A stretch of 63,998 nt of DNA, filler included, from Asterionella formosa (GCA_002256025.1; 17 parts of 17 records of this genome joined end to end with filler, not necessarily neighbours in it), one strand, 5' to 3'. Positions 1-63,998 are shown, numbered from the whole stretch's first letter. Numbers and translations: made by a program. Notes: generated by a model not told the origin, from the sequence alone.

Positions 1-466
1 CGAGTGGACAGGCAGTTCCCCAGAGCAATGGTCCCATAGTCTCTTTGGCCCGACGACGCTCCATCTGAAGCATGAGTTCTATTTGTGGCTGTCGTTGTCG
101 ATGTTGTCCGTCGCGAGTTTGCAAGCGCTGTACCGAGGCTCGTTTGGACTATCCGGCGACTATTACTACTGCCTCCTGGCTTCCGCATGGCTATCTAGAC
201 ATTTAATACTTCGATGGCTGTGTACTAGAGACTCATCAACCACGCGATCTCCGACTCTGACAGGAGTTCTGGCGCATTGGATCACGTCGCTTGTCATGGC
301 GGGACAATATATGGATCGACCAGACGCTTCTGTGGTTGCCAAGCATGTCGGAACGTCTCATCACGGAGCAGAAGAGGACGCTCCAGCCTTATTATTGCTT
401 CCATCATTGACATTCACAATTCAATACTTCAAAATTAGACTATGGTATCCATTTATTAATGCCACA

Positions 467-1801
467 ATGGAAGCCGGGGCTCCCCTTACCCCGTCCAGCA
501 GGCAGCAACATGCTTCGAACGAAAGATCACGGAAGGATAAAACTTATTCAGCAACATCATCATCAACAGCAATCGCTTGGATCGACAAGATATACCATCA
601 GTCGTTACTCATTTGGTACAATCACGGACCGGGAAGTCAACTACTGCTGGTGGTATTCGTTGCTGTAATGATTGTTTGGAGCTTTGTCGTTTCCTCGCCA
701 GCCAGGGAATCGCGCACATATGCATTGAATATAGCCACTGGAGCGGAGTATACAGAAGAAGAAACGGAGGCGCGAGGTGCTTACGCTGCTCTGGAACCTG
801 TCTCATGGGCCCACGTCTTCCTCCTCATGTCAGCCGGAACAACACTGGCATGTATTATGTGGTACGGTCGCATACTTTTACCTATTCCAGATTTAGTAGC
901 TGGGAGCAACGTGCTTAAGGCAGTCCGGAATGAAGCCAGGGGTAACATATCTACCAAATCAAAAAACCCAAAACCACAATCTACTCAATATTCGGACATG
1001 GCATGGAATGAACAGTTCAAGTCTATTTCAACTGAAAATCGATTTCGCTTATTTGCCGAAGTGGCACTATTGCGCACAATCGATGCTGGGTTTGTATGTG
1101 GGGTGCTTGCCCGGACTCGCTGGATCTGTCGTGCCACTGGTCATTGTCCCAATTCCCCGACATGGGGAGAGTTGTCAAGGATATTGTACCGACCCCGAGA
1201 CATTACTGACAATAGTCATGTGAGTTTGACCTTTGCATCTGACATTGGGTCCATAGTAGTAATATTCACATCGATTGTGGTAATTACTACTGTATTACTT
1301 CTGGCCCAACTTGCAACATTGGAAAAATCCTATTTAGCAATCATGGGATACATTTCGGGGGAATGGAAATTAGTTTCTGATGCCTCAGCCGGTGGCAGCA
1401 ACAATGTCCCATCTCCTTGGGATTCAAGACGACGGTATAAAAAGGGTGATTATATTGTTTATTCCTACCCTGGATTTCCACCATCCATTTATATGGCAAC
1501 TTCCAATTCTCCAGAAGGTCGGCCATTTGATTTGAGTTTACGAGTGACACATGATTTGTTCCGACAAGATTTAGGACATGTGTCCACGTCCATGGTGATT
1601 TCGTATTGTGCCTCGATTCATAATGCATTCATGGCAGGAATTTTTATGATTGGACTCTACTATACCATCCAAGGAGCCAATACGTCTGCACTGGTGACAG
1701 CATTTATGGCGAATCTAATAGCGTCCTTTGGATTAGTCCATGTGGGACTGATGGATTATAATGAGTTGCAATCTATTGCAGCAGAAGTTAATGGTAATTA
1801 G
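467..1801 (+). CDS. Multi-pass membrane protein; C-terminal part resembles the TMEM39 family
   Basis: Long ORF (open from 83, likely ATG at 467) with several hydrophobic segments. GEWKLV...PWDSRRRYKKGDYIVY...IYMAT...PFD...LF, followed by TM helices, recalls the TMEM39 C-terminal motif. Family call is tentative. Confidence 0.6.
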   Translation: MEAGAPLTPSSRQQHASNERSRKDKTYSATSSSTAIAWIDKIYHQSLLIWYNHGPGSQLLLVVFVAVMIVWSFVVSSPARESRTYALNIATGAEYTEEETEARGAYAALEPVSWAHVFLLMSAGTTLACIMWYGRILLPIPDLVAGSNVLKAVRNEARGNISTKSKNPKPQSTQYSDMAWNEQFKSISTENRFRLFAEVALLRTIDAGFVCGVLARTRWICRATGHCPNSPTWGELSRILYRPRDITDNSHVSLTFASDIGSIVVIFTSIVVITTVLLLAQLATLEKSYLAIMGYISGEWKLVSDASAGGSNNVPSPWDSRRRYKKGDYIVYSYPGFPPSIYMATSNSPEGRPFDLSLRVTHDLFRQDLGHVSTSMVISYCASIHNAFMAGIFMIGLYYTIQGANTSALVTAFMANLIASFGLVHVGLMDYNELQSIAAEVNGN

Positions 1802-2128
1802 GGATTCAATGGAATTTTCCTATTTGCTATTCCATTCCAGCTGTATTTATAGCTCAGCTTCATTGTCCTCACTCATGATCTTGGCCTAGAGATTACAGAG
1901 TGTGGAATGGAATTTCATACGTGTTCAATTGTTTAGTCTTCTACATGTTACACATATTTGGTACAGCACAATAAAACACTCAATATAAAGGAGCAAATAT
2001 GATCTATTTCCATCAGTGCTTTCGAGTTGCGAATCTACACCGGCATATTGTTTCACAAGTTGCATAGAAGAAACAAGAAGTCACTTTCCATTCAATCAAG
2101 CACGATTCAATTGTCACCAAAAATTGGC

Positions 2129-2548
2129 TTACCAACAAATAAATGATCCATGACACTGAACGATCCGACAGAACAAAAGTAAGTCCACTGTTCCCAACGC
2201 GGCAATAACCATGTAAAGCTTCTTCTTCTTGGCCATATGTTTGTTCTTGAGTGCTTCCAATTCTCGTTTGGCCTGTTCTGTGGCGATCCGCATATTCCAT
2301 ACATCATCGGCTGCCCCTCCCAGCTGATGACGTTGTGTGTTCAATTGCGACAGGACCGTCTGCGCTGTTGCTTCCGTTTGATATTGAGTCTTGACAGTAT
2401 CGTGCAAGACGTTCGTTTGTTGTTCCACATAGGTTTGACCAGCGGAAGCAGGCGGCTGATACGCACTGTGCGTATTTTGATAGGAAGTTCCTTGTTGATA
2501 AGAAGACGCATATCTGTTGCTGAGGTTTCCAGAATTGTTGACAGACAT
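2129..2548 (-). CDS. Small tail-anchored SNARE (Qb/Vti1-like)
   Basis: Likely start MSVNNSG at 2548. Heptad SNARE motif TEATAQTVLSQLNTQRHQL...AKRELEAL, then a basic stretch KKKK and a C-terminal TM segment. Confidence 0.75.
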   Translation of the reverse strand: MSVNNSGNLSNRYASSYQQGTSYQNTHSAYQPPASAGQTYVEQQTNVLHDTVKTQYQTEATAQTVLSQLNTQRHQLGGAADDVWNMRIATEQAKRELEALKNKHMAKKKKLYMVIAALGTVDLLLFCRIVQCHGSFICW

Positions 2549-2994
2549 GATGATTTGGAACTTGAACTGCGCTGTGCTGTGTTTGAGCGGTGGAAATGGA
2601 AGCACTGGTTTGTAATAATGATTTCGGAGTTCGTTCGGAACGCTTGGCGATACAGTCAACTTATAAAATATAAACGACGTGATGAAGAGACAATGTAGCA
2701 GGAGAAGGAGACAATTGATGTCTTCCAACGATGACACTTGCACAGCTGATCTCAATTCAACAAAAACGGAAATGAAACGGATTTTTTGGTTCCTTCGTCG
2801 GTTTATGCTTCCAAAGCAGACAAGACATTTGAAATTTCAGACTGGGACGGGCACCAATAAAACTGATAACATAATTACCGGCAATACTAACAAGTGACTC
2901 ATTCATCAGCACATTCTGATGCTGAAGAAACAATGATCAGGTGTTGAACAATAATCATGTATTAACGGTGTGATCTGAAGAATGACAAACAACA

Positions 2995-3689
2995 ATGAAG
3001 ATCCTTGTCGTTATTTCCATCCTTATGGCTTCCACCACTGCCTGGACGCCAGATAGACGAACTGTACTTAAATCTGGTGGCACTGGTCTTTTAATTCTCA
3101 TTGGAGGTCCTTCAATCTCCTCGTCTGAGACACAACCGTCGTCATCTCTCATCGTCCCAAGGAACCTCCCTGTCTTGGTCTTGGGCGCCAATGGTGGGAC
3201 AGGCCGTGAATGTGTCAAGGCAATATTGAATGACGGACGTCCTTGCATCGCATCGACACGCTCGGGAGAATTCGAGTGGGATTCTGAGGCAATAGCGACA
3301 CCAGCTGGTCTCTCGTCCACATCAGCCGACGTCACGTCGTACGAATCTCTCTCCTTGGCTATGTCCCAACAACAGTTGGGTGCTGTAATTTTCGCTGCAT
3401 CGGCTTCTGCCAAGGGAGGAACTGCTTTTGCCGTTGACCGTGACGGAGTTCTGGCAGCGGCACAAGCGTGCATCGCGAACAATGTCCCTCGGTTTATTGT
3501 AGTGAGCTCTGGAACCGTGACTCGTCCTGATTCTGCTGTTTATAAATTATTGAATGTGGTTGGTAGGGGGATTATGGAAGCCAAGATTCAAGGCGAAGAT
3601 GCAGTGAGAGAATTGTACGCTAATCCGGACATGATTGCGAAGAAGTTGGGATATACTGTGGTACGACCTGGAGGTTTGACCACGGGACC
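2995..3689 (+). CDS. Plastid-targeted NAD(P)-binding Rossmann protein (atypical SDR, Tic62-NAD-like), 3'-truncated
   Basis: VLVLGANGGTGRECV dinucleotide motif, RFIVVSS, AKIQGED and YTVVRPGGLT motifs. N-terminal signal peptide ending TTA-W. Runs into the contig end. Confidence 0.9.
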
Positions 3690-3789
3690 NNNNNNNNNNN
3701 NNNNNNNNNNNNNNNNNNNNNNNNNNNNNNNNNTTAATTAATTAANNNNNNNNNNNNNNNNNNNNNNNNNNNNNNNNNNNNNNNNNNNN
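3690..3789. other. Artificial 100-nt contig linker (N-run, TTAATTAATTAA, N-run); first of 16
   Basis: Identical linkers start at 3690, 7478, 11259, 15037, 18815, 22592, 26365, 30137, 33908, 37674, 41440, 45206, 48969, 52731, 56493 and 60252. The core gives stops in all six frames. Contig lengths never increase (3688, 3681, 3678 ... 3659), so neighbouring contigs are unlinked. Confidence 0.99.
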
Positions 3790-4469
3790 CCCCAAAAATT
3801 ATGTGGGTTTCTAAAATAATTATGGAAGTTGTCGAAACTATTTTAGTTCACTCCGTCCATATATATTGTATGATGCATCATATTTTTTTGTGATGTCATA
3901 CCCTTAAATTATGTACGTAGCTAAATTCGTCATATTGGGCCACCCAAATAATTAATTTGGGTGATCATATTTGACTAGCGTTTTTTTTGTGGCGGCTGTA
4001 CCAGTAATCGGCGTTGTAGATGTAGTACCGGAACCTGCCTTAATACACATCCTTGACGCTTTGTAATAAGCTTGTTCAAACTGTGGTCCCCTGGTACTGG
4101 TACTGGGTATAGTACTGTACTACCGTTAGCATCAGATGCATCTCTAACATCAATCACGTCACGTCGATCCAACAAATTTTACCTACGGTAAAAGGATACC
4201 GGTAGTAAATTCAGCTGAGATATGGATTTCATCAGATTTGATGTAATAACAGATATACCGGTGAGAGTATATAGTGTAGAGTGTAGCGTCTAGAATACCG
4301 GTATAAGAGGAAATGCCTGTATGTATCGGTTTTGTCTCCGCAATTTCCACTCTCACTCCTACTGTACTATGTAGCCTGACACGTAGCTAATACTAGTAGC
4401 GCTGCCGGTAGCTAGGACCAGATTCTCTGTAACATCAAACAAGTTGCTTTAATTTTTCTGCAATTATTA

Positions 4470-5778
4470 GTGCTCCCGCTAGCACCAACAAGGTTCACGA
4501 TGAACATGGCCACCAGCTGGAACCTGCAACACTATTACTATTCAATGCTGTGTGTTCTTGTCGATGATCCTGAAATTGCCAGTGCCTCTACTTTTGACCA
4601 AGAAACAATTGAAAAAGCCTATTGCCAGCGTCAAGGGTGGAGAGTGAGTCTTGGCAACATTTGTGGTGATTGGCATCTTAGACTAGGTGCCATCATTGCT
4701 ATTGTCATATTTGCTATTGTCATATGGCAGCTCAAACAGCCAGACCCATCTCCTACATCATCACCATTGTTTCATTTCTTGGTTTAACAAGAATCATTTG
4801 ATAATGGAACAGCACTTTCAATTACTGGCTCCTCACAACAAAAAGCACTGACATGATGGATGGAGCAGTCGAAACTATATAAAAGTGTCAGAGACTATAC
4901 TTTGTTGCAATTCTATGCCTTGGCAATTTTTAATTATGCAACTGGTGATCTTCTTTCAAGACTTTCAAGTATATCATGGTTACCAAATAATGGAAATGAT
5001 TCTGAATACCATGTCTGTGATTGGGATTACATTGTTTGCGATGGTGGGACAGATATCATTTATTTGAATCTTAATTTTGCTGAACTTGTTGGATCACCCC
5101 CCACAGAGATTGGACTCTTGACAAGTCTCACTGGTCTAAATTTGAACAACAACTCTTTCACTGGAACACATCCCACAGAGATTGGACTCTTGACAAGTCT
5201 CACTGGTTTATGTCTGGCCTCCAATTCTTTCGTTGGCACACTTCCGACAGAGATTAGACTCTTGACAAGTCTCACTGCTCTAGGCTTGACCTCCAATACC
5301 TTAAATGGCACACTTCCCGCAGAGATTGGACTCTTTACAAGTCTCACTGAGCTATATTTCAGAGCTATATTTGTCCTCCAATACTTTCACTGGAACACTA
5401 CCCACAAAGATTGGACTCTTGCCCAGTCTTTTAGGTCTCACTTTGCCCAACAATACTTTCGTTGGCACACTTACCACGGAGATTGGGCACTTGACTAGTC
5501 TTGATGAACTATATTTGTGCTCCAATACTTTCACTGGCACACTTCCGACTGAGATTGGACTCTTGACAAGTCTCACTCTTCTATTTTTGTACAACAATAC
5601 CTTCACTGGCACACTTCCCTCAGAGATTGGACGACTCTTGACAAGTCTCACTGCCATTATTCTGCAGAACAATATATTCAGTGGTTCAGTGCCAACTGAG
5701 ATTGTTGACTTTTGATTGAGTAACAATTTATTCACTGGTTCAGTTCCCTCAGATGCTGGGAACATCTACAACTATTAG
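4470..5778 (+). pseudogene. Degenerate diatom-type membrane-anchored LRR protein
   Basis: About nine 24-aa/72-nt repeats (LPTEIGLLTSLTxLxLxxNxFTGT), preceded by a TM helix, an SFDNGTAL...QQKALT motif and an LRR N-cap (VCDWDYIVC). Stops near 4787 and 4855; frameshifting duplication of GAGCTATATTT near 5350-5372. Confidence 0.85.
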
Positions 5779-7349
5779 TGGCGCATGATGTGTGAAGAGG
5801 AGGGACAGAATGAAACATTTTAGTACTATGTATGACATTACTGCTGTATTAGCTAGGATTCATGTTTATACTTGCAGAGGCTTTTTAACTATGAAAATAC
5901 ATGAATACATTTATTTGATGTATAACATGGTAAATTAAAAGTATGTATGTCTACTAGACTAGACTACTCATAGCTTACAAACGAACGGGATAGAGCGAAG
6001 ATATGCCAGAGTACACTACTACAATACCGGTAGACGCGTACATACATACAAGTGACAAACCGGTATTATTTTCGTCAACCACACAAGCAATCAAGATAAT
6101 GGTGAGACATCCAGCATCAGCTGATGACATTGTTCTTTCCAGTACTGCAGCAGTGATATGGATAAGCGAAATTGATGCACTCCGCAGCGCACACTTCGCT
6201 GTAGACCAATACAGGGATACGACTGGTATCTGCTACAGGGTACTCACTCATGACTGTCTGCGAGGAATGTCTGATTTGTTTCTGGACATTTCTATTCACT
6301 TTCTCCTACTACCAGAGACCTGGTATGATTATTTACCCACACCGCCCATCCTCATCCTCTCTCCCAAGCAACCACTTACTTTACACAGTACTTACATTAG
6401 ATTCCCTCATCGCATGAGAGGAATCAACCTTCTAGCTTCCACCATGTTACCTTACTTGATTGAGACTTTCTCCGTAACAAGCTTGCTCATGACGGAGAAA
6501 CAACGACGACATAAAGTCATCAATGAATGACAAGGAACCGAATGAACTACACAGACAACACTCCAGTAAGAAGCTGCTAAAGTACTAAAGTACAACTACC
6601 GGTACACTGCTTGTGTTGAGAACAGAGTTGACCAGCCATGTCTGTTCATCCCTCTAGTATTACCAGTACTCGACTACTCCTATTCCTACTGGTATGAACT
6701 GATATGAGTTCATCGTTGTGCATCGTACATAGCTATCAAACATGGAAGGACCTATATACAATACCGGTACTATTCATCGTCAGTGCAACTGCCCTATTAA
6801 ATATCACTTGAATGCTGATTATTCTACTACCGGTACTTTGAAACTTGTCCTTGGACATCATTACACCGGTAGCACATTCTGCTACTGGTACTTAGTATGG
6901 AGTAGCAAATTCGGCTATTGGATCCTCATCAGAATAGGAGTCCTTGCGAAGAGTGAATTTCTATTTGGAAATATCTTGTATATGATATATCATATGATGT
7001 CCAAGCGCCAATTTCATTTTTTCAAATAATTCCAATGGAACCATATACCGTATTATTACCGGTAGTAGTTATATTCAAGTGGGCCAGGCACATCTGTCCA
7101 ATGGAATTTTTTTGGTGTTTGAGATCTTCTTTGCTTCTATGAATGCTCTTAGGACGAGTGCTTTTAATTTCTGGCAATTGTAGACACGTTGAACACTCCT
7201 GCATACGCTGGGTTGATGATCACACTGAGAGTGATTATTTTGTGAATCCATATTGAAGAAAGTTCTTTTCACACGCGTACCAGGAATAATGATAGAACCA
7301 TCAGTACGATTCTTAAATTTCTGTGTCATTATATTTATCTCATCGACCA

Positions 7350-7477
7350 GGGGAATAGCTTACTGGTACTAGTTGGTTAGTTCACCTTCCGACGTGGCGG
7401 GTTCGATTCCCGCATTCTCCACCTGCTTTGTTTATGTAGTCCTTTGGGTTCTTCCGGGTGGTGAGGCAGACAACAAG
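7350..7477 (+). mobile_element. tRNA-Ala-derived SINE, 5' part (truncated by contig end)
   Basis: GGGGAAT...GCGGG-TTCGATT-CCCGC-ATTCTCCA gives an acceptor stem with G3:U70 and an intact T arm/B box. The following body is homologous to the copy at 40395-40666. Confidence 0.85.
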
Positions 7478-8366
7478 NNNNNNNNNNNNNNNNNNNNNNN
7501 NNNNNNNNNNNNNNNNNNNNNTTAATTAATTAANNNNNNNNNNNNNNNNNNNNNNNNNNNNNNNNNNNNNNNNNNNNGAATAGGGGAGATAGGTGGGGGG
7601 GGGATAAAAGAGATTGAATTACAGTGGAGTCAATGTTGTGTTGTTGACAAAGTTGATGGTACAATTATATATATGAATCATTTTCGCAGCAAATTCTTAG
7701 TACCCTATTCTATTTCTAGAGTTACCTTCTGTGCGCTCCATGGGTCCCAAGGTGGGGAAGTGGAAAGGTTTGGGTGGTAGTCCTCACTTCCTTGTGTAGA
7801 AGGAGTATAAAAATCGTGCTAGCTTTGTTCTTGGGTCAGTTCTCTACGACTGCACTTCTCGTGTCAGCAGGAGAATTAGATGGTGATTGTGGATTGGATC
7901 TAAGATTTTTATTTTGGCCAAACTTCTGGTGGTTCTATTTGAAGTATCCATTACAAATGCTAATTCCAGGGCTTGGAACTCATTGTTTTCGTCTTTGTCT
8001 TAGTATACCATAAAATTATTGCTTTGAGCAGCACATCCAGCTCAGGCGTCATTTCTTAATTGGTGACTTCTTTATTTCTCTGTTTTCTTCATGCTTGTCA
8101 ATGTTTTAGCACATTGCCATTCTTATATTCTTCTTCTTGCACTGTAGTAGTGCTAACTGTCTTGAACAGGGTAAACTTTGCTTTTCTTTTCTCTTGTTGG
8201 TCTTGGTATGGTTCTTCTTCTGTTCATAGTACAGATGTCTCATAATGCCTGCCTTCTCAAGACTGAAGATTCAGCTTTGTTTGATTGCATATCGAGATTT
8301 GTTTCCCATGTAATGTGAAATACCGGTTGTTGAATTAGTGATCAACATTATTTGATAGTACTTTTA

Positions 8367-8682
8367 AATTACGTAAAAAAATTTAATAAATTACGTGAAC
8401 TATATTATAGAATTACGTGAACAAAAATTTAAGGCAATGTGAACTGAATTACAGAATTAATTGAAGTATTTCAAATAATTATGTGAAGGTGATCACGTAA
8501 TATAGTGATGATCAGGAATGCATGCATGATACTCTGATCAAATAATGAACATGATGTATTCAGATAATATATAGATATATTCAAGTAAGCATTTTGATGT
8601 ATTCAACTAATTCATGTGATCCATTCAAAATCAACTAGGCTTATTTACGTGATGGTCACTTCACGTAATATGCGGCTTAGAT
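8367..8682 (+). repeat. AT-rich dispersed repeat, copy 1 (homologous to 53274-53658)
   Basis: About 300 bp shared, including GTGATGATCAGGAATGCATGCATGATAC and TCAAAATCAACTAGGCTTATTTA. Both copies end in GCGGCTTAGATG. Confidence 0.9.
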
Positions 8683-10445
8683 GTATTGTGTTGATACCAT
8701 TGCCATGAATTCCCCAATTGTAGTGTTTGTGTCAAACACCCAATCGACATCCATGAAATCGCCTCTGTTCTCTGCTCCTGCATTAAAGACAACTTTGTCT
8801 GATTTTTCAAACTTTCCTCCTCTTTCTGCATTCTCTTATTATCCGATTTCATTACTATCTTATGGATCTGTCCCAAATGAATGATTTCTTCTTTCTCTGC
8901 TTGGTTGGCTTCTTGGACAGCACCTTTTGTTCTGGTGAATTGGTTGTTTTTAGGATATCAGCAAATTCTGTGATCAGCGCTGTGGTACTGTAGTAGTCTT
9001 TCATGAACTCACCTTTATACTTGGCAAAACAGTATTTGTACAGTACAATTTTATTTTACAAAGATCCACAGCAGCGCGCACTACTAGGGCAATTGAGCCG
9101 GAGAAAATCATACGAGTCGAAATTGCCCCGGAAATTGTTTTCGACCCAAAGAATATTTTCGACCAGAGGTAGGACCAGTCAATTACAAGGTTGAAGGTAT
9201 ACTACACAAACAATGATACCAGGGCCTCGGATGTTATGATATAAAGCTACCGGCAGCTGAGTGCCTCATGAAACTACATTGGGTAGCCATTGTAGCTAAC
9301 ACTACAAAATAATTTTAGCTTAAGTAAAATGTTCTATATAAATAACATTGATGTAAATAAATTTTATGTACACATGCATCCGCAATCTTGTTGTTCTTGT
9401 TGTATTCATCAATGACAAACATGAAATCGAAGTCTATTGCACAGCAATGGGTGTGAAATCGTTGTTGTATCTTCATTGTAATTACTATATGAATTTATTT
9501 GAGAAATTAATGTGCAGTTTCAGTTCCAGCTTGCCAACTATCAAGCTCAAGAGCTTTTCCATGTGAAACGATTGGTCATGTAGCTAGGGGGTGCAGATCT
9601 GTGTGCCCAACACAAAATAGTTCATATTATATAAACCAAATCATGTTGTCCTGTGCCGCTTCCTGTGTAGACTAGTTGCGCTAGTCATGGCGGAAATAAC
9701 ACTATTTGAAGCGGTTCAGGAGTATGTTCTATTGTTGAGTAAAGCAACAGAATAAAGACAACAAGATGGATGTGATTATAACATCCCAATCATTGCACAA
9801 AATATTAGAAACCATATAAGTTTAGGATTTATGCTAATGCCATGCCTACATGCAGAGTAGTGGCCCCAAATATTGCATCCAGACGTATATATATACCGGT
9901 TCCTGCGTGCGAAACCCCGGGATTTTTAGAAACGACAAAAGTCATCAATGACAGCATCCGTTCCGATGTCGCTGTCATCTCATGTGCTGAGTACATCTCA
10001 ACAGCAGGCAAAATGTTCATTTATCATGTCCATATAAGTCACGAAATGGTCGCGAAATTACATACTGGAGGTAGACTAACCTCTCGGTAAACGAATTCTT
10101 CATCCTCATATTTAAAAGTCATACTTCATTCACGAAGTTTGATTACCTGTAGGTCCACTCCTAACTGGAAGTCAAAGATCTTGGAGGGCTATATCGCGAA
10201 TCGAAGATTTTATATTGTCGTATGTAGATTGTGAGGCAGCATCTGGAAATTGGGCCAGTACATTATTATAGTTCTGCTAAATAGAAAAAAGTGCTCTTAT
10301 TCGAAATCAATTAAAGTAGCTGTACTGTACACATTTAACGCTCACCGTTTGTAATAAATAGCTATATATATTTAGAAAGGAAATGTTGACTGAAACCTAC
10401 CGGTATGTTCAAGTCATCATGCGTATAAAAAAGGTGTTATTTTTA

Positions 10446-10634
10446 GGCCGTTGCTAACGGTGGACCAAAACCAAAACCAAACAGTGTTTAGGTTTCGGTA
10501 ACCCTAAAAAACGATGCTAACGGGAGTGAAAAACCCAACGCAAACGCATTACGTTTAGGGGATTCCGTGCCCATATCCCAATAAGTTACCCAAACGCATT
10601 ACGTTTAGGTTTTTTTTCCCAAAGTTACCTAAAC
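10446..10634 (+). mobile_element. Probable PIF/Harbinger-like transposon end with subterminal repeats
   Basis: TTA followed by GGCCGTTGCTAACGG. Direct repeats CAAACGCATTACGTTTAGG at 10541 and 10591. The other end is not in the contig. Confidence 0.45.
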
Positions 10635-11358
10635 GTAGGATTCCATGTTGACTACTTTGAATGTAGTCACTAGAAACCCAATTATCATTATCGTCGTAGA
10701 ATCACTACATATAGGACGGAGCATACCGGTATATATCATATCTATATATACAACAATAGCTTTACGGTAAGTACTGGTACTCTGTACCAGGGTACCACAC
10801 TGGCGAGAACAACAACAGCAACAGCAACAACAACAAATCATCGCAGCACTATGGATCTACTTTCGAAGAAGTTACAATGACTATTACTCGACAATCAAAT
10901 TAGACCTACTCAATTCACAAGCTAGAGCGTTGTACGATTGAAAAGGTCGCTTCAATTTGCCATCATCACATCCAGTATTGGTATAGCTAGAGATGTAATC
11001 ATAAAGATCAAACTACAAAGCAAACGACATATTTACGCAGTGCTTCCACGAAGTCAATTCCTTCCTTGCTGCTCAATGATCCTTCCGAAGGAACAACAGT
11101 GAAATCACCTGGAGTTTCCGAAGTAAGGCCTCCCGAAAATCAGCGTATCCCATGAACTCATTCTTTAGATTGAATTCGTGAATTCGGATCTGTACAATGC
11201 GGGAGACGAGCTCAATAGTTTGCTATCCGGGACAACAGCACCAAATGCTTTCTCAAAANNNNNNNNNNNNNNNNNNNNNNNNNNNNNNNNNNNNNNNNNN
11301 NNTTAATTAATTAANNNNNNNNNNNNNNNNNNNNNNNNNNNNNNNNNNNNNNNNNNNN

Positions 11359-12352
11359 ATTTGACAAAATCATCATGATTGCCTGATTGTTTGTTTTTTC
11401 GATAGGCAACTTGATAATGATGATTAATGTATCCCATTACCAATGAAAAGTCTTTGGAAGTGAGGACATCATATTTTTTTGCGTAGTCAGCATCAATTCC
11501 AACTTTGTCCCAGTATTCATCTTCGGGAAATGCTAGAATGATGCAGTCGTCATCCTCATCATCATTATATGTGACAACAAGTCGATCAAAAATGAACTTG
11601 TGTCGAAATCTTCTTGCATCAAGTTCAGCCGGAGTTGGTGGCTGACCTAGACGAAAAACATCACTGCGATGCTTGTTCCACATGTAGACATTAATGACAC
11701 GGAAGTATGTGTTGATGCAGGTCACAGCATCTGGAGGGGTTGACTTTGCCTGTGCCTTATTCTTTTTTGCCTTTTTTACAGGATGGTTCACTTCCTCTTG
11801 TTCAAACTGAGGATCGACCAAAGACTCATGTGGCTGCACTGCTGTTGCCTCTTGAACTTTGTTGTTCCTTTCATCATTATCATCTTCGCAATCTTCATCG
11901 ACTTTGAATTCCTCATCATTAATTGATGAATCTTCGTGATTATCATTATCACTATCCAATTCAATGTCTGATTCATTGACATTGAAAGATCTAGGGTATA
12001 TCCTCTGTGACAAGCTGTCTCTCTTCAAAAGTCGAGCAATCAAAGCAACAGTGAAAGCCTTCTTCGCATTTTTGTATCCAGAAACTTTGTATCTGACGCA
12101 AATTTTTCGGAGAGCCTTGACCAAGATCTGCTTCATTGCAACACCTTTGATTAAAATCACCTTTGTCCTTTCACTATCAAGCACAAAGTCATCAGGAAGT
12201 ATGAGGGAGTCAACAAATCGATCAACTTCAGTATCTGTAGCAAGAGACTGCATTGTATTGTTGAAGGTGGTGGGTCGATCTTGATATACAATGGTCTCCA
12301 CATCAACAGTTGTTGTTTGCGTTTGTGTGACTGGTTCCATATGCGGTTCCAT
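11359..12352 (-). CDS. Transposon accessory protein (SAP/LEM-like helix pair, acidic linker, FRVINV...AELD...SGNHDDF domain), 3'-truncated
   Basis: Open 330-codon ORF reading inward from the terminus at 12800. Near-identical second copy at 21884-22591. Confidence 0.7.
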
Positions 12353-12800
12353 TTGCCTTGCTTGTAGTATCTTCAGGTAGATTCAAATGACTGATCTGTA
12401 GTAACAAATACACAAAAACACTTGGGAGTTATAAGATCGCCAAGTATAACTTTCTGTCTGGTGCCGTATAATTGTATCAATGGGGTTGCTTGGAAGATGT
12501 ACGCAACCAGCATAAAATTGAAGGAATAGTATATGCCATTAATATTATCACTGGTGCCTTGCCTTGCAGGCTTATTTTCGGTTATTTTATTAGTGACAAC
12601 GGAAATGATCCTCGCGTGAAAACGTCAGTATCACTGATACCGTTTTTGGAGGGGGCAAAAAAAGGTATCAATTTTGTATCAATGATACAAAATTTATACC
12701 ATCAAGTTACTGTTGCTGATACCGTGTTTTGATACCAACCGTCACTTTTTGCCCGCAACCCGGAAATGATACAGCAAATTCGGAATGATAAGAACGACCC
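11359..12800 (-). mobile_element. PIF/Harbinger-like DNA transposon (one end plus accessory ORF) inserted into a Copia RT
   Basis: On the minus strand, Copia coding ends at TAA (12801-12803) and is followed by GGGTCGTTCTTATCATTCC. TAA plus GG-starting termini is the Harbinger signature. Subterminal TGATAC/GTATCA repeats lie at 12625-12770. Confidence 0.7.
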
Positions 12801-15036
12801 TTAGGATGAGTGGCACAATAATTGAGAAGGTGAGTAATAGCAGTCAAGGTAGCCACAGTGGGGGTTGCTTGTTGTGTAGCCAATGTACCAAGGGCCGGCA
12901 ACATAGTACAGTCAATAGCACGGGCATAATACAATAAAGTACCAAGAATCTCTTGCACACGTGTTTTATCATGGAGGTCAAGGACAGGAGTGACATCAGA
13001 AACAACAAATTGCTGGCGAGCGCCATAACTAGGTGCAGTCCAGGCATGGGGGGCATGTTGTGGGTGTGTTGGGGTGGATTGCGTGAAACATCGTTGTAGA
13101 GCACGAACAATGTAACCAGGCATAGTGAGGTCAACGGTGCGATGTTCGTAGTCCCACATCAGTGTAAGGCCAATGTAATGAGAGCCAGTCCAATCAGTTG
13201 TGAGTCGGTATTTGGTACGTAAAGTGGTGAGGAGATGGTCCACATCACTACGTTTGGTGTAACGTACACCAAAATCATCAACAACAAGCGTAAACATGAG
13301 ATCACTGGTGGTATTCATCCATAGGCCAGGGGTGACTGGGCAGGGGAGATAATGATGCAGGAGCAAGAACTGAGCAAGTCGATCATTGGCAAGTTTACCA
13401 GCCTCAGGCAGCCCAGCATACATGCCATGACGGATTTCGGCATAGATGTGCCCATCAGTGATTTTGGGAGCTAGGTTGTACTAGAGGGTTTGAATGAGTG
13501 GGGGGATCATCCATAAAGGGATGCGCACATATTCATACTTGGCAGGTGCAAGATGACTTTCCAGATAAAAATCAGATAAATCCAGAGTCATGAAGCGGCC
13601 ACCGGGGGTACAGATGGTGCTGTTGAACAAACATTTTGCATTAGTGAGATCAGCAGTCTTGGTGCTGACATTGCCAGTGTAAATGACACGATCACCCCAG
13701 CGGTCTGACGAACGCGTTGGGGAATGGCTTTTTCAGGGCGATCGGCACACACAATGCGGATGTAAGTGGCGCATTTGTGTGAGGGCATCTCATGCTTATG
13801 AATGAAAAAACAGCATTAGTACCCGTGGGCATGTCAGAATGGGGTCCCAAGCCCTGAAATAACCGGCCAATTTCTAAGCCGTTGGCGGTGGCCCACAGGG
13901 GAGCAGAGCTGCAAGTCAATAATTCTCGATATCCAGCAATTTTGCCATTGTCAGGGTTGATAGCGGTGCCATGGAAACAAAAATTAGTGACCAGGGGAGT
14001 AGCACTGGTTTGAGGAGGGGCAGAGAGAGCACAGTTGGCAAGCAAAAATTAGGTGTGGGGACGGGGCACAGTGGTAGTGTCACAAGTGTCCGAAGGGGAA
14101 GGTGGTAGGGGACTGGGCAGCACAACAGCATCGCGATAAGTGCGAGGGGGTGCTGGAATGATCTTGCGGCCACTGGTAGCAGGGGCCCTAGGGGTAGGGT
14201 TAGGGTTACCGGCGAGGTGAGGGTTAGGGTTTGGGGTAGGGTTAACACCACTCGGGTCAATAGGGTTAAGGTTAGGGTTAGGGTTAAGCACCCTCCGTGG
14301 TTGGGCAGCACCATCGAGGGCTGGAGAGACCGGGAAAGGTGAACAGGCATCAGGATCAGGGAGGAGGGGGATGATGGATGCTGTGGGCGTACCAGGCACC
14401 CTCAATGATGGAATGGGGTGATGCAGGAGGGGAGCGATGGGTAGTTGGGTGAGCTCAGGCGGTGAGAGAATTTCAAGAAGCGAGCTGCTGGAGAGCAGCT
14501 TTGTGGGTTGCAGTGAGTGGGGCAACGGGAGACCAAGTGGTGGGATGTAACAAGGCATAGGCAATGTCCTGCAAACTAGTTGTGATGAGGTCAGTGGATG
14601 AATTACAGGGTAGTTGGACTTTGGTTGGAAACCACGAGACAGTATCGCAGATTCTGATTGAACGTGTGTCCCACATCCAGATGCGGTAGCAGCGATAGGA
14701 ATCCACAGCATGGCTGACATACCAACCATCGAGAGCATGCAGAGCCCATGTTGTGCAGTGTTGGGGCTTGGCATGAACAAAGACCCGACAGCCAGGTGGA
14801 GCAAGGGGGACACGGCTGTAATCATATGTTCCATTGACCTGTGCCCAAGCAGACAGTTTGGGGTTGATGCGTGAGCCACGGAAGAGATTAGGAGTAAGTT
14901 CAGCTTGAACTAATAGTTGGTCCCACAAGTGGAGAGGAAAGGTTTTGTCAACACTGCATAGACCGGCAATGAAATGGTTTTGAAAGGTGTGAATTGCGCG
15001 TTCAGTGGCATTGCAATGATGGACAGCCGGCAGGAC
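12801..15036 (-). mobile_element. Degenerate Ty1/copia (CoDi-like) pol: integrase end and RT
   Basis: Integrase C-terminus (NPKLSAWAQVNGTYDYSRVPLAPPG, GWYV...YRCY) and RT motifs (MYAGLPEAGKLAN, TLVVDDFGVRY, GTLLYYARAID, LLNYCATHP), split by several frameshifts. Confidence 0.95.
14191..14288 (+). repeat. Degenerate TTAGGG (telomere-like) tract inside the Copia integrase-RT linker
   Basis: GTAGGGTTAGGGTTA, GAGGGTTAGGGTTTGGGGTAGGGTTA and TAGGGTTAAGGTTAGGGTTAGGGTTA. The minus strand encodes NPNPNLNP repeats. Confidence 0.75.
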
Positions 15037-15261
15037 NNNNNNNNNNNNNNNNNNNNNNNNNNNNNNNNNNNNNNNNNNNNTTAATTAATTAANNNNNNNN
15101 NNNNNNNNNNNNNNNNNNNNNNNNNNNNNNNNNNNNGATTTGCTCAACTGCTGAACCGGTTTCTGCAAGCCGTTTTCCAGTTGTAGAAATGGGAATGGGA
15201 TTGCTGAAACAGGACTGATTAGTAGTTGAGTATTGACTAAAAACAAATTTAGCCTGGTTTC

Positions 15262-15470
15262 TTGTTGATCAGTTGATATACATTGTGTGATGATAATTTT
15301 TTTATTATCATTATACTTCATGTTTGGTAAAATAATAAAATAATCATCATAGTTAGTACAGGATACCTTGATCATAGTTTTAAGCCAAAAATTATCATAT
15401 ACATGAAAATCCTGTACCACTTAGCTAGCATACAATACCCTTGATCCTGTATGAATTATCCTTTTTTTGC
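15262..15470 (+). repeat. AT-rich dispersed repeat shared with 18952-19150
   Basis: Aligned blocks TGTTGATCAGTT.ATATACATTGTGTGATGATAAT, GATACCTTGATCATA, AAAATCCTGT.CCACTTAGC and TACAATACCCTTGATC occur in both contigs. Confidence 0.9.
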
Positions 15471-16015
15471 AGACGATGAAAAGATGAGAGAGCTTTTTAA
15501 ATTAGAGGGAAAAGGAAGTAAACTGAGTCTAGAATTTATTTTCAAAGTCTAGAATTTATTTTCAAAGGGTGTTGGCGAATTTTGAAGGATGCCCAAAAGT
15601 GGAAGGGTGGGTTTGGAGATGTCCGAGATCAGCAGGAAATCACAAAGAAGGGCCCTGAGTTACTAGTTTTGCTTCCCATGGGGAATTAAGCAGCAAAAGA
15701 TTGTAAGCTGCTTGAAAATACTCAGCTTGTTATGAACAACAAATTGTGCAGATGTTAGAAAGAAAGGTGAAGAATTAACGTGATGAATTTTTGTCCAAGA
15801 TTTTCTCTCTCAATATTAATTCAGAGGAAGCCAAAAGGTGGTTTGCTTTGAAGACTCAAGAAGATATGGAGGAGATGGAGGATATTTCAAAACCATCACG
15901 AAAAAATCCCATGACCGGTTCTTTGAAGTCAGACAATGCAGTTGAATTCGATATTTCAACTTCTCGTTCATCATCTACTAATGATGAGGTTTCGATTATA
16001 GAGACTGGACCATAA
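15470..16015 (+). pseudogene. Harbinger partner protein C-terminal remnant (NAM-associated-like domain)
   Basis: EFIFKGCWRILKDAQKW and PMG..KAAK motifs. A 20-bp tandem duplication (15526-15565) breaks the frame. Convergent with the Harbinger transposase. Confidence 0.7.
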
Positions 16016-16135
16016 GAGTATTTAAAAAGTTTGCTTATAGTGACATTACATTATACTATTCATTTCATTACCGCCATTCTAGAACTTATATTTTACAGAC
16101 TTTCAATTATTAATCTAGAATCAAGTTATCATCAT

Positions 16136-17420
16136 CTACTTTCTGTTCTCGTTTGAATTCACAAGCAAGTGCTTAATCGAAATATTACGCATTTGAAAGT
16201 GCTCACCTTCACTCATGCAGTTCATTCTAATATTCTTGAAATCATGAAATGTATGTACATTGTCATGATTCACGTTGTCAACCAAAAATCCATCCTGAAT
16301 ATTGTCAAATACATTTTCATTTGTATTTTCAGTTTCCCACTCGTCCTCTATGATCATGTTGTGCAAAATGATGCATGTAATAAGTACACTGTTCATAGCA
16401 CCCACTGACCAAAGTATACATGGAAGTGCTAGGATCCTCCACCTGGCCTGTAGAACTCCAAATGCTCGCTCGACGTCCTTGCGCTGTGCCTCCGCCTGAC
16501 GCATTGAGAACTAGCTCCACTTTGGACCTTGTGGCTCTGAAATTCTCTTGACAAATATATGCCTATTTGGGTAGATTCAGTCAACCAAATAATACCCCAG
16601 ATTGTGTTGTTGGTTGTTGATGGCAAACTGTACTTTTAGAGTCTTTTTAACTGACAAATCATGGAAAAACGGTGAACGATCCAAAATATTAAGATCATTG
16701 TTTGCCCTGGGCATTCCAAACCATGCATGCCAGAACCAAAGTCTACAATCAACTGCAGCTTTCAAAGTATTTGTCGCCACTCCTTCTTTTCCTTGATATG
16801 CTCCTCTGTTTGCTTTGGGACAGTTTTTCCACTCCCAATCCATGATGTCCAATCTACCAAGAAGCCCTGGCCAACCCTTTCCTTCATGAAAACGTAGAAT
16901 TATCTCAAGGTCAGAATCATCTCAAGGTCCTCTTTGGTCGGAGCACACTCCTCTTTCCCATACCTGCCTGTTGATTATTTCGTTTTAGACGTGTTGCAAA
17001 ACCTCTTGAGTGTTGTTGACTCTGACATCCTTTTTATATCGTCCAACTGATAAGCCGATGTTCCATAGTAGGCTAACATGCAAAACGCCAAGGTAAGTTT
17101 TTGGTGTGGCGAAAATCCCAGTAAACCCAAGGGATCCTTGCTTCTTCTTTGAAAAGTAAGAATCCGAAGCAACCAAATCATCAAGAATCTTCTCAAACAC
17201 TGAACATCTCATCCAGATCTCATCCGGAAGCGCCTCCTGAACATTGCAGACGAGTAAATCGGATTTTCACCAAAATAATCCTTTTTCAAAAGCTTGTCAT
17301 AGTCTGTTGGAAAACAATTGAGATTGGATGCCTTTCCCAGCTTTGATCCTCCTCCCTTGTTTCTTTTTGGCTTCCGCATATTGCGGAAGTGGACGAAGGG
17401 ATCGTCATCTGACTAGTCGC
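16136..17420 (-). pseudogene. PIF/Harbinger DDE transposase, frameshifted
   Basis: Motifs LGFSPHQKLT, WEWKNCPKANRGAYQGKEG, LWFWHAWFGMP.ANNDLNILDRSP, GYYLVD and QEAQRKDVERAFGVLQARW...CIILHNMIIED across several frames. Confidence 0.95.
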
Positions 17421-18073
17421 TATTATTTCTCATTTTCGCTGTGTCAAAACAAAAGTTATTTATTGGTTTTATAATATAGAAGCCACAATTCTCCACTACG
17501 AACAATATTCAAGTACATAGTCGTAGTATTTTTTGATGGGCAGTACCAGATAAGCTTATTGCTATCTGTTTAAAAATAATGTATGTATGCGGCTACTTCA
17601 TGGATTAAAAGCTATACACACGAAACTTCAGTCTACCTTTATTTCTATTGGCTAAAAATTTACGCATGAGATTTGACTAATATAGGATTTGGTCGATGCG
17701 GTGAAATTTTATTTTTTTTCGACTTTTGATGAAAAAATTTTCGACCAAGTGACGTGATTCGATATTTTCAACTGCTTTGCAGAGGCACCAAGAATAAACA
17801 GAGCGGACATTCCAATGCATACCGGTAGTCACTGACTAGCCGGCTGGCTACCGATCAAGTACAATATACCGTAGTACTGAAAATAAAATCCTTCCGCTCC
17901 TAAAAAAGATAATATAGAAATCGAGCAACGGTGATGGTCGTTTACACCTGTACAAGTACACACGATAATGCAAATGCTCAACGCATTCGGAATTTTCTTT
18001 AGCGAGATCGAGCGCCACGCACAGGTAAGAATCCGTGTTCACTATGTACCGGGATACAATTTGGACCACTTTA

Positions 18074-18340
18074 GTACGTAAATTCACAAGGAATAACAAT
18101 CTAAATACCTGTATATTACTCACGAGCATATTTCATTCATAGTACCAGTTGCCAGCAGTAGTACCAGGGTGTTCCTGGGTCCAGTACCTGGTACCGGTAC
18201 ACTTTTGTACGTAAATTCACAAGGAATACCAATCTTCATACCTGTATATTACTCACGAGCATATTTCATTCATTGTACCAGTTGCTCCTGGGTCCAGTAC
18301 CTGGTACCAGGGGTACCGGTATCTGGTACCGGAGTACCTG
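18074..18340 (+). repeat. About 133-bp tandem duplication with GGTACC-rich variable tails
   Basis: GTACGTAAATTCACAAGGAATA.CAATCT..ATACCTGTATATTACTCACGAGCATATTTCATTCAT at 18074 and 18207. Confidence 0.9.
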
Positions 18341-18386
18341 TCAAAGGTAGCGGCAGACTAAAAATACGTGTTGGCATCACTTGGTA

Positions 18387-18484
18387 CCCAGCAATTTGCG
18401 GTGATTTTGCTGAAACTAAACGTTTAGCTATCTTTATCCCATATCAAATTGTTAGTTCAAGCAAAGCTACCGCAACTTGCAGGG
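18387..18484 (+). mobile_element. About 98-bp TA-flanked MITE (family A)
   Basis: TA-CCCAGCAATTTGCGGT...ACCGCAACTTGCAGGG-TA. Core TTTAGCTATCTTTATCCCA is shared with copies at 29112, 29343, 33646 and 48690. Confidence 0.85.
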
Positions 18485-18570
18485 TACTCGAAGTTTTTTT
18501 GACTTCATTCATGTAATCACTTAATCCGCCAAACCCTTAATACGACACGGCGCAACCGATCACATCCAAC

Positions 18571-18814
18571 ATGTTTACCACTCAGAACGCAGCTGTCGCT
18601 GCCAGCTCTGCAGGAACCTTTGCCAAAGACCAGGCTGCAGAACTCACTCAATTGGCGTCGAATGGAGACTTTTCTATTCGTATCTTAGCCCTCTTGGGAG
18701 CCATTGCTATGGTCGTGGTCAGCGTCATTGGATTCCTAGGCAAGATTTTGACTTTGCACTTTGTTTCTGCGTTAATTGAAGTCTACGTCTTTGCTTTGGC
18801 TATTGTCATCATTA
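18571..18814 (+). CDS. Membrane protein, COPI-associated/TVP15-like N-terminus, 3'-truncated
   Basis: Good start context (CAACATG). SIRILALLGAIAMVV TM1, then ALIEVYVFALAIVII TM2. Open to the contig end. Confidence 0.6.
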
Positions 18815-19396
18815 NNNNNNNNNNNNNNNNNNNNNNNNNNNNNNNNNNNNNNNNNNNNTTAATTAATTAANNNNNNNNNNNNNNNNNNNNNNNNNNNNNN
18901 NNNNNNNNNNNNNNATAATATGAAAAGGCTTATGATATTGATGGGAAATGTTGTTGATCAGTTTATATACATTGTGTGATGATAATGTTCTTATTATCAT
19001 TATACTTCAAGGTCGGTAACATATTAATAAATCATCATAGATACAAGATACCTTGATCATATTTTGGATCCAAAAATTATCATATATACGAAAATCCTGT
19101 GCCACTTAGCGTACAATACCCTTGATCATATTATCATGATATTTTTTTTACAGAAGCTGACTTTTGCTGTTCCTGTATGCAATTTGGTAATGATAGTTAA
19201 TGTACCCTATTGCCATGGAAAATTCGACAGAGGACAGAGCATCATACGTCTTTGGATAACAACTGTCTATCCCCATTTGTTCCCAATAAGAGGATCTTGT
19301 GAAAAGGCAACGTCTGTGAATCGATTTTCCATTAGATCTAATTTTTTGCTCAGCATACGTTAAAAAACTGGTTGATCATTCAAATATGTTGACATG

Positions 19397-19715
19397 TTGA
19401 TGATAATTTTGATATATCAATGGGAGTGTCTGTATGATCAATCAAACTTGTACGTCAGGTTCTTTTCATACACACGTTAGGTTATGCATGTATAAGAACT
19501 CATATATATATGTTACCAAATCTAATCGGTTAATCCAAATTGTCGATGTATTAATCAAATGTTTTGTTATTTTGATGATAATTTTGATATATCAATGATT
19601 GTGTTGGTGTGTTCAATCAAATTTGTTTGTCAGATTATTTGCTCACACACATCAGGTTGCGCATAGATAGAAGTCATATATATTAGGTATCAAAACTAAT
19701 CTGATAACCCAAATG
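19397..19715 (+). repeat. Two diverged tandem units of about 175 bp
   Basis: TTGATGATAATTTTGATATATCAATG...TCAATCAAA.TTGT..GTCAG...CACAC..AGGTT recurs at about 19397 and 19572. Confidence 0.85.
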
Positions 19716-21136
19716 GTTTGATATATTGATACATTGTTTGATTGATCAATAGCTGTTGCTCTTTGATCAATTATTGTTTTAGCAAAGGTAATGACTTTAC
19801 ACAGATCACCTTACGTGTATATAAACCTTGTACCCGACAATGCTATCAGAATTAATTCTGTGCAACAATGGTGCGTTCCTTGTTGCCATTCCGATTTGAA
19901 TGCTCTACCGGTACATGCTTTGATCCAATTCTTGTACCGGTAGTATTCTTCATTATCTCTCCATTCGCATATCAGTAATCGAATTTCTTACAAGCCATGT
20001 GCGTTTGTTGAACAATCCCTTACAAGCTACCTTCTTGTGGGGACGACGATGATCTCAGTCTTATAACGAATGATATGGTCTTGATATTGATGGGGAATAA
20101 TGCTGGCGACGTTTGATTGTTTGTTTGTTACTCGAAATTAAAAGCTTTGGTCAATTAATACGGCAGAATTGGAGAACGATGCATCGAAGGCCATACCCGA
20201 TTCCAGTTCCAACTGAAATCAAGAAGATAGTACCTTTTGATGATAATTCGCGCATTGCGAACATCGATCCGTATTTCGAATCTGTTCTTCAAGATGAGAT
20301 GTGGATCAAAGTGAAGATGGACCAGATGGCGGCGCAGTTTTTTGCTCATGGCCTTAATCATGGGTCTTCCATTCTCATTGACTAGCTATTGGCAAGAAGA
20401 TTTTCCAACCAACCAAGGATGGTGGATGGTCATGTGGTCTCTTTACAATTGTGAAATTTATGGAATTACTACTACAACTACAATACAGGCGAGAAACCAA
20501 TTTTATAGGAAAACGAAGTGAGCCACGTTTAACAAAGGATAGTTGGGATACAATTATGAATATGAAATTTGAGGGTGAAAAACAAAAGGGATGGTCATTT
20601 ACTGGTAATCCAGAGAATGACGTTGAAGAAGCAGTTATGGTAGATGTTCTCAACACCATTGTGGTTCATGTTGTGACAAAGTTGCAGCAATTGAGTTCAA
20701 TCCTGAATTCGAGCTATCTCCGATGTTAACTACAACTGAACTGACATCTCTTAGTAAATGGTTCATCATCCCGTAGAATCTTACCATTGGCATGGTAGTA
20801 AGGAAACCTTGAAATTTGAAAAAGAATACAAATGTGCGTTGCTGAGGGCATACAGATATGATGTTCTCCTGAATGACAGCCAGTATGATATACTGGAGCA
20901 GCGTCAATGTTTTCCTAATATCCATGATATGGTATGTGCATTGTAGTAGTCTCACACTAACTATATATATTATGTAACTACTAAGCATGCATTGGATTCT
21001 ATTAGATCCATTCAACATCAACATCGTCATCAATGTCCGGTTGATTAATTCAGTTATTGTAATCAATATTCTTCTCAGGAACAATTGGTTGAAGTGGTTC
21101 AACATAATGATGCATATCCTCTTCACTTATGTCTGC

Positions 21137-21700
21137 AAATAAAAACTATCATATTTCCATGATGCATCATAAGATTTTCGTTCTATCATCTAATAATTTT
21201 GATAAATGCCCTTGTAATATAAATAGTAACCCTTTTGACCACATATTTTTAATTATTATATTTATTGTTTCTATTTGATTCCTGTATTCGAATTTTTTGG
21301 TAGGATAATGTACCAGCTGAAGAAATGTAATTTGGCTCGTCATTTCCATCCGTCATCACTCTGATTTTTGCAACAACGACGAAATACTAGCGATGACAAG
21401 CAGAATGAATGTTTGCGATAATGTCTTCAATTTGTTGGTCATGTGATCATTATATCTTCGAGTAATCGTCATGTGCAGTGAACCTTTGTTCATAATCATT
21501 CAATTAACAAGAGATTACAGGAGAGAAGAAATCATTCGAACTCATAATGGTTCCGCACACAGCGCACAAAGTAAATCCGTTTCGTCAACTTCAGCATGAC
21601 AATTTCGCCAATCAACCTGAAAACAAACACATTCTACTTGTTTTTGTTGGCATTTTCAATTCTCACATGATAATACATCTACTATTGAGATTCAGCATAG
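21137..21700 (+). repeat. Dispersed repeat shared with 49069-49680
   Basis: Aligned blocks ATCATATTTCCATGATGCATCATA, ATCATCTAATAATTTTGATAAATGCCCT, GGTAGGATAATGTACCAG, GAATGAATGTTTG.GATAA and TAATACATCTA. Confidence 0.85.
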
Positions 21701-21883
21701 AATGAGATACGAAAATGTGCCCTCAAGAGAGCGAAAGTAAGTGGCTCTCTGCATTGTTGTTTGCTTGTAAGAAAAATTTGATATCTGTTTCGTCATTTGC
21801 TTTTTGGAACTGTCGGTTGCCTCAAACCTCCTTGGCATGTGCGTACACACACTACCGACTTGTTTTCATTGGTATGTTGTTCA

Positions 21884-22591
21884 AAGAAGGCTTTCACTGT
21901 TGCTTTGATTGCTCGACTTTTGAAGAGAGAAAGCTTGTCACAGAGGATATACCCTAGATCTTTCATTGTCAATGAATCAGACATTGAATTGGATAGTGAT
22001 AATGATAATCACGAAGATTCATCAATTAATGATGAGGAATTCAAAGTCGATGAAGATTGCGAAGATGATAAAATGATGAAAGGATTGACAAAGTTCAAGA
22101 GGCAACAGCAGTGCAGCCACATGAGTCTTTGGTCGATCCTCAGTTTGAACAAGAGGAAGTGAACCCTCCTGTAAAAAAGGCGAAAAAGAATAAGGCACAG
22201 GCAAAGTCAACCCCTCCAGATGCTGTGACCTGCATCAACACATACTTCCGTGTCATTAATGTCTACATGTGCAACAAGCATCGCAGTGATGTTTTGCGTC
22301 TAGGTCAGCCACCAACTCTGGCTGAACTTGATGCAAGAAGATTTCGACACAAGTTCATTTTCGATCGACTTGTTGTCACATATAATGATGATGAGGATGA
22401 CGACTGCATCATTCTAGCATTTCCCGAAGATGAATACTGGGACCAAGCTGGAATTGATGCTGACTACGCAAAAAAATATGATGTCCTCACTTCCAAAGAC
22501 TTTTCATTGGTAATGGGATACATTATTCATCATTATCAAGTTGCCTATCGAAAAAACAAACAATCAGGCAATCATGATGATTTTGTCAAAT
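21884..22591 (+). pseudogene. Second, 5'-truncated and frameshifted copy of the 11359-12352 accessory ORF
   Basis: Near-identical reverse complement of 11359-12064. Both contigs break at the same base (TTTTGTCAAAT). Confidence 0.95.
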
Positions 22592-22735
22592 NNNNNNNNN
22601 NNNNNNNNNNNNNNNNNNNNNNNNNNNNNNNNNNNTTAATTAATTAANNNNNNNNNNNNNNNNNNNNNNNNNNNNNNNNNNNNNNNNNNNNGTACCAGAC
22701 CATCCAGAGTCTGAAGAAGTCGCACAAGGCGCATC

Positions 22736-25700
22736 ATGAGTGGCAAAGGAAAGTTTACCAAGAAGGCTCAAGCCAAGGGCAAGTTTCAAGCCAAGGGAGG
22801 GAGCAATATTGCTTCTCAGTCAATCAAGAAGTCAGTCAATGACTATAACTACTACCTCGGATCATCTAAGCAGGCATCTGATTATGAGACTACTACTGAG
22901 TACCTCATCAATCATATCAAGAAAGTGTTTGACTATGGCAACGACATAGGAACCGCGCTCGAGTTATTAGAACCAATGAGCACATTGGCATGGAAGCCAA
23001 GAATGCAAGTGAGCATTGCAACAACAGAAGAAGATCGCGCTGCAGAAAATCGACAATATGAGATTGAGTTCAAGGCTGACTATGACACCTACAGTAAAAG
23101 GGTACAGGCCTACGAAAATAATAATACCAAGGCATATGCGTTGCTCTGGGAAAGATGCAACAAAGCCATGAAGAACAAGATTGAAGCAAGATCCGATTAC
23201 AATAGGATCAAAAATAACTCAATAACATTGCTTATGGCAATTGAAGAACACGCACAATTATGACCGGGCTGAACACTCAACAGTCACTCGGCAACAATGA
23301 ATACCCGAAGACCATCACCGAATCAAATAATGTTCTCAGCAACCATCGGTTTGATGTAACAAATAAATCTGTCTACAAGAAACCAGGAGATAATGATAAA
23401 GAGAGGAAACAAAAGGATGCAGGCAGGGAAGACGAAGACGTGAACTTATCGTTTGCACAGTTAGAAGGAAAATTATCTGCTGCGGAAAAGCAGGTCACAA
23501 ATCCCCTTTGTTTCAAGACAAGAATAAACCCAAAGAGGAATGGGCTATCAACAAGGCCCAAAGCCATGCACAGGCACAGGCTACTATTACATCCGACATG
23601 AGTACAGTTACCTCTGTTAATTCCAACAACCCGCCGTCATCACAAGCTTCACAACAAGCAAATGCCAATCAATTTGGATGGACAGGAGCTTATATGAAAC
23701 TACAATTTTACCAAGCATCTGAGATGCGTGACTGGATACTATTGGATAATCAATCAAGTGTCACAGTCTTTTGCAATCCAAAAATGGTTAATAACATTCA
23801 AATGTCAACCAACGGAAGCATGCACCTGGCCACAAATGGTGTATCCATGGTAACTAATATGAAGGCTGATCTTCCAGAATGGGGAGAAGTATGGTTTAAT
23901 GAAAAGGCAATCACAAACATCTTCAGTTATGCCGAAATGGCAGATAGGTACAGAATTACCTATGACTCTGAGAAAGAAGATGCATTCATTGTTCATTTGC
24001 CTGACAAAACAGTTCGATTTGAAAGAATTGGGATGAACTTATATGTTTTCAAGCCAACTACAAGAATTAGAGCGGAGAATGCTCAAATGTTAAATACACT
24101 TGAGGAAAACAAAACATTTTACACTGAACGTCAATTTCAGAGAGCTAAGCAAGCTCGTGATCTATTTCATGCCTTGGGTACACCATCAATTAACGATTTC
24201 AAGGCAATAATTCATATGAATACGATCAACAATAATCCAGTCACTACCGATGATATCAAAATTGCAGAGAAAATTTTTGGACCTGACATCAGAACACTAA
24301 AAGGCAAGACAACTCGTCGCAAGCCACTGCCAGTCGTGACTGACTACATCGAGATTCCTAAGGAGCTTATTCAAGCTCAACGCGAAGTGACTCTTTGCAT
24401 GGATGGAATGAAAGTCAATTGACAATCATTTCTCACAACAATTTCTCGAAACATTATGAATAGGACAGCGCAATGGGTCAAGAATCAGACAGCTGAAGTC
24501 TATCGAGATGCTTTGATTCAAGTATTCCGTGTTTATAATACCGGAGGAATTAAAATTACAACAATCCACTGTGACAACGAGTTTCGACCTTTGATGGAAT
24601 AAATTTCCAATGAATTTCAAGTCACTATGAACTACGCAAACCCACAAGAACATGTTCCTGAAGCGGAGCAAAATAATCGAGTGATTAAAGAACGCGTGTG
24701 CGCAGCATATCATCGATTACCTTTCAAACATTTGCCGCGACTGATGATTAAGATTCTAGTGACAGAATCTGCAAGGAAACTGAATTTCTTTCCGGCAAAG
24801 AATGGGATATCCCCGTATTACAGTCCTCGTATGATTTTACATCAACGAAACCTGGACTATGCTCAACATTGCCAGTATAAATTTGGCACTTATGTCCAAG
24901 CACATGAAGAACCTGTGTTTTCAAACACTAATGCACCCCGTAGCCTAGATTGCATTTTTCTACGCTACAATGACAATGTGCAAGGAGGTCATGAATTGTT
25001 ACACCTACCTACACATTCATTGATCACTAGACGAACAATTACTCCTCTACCACTTACCCCAGCAATCATGAATCAAGTACACGCCCTTGCTGTGCAGGAG
25101 AATATGCCAGATGGTCTCAAGATATCAAATCGAACGGGACAACTATTTTATGATAGTGCTTGGATTGCAGGAGTGGATTATGATAACGAAGCATTTGAAG
25201 ATGCACAAGATAAAGATTATGAAGATCAAGATGCTAGTGAGGACGACGTAAGCAATGAAAAAATTTTCGGAGAAGAAGACTATGAGGAAATGACTCCGGA
25301 TGAAATATATGAAGCAGAACAGCTCGAATTAAACAACAATACTCAAGAGGATGACCCTGAACCTGACGAGTGCAACAATGAGAATAATATTGAAATTAAT
25401 TCAGACGAAATCCAAGATGAGGATGAAGAGCCAGTAAATGAAACTGAAAATGAAGAGGCATTGTTAGAAGTCAATCCAAGCACTCAGGATGACTCAGACC
25501 CAAATGATAGAACTACAAGGTCTGGAAGAATCTCAAGATCACCATCAAAACTAAATATGGTCCAAAATCATTTGCATACCCAAGCACACTGTCAAGAAGA
25601 ATACACGACTGATAATGCGAAAGTTATCGCAAAGACAATGTGTTATATGAATGAGATGTGTATCGATAAAGAAGCATTTCACTTTGTTCAGTCATACAGC

Positions 25701-26364
25701 TTAAGGAAAGGCCTCAAGAAATTTGGCCAGAAAGGAAGAGACGCTGCTTATAAGGAAATGAATCAACTACATGATAGAGTTGTGTTTGAACCGATTAGGA
25801 TTGAAGACCTAACCGATATCGAAAAGCGACGTGCAATGGAAAGTCTAATTTTTTTGGTTGAAAAGAGAGACAAGAGCATTGAAGGCAGAGCATGTGCCAA
25901 TGGCAGTTCGCAACGTGAATACATGGAAAGAGATGAAGCAGCTAGTCCAACTACCATGACTGAATCTGTTATGATAACAGCAACAATTGATGCGAAGCAA
26001 AATCGCGATGTTATGACTGCAGATGTACCCAATGCATTTGTGCAAGTGGATATCGATGAGAAAGAAAAAGGGGAACGAATCATTATGAAGATTAGAGGTT
26101 GACTTGTCAATATGTTGACAGAACTCAGCCCCGAGACTTATGAAAAATATGTTGTTTATGAAGGGAACAACAAGGTCCTAAATGTTAGGATGATCAAGGC
26201 ATTGTATGGCAAGTTACAGTCATCATTATTATATTACAAGAAATTTCGGAAGGATATTGAGTCAATTGGATTCAAGGTAATCCCATATGATCCATGTGTT
26301 GCAAATCGCATTGTTAATGGCAAACAGCACACAGTTACTTGGCACGTAGACGATTTGAAATCAA
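22736..26364 (+). mobile_element. Ty1/copia (CoDi-like) gag-pol with few lesions, 3'-truncated
   Basis: Gag (AYALLWERCNKAMK), protease (WILLDNQS), integrase (IHCDNEF, HVPEAEQNNRVIKER) and RT (TADVPNAFVQ, KALYG, YDPCVAN, WHVDDLK). Gag deletion near 23260; stops near 24420, 24600 and 26100. Confidence 0.97.
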
Positions 26365-26464
26365 NNNNNNNNNNNNNNNNNNNNNNNNNNNNNNNNNNNN
26401 NNNNNNNNTTAATTAATTAANNNNNNNNNNNNNNNNNNNNNNNNNNNNNNNNNNNNNNNNNNNN

Positions 26465-27294
26465 AGATATCAGTACGAGAAGATAATGAAGAGTTACATG
26501 ACGATTTTTACGACGAGTTCGAACCTCGAGAAGTGTCCGATAATGAAGATGAAGATGATGACAAGCAAGAATTGGGGAGGAAAACTGAACAGTCAACTAA
26601 GATAGATGGTACTACGAAATACGAGGTTACAGGTACCAATACCCCAATTGTGAAGGCTAAACGTGCGGAAAGTGCTCAGTCTAAACAAGCAAAGTTGGCA
26701 CGTGAAATGCGAAGATTGGACTCATCGTTCAATCCTACGAGTACGAAAATTGTGAAATTTTCAGGAGATACTGAGATGCCTGGTGTTATCGAGGAGGATA
26801 ACATGAAGGAACAGATTCATAAGAGATTGTCCGAACCAGTTCAGAGTGGAACGATGTTACAGCCTCTTGAGCGTGGCAATGGGGAGGATGTCAAGAATAT
26901 TAGCCCGAGTCACAAGGATTGTGGACTCGATTGTAATCGAACGAGTCGAATATTGCATTGCCACGTCAATCAGCTGTCTAACGAGATCAGAGATTGAAGA
27001 TTTCTATGGAAATGTTAAGTGGAAACTCGAAGAGAGTCTTAGAATGACTTTGCAGGAAGCAAAGATGCATGGAAAGGAAACATTTAGTTTAGCTTATAAT
27101 TTAATTTGAGATTTAGATTATCAACCGAGGAAACAGTGTGTTAATTGACAGGAAGGTCAATTAGTCTATCTAGCAGGAAGGCTAGAAGCAGAGACAAGAG
27201 AGAAAGTGAGTGGTACTAGGTAGTACTACGATCACGTAAGAGTCTACGTGAAGAGAGACCCAACCCGCGGGAAGGAGTACGGACCATTTCAACA
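26465..27294 (+). mobile_element. Internally deleted Copia 3' end with PPT and 3' LTR (26889-27294)
   Basis: Acidic linker with LAREMRRLDSSFNP. Polypurine GGGGAGGA is immediately followed by TGTCAAGA at 26889. Plausible LTR end TTTCAACA at 27294. Confidence 0.65.
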
Positions 27295-27325
27295 CCACCG
27301 CACCCAGCGGACCAATTGAAATTCT

Positions 27326-27457
27326 CCGGTACCTGGTACTGCTACCTAGTACCTGGTACCGGTACCAGGGTACCCTGGTACCAGGTACCAGGTACCAGGT
27401 ACCAGGTAGTAGTTTCCTGGCGGACAAGAACAACAAAGGTACCGGTACCTGGTACTT
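27326..27457. repeat. Palindromic GGTACC/TACCAGG microarray
   Basis: CCGGTACCTGGTAC...GGTACCAGGTACCAGGTACCAGGTACCAGGTA. Similar arrays at 18140-18340, 29210-29320 and 33613-33650. Confidence 0.9.
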
Positions 27458-27592
27458 ACCGCCTGTTCACCGCCCGGAATACCATATGTATTTATGTACG
27501 GTGGTATTAAGACAAAGCAAGCAAAGCGGTCAAGCAATGACACGCAACAAAATCCATTTGCTTGCCGAGGCACCATTGGTTTAGCTCGCGCC

Positions 27593-28867
27593 ATGGTCTC
27601 GTCCTCTGCCATCGCCATCCCCATGGCAATTGCGGCTGTTGCACTCTTTCAGCTGCCTCTCGATATAATCACGTCTGCTTTCTTTGGTCTTTTACTCGTC
27701 GAACAACTGTCTTTGTTAGCGCTCTTGTTTAGCACTACGTTCGTGGCTGTGGCTTTTGCCGTTGGTAGCTTCGCCTCCACCGACGAATCGGTGGCCACCC
27801 CTCATGAATACCCACTCGAAGCCATTTCTGCTGCCACCACGGAAACAGATCAATTCAAGGCTTCCTATGAAATGCTGCGCACCGAACTCTTGGTTCACAT
27901 GAAGAACAACGAAATGCTTCCTGAAGCTCTGCTTTGGGCCCAACAGATGATGGACTACAACGTGCCAGGCGGCAAGCTGAACCGAGGCACAACGGTTGTA
28001 AGCGTGCACCGTACGCTCAAGGGTGGCACTCTGACACCATTGGAAATTGCGCGAGCTTCCGTTCTCGGCTGGGCGATTGAATTTCTGCAAGCCTTCTTCT
28101 TGGTTGCCGACGATGTCATGGACGACAGTCAAACACGACGTGGGCAGCCGTGCTGGTACAAACAACCCAAGGTCAAGATGATTGCAATCAATGACTCATT
28201 CTTATTGGAAAGTTATGTATTTACCATGATTCATTCGCATTTTGGGCACACGTCCTATTATAATGACCTTGTGGCTCTCTTTCTGGATGTTATTCAGAAG
28301 ACGGAGTTTGGCCAACTCTTGGACCTCACCTCCCAAGAGATGGATGCTAAGGAGCCAGACTTGACTAGATTTACCCTTGAGCGCTACAAAAAGATCGTCA
28401 AGTACAAGACGGCATTTTACACGTTTTATCTGCCGGTTGCTATTGGCATGATAACGTCGGGTGTGCAATCAAAGGAAGCCTTTAATCTTGCTCGAGAAAT
28501 TTGTTGCGAAATGGGCGAGTACTTTCAAATTCAAGATGATTTTTTGGACTGCTTCGGTTCACCAGAAGTCATTGGAAAGGTGGGGACTGATATTCAAGAC
28601 AACAAATGTTCGTGGTTAGTTGTCCAGGCGTTGGCCAAGGCAACGCCAGCGCAGCTCAAGATTTTGGAACAAAATTATGGCAAGTGGGACGATAAGAAAG
28701 TAAAGAAAGTCAAGGCGTTGTACAAGGAAATGGGTATGGAAGAATTCTTTGCAGAGTATGAAGAAGCATCGTATGCTCGCATTCAGAAAATGTTGGATCA
28801 AGTCACCCTCATGCCTAAGAGTGTCTTTGAATTGTTGCTCAACAAGATTTACAAGCGATCCAAATGA
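27593..28867 (+). CDS. FPPS: Farnesyl diphosphate synthase with hydrophobic N-terminal extension
   Basis: GGKLNRG; FARM AFFLVADDVMDDS..RRGQPCWY with aromatic FF chain-length residues; GQLLDL; YKTAFYTF; SARM FQIQDDFLD; GKVGTDIQDNKCSW; C-terminal IYKRSK. The start may instead be 27494. Confidence 0.97.
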   Translation: MVSSSAIAIPMAIAAVALFQLPLDIITSAFFGLLLVEQLSLLALLFSTTFVAVAFAVGSFASTDESVATPHEYPLEAISAATTETDQFKASYEMLRTELLVHMKNNEMLPEALLWAQQMMDYNVPGGKLNRGTTVVSVHRTLKGGTLTPLEIARASVLGWAIEFLQAFFLVADDVMDDSQTRRGQPCWYKQPKVKMIAINDSFLLESYVFTMIHSHFGHTSYYNDLVALFLDVIQKTEFGQLLDLTSQEMDAKEPDLTRFTLERYKKIVKYKTAFYTFYLPVAIGMITSGVQSKEAFNLAREICCEMGEYFQIQDDFLDCFGSPEVIGKVGTDIQDNKCSWLVVQALAKATPAQLKILEQNYGKWDDKKVKKVKALYKEMGMEEFFAEYEEASYARIQKMLDQVTLMPKSVFELLLNKIYKRSK

Positions 28868-29111
28868 TTATGCGTGCCAGGAAGATAGAGCAGGCGGACA
28901 TGTTTAATTCCCCTTAACATATGGTCCCTATCATGTCAGTAAAAGGGTAGAATGCTACTAATTACTTTATAACTTACGAATGAGATTTCACATGATGGTT
29001 TGGCGTCCTCTAATAATGCACCCTCTGTGAATCCATACACACTTGATACAGTCTATGATGTAGGATTTTTTAAATAATATAAGGGTAGGCACAATTCTTC
29101 GTGCCGCTCTA

Positions 29112-29201
29112 CCAGCAAGTTGCTCAATTTGCTTATTTATATTAACATTTTAATCTGGGATAAAGATAGCTAAATCTTTAGCTTCAGAACGCAACTTGCG
29201 G
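29112..29201 (-). mobile_element. MITE family A copy
   Basis: TA-CCAGCAAGTTGC...TAATCTGGGATAAAGATAGCTAAATC...CGCAACTTGCGG. Confidence 0.8.
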
Positions 29202-29342
29202 CACTCCGAGTAGTACCTGGAAGTAACAAAAGGTAGCACCAGGTACCAGCAAAGTTACCGCAACTTGCAGGGTACCTGGTACACTGGTATCGTACCTGGT
29301 AGTCGTATCGTACCTGGTAGTCTACAAGTCATGAACATATCG

Positions 29343-29432
29343 GCAAGTTGCGGTAATTTTGCTGAAACTAAAGATTTAGCTATCTTTATCCCAGATTAAA
29401 ATGTTAGTTTAAGCAAAATTACCGCAACTTGC
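29343..29432 (+). mobile_element. MITE family A copy with perfect 21-bp TIR
   Basis: GCAAGTTGCGGTAATTTTGCT ... AGCAAAATTACCGCAACTTGC, followed by GGTA. Confidence 0.9.
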
Positions 29433-29659
29433 GGTATCCTCTGGTACGGGAATTCGCTTGGTATTCTTCATCGTTGCTTTACCGCGACCACTTAGAATAC
29501 CGTTATCATGTAGATAAAAAATTTGTCCCAATACATAGGACCGGTACACTACCGGTCCTTTATTAGTATCATCATATGTATGGTGAAAACTTGTTCCTGG
29601 TCGCTTCCTTTTGCGTCGTTGCTTTACAATATACACTATATTGGGAGTCAACCAGGTAC

Positions 29660-29720
29660 CACTTAAAAACTGTAAGCCACCGCTACGGCGACTTTTGAAC
29701 TGTAAGCCACCGCTAAACGG
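29660..29720 (+). mobile_element. Possible pogo-like transposon end
   Basis: TA-CC start, then AACTGTAAGCCACCGCTA repeated twice, like the duplicated binding sites in pogo-type ends. No second end in the contig. Confidence 0.4.
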
Positions 29721-30501
29721 AGTAAACGCACGGTTTGAACTTAGTTTACAAGATACGCTATTTATTGTCACGAACGAGTTGTTCAGATTTATATAGCGAG
29801 TAAATACTTCCGTACTTGTATTGTTGCATTGTGTACATTGTTAATTAGGTATTATCGCCCAAAGGTTGCTGTCGACGTGAAATTGCGAAAATTGGATATT
29901 TTCACGTTTACTCGATTGAGCAAGCATCACCTTTTATATACGTATTCAGGTATGAGAATATTCCTCCTCTGGAAAACTAATTTAGTATCCTCTAAAATTT
30001 ATTTAATATGACTACGACGGCATTGCGCTTTCGCTCGTGCGCCATAATAAAGAGATAATTTCATTAATGGAAAACGTCAAATAGGAATTCCTGGTGCGCC
30101 CGAATTATGAGTACAAAAATTAAATGCAAACACACANNNNNNNNNNNNNNNNNNNNNNNNNNNNNNNNNNNNNNNNNNNNTTAATTAATTAANNNNNNNN
30201 NNNNNNNNNNNNNNNNNNNNNNNNNNNNNNNNNNNNGTGTCCTTATTGTCGCCCTCCACAATCAAGCTTGTAAACACAAACCGTACTCATGTGGTTACAT
30301 GGTTACCGTATACTTCATTGTCTTGGACCCCCCAATGTACACTGCTGCCGTGACTGAATTTGACTGATTTTACTTAAGGGGGTCCAGGACAATGAAGAGA
30401 TTTCCCTTATACTAGTCCTAAGTTAATTTTATTAGTTCTACAGGATGGCGCGCATTTTTCTAATATTTATTAATATGATCACTGTTTCCGAAAAGTAAAA
30501 A

Positions 30502-31705
30502 ATGAGAAAGTTCTTCACCTTGCAAGAAAAGCGCGACATTGTGGACGATGAAGCATGGGAACTCCCCGGCATCATCAAGGCTGTTGCATGTATGTATGGC
30601 ATCGGCGCCAGCAATATTTGGCACTAGAAAGCTAACTTTCATGATTTCGACAATCGTTATTCTGATGTAGAAGGTTTATTGTCGGATTACTAGGGGCGTC
30701 TCCTACTGAAAAAAGAAACTTTTCATTTAGGCAAGTTGTGTAGCAATAGTGCAACTGAATTTGCGGCGATTCGTCTCTTGTATGATCAGCTTCGTGGTGA
30801 TGATCGCGCTTGTTCGATCATGTTGCTTGCTGCTGAGCTGAAGCGCTTGTTGGGACATGTTGTTAGCTTGAGTGTTATTCAACAGCGTGTAGCTTGCTTG
30901 TTGGTGCACATCCCAAAACATCGTGTATCGTTGTATCACCCACAAGGCACAAAACACGCGCTATGTCCTGAGCGTCATGCAGGAGTATTTCCAGTACATA
31001 AACGCACAGTTTCTTGAAGGGTCATATCAACGCGCTAGTATCGTAAAAATAGATGAGACAAACGTTTATTTCGATATGGCACCAGGCGGGCTCACGATGG
31101 CTGATAAAGGTGTGAAAACCATCAGTTTACGCACCAATGGCAGCAGCATGCGTTGCACAGTGTTGTTGGGTGTTACCATGTCAGGAGGAGAGAAGCTTGC
31201 TCCTCTTGTTGTTTTCAAAGGAGCACCTGATGCCAGGATCCAGTAAGAATTTAACAATCAACAGTTTGCTTATCCCCCACAGATGGTTTATTGTTGTCAG
31301 GCAAAGGCGTGGGTCGATGAGTCGGTGTTTGCGCTTTGGATTCGGGGAGTCTGGAAACCATGGAAAATCAGCCATGATTCTCAACCAAGCTATCTCCTGA
31401 TGGATGAGTCCCAGGTGCATTTGATGGCGACGAGTCTCAATGCAATTAAGGATTGTGTCACTGCTGTGGACTTCATTTGTGGTTGCTGCACATCAAAACT
31501 TCAAGTTTTGGACGTTGGAGTAAACAAGCCCTTTAAGGGTTTTGTTAGGAATGCCTATGAGGACTGGATGGTCACCCATCCTCATGGTACAAAGGTGAAG
31601 CGACATGATGTCGCTCCTCAGTGGGTTTGGACAGCTTGGCTGAGGGTGTCACAATCAACAATTTTGAACACTTGCAATGCGGTTGGTTACATTACAAGGG
31701 ATTGA
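30502..31705 (+). pseudogene. pogo-type DD35D transposase (HTH plus DDE_1), decayed
   Basis: N-terminal HTH (FTLQEKRDIV...YGIGASNI). Catalytic motifs IDETNVYFDM, LLMDESQVH and LQVLDVGVNKPFK, with 35 residues between the last two Asp. Stops and frameshifts present. Confidence 0.93.
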
Positions 31706-32007
31706 TGACTCTATTTTATTCATAAAGTGTAGCATGTGACTTGAAATATAACTTTATAGTCTGTTTAAGCATGCTCTATTGTTATATTATTGATTTGTGG
31801 AAGCAATTCCATAGCGTTAATGTTAGACAGCTTCAGTCGTAATTTACGATTCGATTTTTCGTGTTGAAGCTAGTAGAACTGCAGTTGACGTGAATCACTA
31901 TAAATGCTAAAGGAAATGACTCAAGAGTCTATTACTGTTCTACAATATTATAATAAATAGTATAGAATGCATTTCGATTTCGTTATTGAGGACTGCTACA
32001 ATCAAAT

Positions 32008-32425
32008 CTACTCCCGGCCTTGAATATCCTTCATCAAGCGGAATGAAGCCATTCCGGCATTCCTCTTCCTCTTCTTTCTCCTCATCATAGAATTTTCATT
32101 GTCATCATACAGTTCTAGCACCTGCGCAAACTTGTTGATGTACTTGCTCTGTTGTGAAGGCAATGCTGCAACTTCTCTGCCCAGAAACCCAACAGTGCAA
32201 AGTTCCGTGCCGTCCTTGATGAGGACCACACTTGATCATCTCCAATGGCTTGCCCAATACACCCTCCACAACAGCCAGCTTGAACCTGATCACATCATCA
32301 GCCTTAACCGCTTTCCCGGCGCAGCATTCATGTTGCTCACATGAGCGCCCATTGCTGGAAGCATTCAGTCCAAGCAACTCCCCATCTCGGCGGCTGTTGA
32401 TTGTTGCTGATCTTGTTGTTGACAT
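32008..32425 (-). pseudogene. Passenger ORF in the pogo element: predicted HIRAN-like domain with CxxHxCC insert (one frameshift near 32230)
   Basis: Joined frames read DGELLGLNASSNGRSCEQHECCAGKAVKADDVIRF...EMIK/VVLIKDGTELCTVGFLGRE...KFAQVLELYD...RNAGMASFRL. A homologue lies at 40013-40785. The fold call is inference. Confidence 0.7.
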
Positions 32426-33645
32426 GATAAATATGTAGTAGTATGCATTGGTAGTACCGATATTACCGGTAGTTTATAATGGTAGTAGTGTCATTCAATT
32501 TCCGCCACAAAAATCAGAATTATATCATGTTACTTTGTCTATGTCTAGAAAATTATTGGGTGTTTGGTGCAACCTCGAAAAAAATGTACAGGGGGGTCCA
32601 GCAACCTCAGGGGGTCCAGGACAATGAAGTATATGGTAGATTGCTGACCTGTATATATGATGTACTAGTACGCACAGGCAAATATTCACAATGTTCAGAC
32701 TTTCCCGGAACTCCCTGTAGCTACCAGTACGTGGTTTGTAAGGCTGAAGTAGCCAGTTATGTGGTACTCCCTCTGCTGGTCTCTGGTTGAAAATAGTTTT
32801 TGGCGATTCTTAAATCTTCTCTGGGGTCCCCATTTTGACTCCAACAATTTTATCTTGAAAGGTCCATTTACACACACCTTTCAGTTTCGACTATCTCCCT
32901 ATGTATGCTTTGCGCCATGCCTGCCAGAATAGATAGGCTGGCTTTGTTCAATTCCAAACTCGTCTCTTCAGTAACTTTCTATGCCATTAAATTATCATTC
33001 ACAAAATCGATTTCAAGATTTTGTTCTGCAATATCCAAAATGTGTTCACATACTCTTATTCAGCAACTGGAAAATGGTTTGGTTATCCAGTTTGCCAATC
33101 AGTACCTTGTATATAACGTTGTCAACTACTGCTTTCTACATAGTCATTTGTCAGCAAATTTCTAGTTGTATGAATTCACCAAATAGATCAGTAATGGTAA
33201 ACAATTGAGCCATTTTGAAAATGTCAATGGTCCACTAATTGACATAGCCTATTGTTTAACAGCAAAGCAAAGAAAATCTTGTTCGACCCACTGGTACTAG
33301 CTATCATGGGTGGACTGACGGCATTCTTGTAATAAAAGTCATGCAGACAATAAATGAACCTTCTGCTCTAGACAAATGCATGAGGTACTATGAGTGGGAT
33401 ACATATTTTATGTACCCAAGCCATTCACAGGCGAGAAGGGGCTTGAGTGGGGAATATCATCTGACATCAGACTTGCTGATGATGGCATGACTCTACTCTT
33501 CTTTGAGTAATATTACTCATCCACAAAGTTTTCGAGTTTTCTGGTTCTCTGAGTCAGGGAGTAAAGATTGCAAACCAAATGCTAGGGCCAGAGTGGGATA
33601 CAACTATGAACCTACTGGTACCTGGTACCTGGTACCCGGGCAGTA

Positions 33646-33721
33646 CCCGAGCAAGTGCCGGTCATTTTGCTTTTATAAACAATCTAATATGGGATAAAGA
33701 TAGCTAACTGTTTAGCTTCAG
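33646..33721 (-). mobile_element. MITE family A partial copy
   Basis: TA-CCCGAGCAAGTGCCGGTCATTTTGCT...ATGGGATAAAGATAGCTAA. Confidence 0.75.
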
Positions 33722-34157
33722 GTTCCTGCATTTGAACCCCTATGCAAAAATTAAAATATTGCTTAGGGTTGCCGAAATTCCCTGGAACTAAGAACTTTTA
33801 TGCGCTAATTTTGAATATCGATGATTCCGTTTGAAATATTTAAATCAGTGGAAATTTGCGCGTGCGTATATAGATTCCTTCTCATATACCCTGAAATACA
33901 CATACTANNNNNNNNNNNNNNNNNNNNNNNNNNNNNNNNNNNNNNNNNNNNTTAATTAATTAANNNNNNNNNNNNNNNNNNNNNNNNNNNNNNNNNNNNN
34001 NNNNNNNTTGAATAAGGTGCACGAATCCAGAAGAAATTACAGTCTACCAATTTAATGTGAGGATTGACGTTATAACGTTCATACATATAGCTAGCTAATA
34101 TATATATTAAAAGAAATAACTAGTACTGCTGTGTTGTGTGCATGCATATCTCGAATC

Positions 34158-37077
34158 TCAAAATGAGAAAAAAGATGGCCAAGTATGCTGAGGTTTAACT
34201 TGTAATACTGACCCAGGTATTCCTCCAATATTAGGGACAACAACAGCAGGAGCAGAAATACAATCGACTGTAACAAACATGAGCTGTTTTCTCTTTCCTG
34301 ATTCATAACCCATCAGGTGAGCTATCTCAAACATTTTAGAACAACGACTATTAAATATACTCTCACTTGGATCCTTACATGAGTTCACAATCGCAAAGAT
34401 TCCAGTTGTTTCGTTTCGGAGTGATGCACACAATCATGGATCGGTAAAATCAAATTCAGGCCCAAGCAATACAAAACCAAAGATTTTCCCCAACACTATG
34501 TAAGGTATACCACTTTCCTCATCTATCCATTTGAAGTCGGCCCAATCATACCAAGACCCCTGTCCCAAATAATTGGGATGGGCATGGAAATTATTTCCAT
34601 CTCGTTTGTGTTCACACAGGACCTCAATTGACTTTTTGGTTGTGAAGGGAAGCACTTCCTTTCCTAGAAATCGAATTAAATCAAGGTCAACTCCTGATGT
34701 CTTTATAGTTGCCGAATTGGAAGTGACAGAGGCAATAGCTAATTCACCATTATTTTCCTGTAACTTTAAGATAAAGCGTGCACCACCTGCAGATGTGCTT
34801 AAACTGTCAGTCCAAGTGCTTGGTGTTTCATTAGCAGTACCATCATTGGCAAGCGAATCTGTATCGTCATGTTCAAAAGGATCTCTCCCAAAAATTCCCG
34901 ACATGCAACACCTATGGCAATGTTTTCGATAATTCGTTGTCCAGATTGAAGGTCCATTAGCTAGGTGATGTCGTTTTTGAGATGTTTTAGCTGGTAACTT
35001 GCAAAGGAATTTCAAATTCTTTTCCATTGGTCCCCCATTGAAAACTTGCGGACTGGTGCCAAACCGTTCGAAATTTCGGACAGTATGCATCTGCTGATGA
35101 AACTTTGTCATTTTCCAGCCTTGCTCTGTCGTTTCTATTGGGAGAATCTTGACTAATTTTGTGTAGTACTTGACAATGGATTGACAATCTATTCCCATCA
35201 ATCGATGTACTTCATAACTTTCTTGGCTGAACCAGGAATTATAACAAACCATGCTCTCGAAAATCATTTGAATGTCTTTATATCCTGCATTGACATTCCA
35301 ACCTCGTCCTTGCAAAGCTTGATTCCGGCGTCTGTAGCCAACCAAACACGCAACAAGCATTAACCCAACGGTTTCATTTCCTGTTATCTTTGGACAAAAT
35401 CCATGCAATCCACCATGAAAATTGCACATTGGCCTATCCCGATCGCTTTGATGTTGCATCATCTTTGACGCTTTTATGAATAATGTATCAAAAGTGGTTC
35501 TATTTTTCAACCCCTGAGCAGACGAGGTAAAAGTGCCGAACTTTATCGAGAACAGAAGAATGAGATAACGCATCATTCCCTCATGTATTGAGTGCTACTT
35601 TTTAGGAGGGAAATGGCCATTGATTCCTAATGGATCTCCACCTAAATCCAACGCATACCAGCAAGGTGTGATAAAACTTTGTGACACAGCATCCATTAGC
35701 GTTTTGTCGTTCATTCCTAATAGGGCAGCATACCCCACTTGTCCTACTGGAGAGCATTTGATTGATAGTTTATCTAAACTGTTGTATGAACAATCACATT
35801 CCCGACAGAGACGAAAAGTTTTCAGGTAGTAATATTTAATCCTCCCCACACTGATTGTCCAATCCTTCCGCATCGCCAAGCACCAACCCGACCAGTACTT
35901 TTACAAACAGGCTTTGCTGTTTGCCATGGAAATTGAAATTATACTTGAAGCCACCAGATTTCTGAGGTCTCTTGAACTCCCGACAATATAATTGCCAAAA
36001 TTGTATGATAATCCTTGCACTTATCGTCGGCAGTCATATTTTTGTTCATTGCAAGACTCTGACCATCAAGTTTTGGTATAAGACCAAGGGGGCGCCAAGC
36101 AATGACTTTGTTCCTTACGTTGTACGGAAAATCCAAAGAGAAAACAAAACTGGCTCTATGGTGAATTTAGAATTCTCTACAGTATATGTTCTATCAATGA
36201 AAAACATGAGAGAGACGAGAAAATCATTGGGTTGAATGCACAGGCAGTTGTGAGCGTCAATCCACCAACTTCCGGTGTGTAATTCTGAACGGACATCAGA
36301 CGGTTGTGGAGCCTTGCAGGGATCAGAAAAACCAAATGAAACATTATTTGGATGCATTAATCTGGGATTGGAAAGTAAGCTCTTGATTGCAACAAGAAAA
36401 TCAAAGCAAACAGCGTGGACACTTCTACCACAGTGGAGGGTGACTGCCTTAACACATGGCTTTTTGTCTTCCATCTCAAACCGGGTAAACAGATCTTTCA
36501 GATATGTGTTTCGACGTTAAGGCATAGCTTCTAAACTCGTCATTCCTGCCATTTGAGAAGAGACATGCCATTTAAGAATTGCATCATAAAGATATAATGG
36601 TGACCTACTACCAAGTAAAATGCTAAGTAGCTCCGTTTTTACCACATCCTTTTGTGTGTAGGCTGTACCTGGATCTTCTTGGCAAAATCGGAAGTTTGTA
36701 GGGTTTACAACTTCGTTTATTTCTCCGTTCTGAATGATTGGACTGTTAATAGAAGCAGCATCATGATCTACTAAACTATCAAGGAATAAACCATTATCAT
36801 TCTAGTCATCGGCATCAAAACAAACTGTTTGAACGAAATCAATTGCTGGCTGGTGGCGATGTTTTCAGGAATTTGAGAGGGGGTCTTGAGAGTGGTGTCG
36901 TCCATCTCTTGGCGAAGTCGCTACCATTGATGATGTATGCGATGCTTGAATCTGAGATTGAATCATATATTGTTGCCCACACGAGGGGCTGTGTCTGTGA
37001 TGATCACGAATTGATTTAAAAGGACCTTTAACACAAAATTGACATTTGTCCTCGTCGTTATTGTCACACAGATCCAT
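34158..37077 (-). pseudogene. Plavaka-like (CMC/EnSpm-related) transposase, decayed
   Basis: N-terminal CQFC...HHRH..C finger; FDF...SLLSNP.LM; SELHTGSWW; FFIDRT...IEPVLFSL; AWRPLGLIP; DYH.IL; LCRECDC; KFHQQMH....ERFG...GGPME...K.PAK.SQKR; FHAHPNY...WYDWA. Confidence 0.8.
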
Positions 37078-37773
37078 GATATTTGCTGTCGTTGCAGTGC
37101 TGTGTTGGCGAGAGAAAAATAAGAATAACCGGTAGCTAAACTTTGCTTGCTTCTTAACAAGCAAGTATCAGTATCAGTCTCTACTAATTTGCTTTAGGCT
37201 TCTGGATTGGTAACTGGAATGGACCTTGTTCGGCACATATTTGGCAAACAATACTACCATCCTCGTCAGTAGACATAATTCCACCAGTGTTGATTTGAGT
37301 AATAATAATCACGTAAAAATATTGGGTTGCCTACTACTAGTAGTAGTACAGTTACCTAGTAGTACCGGTAGTAACCTACATTAGCTACATCATGAAAACT
37401 GGGAAGAGCTTTTTTACCGGAAAGTGTGAGTTCTTTATGTGATGTGTACAACCGTAAAACTTCGATCTCAGATGGATGACATTAGACACCACAAATATCA
37501 TTACTATTTCATTAAGTAAAATGCGTGTCGTGAATGAATTAGCCTCAAGAGCAGGATCTTAGTTGAACTTTCAAATGAATTATTTGAAACATCAACTAAT
37601 TCAGTCTCGCGTTCAAAATTCATTGTGAAAACTTCACATGAAACAGTTAAAACTTCACATGAAACCGTTAAAANNNNNNNNNNNNNNNNNNNNNNNNNNN
37701 NNNNNNNNNNNNNNNNNTTAATTAATTAANNNNNNNNNNNNNNNNNNNNNNNNNNNNNNNNNNNNNNNNNNNN

Positions 37774-39450
37774 TTCTTAGATGAAATGTGCCCTGACATT
37801 AATATGCTTTGTCTGTGCACCCACATGTTGGTTCTTTCCCAAATAGATAGCTCCTAAATTGTCTTCGTATACAAGCCCAACCAATTTCTCCTCTTTTGGA
37901 TAATTCATCACTTCTTCTACTAGTAGCATGGATATGAGCTTGTTCTCACATGCTCCTTTTGCCAAACTGTTATACTCGACTTCTGGTCTGTGCTTGACAA
38001 TGTAAATACATGTTGTGTCATCGACTCCACGTTCACCAATGTACCACCGATTGTTTGTAGATCAGATGAATGCTCTTCCTGTCATCAATATTCTTTGCAT
38101 AGCTAGTCTGAGTCCACAAATGATACAGGCCTCAGCTCCTTTGGGTTCCGATAAGTCAACCCATCATAGTATCTTGCTTTAATGTGGTGTCCAATCAGCC
38201 TTTCAAGGGCTCTCCAGTGCTCCTTGCCTATGTTTGACAGATGTTGCGCCAACTCTCGTGCGGGGTCTGCCAGATCTGGTGCCAAATTTGTCATCAAATA
38301 CATTACTTTCCCAACTATAGAACTATATTCCGTCATTTTTCTAGCTTCTCCTTGATTTTTACTGAGAAACTTGTTTTGATATCCTGGTGTCTCTGACTCC
38401 TTAACATTCTTCCCAATTATAGTTTCGAATGATTCAACAATTTTATCCTCCAACTTTGTCATTACACTAACCACAATGTAGGTGGCTTCACCGTTTTCAT
38501 TAGTATTCCATTCATACGATATGCCAAGATGCTCTTCAATCTTCCCAAATCCAAAATATTGAACCTCTTCTGCAATTCCAACTTGAAAAATCTTTGTCTT
38601 CTTTCCAATCAATCAATGGTCATAAACATGTATTACTTCTTCATCCACTTTACTCTTCCAGTAATATAAACATGGATCCACCAAGCCCTGAGTCATCTTC
38701 ATTTCCTTCATCAAGTTTTTGCACAGTGTCTTTTCATAAAAAGTTTTGGGACATCGACTCCACCATACATGGCTCTTGTCAGCTTGATGGCTGGTTAAGG
38801 TTTAGGGCTCTTGTTGGTCCCTCCAAAACCAAAATCTGCCTGCTGCCAAGTCCGCCCTTTCCCTCCTGAGAAAACGCATTTCTCCCAGCCACTAAACATA
38901 CTGCTCACAGGGCATTCTTCAAATGAAGGCGTGTTCCTCCGCCTTCCACAACCTTTCCCTACCTTTCTACCACTTCTAAGCCCAGAACCTTCAGAACTTA
39001 AAAAACCAAGAAATTGTTCCCTTTTGCTGCCATCCACTCATCTTACCATCAGGCGCCAACGATAGGAACATCACTTTCGTCTGCTCCTTGTTCTACTGCA
39101 TTAGGATCTCAAGTATTTCCTTTCTCAACAACTCGGAATCTAGTACCAGCCAGCAGATTCTTCATTTCGTAACCAACATGAATTGACTATTCATTTATTT
39201 TCTAAGCCTGTCTCCACTTTCAATGACAAGCCTCATCCTTTCCAGCAATTTTTTGCTTTCACCCTGTGTTTCTTCTATCTGTTTGATTATCAGAAAAATC
39301 GATAATCTGCCTGCCTTGCACCAGCTTCCCATTCTTCTTCAGCTATCAATTCATTAGTATGCATCTGAACATTAATATTTTCTTGATATCCTCATTTTTA
39401 GCATCCAAGATATTCTTGTCACATTTTCTTCTGAGACAGTAGTATGCATC
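37774..39450 (-). mobile_element. Heavily decayed Copia (gag remnant, RT, RNase H)
   Basis: IKLTRAMYGGVD, DPCLYY, SIVGKVMYL...PDL...RELAQH, FVDSD and YEDNLGAIYL..NQHVG.QTKHINVRAHFI. Confidence 0.9.
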
Positions 39451-40012
39451 AAATATCTAAGATGTTGACTTCCTGATCGAGGCAGTTACAGATGTGTATT
39501 TTTTTGTTCCAAGGAAATTTAATTCGGAGCTTCTAACATTACAGAGTTGTTTGGAAGAAATATTACAATGCCATGGTGGCAACAATTATAAGATTCCACA
39601 TATGGGGAAAGAAACATTGTAGAGAGAGAGAGGGGTTGTTACCTATTCAATTAGGGACACCATCGGAACAGGCAATCGAATTTGCACATGCATTCATGGA
39701 GGATTTCATTGATGACAATAGTGTGATTTTAGAGATTCACAATGAGGAATAGTTAATTGTTTTTTGTTTTCATTCTAGGAGGATGCATGCATGGAGGTGG
39801 GATTTTGGCAGCTGACGCCCTAATGGCTGCATAGTAGAAACAATGTACCTTCCCCACCATGAAAGAATAAATGGTTTTTCTTATTCATACACATTAAGAA
39901 GCTTATACCTAGCATTCATTTACTTTTATATTATGAACAATGAAGAATGAAAACTTCAAGTCGAAAGCAAAGTATAAGTCTGTAGCATTTAGAATACTTT
40001 ACTATTCTATTT

Positions 40013-40785
40013 CTATGACCTCCTCCTCTTCGTTGCATTCCTCTTACGCTTTCTAGATGGTTTTATACTCTCAACATCAATAAACTCCTGGTGTTTAATG
40101 ATTTCGTCGGAGAAAGAAAAATTTGCTACTCCAAATCCACGTTTGCTCTTGGCTGTGTCTCACAGAGACAGCCAGCCATCCAAGGAATTTTCCAACAACT
40201 CTTGCACCTCGTCGTCAGCATACCTCCCAATGTAAAGAAGGGGAGCCTTGTTTTTGATCAAATTTCTGCCAAGTTACCCAACCCAATACCAAGCCTTGAC
40301 ATCCTCTGCTGTGCCTTCTCTAATATCTATTAACAAAATAACTGCAGTAGCAGCCTCTGGTTCATCTGTCAATTCAATAACAATGCTGACTTCAGGGCAA
40401 TGGCTTAATTGAGTAGCAGCCACAGCACCTCGCTCATGAGGTCGTGGTGGGTTCAATTCCTGCATTCTCCACCTGTCTTTCTTTTATGTAGTCCCTATCT
40501 GTGGTTCTATGGGGTGAGGCTGATGAAGAGACAAGTCCCATTGTACCATATGGACAAGTAAAAATGGCACTTCTTGACTTGTGTTCATTCAAGTGGGCAT
40601 GAGTGCGATTATTGGATAGCTTTAACATATTATTAAGAATTTAATTAGCCAACATTATTATTATTCACAACGCTGACTTCAAGAAAACTCATTATGCTAC
40701 CTGGCACTACATTCCGGCTGCAGACATGGTGAATGTCACTGTTGTTGGCCTTGAGGCCGCCCCAGACTTGCCCATCCATTTTCAT
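40013..40785 (-). pseudogene. Second HIRAN-like passenger ORF, split by the SINE
   Basis: Removing the SINE and one TSD joins MDGQVWGGLKANNSDIHHVCSRNVVPGSIMSFLEVS to IVIELTDEPEAATAVILLIDIREGT...WVG*LGRN. After a frameshift it continues VQELLENS...KRGFGVANFSF...RKRKR. Collinear with 32008-32425. Confidence 0.7.
40395..40666 (+). mobile_element. Full-length 272-bp tRNA-Ala-derived SINE
   Basis: Head GGGCAATGGCTTAATTG...GTGGGTTCAATTCCTGCATTCTCCA (A and B boxes); tail ATTATTATTATTC; 15-bp TSD ACAATGCTGACTTCA (40380-40394) and ACAACGCTGACTTCA (40667-40681). Confidence 0.9.
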
Positions 40786-41637
40786 GTTGCCAAATTTTCG
40801 TTTCTTTGCAAGGCAGTTTTTCTCCTGTTTGGTTGTAGTCAGCCAATCTTGATTATCATGTACCACTCCATTAGTATAAAGCAAAACAACTATTCTGGCT
40901 AGAGAAGGGAGATACAAGTAAATTCAATAGCCCTAAATGATGCACATGTATCGCTATTTAGCGTTATTCTCTCGCCTAAATACCGGCATACTAAAAACCC
41001 AACCGACGTACCCATAGTATTCATCATATCGCGTACAGTAGAATAATTATATTGCCTCTTACACAGAGGACTTCTTTTAAGGACGTGGATCGAGCCGGGG
41101 TACCTGGTAGTCGCTGAGTGTGTTGCATCTATCCCGGAACATAGGGAGTACCGGTATAGCTCCCTCATTTTACTGGAGTACCGGTATGTGGAATGGTGTA
41201 TACTACTACAATGCACAACTTTTCCGAAGGATTGTATTTGCTGTACTACGGTACCGGTACATTCGCACGGTTGCAAAAAGAAACAGGAGTTTACGTTGGT
41301 TATCATCAGCAATACTTGCTTGTTCTTCCCATTGCTACGGCCAACAACTTGACCGAGGGATTAACTTAATAATACCGGTAGCCTAGCATATACAGTGTTA
41401 TATTTAGAAAATACTATATTCCAACCATGCGCTTGTCCANNNNNNNNNNNNNNNNNNNNNNNNNNNNNNNNNNNNNNNNNNNNTTAATTAATTAANNNNN
41501 NNNNNNNNNNNNNNNNNNNNNNNNNNNNNNNNNNNNNNNATGCATTACCAGTGAGTTAACTCTTATATTGACTGGTACAGGATATGTAAACTAAAAATTA
41601 TAGTACATATCAAGGCAAGGACCAAGCGTAATAGATA

Positions 41638-44600
41638 TCAATCGCCCTTGGTGGAGGCGGACAGGACAGCATCCTCTAATTCTTCCTTTGACTCTTCCGA
41701 TGGAAGTAACAACATGAGCTTTTGTTGTCCCTCTTTTCCACGGCCAAAAATGTTGACCACTCTTGGAAGTTGCTCCTTTTCGAGTTCACGCAGGTCCAGA
41801 GGTGAGAGTCCTGCAAGACCTGCATGTCCTGCCAAAAAAATGTATCCAGCTGGGGCATCGCCCTCATCAAAGTCGTCTGTTGTAAGCCACCAAAGCAATC
41901 TCCTACCGTGAACAACAGCGAACACAGCTTCCCACTGCCAACTCTTTTCCTGAGATGATACCTTTCGCTTAAGGGTCGTCCTCATTCCGACTGATGCATA
42001 CCACTGCGCCTTCCACAATCGTTCCAGTCGAGCAAGGCGCTTTTTGTGTGCCATCTTGGAGCTCGCCATTTCTCCTATTCGTCGACTTTCCCAGAAATAC
42101 GCCTTACGAAGATCTTCGTCTGTGGGTAAACCTCGCAATGCATTCAAAATCCAAATCACCAACGGACTAACAGATGTTGCTTGTGTAGACAACAATGGTT
42201 CGGCTTTGGGTATCGCCTTTCCTGGTGAACGATTCGCCGACAAGAAAGCAGAATAAAATGTTGCTGAGTACTGTCCAATTCCTGCGACAAGGATTAACAC
42301 TCGAGTTGGCACTAGGGCTAAGAACAACCAAATTATCACCAATAGGAGCAACACAATCGATGACTTGTATGGATCCTGTGCAGGGAATAGAGTTCAGTGA
42401 GTTTCCGGTGTAATAACCAATGGAGACCCTTCTCGTGCTATAACATACCGTAAAGTTGAAGGCGTTGCGTACCCCTTCCACAATATCTAAAATTGATCCA
42501 AGCGAGTTCTGAATGGCGGCGATATTTCCCGTCAACCCTCGCATGGTATTGATGGCACCAATTGAGCTGCCAATTAGATCGATTTTACTTGCCGCTGCCT
42601 TCACAGCGCTTCGCATCAATTCCTCCGTTACCACGATAGATGCTTCTCGGTTGGTGTCTGTAACAATCAAAGAAGCATCGGGGCACTTCCATTTGAAATG
42701 TAGATAAATTAAAGGTGCATCATTGCTTTCAACCCCACCATCTTCCTTGCCCCCAACTGGGACGGAATGCGTCGCACCAGTGTCTAGTACCTGGAACCAT
42801 CCTTTGATTTCCCCACTGTCAGCGATCCGTGAAATCGGGATAGACACCTCGCCAAGGACGTCATCAAGGCGAAGCTTGTTGATCACGTCACTCATACGAA
42901 CTTGAACTACAATCGCCCCCGGGCACGTTGACCAAGGTTCCAGCCCATATCGAAAGTTTGGTGACCCATCCTCTGTTAAAGACTTCTCGGGGATTTCAAT
43001 TGCATGCATTGGTTGAGGGACTGGAAATTCGACTGCTACGTTTTTTTCTCGGTTTTTATCAGACTCAAGTGCGAAGAACGAACCCTCCCTCGGAAGTAGC
43101 TGCTGCAGTCTCTTCGTTTCGTCGCTCGGTATCATTTGCGTCCAAACTGGATTTGCGGTGTAAAGATAATTTGTATCTCCAATAGTATGGGCGCTCTTGA
43201 GAACCTTATCAACTGAACATAGCTGAGACACCTCTTTTTCGTTTTTCACGTATCTCGTTGGGTCCCAAATAATATGGCATCCCACGCTGCCAGGTAGCCC
43301 TAGGTCGCGAGATCTGAGATTCTTTCCCCGCCTCAAAGAAACTTCAATAAGCCCTAGGGGCCGATGAAATGAATAATTCACAGTCGCCTCTTTTTCAGCT
43401 TGGGTTCGAGATTCCCTCTCTCGTTCAATGAATCGATCTTTGAGGTGCCCTGATGTCCTCACATATGCAAGGTAAAACATGTAACAGACGAGCGAAAAAA
43501 CCGGAAGACTCCCAACATACTCCGTGTTGAATCTCAATGTCAGAGAAATGAAAACAACAAACGACAAGGCTGTCAAAGCTGGATCTTTCCAACTCACAAC
43601 ATAAAGGTACCCATTGAAAGACTTTTTAATATCACGAAGAATATTGGCGATTCGTCCAATATGTATTTGGAACAAGTCCGTATTGAGGTCGTCGGGTGGT
43701 CTAGGAGGACATTCAATCGGAGTTGCACCAAATAATTCATCTGCACTTTCTTTGACACATGCATCGATTGACAGCCAACCAGTAATTTCTCCAGCCCTGC
43801 CTTCGCCTTTTCCGAGTTTTGTCTTTGCAGGAATATAATAGTCAGAACCAAAACCACTTTTCAACCCCGCCCGAAGCTCCAGCGCCAGGCGCCTCTGCTT
43901 GGTGAATCGTTCTGGATGCCGTAATCCACGGACAAATGCAAATAATCCTTTCTCAGCGATCATTTCGTCACGTTGTAGCTGCAGGAGCGACTGCGCAGTA
44001 AGTAAGGTCGAACCGATTGGTTTTTCGGATGAAGCGTCCACCAACTCGAGTCGATATTCCATTGCATAGTCTGGAACATTGAGAATAAATTCATCAGAAT
44101 CAAAGACAGGGGCTCCCGAATTTTGAACCAGCTTTGTCCTTACGCTCTTCTGGTTCTTCCCTCTTGGAGTAATACGAACATAAAGATCTGCTTGTCTCAG
44201 TTTTTGTTCATTGTCGAAGATATCCGTTGGGTCTGAGTCTGGATGCAGATTTTGGGCAAAGAGTCTTGCGTAGTGAATATTGATCTTAATTACACCGATT
44301 CCTTTCGCGGTTGAATCATTTTCACTTTCAGATTCAAAAGAAGCATTGATGCCAGGTTTCTTATTATGTCTACTTATGTGGGGCTGCTTCCAAGCCGCCT
44401 GATCCTTGTGCGATTCATCGAAAGGCGCCAGTGTTGCAAGCATATTGTTAACTGTCATCTTGTTTTGAATAGACTTTTCTACGGCCGCCTTAGCTTGGCC
44501 AGAACCACATGGAATCTGTATATCAATTTGAAGCTGACAATCTACGCAGCAATCAATGTTACAAACTTCACATCGGTACCCACGTTTCCAACCTATGATT

Positions 44601-45205
44601 GATTTGGAGCAGACGCTGCAATTTGCCGGAACCCAGAATGAATGTACCCTTAGAAGATGGGGTTTATTTCTTGAGGTTAGCATATATGACAACGAGCTAT
44701 TCGTTCCTCGACTTCGACGACTGTGGCGGCTTCCATCCATGGACTCATCGTGGGATTCTGTCCTCTCCACCTTGTTGTGGTTGGACACAATCGCCCTCGC
44801 TTCGACTACTGATTCATCTGGCGCATTACTTGTATCGTCATCTTCAGCTGGAAAGAATGCAGCTTCTAATAATATAAGAGGTGTATGTCCATCTCTTAAT
44901 TTCATCGAGTCCGTGAGAGGTGACGCTGCTTCAGCTTGAAACCACTGCTTCTTCCACGTTCCAGGCTCCTGCAGTAATGGCTCACATGAAAGTGTCAATG
45001 AGAATATGGCAAACTCTAGCAGCTTGATTGGATTAAACATGAGATCAATTTTGATGAACGGTACTGGTGTTTCGCAGCTATTCCATGCATGCACCATGGA
45101 GCAAACTGATGCTTCATTGAGTTGATCCCATCGAGCAATTACCCCGTGTTCTAACGGACCACCAATAGTTGTGGACCGTTCTGATCTAATGCGGCCTTTC
45201 CACGG
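41638..45205 (-). CDS. Large C1 + multi-C2 + TM + PH-like protein (MCTP-like), 5'-truncated; intron 42376-42448
   Basis: C1 finger HLL...CSVC...GYRCEVCNIDCCVDC; several C2 domains; VVSWKDP..T plus TM hairpin; PH-like tail. A 73-nt GTATGT...CACAG phase-0 intron joins the two ORFs (NFT/DPYKS). Confidence 0.9.
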
Positions 45206-45305
45206 NNNNNNNNNNNNNNNNNNNNNNNNNNNNNNNNNNNNNNNNNNNNTTAATTAATTAANNNNNNNNNNNNNNNNNNNNNNNNNNNNNNNNNNNNNNN
45301 NNNNN

Positions 45306-45487
45306 TGATAATATAACAATTGCCTTGTTTGAACTTCCATTGCCTTTTTAAAGGCTTCACAGAAGGCCGCAGCGTGTTTTCTGTTGAACCCAATCCATTT
45401 AGCAAGCGTCTGCAACGAATCTTTGCTCGCGCCATCTGCCAACGCAGTCAAGCGCTTTTCAAGTTTCTCTGCCCATGGTGAAGACAT
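45306..45487 (-). CDS. CTD-interacting domain (CID/RPR) protein N-terminus, 3'-truncated
   Basis: LEKRL..L...SKDSLQTLAKWIGFNRKHA matches the RPRD1/Rtt103-type S..SIQTLS.W...H.KHA motif. Confidence 0.8.
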
Positions 45488-46153
45488 TCTTCAAATTCAC
45501 ATGCCGATGATGGAATGATAGGGCGGGAGGAGTTGGAATTGTCGATCCGCCATTGACAGATCGACTCCGCCGACCGCCTACGTAGGATTGGTTACGAGGG
45601 GAAGTGACTCTTTGTACACAAAAATATTACTACCGGTAAAACGTCTGGCATTACATACGTGCTAACACCGTGCATACTGTGTTATGTAGTATCCCCCCCC
45701 TACGCAACCTTGCTCATTGCTCCATGAGAAGCGTGCCAAAGAAGCATGAGAATACCACATGACACATAACACCTGCAACATGATGTGCTTCAAACTAGAT
45801 ACAACTAAAAGGGTAATTAATTTTGGTTATGAAAAGAATTTTTTAATTTCTTTGCAATGTTTAGACGAATTGTCACATTAGTGAGCTTGATTCAATCAAA
45901 AATTACTCTAGCTAGTACTGCTAACTGGGATGGGTTTTTTGCTCCGCTTTTCCTCAGGGCTGTTGACCTCGAAGTATGCTAACATCGTGCAATGAATGTT
46001 ACCATTTTACAGAAATAAATCGAAGAGTTGTCTGTATTTGAATGTAGCTAGTAGTGGAAATGACAATCAATTGGTTGAAAGCACCCTCTTCATCCAACAA
46101 CGAACCAGTGCCACAATGGAAATGTCACCCAACAAAGCATCAAATGTTATCAC

Positions 46154-46456
46154 AAGCGCCACAACAGGAACGAACAACATCTACAAATCAAGAACAAAAG
46201 GACTGTTTTCAGTACACACAAGTGATAACAAGCAAGCGCCCACAGCAAGCAACAAGCATGCAAGCACCAAAGTGACAATGATACTACCAGAAGATCTCCC
46301 TGCCAAGAACCAACACAAGGCATTATGAGCGCCGCAACAGCAATGACATCTACGAAATCAAGAACAAGACTGTTTTCAAAACACACAAATGCCCACAAAA
46401 ACAACAGCCAACAAGCACAATGGTACCAGAAGATCTCACTGCCAAGAACCAACACA
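46154..46456 (+). repeat. Two diverged tandem units of about 130-170 bp
   Basis: AGCGCC.CAACAG...ACATCTAC.AAATCAAGAACAA..GACTGTTTTCA...TACCAGAAGATCTC.CTGCCAAGAACCAACACA occurs twice. Confidence 0.85.
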
Positions 46457-48689
46457 TGGCAAAATGATAATCAATTCTACGATTTCATTAAGAAATACAT
46501 GGTTAACATAATACTACTCCTTTATATTTCAATGGCGAATGGATTGTTTGATTGATTTTCGACCAGAAATAGTACAGCTTCAACAGCAAATATCATGATA
46601 TACTGTCACACCATGATACATGAAAAATTACACAACGAAGCTAGTAAATCTGGTCCCAATATATTGTCCCTATTTTTGTATTAAAAAACTCACTCACTTA
46701 CTGTAACAGTCGTACATAGTCTCCAATGAATCCAAATAGACAGGCCTGTTGCCTTTAAAGGTTGTTTTTAGATCCGTAGTGGTCATAAAGTTACCGCCAT
46801 GGTCGTTTGAAAGTCACTAGCTTTGTCATGCGTGTTAATTGATTTTTCGGGGTATCAAATCAATTTTGACCGATGATTACTATAAACTTGTCTTCAAAAG
46901 TACTATAGGTTTTTATTGACAGGAAGCCAGAAAAAAGTTTTGCTTAGCTTTAACAACAAACCCGGAAAACTGGAAAACTTTGACTACGTGCATTGTTGCA
47001 AGTGAATCCCAACAATAAAGATACTGGAGCAATCCCCACACCCCAACCTAGCTATTGTCTTGCCTTTCGATGATATCTACGGGTATCAAAGTAATTGTTG
47101 GTATCTCAAAGTAATTTTTATTTAGGGGCAATATTTTTCATTGGTAAGTTTAGATATCGATATGCATCAGCCACATCAAAAAGCACGCCGGAGTGAAGAA
47201 AAATGATCAAACAAGAATGATTCGAGATGATGGTTTTAAGCAACCAAAGTATGAAGCGGAAATCAAAAGTTAAGAAGCAACAATGAAAAAAGAAATTGAG
47301 TTAATGGAAGAAACAATATAGTTTGATTATTGGTAGTACCATAATTCGCATGGAAGCGACCAAACAACAATCAACAGAACATATCATAATGAACCAACCA
47401 CAACAACAAGAGCAGTTCAATGATTCCTGTTGTCTTCCTGGGTGGTGTTTCTCAACTCAAGCTGATATCTCTTTTAGGGTACCAGATGTGGCTTCTGGTT
47501 CGCGTTGTCATTGTCGATTTATGATAATGTAGTTATCACAATAATTGTGATTAAATAGCCTACAGAAACAATGCTAGTTTTGAACAACAGAAAAGCCAAC
47601 AATTGAGCACTAAAACTTGCTGCCGAGATCTGATTTGAGTTGTTAGTGTAGGACACATAGAAAACATAATAAAGAATTGAAGTTAAAATTTAATGGCTGA
47701 TCATATCTGACGAAAATAACAAAATTTTGGCGCCACCATGACAGGCAAGTAAGTTTCAGCAGAAGTCGAATCATCCAACAACCAGCCACATCCATGAATC
47801 GTTACTTGATTCATCAATTAACGCAGTCTGTATGAGTCTGAACATGCTGAAAGATAATAGGGATGAATGTAGTGGAATTTCCGATAACACTTTACAGAAA
47901 ACCATCATTTCATCCATTCACATGATTCATCCTACTCTCTTCCAATTTCGGCAGTCAATTTTCCTTAAGTTAACAGCAGTCAATTGAGGGGATATAGATA
48001 TCAGTAATCAAATTACCTTAAATAAGCTGCCGTTGATTTCGGCAATAAAATCGGGGGGCTATTGAAAACATTGAAGGTAGTTTGGCAGTCAAAAAATGGA
48101 GTATATGAAATAAACAAAATATGTTTTAAAGAAGGGCAATTGCAGGATTGAGTACTGGTAGTCCAAAAATGGAGCACATGAAATATACAAAATATGTTTT
48201 ATATGAAGGGCAATTGGTAAATTCGCATCCAACATACAATCTATAGAAATAGGTTAAGTTTCTTGAAAGCCATAGTCATTTCCTGAAATTCATATTGTTT
48301 TCCTGAAAGTCATAGTCATATGCTGTGTGTTCTCATTTTTGCAATTAGAAGAATTCCGCTATTTATTTCGCTGAATCATGCTATGAATAGAAGATGTTTT
48401 TTATACATGATAAAATATGTTGCTGTCCAATAACACGTTGACCATTTCAGGAAAATGACTGCAACTTCCATGCAAGAGTCTATTGACTATTGCGACTAAT
48501 TTGACTAATTAGATTAGTAGTTTGGAACTTGAGGCTTCTCATTGAAGCTTCTCTGGCTTCTCGAATGAGGCTTTTCGAATTGAGGTTCACCTCTGGGTTT
48601 ACAAACTTATCTTTTATTCTTATAATTTCTGTTTTACAATTATTTGTAGACTGTATTACCTTAGGGTTGTGCACTGCAGGTACAACAAC

Positions 48690-48779
48690 CAGATGCGGTC
48701 ATTTTGCTTAAATAAACAATTTAATCTGGGATAAAAATATCTAAATTCTTAGATAAGCAAAATTTTCGCAACTTGCAGG
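48690..48779 (-). mobile_element. MITE family A copy
   Basis: TGCGGTCATTTTGCTTAA...TAATCTGGGATAAA...AGCAAAATTTTCGCAACTTGCAGG-TA. Confidence 0.8.
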
Positions 48780-51700
48780 TATCGACTCGCAGGCAGTCTG
48801 CACCCTCGGTCGCCTTTTACCTAAGATACAGTATTTATTACTGTTAAATTCTTCTGCAGTCTGACTGCAATGCTAGCTCTTTCTAGACAAGCTCAGTGTA
48901 TTAAAACCTTCTGTTCTAATCCCACCTTATTGTGAGCTTATTTGATCTATCTTGTAATCGTTCACATGNNNNNNNNNNNNNNNNNNNNNNNNNNNNNNNN
49001 NNNNNNNNNNNNTTAATTAATTAANNNNNNNNNNNNNNNNNNNNNNNNNNNNNNNNNNNNNNNNNNNNAAATAAAAACCATCATATTTCCATGATGCATC
49101 ATAGGATTATGATCATCTGATCATAATTTTTCGTTATATCATCTAATAATTTTGATAAATGCCCTCGTAATTTAAATAGTAACCCTTTTGACTATAGAAA
49201 TTTAATTATTATATGTATTGTTTCTTTTAGTTTCCTTTATTTAAATTTCTTGGTAGGATAATGTACCAGTTAGAGTAATGTGGTTTGGCTCATCATCCTC
49301 GCCAGTCCTCACTCTGATTCTTGCAACAACGGCAAAGCAGCCATGTCAAGAGGAATGAATGTTTGTGATAAAATCTTCATTTGTCGTTCAAGTCATCATA
49401 TGCCTTCGATGACTCATCATCTACATTGTACAGTATGTTCGTACTATGCAATCCGTTAAGAGCTTGAAAAGAAATCCAAAGAAAACGAAATGGCTCATCA
49501 CACAAGACGAAAATTTCCGGCCGGTCTGTCACCAGAGCATCAATCAGTGTTACAACCTCAATCATAGCTAAACAACATCCATTATAGAACAGCACAATCT
49601 ACTTCTCGGTAACATCGTCTCTCTAACAAGAACGTAATACATCTAGAATTGAAACGCAGCATAGCAGGCGATATGCACAAAGAAGCATTAGACTGTGCCG
49701 TCTATTTATAGTAACAGAGTGATTCTGGTTTCGTAATTTTCATGTCTCATTAGATTTTCTTTGTCTTCGTTCTAGTTCCTTACCTTTAAAGACAGGAGCG
49801 TAGCTATTCTTTGATGTATCTGGAATATTTCAATGGATGGCAGCAGTTGGTATTAGACACAAACCTCGACAAAAGCACTAGTACCTTGTAGATGTTCATG
49901 AAAAGCGAGACACTTTGCTTGGCCTATCGCCCACCAGCCAGTCTATACTGCAAAAATGCAAGAAGCAAGCACAAGTTGAATGCCCATTTATGGATTCAAG
50001 TTTCAGTAGTGCAACAATGTAAAATATTAGAAACCGGAAGTCACATTTCATCTAATTACGGTTTTCATTAGCTATACTACTAGCTAGCTAGTATTGATTG
50101 AGAGGAAGCAATGGTACTAGAATGGCTGCCAAACGGGCGGGGGCAAACACAGAGAATCCTACTAATTTTTCTTCCCAATGATTCCAGACCCTTTTTGAAT
50201 GTCACTTAATACAGAAAATGTAGAACAGCCGCCATGATCTGTTGATTGTTGCTTTATGGTGCCACTGACCGAGACCTCCAGAAATCTCAATGAGTTGCTT
50301 GTTTCTTGACTTGAATGGTGCAAAAGGGATCGAAACCAGCAGTGGAAAAATCAAAAGGGAAGAACTAAAAATTCTCTGCAAACATCAGGACAATCGTGAA
50401 AGAGAAATGAAGGTTCTTGGGAGGAGAAGTAAAGGGAAAATTGCTTCTGGTCTCCTTGCGGGAACAAGAATGGATTGAACCAAACAATGTTGACAAATAG
50501 ATACCTACAGGAAAAGGAAGCATTGCTTTCGGCATCATCAATCTATACACAAGCCTGCGCCACCTGATGTCGTCAATATAGCTCCCTTGATTTCATCAAT
50601 GAAGAATTCGATGGGTGGAGCATGTGAGGAAAATTGGGGTTGAGGTTTTCTTGACGCCAACGTGGACCTGCTTGGCTGAACTCCTTGCAGATGAAGGCAT
50701 TGAGTAACCTGGGCCTGTGAAGCCAAAGGATAAAGAAAAATCTATGACAAGGGTGCGTTGTGAGATAGTGTTTAGGAGGGGGGAGCAAAAGTTATCATAG
50801 CTGAACGCATTCGAAACTTGTATAGACAATAAATGGTGGCATGCCATGGCTGATCTTGGCTGACAGCTGCCAAGTCAAGTACAAACACAACGAGGGTGCA
50901 CAAAAGACAGTCCAATTTTAATCGACTGGCTGATACTTAGTTGTGAGACTCACCATTCTGCAATAAGGTGGACTTTGATCATTGCTTCGTTCAAAGCACA
51001 ATCAATTCGAATGCTGTCCAGTGAAGCAATGAAAACAATTGTGGCGAAAGAAAGGCGCAGAACAGATCAAGAGATTTCATAGGAATTAAAATGACAGGGC
51101 ATATATGCAACACATGATGCGAAAAACTGAAGTTACAATACAGCATGATGATACACCATGCGGCTAAGAATGAGTGAATATCATGGAAAATGGCGGAATC
51201 AACAAGCTGTGCATAGCATCACGGTTTGTCAAGAGCAAATGCCAGGATGATCAATTGCTGGGATTACAAATACGGAATGACTCGTCTCCTTTCAGTGATT
51301 CAATAGCTCCTTTTCGATTTGGTGGCTGGCCAACCATCAATGTGGACAAAAGAAATCGGTAAATGCTGCTGGTGCCTTTCAGCCATCTTTGGATCAATCC
51401 ACAACTGTTAGAAAAACTGACACATATGTGTTACTTCTTTCAGGATAATGGTAGCTAGACAAACAGTATTTGTAAGTTCCAAAGAGCAGTGTTGCTTCTT
51501 GGAGCCCATTTATTGATCAATACTTTCTCATTCAATCTTCAACTGACACATTATTTTACAGAAATATGCATCAGTTACCTCCTCAATTTGTGGTACATCT
51601 AAGACGCCGTTTACGGCACTTTTTCAAATTTATGTCTAAAGTGACGTATTTATGCTACTTTTCTAAAATATTATGCTACTTTTTTGGGAATTTATTTGGG

Positions 51701-52093
51701 TCAAACCAAAATTTATGTGTTCTAAAACAAAATTTATTCTACTTATCTAATAATTATGTGATCAAACCAATAATTATGTGAGTTCGCAACAATATTTTTT
51801 TCCAACTAGCCCTCATAACGGTATAATGGCGAAATTACGCCACTTCACGGCAATATTATGCTGGTCTCACCACATAATTAAGGTTCCTGCATTTGAACCC
51901 CTAGCTCGAGGTAGGGTTAAAAAAATAATATTAAGTCAGAGTAGTCAAACATAGACTTCTTACGAGTAAAACGTAAATGTATATCGCTAAACGGAGCTTT
52001 CACCAATACACACCCTTTCCACATGCTTAAATACAGTCATTTATCAAAGTAGGGGTATAGGTCAACGCTATATATCGTCAGGATATAGGATCT

Positions 52094-52216
52094 GGCGAGA
52101 AACTGCAGAAAGGAACTTCGGTTTTTTAACTATGCTGAAAATAGTGGATTTTACCGGGCTAACTCGTTTATTTGGCCTAGTAAAAAAACCGAAGTTCCTT
52201 TCTGCAGTTTCTCGCC
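52094..52216. mobile_element. 123-bp fold-back element with perfect 34-bp inverted repeats
   Basis: GGCGAGAAACTGCAGAAAGGAACTTCGGTTTTTT ... AAAAAACCGAAGTTCCTTTCTGCAGTTTCTCGCC. No TSD visible. Confidence 0.85.
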
Positions 52217-52249
52217 GAAAGTTAACTTCTGGGGCTATATGAAGATTAC

Positions 52250-52730
52250 CTATGTACTTAACTCTTCTTCAAACCCTGCCAACGTTGAGCTATCGTCGTC
52301 CAAAAATTCGACAATATCGGCCTTTTCAACGGTCAACAAAACGTCGGAATCAGAATCACTAATCGCTGAAACGTCATCATCGGAATAGGAGTCTTGTGAT
52401 TCGATTTTTCGTCTTACAATCGCCTGTACAAAAAATTCCATTGTAAGTGCACGCTTCACTATAAAAATTTTGATTGGTCAAGTTCAATTACTTACCGACA
52501 ATTGATTGGGCTGGTTTGCGCGGTCTTGCAAACCCAAGCTGGCCACACTGGATGCACATGTAACATTTTCTTGGGTGTTGGCCGGTACAATATCCACAGT
52601 AGTAGGTAGCTGATCATCATTGATCATACGCATACCAGTGTGATCAGGCACTTTGCCTGCCGGTACATTGAATGGACAGAGTGCGCTGCTTTTCCTTTGA
52701 TGATCATTGCGGCCACAATGATTGCAGACA
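52250..52730 (-). CDS. 3' fragment of a gene with a CCHC zinc knuckle (likely a transposase tail)
   Basis: The minus strand from the contig end reads VCNHCGRNDHQRKSSALCPFN, followed by GTATG/GTAAG donor-like sites and an acidic last exon. Confidence 0.45.
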
Positions 52731-53273
52731 NNNNNNNNNNNNNNNNNNNNNNNNNNNNNNNNNNNNNNNNNNNNTTAATTAATTAANNNNNNNNNNNNNN
52801 NNNNNNNNNNNNNNNNNNNNNNNNNNNNNNACAGACTTATGCATCAGTTGCATTGATTTGTGGTAAGTGAAGCAAGAGGATACGATGGAATTACGTGTCG
52901 TTGTTTCAATGTAACATGACTACTAGCTAACAAATCATTCCTTCTCATTGTTTCTGTAACTGCATAGGACCATAAAACCAATCAAACAACGGAATAGTCG
53001 GCGAAAAATGCTAGTATGGCTTGTCAGCTCACGCATTGTTGTTGACAACAGGCAGGGACAATGAGGTCCGGAATGGAAGTTGTTCTGGTAAGATTACTGC
53101 GCTATTTTGACGGCTATATGAGCAACGCTACTGATAACTCACACTGATCTTCCTCTACATTCAATTGACATTGCAGCAAACCCTTTCAGTGCAGGAGCAT
53201 TCGCATGCCGTTCCGAATGAGCAGGCTTTATTTCATTAATGAAACTCTTTAATTTAGTTGAATGAACTCCAGA

Positions 53274-53658
53274 AAATTACGTAAACAAATGTTACATATT
53301 AAGTGAACTTTATTCTAGAATTATGTGAACGAAATTACAGAATAACGTGAAGTATTTCAAATAATTATGTGAAGTATTTTCAAATAATTATGTGAAGTAT
53401 TTCAAATAATTATGTGAAGTATTTCAAATAATTTTGTGAAGTATTTCAAATAATTATGTGAACGTGATCACATAATATAGTGATGATCAGGAATGCATGC
53501 ATGATACTTTGATCAAATATTTAACGTGATGTATTCAGATAATATATAGATATATTCAACTACGTATTTTGATGTATTCAACTAATTCATGTGATGCATT
53601 CAAAATCAACTAGGCTTATTTATGTGATGGTCACTACACGTAATACGCGGCTTAGATG
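53274..53658 (+). repeat. AT-rich dispersed repeat, copy 2, with an expanded 22-bp minisatellite
   Basis: Homologous to 8367-8682. GTGAAGTATTTCAAATAATTAT is repeated five times at about 53347-53458, versus once in copy 1. Confidence 0.9.
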
Positions 53659-53811
53659 ATGTATGTATCATAATCAGGGAAACATCCATAAAGAAGAGTG
53701 TAAACGTAAATTTCAACAAACAGCTTAACAAAAACATACCCTACTTATTGATAATCAAAACATAACAGTTCCGTAATTACAATAATAAATACTAGTTGAT
53801 CATCCTAAATA

Positions 53812-54843
53812 TTACCATAATGACCATTTCCACAAATTGCGAAGTGCTGCTTTACCTTTTTCTTGAACATCAGCATTCGATGAGTAATTTCGCAAAGCAG
53901 ACTTAATTACGGCTTTTCCACCAGCATCGGATATCGTCACCCTGTTGTTTTCATTCAAAGCCAAGTTCTGTAGTGCTCCACAACCATGCTCTTGTACATT
54001 AGCATTGGAGGAATGCTTCTCCATCGCAGACAGAATCGTAATGATACCTTCTGCATCAGCAATTGTCAATCTGTTTTTGTCATTCTTAGCCAAGTTCCTA
54101 AGCGCTCCACAACCATTCTCTTGCACAGTAGCATTGGAGGAATTAGTCTTCATTGCAGACAAAATCTCAGTAATACCTCCTGCTTCAGCAATCATCACCT
54201 TGCTCTTGTCATTATTCTAAGCCAAGTCCCGAAGTGCTCCACAACCATTTACTTGTACAGTAGCATCGGAGGAATGAGTATCCATTGCAGACAGAATCGT
54301 AGTGATACCTCCTGCTTCAGCAATCGTTACCTGGTTCTTGTCATTAAAAGCCAAGTTCTGAAGTGCTACACAACCATTTTCTTGCACCTCAGCATTGGAG
54401 GAATGAGTCTCCATTGCAGACAGAATCGTAGTGATACCTCCTGCTGCAGCAATCGTAACCCTGTGGTTTTCATCATTCGCAGCCAACTTCTGAAGTTCAA
54501 AGAGTTCTTCTTTTTGAATGTTATCATCCTGCTCATTATTTCTCATCTTTGAAAGAATCTCAGCAATCGGAGACGAAATTGAAGTGGTTGGAATTTGGGT
54601 TGAAGGCTGCGAGTGTGTTGCTGGCAAAGAAGGAGATTGCATGCTAGTATCGCATCTAGGGCAGCGCGTTTGCAAAGTTTTCCAACCTCCAAATCTCTTC
54701 TTTTTGCGAAGCTGAATGTCTGGATGATAAGGATAGAGTCCATTCCTAACGTACTCTGCTTGTACGCCATGCTCATTCACAATTGGAGCATCATGGTGGG
54801 TAGGGCCGAATGAAGCATGGAGTGAAGGTGCAATATGCGCCAT
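53812..54843 (-). pseudogene. Armadillo-repeat protein with one in-frame TAG (54217-54219)
   Basis: Five near-identical 42-aa ARM repeats (IAEAGGITTILSAM..HSSNA.VQENGCGAL.NLA). The ORFs on either side of the stop are in frame. N-terminal HPDIQLRKKKRFGGWK...CPRC module. Confidence 0.88.
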
Positions 54844-55943
54844 GTTTGATTTCTTGTTCTCGTTGTTTAATCTCTCGCACGTGTGTGTTAAAGACGCCTT
54901 TTTCTTTGTTGTGGTCGTGTTTGTATTTCTATGTAGAGTCCTTCCCTTTTTTTACGGGATAATAGTTTCGCTTCCATCTCATGTCGTACAAATTCTACAT
55001 GCCAGGTCCAAAAATTCATTCAGTCATACCGGAACTTTTGTTCATCATCTATGTATCTATATATTTATGTATTTAAGTATGTATGTATTATATCATGCAT
55101 ACACACATTTTAAGTAATATGCCGGTAGTGGTGATGAAAGGGCTTTTGGGATAATTGAATTTATGTATAAAAAGTGTATTAATTAGCTACCATCTGTACA
55201 TAAACTCATATACATATAGTAGAATAAAGGATGAATCTTGTGTAAAATAGTTGCATGACTAATGAGGACAGCTTGAGCAATTAGGTAGTACGAGCTATTC
55301 AGATACACATCAGTATACAATATCTTTACCGGTATGAGGTATATTGGAAAGATATCGATCGGTACCAGTACCTTGTATGGAATAATCTATAAAAGGTGGA
55401 AGTATACATCTTACCGGTAGGTTTGCCGGTAGTTCAATGTACCAGATATCTGGGAGTACCGGATATCTCCACTAATATATAATAAGAAAAGAATAACTCC
55501 ACATGGACATTAAAAGTCGCTCCACATTGGGGGTTCCTCAGCCAGTATGATTGCTAATATCTTCACATACCGTACCCCGGAAGGGGATCCTGATAAAAGG
55601 TGCTGAAAACACGTCATCATCTACGTCATTGTTATATTTTCTACGTTAAAAAAAGATTCCAGGTGGAAGCACATGAGGGAACGGAATTTTGTTCAAACAA
55701 TGCAAAGACAAGTGTTCGGACCTGCGCCTGCCTGTCTCAATTGGCATGCACGATTCTGTATACCGGTATGCTGGTCCAAATAGTGGTCCTGGTAGAGTGT
55801 ATGTAGTTTCTTACCTGCGCCTACCCGCCTCAATACACATGCTTGACGCTTTGTAATACCGGTATTGGAAAGATATCGATCGGTACTGGTATGGAATAAT
55901 CTATGGAAGGTGGGGAATTTTAGGTTAAATTAACTGCCCCTGA

Positions 55944-56095
55944 GGGTCATTTTAGGTTATTCCGCACCTAAAATTCAGGAAATGATTGAGATTATTTTCT
56001 CGTCCTACAGACGAACCCGGTACAAGGCTACAGACAACTTAAACTTCCTTTTCAGTTCTTGGAATTTTAGGTGCGGAAAAACCTAATAATGACTC
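55944..56095. repeat. Imperfect inverted repeat of about 37 bp (MITE or transposon end)
   Basis: GGGTCATTTTAGGTTATTCCGCACCTAAAATTC ... GAATTTTAGGTGCGGAAAAACCTAATAATGACTC. Confidence 0.8.
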
Positions 56096-56305
56096 GCTGC
56101 TTTCGATACATTTGCGCAGAGTAAAATAGTTGATGGATCGCCTCCCGTAGGTGCTGAGAGTGTCATGAAGTCACCATGAGCCGCACTTTAGTAGGTGCTA
56201 TGATTCTGTATATATATAGAGTACTGATGATTCAATTTTTTGATTGAAATATAAGATCAGAAATTATCGTGACTCTTTCAAAGCTTTCAGATTGTTGATT
56301 AAAGA

Positions 56306-56492
56306 ATGGACTCTACGCCCAACTTTGCTCCATGCTGCCTAGGCAATGCCTGTAAGATGATGCGCAAAGAAAGTGGCGAATTTCCTCATGCTGCAATCAG
56401 CCACCGATGTGTTTCCTGTGATGGAGCGATACATCCCCTTTGCGGAGAGACGAATTCAAATTCAAGCCTTTTGACTTGTCTTGGATGCTTCA
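56306..56492 (+). CDS. PHD-like zinc-finger N-terminus, possibly of a transposon protein; truncated
   Basis: CCLGNAC...HRCVSC...IHPLCG...TCLGC. Open to the contig end and downstream of the inverted repeat. Confidence 0.55.
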
Positions 56493-56592
56493 NNNNNNNN
56501 NNNNNNNNNNNNNNNNNNNNNNNNNNNNNNNNNNNNTTAATTAATTAANNNNNNNNNNNNNNNNNNNNNNNNNNNNNNNNNNNNNNNNNNNN

Positions 56593-57410
56593 AGTTCCAA
56601 GAGCGATTAAAACAAATTGACATTGAAGTCAACGAGCTTAAAGAGGAATCTAAAGACGCTCAAAGGACTCTTCATCACACTAAGCATGAACTACAGCGAG
56701 AAATATTGCTGCGAAACCGAGCACAAGAGAATTTGGCGCTTGTCACGAACCGTGCTCTTCTTGTTGAACAAGAGCTGCGCGACATTCAGTCAAAACACGC
56801 CAAACAACTCAACGACGCCAAGGTGCATAGTATGGCGGAAGTGCGTGACGTGTTACAACAACACCGGGAACTTGTGGAAGAAAATCATCGTCTCAAGGAC
56901 AGGTTGGGAAAACTATCAAATATTCATGAGCGGGAGAATCCGCAATGGGGCGATGGTGTTGACAAGCGTGTGGATGAAGATTTGGAACAAGTCAACTTGG
57001 TAAATGTCAAGAAAACCAGGGACGCCGCAAGATTGTGGGCTGCTGCAAAACGTACTGACATGGTGAATGAAGAAAGGCTTTTGGTGAGTCTAGAAAAACA
57101 CACGAAAACACATGTGCGTATGGCGCAAAAGATGTCAGGCCAAGCGGCTCGCATTTCTTTCGCGGCCATGCATGTGGCGAAAAATGTCAGTACTTCTACA
57201 TCCACAATGGATATTCTACAACAAGAGGACAACGAAGTCGAATGGCCCCGCAGTGACTTGTTTGTTTCATCGTCCCTGCCCCTGGGAAGGAAGAAGCGAG
57301 CAAGAGATGGTATTGGTGCCGTTTCTTCAAAGAGTTTGTCTGAAGTGAGTAAGCCGCTCTGGTCCAAAACACCGCAGCGAGCATGGGGAAGTTTGAGATC
57401 TTCTCATTGA
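56593..57410 (+). CDS. Coiled-coil protein of unknown function, 5'-truncated
   Basis: The frame is open from the contig start (FQERLKQIDIEVNELKEE...) with a heptad-rich E/K/Q/R/L composition. Confidence 0.75.
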
Positions 57411-57533
57411 AATACAAGTTCTACCTATATCTTGGATGTAAAGCAAAAACATAGTAAACTCCTATGTGAACACGAGATGTAGTGTCGTGGTAGATTAGTT
57501 GTAACACCGTACCAAACTGTGGGAACTAGGGAA

Positions 57534-60029
57534 CTAACCTTGCACTTGAAATGTGCCACCGGGGGGAACCCCTTCAGGAACAGCAATAATCATTATTTGA
57601 CCTGTCGTAGGGCTTTGAATCTGGAGTTGCTGCCCTGCAACGACCCCAGCTGGAAGTTGCACAAGAAAGACTTGAGGTGGTGGCACAACCACAGATGCCA
57701 TGACAGGGGCACCCCCAAACGGCTGACCGTGGTGATGAGCCTGGTAGTCTGGCTGTGGCGCATATACATTTGAGGCATAAGGTTGTTGTGCATATTGCGA
57801 AGTGGATACGTTTGAAGTGTATGCTCGTGGATCATACAGTTGCTGGACAGGGGCTGGGTATGCTTGAGCGTGTGGATTGTATGCTTGTGTTCCGCTAGGA
57901 GGCACGTAGGCCTGATGAGACGCGTGCGCCTCGGGATTCTCACTTGGAGGGGCACTAGGGATGTAAGCGCTTCCGATAGAGGCAGTGGATGGTGGAGCCA
58001 TAACAGTCACACCAGCGTAGGTACTATAGTTTCCGTAGCTTGTACCGTCATAGTAGCCACCGCTTGCGAGATTGATTTCGCCGTCTTCGTTGAATTCGAC
58101 ATTGAGATCAATGTCTTCATCAGCATCGAAATCATCGGCTAGCAATTGCATTCTGCTTCCACGTATTTCTGGTAGGGGCATAATTCCCCTACCATAGAAG
58201 TAGTCAACAAGCTGATCAGGGATCTCGTCAAGCGTTGCCTGAGTCAACGAGATCTTGTTATTCCGGTGGCGACCGAATTCAACAAATTGAACAATGTCTC
58301 TTCCTAAAACCAAGCCAGGGGTTTGAAAGTCGTCAAGAAACTGCATGGCAGTGAAATCAGCATTTCCAATTCCAACAATGACAATTGAAAGGGGAGCTAT
58401 ACTTGCGGCTTGGATCGCATGCTTGGTAGCATTCACGTCAGTCACAGCTCCATCAGTTAAAATCAAAAGAACGTTATAGGCTTGCTGGCCAAATCTTTCC
58501 ATAGCATCCTGTTTGCTTTGGGCTTGAGCAGCAGCCATTGCGATCACCTCGCTAAAATCTGTTGGACCAGACATGGTCAGTCCTGACTTGAAAACAGAGC
58601 GATATGCCTGCAGAATTCCAGCAATTCCTTGTGCTTCTGCTGTTGGTCCTATCTGGAAGCAATGATTAATAACACCGCCATACTTGGCTCCAAATCCCAG
58701 AACAGGAAACTTTTGATCATGGTCATATCGAGCAATAACAGAGCCGACAGCGGTCAAGGCTTTTTCATAATCGTTCAATTGCCCGTCTGGATGAATATAA
58801 TGCAAAGTCCCTGGTCGTCGAGGGTCTCCGTTGGAACCCGTAAAGTCAATTGCGACAGTCAGTTGTAACTCTAGACCCCCAGTCAAATAATCAATAAAAT
58901 TAGGCCGATTGCCAGGCGGGGGTATCGGCAGAGGTAATCGGCTATTTGGAACATGACTTGCACCTGCAGCAGCCGTTGCTGCGATTGCAACTCCGCCAGC
59001 CGTTCCGAAACCGACTGCATTTAGTTGGGTTGTTGATGGTGGTGGATTGTCTAGCGCCATTGAAAACGGAGGAAGATTAGTCGGTCCACCAACTGTTGTG
59101 CTTTGGTACGACACTGAATTTTTTATTGGGGTAGCCATACTAGCAGCATGAGATTCTGTAAAAGTGACAGGTGACGCTCCGGTGACAACGGCTGCCGTGA
59201 CGACAACGTGTCCAAAGAATTTCCCCCGTCGAGTTAATTTGAATGCCTTGGTCGTGTCAATGGTCTTGATGTCACCTGATCCCCCAGGATTCTTGGCCTG
59301 TATCAAGCCGGCAACACTGGTCTCGAAAAACCCCATGGGACCATGCTTTCCATTCTTTTCCCAGTCAAGGACGGACACCAAAACGGGTTTTGATTGGTTG
59401 CCATCGCATAATTCATTCATATCTAAGGTCACAGACTCCCATTTTGGATTCAAATCATTCTGTATTGGTTTGGAGCGATATACAACTTGCCACGTTGGAC
59501 CACCCGCGGCCTGTACGTGTTTCGATACCTCAAAAAAAGGATCAGATTTTCCAAACATTCCGTCCACATTCTTCAACTTGACACCTCGCAGGGTAAACTC
59601 GAAGGTCCCGGCGTACAACTCAGCAGCCTTCTCTGCTCGTATAAAGATGGTTCCTCCGCCCTTGAGCTTCTTGGCCTTTATGTTTCCTCTGGCTCCCAAG
59701 ACTTCACCAATGTCAAACACGGCACTTCCCATTGGTTTGTTGTGCTTCGCTTTCTTAACCTCGTCGTAGATTCCGACATTGACTCTTGGCGGTTTGCCAA
59801 GCATAAAATCAACATCAAACTTCTTTATCCAAATGGGGCTCAGATTATTCTTGATGACTTCTGTTTGGCCCAGAATTCGAGGCTGTTCTCCATTTGGATC
59901 AGCCGACAGGAGGGTAACGACGGCATACGGATCCGACTTGCCGTTGAAGGCTCCTGCCACGTTCTTGAGCTTCGTGGCATACAGCGTTAGCTGCACTTTT
60001 GAGATTTTGTTGCTGGTTGGGTCTGCCAT
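57534..60029 (-). CDS. Copine (C2A, C2B, vWA) with Pro/Tyr/Gln-rich tail and terminal VPxGVxPG module
   Basis: KSDPY...GQTEVIKNNLSPIW; KSDPFFE...VYRS..NDLNPKW; VAIDFTGSNGDP; YDHDQKFPVLGFGAK; LLILTDG; PLSIVIVGIGNADF; RDIVQFVEF. Confidence 0.97.
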   Translation of the reverse strand: MADPTSNKISKVQLTLYATKLKNVAGAFNGKSDPYAVVTLLSADPNGEQPRILGQTEVIKNNLSPIWIKKFDVDFMLGKPPRVNVGIYDEVKKAKHNKPMGSAVFDIGEVLGARGNIKAKKLKGGGTIFIRAEKAAELYAGTFEFTLRGVKLKNVDGMFGKSDPFFEVSKHVQAAGGPTWQVVYRSKPIQNDLNPKWESVTLDMNELCDGNQSKPVLVSVLDWEKNGKHGPMGFFETSVAGLIQAKNPGGSGDIKTIDTTKAFKLTRRGKFFGHVVVTAAVVTGASPVTFTESHAASMATPIKNSVSYQSTTVGGPTNLPPFSMALDNPPPSTTQLNAVGFGTAGGVAIAATAAAGASHVPNSRLPLPIPPPGNRPNFIDYLTGGLELQLTVAIDFTGSNGDPRRPGTLHYIHPDGQLNDYEKALTAVGSVIARYDHDQKFPVLGFGAKYGGVINHCFQIGPTAEAQGIAGILQAYRSVFKSGLTMSGPTDFSEVIAMAAAQAQSKQDAMERFGQQAYNVLLILTDGAVTDVNATKHAIQAASIAPLSIVIVGIGNADFTAMQFLDDFQTPGLVLGRDIVQFVEFGRHRNNKISLTQATLDEIPDQLVDYFYGRGIMPLPEIRGSRMQLLADDFDADEDIDLNVEFNEDGEINLASGGYYDGTSYGNYSTYAGVTVMAPPSTASIGSAYIPSAPPSENPEAHASHQAYVPPSGTQAYNPHAQAYPAPVQQLYDPRAYTSNVSTSQYAQQPYASNVYAPQPDYQAHHHGQPFGGAPVMASVVVPPPQVFLVQLPAGVVAGQQLQIQSPTTGQIMIIAVPEGVPPGGTFQVQG

Positions 60030-63000
60030 TGATGTTTACTGGAACTTGAATTGTTTATGAGCGATGGGAATTGGGCACTGATGGTTGTTTGCAGGATTGA
60101 GCAAGACTAAAATTCAATCATAAAAGTGCACCCTCCACGACCCTGGCTGCTCAAGAATCCCTCTCCCCGTAATGATCGCAGTTTGCTTTTCTTTACTGGA
60201 CGTTTACTGTATTTTCAGGTACCGGTACCCTATCATACGACGGTAGTTACANNNNNNNNNNNNNNNNNNNNNNNNNNNNNNNNNNNNNNNNNNNNTTAAT
60301 TAATTAANNNNNNNNNNNNNNNNNNNNNNNNNNNNNNNNNNNNNNNNNNNNCTGGTAGTAAATCATGGAAAGATTGTCGCTGAAATGACGCGCCAATTTC
60401 TTCCACCGTTTTTCTTTTTAAAGCTATTTTGTAATGAAGTTCAAAGCTACTTAAAAAATTATTCACTTCTTGCTAGCGATACTTGTATTTTGTCTAAGAA
60501 AGTAATCAATTTTTAAGCAGGTATAAAAAACCAAAACTCAAAATTATTATCCATTTTACCATGGTGTGTTGTATTGATTGTAATGGGGAATTTCTCATTT
60601 TTATTTGATTGTATAAATATTGTAGTATACAACATGCATGTTATGTATGTTCATATGTACCAAAGCAATTGCCGCTCCAGCTATCGTCTTGCCATTCGGG
60701 TACTTCTGAGTAATTTTAAGGTCTAAGTAATTTTTATTTAGGGGCAATATGGGGCACATCGAATTTTTCGGCATAAAATTGCTGATTTTAGCATGGCAGT
60801 CACAGGAACAACGGTAAAATACATAGAAATGGTACAGCAAGCGTAAAACACACGAGAATGATTGTGACATGCAATATCAATGAAAATTGAACAGGATGTT
60901 TGGAGCAACCAAAGTATGAAATGCGATGTAATAAGTAGCGTCAAATGAGAAATGGAAAAATTGTTTTGGGTTAGAAATGAAGAAAAATTGGAGTTTCTTT
61001 GGAGAAGTATGCATTGTGACATTATAGTACTTACACAGGCAATCGAATTTACATCACCACAAAATCAAAGACCGAAATAAGAAGGAAAAAAGCTGAACTC
61101 AATTTAGACCTGCATCGTTATTTAGCGTAGATGATCTGGTTGCTGCAACCATGCACATGGCTGTAGTAGCCTGACACAAGTTACAGTCCTTCCGCCCACA
61201 GTCGTTCCTCTCACCGCCCAAACAATCCTGATCATCATTCCATTCCAATCCATTCTGATTGAGTATGATCGCCACGCTGCTCCAGCACTGTCGACTCCCT
61301 CTAGCTGAATATACGTAGCTTGTGATTCAAACTCATAGTAGAAATGTAGCAAAGCGCATAAGTATAAGAAAAGCATTGCTTGGCGGCAATATTGACATTA
61401 TTGTCAAAAACTATGCACATCAACAAATATGATCAACAACGGCACAATATCACATCTTCAATGATTAGTCATTGATAACTACATTGGTTCTTATGTAGAT
61501 AGATACAATTGAATCAAAACGACACTGCAGAACGACAAACAACGATGGAAGCGATCAAAACAGACCATGGAAGCAATCAAATCGGAAATTCGATAAATAG
61601 GATCTACAATCCACATTCAGTGTTTCACTGTTGTACTCACCGATCCGCTCTAACTAGCTAGCATAACAAGCAGCAGAAGATGGGATCAAAAAAAGACGAA
61701 CGTTTCATGTTGCAAGCCCGAATAGAGCAACGGCAGACAGGATAGAGTGAGAATTATAATTATGAGGACAAAATCGGGCATACGGTATGTAAAATCAATG
61801 AATATGTGAATATGTGAACAATATAATTTAACATTCTGGTCTTGTAAAGATTATACCAAGTCTACAGCGATAATATTATAACATGCTCAAAGTAAGTGCT
61901 AAAGTTTAGCTTAAACCATGCATGGTTGTTTCGAGTGCCACATATTTATTGTAGGCTACTAGATGAGTACTGGTACTGGTAGAATATCCCTTAAGCATCA
62001 TCACATGTTTGACCGGAGCAAAACTTGCCACCAACATCAGATGTATCGATATGATTGTTTGTCTGATGAAACTTGAATGATGCAATTACATGAATCCCTC
62101 AAGAAGACAAGCAATCCAACAAGCAACTGCATCCATCAGAAAACAAATCGCTACTGGCGTCATCACTGAACTGATTTCGCTTCAAACCGGTCATGATGGA
62201 CGACAATTCGCATGGTGAAAGGTGAATTGCTGGAGTACACTTTTCAGGAGATGAACAAAAACGAGGTGAGGTCTAGATATAAATTATCGAAATCTGTAGA
62301 GTATATAAAATGGTTTCCTTAAGTATACCCCTTGCCAATTTCGGCAATCCCAGGGCTGGAAAACCAAGGGGCAATTGCTACAAATTGTAATGCCAAAATG
62401 CAAACATAGGAAAAATACAAAATATGTTATAATGATGGGCAATATCAGACCCATTGCAAATTTTGATGTGAAGATAGGAAAGATAAGAAAGTATATTTTA
62501 TATGATGGGCAATAGAAAGCTAAAATTGACATTTATGCTTTATTTGTGGGCAGTAGGTAAGCAATTGACACGATGATAGCTAGAGCAGGAATTGCCTCAA
62601 CAATACCCTTCTCAGCGGCTACTTGCCTTCTTGTATACATGTGTACTTGGCTGGGATGACACTCATAGGGTGACCTTTTCGCAGCACCGGGGGTGCCACT
62701 TGTACGGTCAACCTACTTGCACCACCCAGCCTAAACACATGTATACTTCCAGGCATGAGACACCTTGGGCGTGTATTGTCTTGAGAAATTTGCACTTGTA
62801 TTACATGACTTGTACAAAATGCACGTTAACCTGGAGATTTCTGGAATAAGGAATCTTAAAATTCAGTGTTGACATTGGGGGAAAACCCCATGCAAAAACC
62901 CCTAATCATAGCAAGGTTTAAACTTGATTTTCATAAATCAAATTCAATTGGGCCAGTTCGAAATTGTTAGAATTTTCTTTTGTTGATGTAATTTTACCCT

Positions 63001-63291
63001 TGGCATTGAATTTGAGTGTCTGCTTGGTGCCATGTGGTCAGTTTTGGCAAAATAACTGCAGCAGCTTGCAGGAGTGTAAGGTCTGATACAAACGTGACCA
63101 GATTTTTAAGTGTGTGGGATGAACTCATTGTAAGATAAGTTCAGAAAATTTTGAAGTGGTCGATGAAATGGCGAGAAGTTGCAGAATAGAATACTGAAAA
63201 ATGTTGAAGGTGAAGGTTATCAGGTAATTCTTCTGAACCTGGTTAAAGCAATTATGTTTTGTTGTTTGATAGGAAGCAAGACGGGGATATT

Positions 63292-63858
63292 CTAGCTGTT
63301 ATGATTGTCTAATTTCGAGAGGCAACGTTCCCACTCGTCAGGTCCCCATGAGCTTTCAGTACCTGGAATAAGAGTGCCTGAAATGACATGCTGAGGAGCA
63401 CCAAAGACTCCATAGGCCAAAGCTTCCTTATGCTCTTGCCAAGCCGGCATAACCACATCAGCACGATTGGCTCGGATGTTGGCCAGAAAGTCTCGTCGGC
63501 TCAAACAATCGCCAAATATTCCAGCTTGCTCGGCAAAATCCCCGAAAATTGCATCAATTTCCGAGGGCCTGGCGTCGCCTACAGAGTCATTCATTATCTT
63601 TTCTTGGTTGGCGTATACTGTATCAACAAATTTCGTTTTCGCTTCCTCTCCTAGACGGTCTCCAATTAAGTATGCCCCACAATGTCCAACAAACGCTTGT
63701 GGATGAAAAGCTAATGAGGTGAGGTGCCAGGAGATTTCATAAGTGTCGCCGAAGCGTTCACGAATGGCAGGAAGCCCGAGCCATGCTTTTTTCGAATACG
63801 GGCACTGGAGATCAAGAAAGACTTTCCAAGAAATGGCCTTTACACTTGTCGTGCGCAT
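63292..63858 (-). CDS. DsbA-like thioredoxin-fold protein with CxxS motif
   Basis: VFLDLQCPYSKK, LAFHPQA and the GVFGAP cis-Pro loop. Likely start MRTTSVK at 63858. Confidence 0.85.
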   Translation of the reverse strand: MRTTSVKAISWKVFLDLQCPYSKKAWLGLPAIRERFGDTYEISWHLTSLAFHPQAFVGHCGAYLIGDRLGEEAKTKFVDTVYANQEKIMNDSVGDARPSEIDAIFGDFAEQAGIFGDCLSRRDFLANIRANRADVVMPAWQEHKEALAYGVFGAPQHVISGTLIPGTESSWGPDEWERCLSKLDNHNS

Positions 63859-63998
63859 CTTGCTTTGTCGTGGTGCGAAGGATCTTCTCTTGTATATGGC
63901 GTTTGTTTCAATCGTGATTTGGTTCTGCTGTTTTGTGAGTCCAAGCAATGATTATTTCTGAAAAACCGATCATTGCTTTGATGCGACTTCTAATTCAT

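Follow-up and report, generated by a model that had tools for sequence, protein, structure and literature searches.

The analysed window (the whole stretch of 63,998 nt, about 64 kb, of Asterionella formosa DNA) consists of 17 unlinked contigs of ~3.7 kb, the joins being N44-TTAATTAATTAA-N44 spacers. The contig at 37774-41439 bears the C-terminal stump of a mariner transposase and, next to it, a dead copy of a gene of the same family as the passenger of a pogo element, the latter lying on contig 30237-33907; the placement of the two passengers on unlinked contigs, made in the initial annotation of this DNA, is thus borne out. The coordinates of all features are collected in Table 1.

Table 1. 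Features of the mariner-bearing contig and of the pogo element used for comparison (positions are counted from the first letter of the window).
Feature	Position	Strand	Details
High-copy repeat	37774..38880	-	Abuts the mariner stump and is unrelated to it; very high depth in public runs
PlantMar-type (DD39D-like) transposase, C-terminal stump	39461..39752	+	~97 aa; stop codon 39750-39752
Inter-gene spacer	39753..40012	.	260 bp between convergent stop codons
Passenger pseudogene	40013..40785	-	ATG 40785-40783, stop 40015-40013; homology to the pogo passenger family
SINE-like high-copy insert	40395..40681	+	Of the two copies of the 15-nt target duplication, the span includes the second but not the first (40380-40394)
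Repeat R2	40920..41095	.	Between the passenger start and the terminus; raised depth in public runs
PlantMar/Stowaway-like terminus CTCCCTATGTTCCGGG	41133..41150	-	CTCCCTATGTTCCGGG at 41148..41133; TA at 41149-41150
Pogo transposon (comparison)	30313..32629	+	TA flanks, TIRs, decayed DDE_1 transposase, passenger
Decayed DDE_1 transposase	about 30460-31705	+	Pfam E 1e-14; tblastn
Pogo passenger	32425..32011	-	Matches the family profile at E 2.4e-28 and 7.8e-22; frameshifted once near 32235

At least three repeat families are present on the mariner-bearing contig, a mosaic of which many rearranged variants occur in public runs. The high-copy repeat at its left end is presumably Ty1/copia-like, as judged by RT/RNase H motifs; a Pfam scan of this repeat gave no match, leaving the copia reading without confirmation. 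R2 has a variable middle part of ~100 nt, with loose ends at 40920 and, in public-run contigs, joints skipping about 40966-41067. All depth comparisons come from four public runs, depth not being equal to copy number. Two short joints (39618 to 40877 and 40244 to 40923) are single, with sides of only 25-38 letters, and were not relied on. A 13-nt inverted pair at 38801/40925 is about at chance level by estimate; a weak match to the family profile at 18029-18139 (E 0.44) and a 28-nt match at 17867-17894 led to nothing further.

The first part of the transposase stump (39461-39622) is 54-57% identical over 53-57 aa to the C-termini of three proteins, namely P0164 from Chenopodium quinoa, P0174, which has a DUF7769 N-terminus, and P0184. 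In the search against 5.8e9 proteins the stump matched transposases of 245-520 aa with E from 2e-7 to 4e-5; weaker matches were obtained with two proteins of Aphanomyces astaci, and for one of these the source names a Tc1-like transposase domain. A frameshift lies near 39615-39625, and the frame that follows it (...EREGLLPIQL...) resembles ...RLGTLPVHI... of P0174 and runs to the stop codon. We read the ...QQDGA...SPDTN.LDL... motifs of the matched proteins as the plant-type DD39D pattern, on a spacing rule that we assume here. The tails of pogo transposases (...ITNTW.SIG...) differ from the stump, and both this and the identity to mariner C-termini agree with its initial assignment to a plant-type mariner and not to pogo. 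The rest of this transposase, including the DDD core, was not found in the window by tblastn with four full-length relatives, and a scan of viral contigs with P0174 yielded no matches. According to the available text of PMC7325037, the reported host range of PlantMar is limited to plants and stramenopiles, a range with which a stramenopile host would agree.

Translated from the minus strand, the passenger pseudogene gives MKMDGQVWGGLKANNSDIHHVCSRNVVPGSIMSFLEVS from 40785, is interrupted, and continues as IVIELTDEPEAATAVILLIDIREGTAEDVKAWYWVG, LGRNLIKNKAPLLYIGRYADDEVQELLENSLDGWLSL and DTAKSKRGFGVANFSFSDEIIKHQEFIDVESIKPSRKRKRNATKRRRS, each of the three followed by a stop, to 40013; the in-frame stops are TAA at 40274-40276 and TGA at 40160-40162. 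Its C-terminus is a basic, NLS-like tail (...SRKRKRNATKRRRS), as had been claimed initially, and all six motif pairs that had been quoted in support of its similarity to the pogo passenger were found on the minus strand where they had been placed.

The interruption is surrounded by a direct repeat (40380-40394 / 40667-40681, 14/15 identical, spacing 287), and, when 287 nt are taken out, both halves of the pseudogene share one frame. In the four public runs, coverage of the insert exceeds that of the flanks 20-100-fold and loose ends are numerous; a 52-nt core of the insert is found again at 7393-7442. Since neither ARAGORN nor Rfam detected a tRNA in the insert, SINE-like is the safe term for it; what we take to be box-like motifs in it is our own reading. 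Of the earlier proposal that a SINE splits the ORF, the split itself stands (15-nt duplication, high copy, restored frame).

Homology between the two passengers was assessed on a read-through translation of the pseudogene, with X at the breaks. Its Smith-Waterman score is 68 against the intact family member P0002 (shuffle mean 27.7, sd 4.8) and 62 against P0003, and neither score was reached by any of 1000 shuffles; weaker were the comparisons with P0014 (42, reached by 1/1000 shuffles) and with truncated P0019 (33, 83/1000). Against the HMM of the family, built from 119 sequences, the read-through reaches 27.4 bits across profile positions 22-143, almost the full length of the profile, as compared with 5.0 for the top of 2000 shuffles. 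Unjoined, the pieces of the pseudogene are each weak (E 0.026 and 0.092), but they are collinear with the profile and, when the whole window is translated in six frames, rank third and fourth. The relationship of the two ORFs, for which a shuffling test had been suggested, withstands it, and, judging by these scores, the ORF 40785..40013 is a dead member of the unnamed pogo-passenger family, the proteins of which have ~125-140 aa.

The G-R-S-C stretch conserved in the family is gone from the pseudogene (a 3-residue deletion), as is the equivalent of C75 (P0002 numbering), and two conserved Cys/His positions out of four are missing; the loss of G-R-S-C and C75 fits its pseudogene status. Only one relative of the same subfamily was found. 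This protein, P0191, encoded on a 528-bp contig, is 113 aa long, 73% identical to the pseudogene and less decayed; it has the same distinctive C-terminal tail, keeps the C75 region and matches the profile of the family with 34.6 bits. The viral-contig scan with P0191 gave no matches. Against the passenger of the same-genome pogo element the pseudogene scores 68, and against distant members up to 94 (P0055). Being no closer to the passenger from its own genome, it belongs to an old branch and is not a recent duplicate, and from these scores a recent copying from the same-genome pogo element appears to be excluded.

The passenger family is best characterised in its pogo-borne form. In the comparison element, 29-nt TIRs (30304-30332 / 32610-32638, 93% complementary, with TA flanks) enclose both the transposase and the passenger genes. 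With the first 64 residues of its passenger as the query, 20/30 candidates were retained at E<=0.01, P0002 and P0003 among them. The intact relatives P0002 and P0003 (136 aa, 94-95% identical) represent clusters of 31 and 30 sequences, respectively, and, when 1.84 billion cluster representatives were searched by phmmer with P0002 as the query, there were 717 matches at E<=1e-3, 253 at E<=1e-10 and 17 at E<=1e-30. Most family members are 120-175 aa long, and some have long N-terminal extensions. None of 29 long members has a Pfam match at E<=0.01, and, as these low-complexity extensions come without transposase domains, some family members may be host genes. No Pfam family fits the passenger itself, the only recurrent match being sub-threshold DUF6578 (5/87 members). 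In the 87-row alignment, G19, G26, R27, C29, H32, C35, G36, C75, F79 and Y105 (P0002 numbering) are near-invariant; their C/H/C/C set possibly forms a metal site.

To see the gene in its context, metagenomes were scanned with nine close rows of the alignment (pattern DG[TM]E[LST]C[TMV]xGF); 31 stretches matched and 24 loci were returned, which, because of the query, are biased toward the pogo subfamily. A pogo transposase (tblastn with two full pogo transposases) lies immediately downstream of the passenger, in the converse orientation, in 17/24 loci, and upstream of it in one more (L023). The six loci with no pogo match (L003, L010, L011, L013, L019, L020) end 21-184 bp past the gene and are therefore uninformative. 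By Pfam, DDE_1 is present in ORFs of 10/24 loci (44 ORFs scanned), and in L005 29-nt TIRs (78-106 / 2491-2519) enclose both genes. These loci, from a pogo-biased scan, support the convergent pogo association and show a mariner at 0/24. The latter count comes from a biased sample, since the scan pattern misses the subfamily to which the mariner-side pseudogene belongs.

Pairwise identities of passengers and of the accompanying transposases are correlated (Mantel r 0.66, 0/5000 permutations, n=14, several close pairs contributing), and this co-divergence argues for stable linkage within pogo and not for frequent exchange. The dN/dS ratio is 0.036 for L007 versus L008 (dN 0.084, dS 2.36, saturated) and 0.15 for L001 versus L005 (dS also saturated); the decayed pair L021/L022 has 0.59, and near-identical pairs are uninformative. 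Taken together, the placement in pogo, the co-divergence and the dN/dS values indicate that a pogo lineage has conserved the passenger as its second gene, under purifying selection. This upholds the earlier view of it as a real, selected and apparently undescribed accessory gene, given the 717 representatives, the lack of a Pfam model and the low dN/dS. The further proposal that it is an exchangeable selected module is upheld in one half: selection is supported in the pogo lineage, while within pogo the co-divergence speaks against frequent exchange, and we give the proposal as a whole about an even chance.

The passenger protein is predicted by AlphaFold2, on the 87-row alignment, to have a mainly beta fold (pLDDT 91.4, pTM 0.83). 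Foldseek with this model returned nothing at E<=1e-3, its highest-probability row being the HIRAN domain of HLTF (E 0.32, probability 0.77). In a VIA-align comparison with 48,161 chains, the only chains with Z>=5 were 3k2y, which we take to be a HIRAN protein (6.9), HLTF HIRAN 4xzg (6.4) and Rad5 6l8o (5.3); a second structural comparison gave 3k2y (7.3), HLTF 4xzf (6.8), 4xzg (6.6) and 4s0n (6.5), all HIRAN entries, with the next row at 4.4. These four matches have Z<8, with rmsd of 2.5-3.6 A over 81-91 of ~125 residues. A language-model search also lists a HIRAN cluster (0.81), which is a lead only. At the sequence level, none of 87 members matches Pfam HIRAN (PF08797) at E<=0.1, and a search of PDB sequences with the family profile gave one irrelevant match (E 1). 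Aligned by hhalign with 29 bacterial HIRAN segments, taken from 49 positive genomes among 401 searched, the family has a probability of 2.5% and E 0.019, with 43 aligned columns on the expected core. As the fold matches are unaccompanied by sequence support, the modelled fold is better called HIRAN-like, with a modest match, than assigned to the HIRAN family. Complex prediction for the pogo transposase of L001 and the passenger gave scores of 0.00, 0.32 and 0.00, which speak neither for nor against a complex.

Whether the dead passenger belonged to the mariner depends on the layout of the contig. The distance between the stop codons falls within the range of pogo elements (204-309 bp), and the orientation is the same. 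On the far side of the passenger, 348 bp past the start codon, the PlantMar-like end pattern tested, CTCCCTATGTTCC followed by TA, has its sole exact match in the 64-kb window; this match to CTCCCTNNGTTCC, at 41148..41136 with TA next to it, has the orientation of a right end. The Stowaway-like end noticed earlier after the ORF (...GGAACATAGGGAG and then TA, at 41136-41150) is present. The terminus pattern, which contains NN and was relaxed after the site had been seen, is expected 0.47 times in whole-window shuffles at <=1 mismatch. The TIRs of the bamboo element Ppmar2 start with TA-CTCCCTCCGTCCC (PMC6696609, Table 1). The spacer between the genes contains neither a PlantMar-like nor a pogo end, and on the whole contig no pogo transposase or pogo end was found by tblastn and blastn; no left TIR partner of the terminus was found on the contig or elsewhere in the window. 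With the terminus past the ORF and none between the genes, the layout mirrors that of pogo, in line with the convergent arrangement originally described. At the same time, R2 lies between the ORF and the terminus, and thus the terminus could come from a different Stowaway-like fragment.

The support for a mariner-borne gene consists of one truncated dead copy plus one fragment, and no intact mariner carrying the passenger was found. The layout and the terminus favour, short of proof, true residence in the mariner. On balance, we consider it somewhat more probable than not that the dead passenger was once a resident of a PlantMar mariner and came from an old subfamily that has a basic C-terminal tail of its own.

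The main competing explanation is that a decayed ORF, pogo-type or solo, came by chance to lie amid a mariner fragment and a Stowaway-like end, the mariner never having carried it. Such an origin would suit a repeat mosaic in which the high-copy repeat, the SINE-like insert and 40920-41095 are intermingled and of which rearranged variants exist in public runs; it would also suit the truncation of the mariner at 39461, with its left end missing, and the family's pairing with pogo at every informative related locus and with mariner at none. It leaves unaccounted for the fact that the contig retains neither a pogo transposase nor a pogo end, that the mariner tail stands at just the spacing and in the orientation of a pogo transposase, and that the only PlantMar-like end in 64 kb is past the ORF and not between the genes. 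We regard chance neighbourhood as a rather doubtful, though serious, explanation.

The pseudogene could also be a former host (domesticated) copy belonging to no element, with transposons inserted around it. This would agree with the many family members that have long low-complexity N-terminal extensions and no transposase domains, and with the separate C-terminal tail of the mariner-side subfamily, but a second decayed copy exists (P0191), the placement mirrors a transposon layout, and the region from the mariner tail to the ORF is few-fold deeper than neighbouring single contigs in one run (a weak measure); a host origin therefore seems improbable to us. Even less credible is an assembly artefact joining unrelated repeats in a short contig: contigs of ~3.7 kb, this one with at least three repeat families, could invite such errors, but independent metagenome runs cover 39442-39755, 39640-39797, 39804-40006 and 39829-40160 with 0-3 differences. 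The segment 39797-39829 is bridged by none of the public-run pieces listed.

In its live form the family is the second gene of a pogo (DDE_1) lineage, placed tail-to-tail with the transposase inside the TIRs; under the preferred reading, former residence in the mariner, the dead copy would sit in the 3' part of a 5'-truncated PlantMar mariner, between the transposase stop and the PlantMar-like terminus. As modelled, the protein would form a HIRAN-like beta-barrel, probably with a Cys/His metal site, and it may enter the nucleus, with import via the basic tail, and bind DNA ends, e.g. the free 3'-OH ends produced by Tc1/mariner-type cut-and-paste transposition. Such binding might shield the transposon ends or direct them into repair or integration, and the protein would act at transposon ends or at the donor gap. 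This role would suit pogo and mariner alike, because they share the same chemistry and the TA target. We propose, tentatively and as less probable than the residence itself, that this HIRAN-like, metal-binding DNA-end protein is a portable Tc1/mariner helper, kept by the pogo lineage and independently gained by PlantMar.

Tc1/mariner and pogo elements are textbook one-gene transposons, and the superfamily is thought to need the transposase only. The solid result here is the pogo-borne accessory gene family; for its recurrence in a mariner there is one dead copy, a hint, short of proof, that a helper gene can be common to two transposon families. A conserved and selected second gene with a HIRAN-like model, hundreds of clusters and no database family would be a new component of the biology of these elements. 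If the gene also serves mariner, this would point to a function linked to the cut-and-paste chemistry that the two families have in common and not to a particular transposase, and would provide a candidate DNA-end-binding protein that transposon tools might use. Should the portable-helper reading be true, the protein would give the Tc1/mariner superfamily its first conserved accessory factor, acting on 3'-OH ends or the donor gap. The mariner case being one dead copy, its present value is that of a pointer for better assemblies.

In the literature searched, with Repbase and most subscription journals outside its scope, we found no report of pogo or PlantMar elements with a conserved second gene, or of a HIRAN-like transposon protein. 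Pogo/DDE_1 transposons, with a DDE_1 transposase containing a CENP-B-like HTH, TIRs and TA flanks, are the usual carriers of the family; however, the elements described in this literature are single-gene, whereas those considered here have a conserved convergent second gene, and the contig with the dead copy is devoid of any pogo. PlantMar elements and Stowaway MITEs share with this contig the transposase C-terminus and the form of the terminus, TA-CTCCCT..GT.CC, as in bamboo Ppmar2 (PMC6696609), but the literature searched mentions no accessory gene in them, and this contig retains no more than the final ~97 aa and a single end. HIRAN domains (HLTF, Rad5; PF08797) are the top structural matches of the passenger (Z 6.5-7.3 in the second comparison, next row 4.4), yet sequence-level support is lacking and the Cys/His positions of the passenger are not invariant in the bacterial HIRAN alignment. 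Fanzor/TnpB-like proteins provide, in the available part of PMC3627910, a precedent for one accessory protein family on diverse transposon families, though the protein is unrelated, being a large RNA-guided nuclease. Finally, the ciliate TBE/Tec elements, as described in the available text of PMC7325037, are Tc1/mariner-superfamily transposons with extra ORFs, one of them on the complementary strand, but differ in that the extra genes encode a recombinase and a zinc-finger protein, the TIRs are very long, and the elements are ciliate-specific.

In three metagenome loci (L016, L017 and L018) the passenger, the small second gene of pogo transposons, has immediately after it a pogo transposase reduced to its N-terminal ~85 residues, and L019 probably shares this arrangement. 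Loci of this type come from different metagenomes, and in them the passenger is overlapped by an antisense ORF of 231-232 aa. Their structure suggests an internal-deletion derivative that has propagated and in which the passenger has been retained, L019 being its probable fourth representative.

In L023 alone, the pogo transposase is found upstream of the passenger instead of convergently downstream; the passenger of this locus is among the most divergent (37% identity). The FHA-domain and reverse-transcriptase ORFs found upstream of other passenger copies are probably neighbours from the host or from other elements. The PIF/Harbinger-type transposase fragments in the window sit on another contig.

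Coordinates of features neighbouring the passenger copies or found elsewhere in the window
Feature	Location	Strand	Remark
Pogo transposase and passenger	L023:2-557 and 1299-1601	- and +	
FHA-domain ORF	L010:1824-2768	+	upstream of passenger copy
RVT_1 reverse-transcriptase ORFs	L013/L014, about 1010-2189	+	upstream of passenger copies
PIF/Harbinger-type transposase fragments	window 16139-16921	-	Pfam Plant_tran, E 6e-34 and 7e-19
GGTACCGGTA-like motifs	window 32447-32490, 41145-41262, 33615-33650		
Inverted end copies, pogo left end	window 30313-30339 and 30371-30397		85% complementary

Motifs resembling GGTACCGGTA occur close to both passenger genes of the window and elsewhere in it, and may represent a promoter element or a motif spread throughout the genome. 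Beside the dead passenger copy adjoining the mariner, a short repeat (window 40920-41095) shows raised depth, its middle of ~100 nt being variable; in its other copies the sequence preceding position 40920 is different, yet conserved. This repeat may be a MITE akin to the subterminal region of the mariner. At the left end of the window's pogo element (30313-30397), a second, inverted copy of the end follows 31 nt further on, which looks like either a duplicated terminus or a tiny end-to-end MITE-like hairpin.
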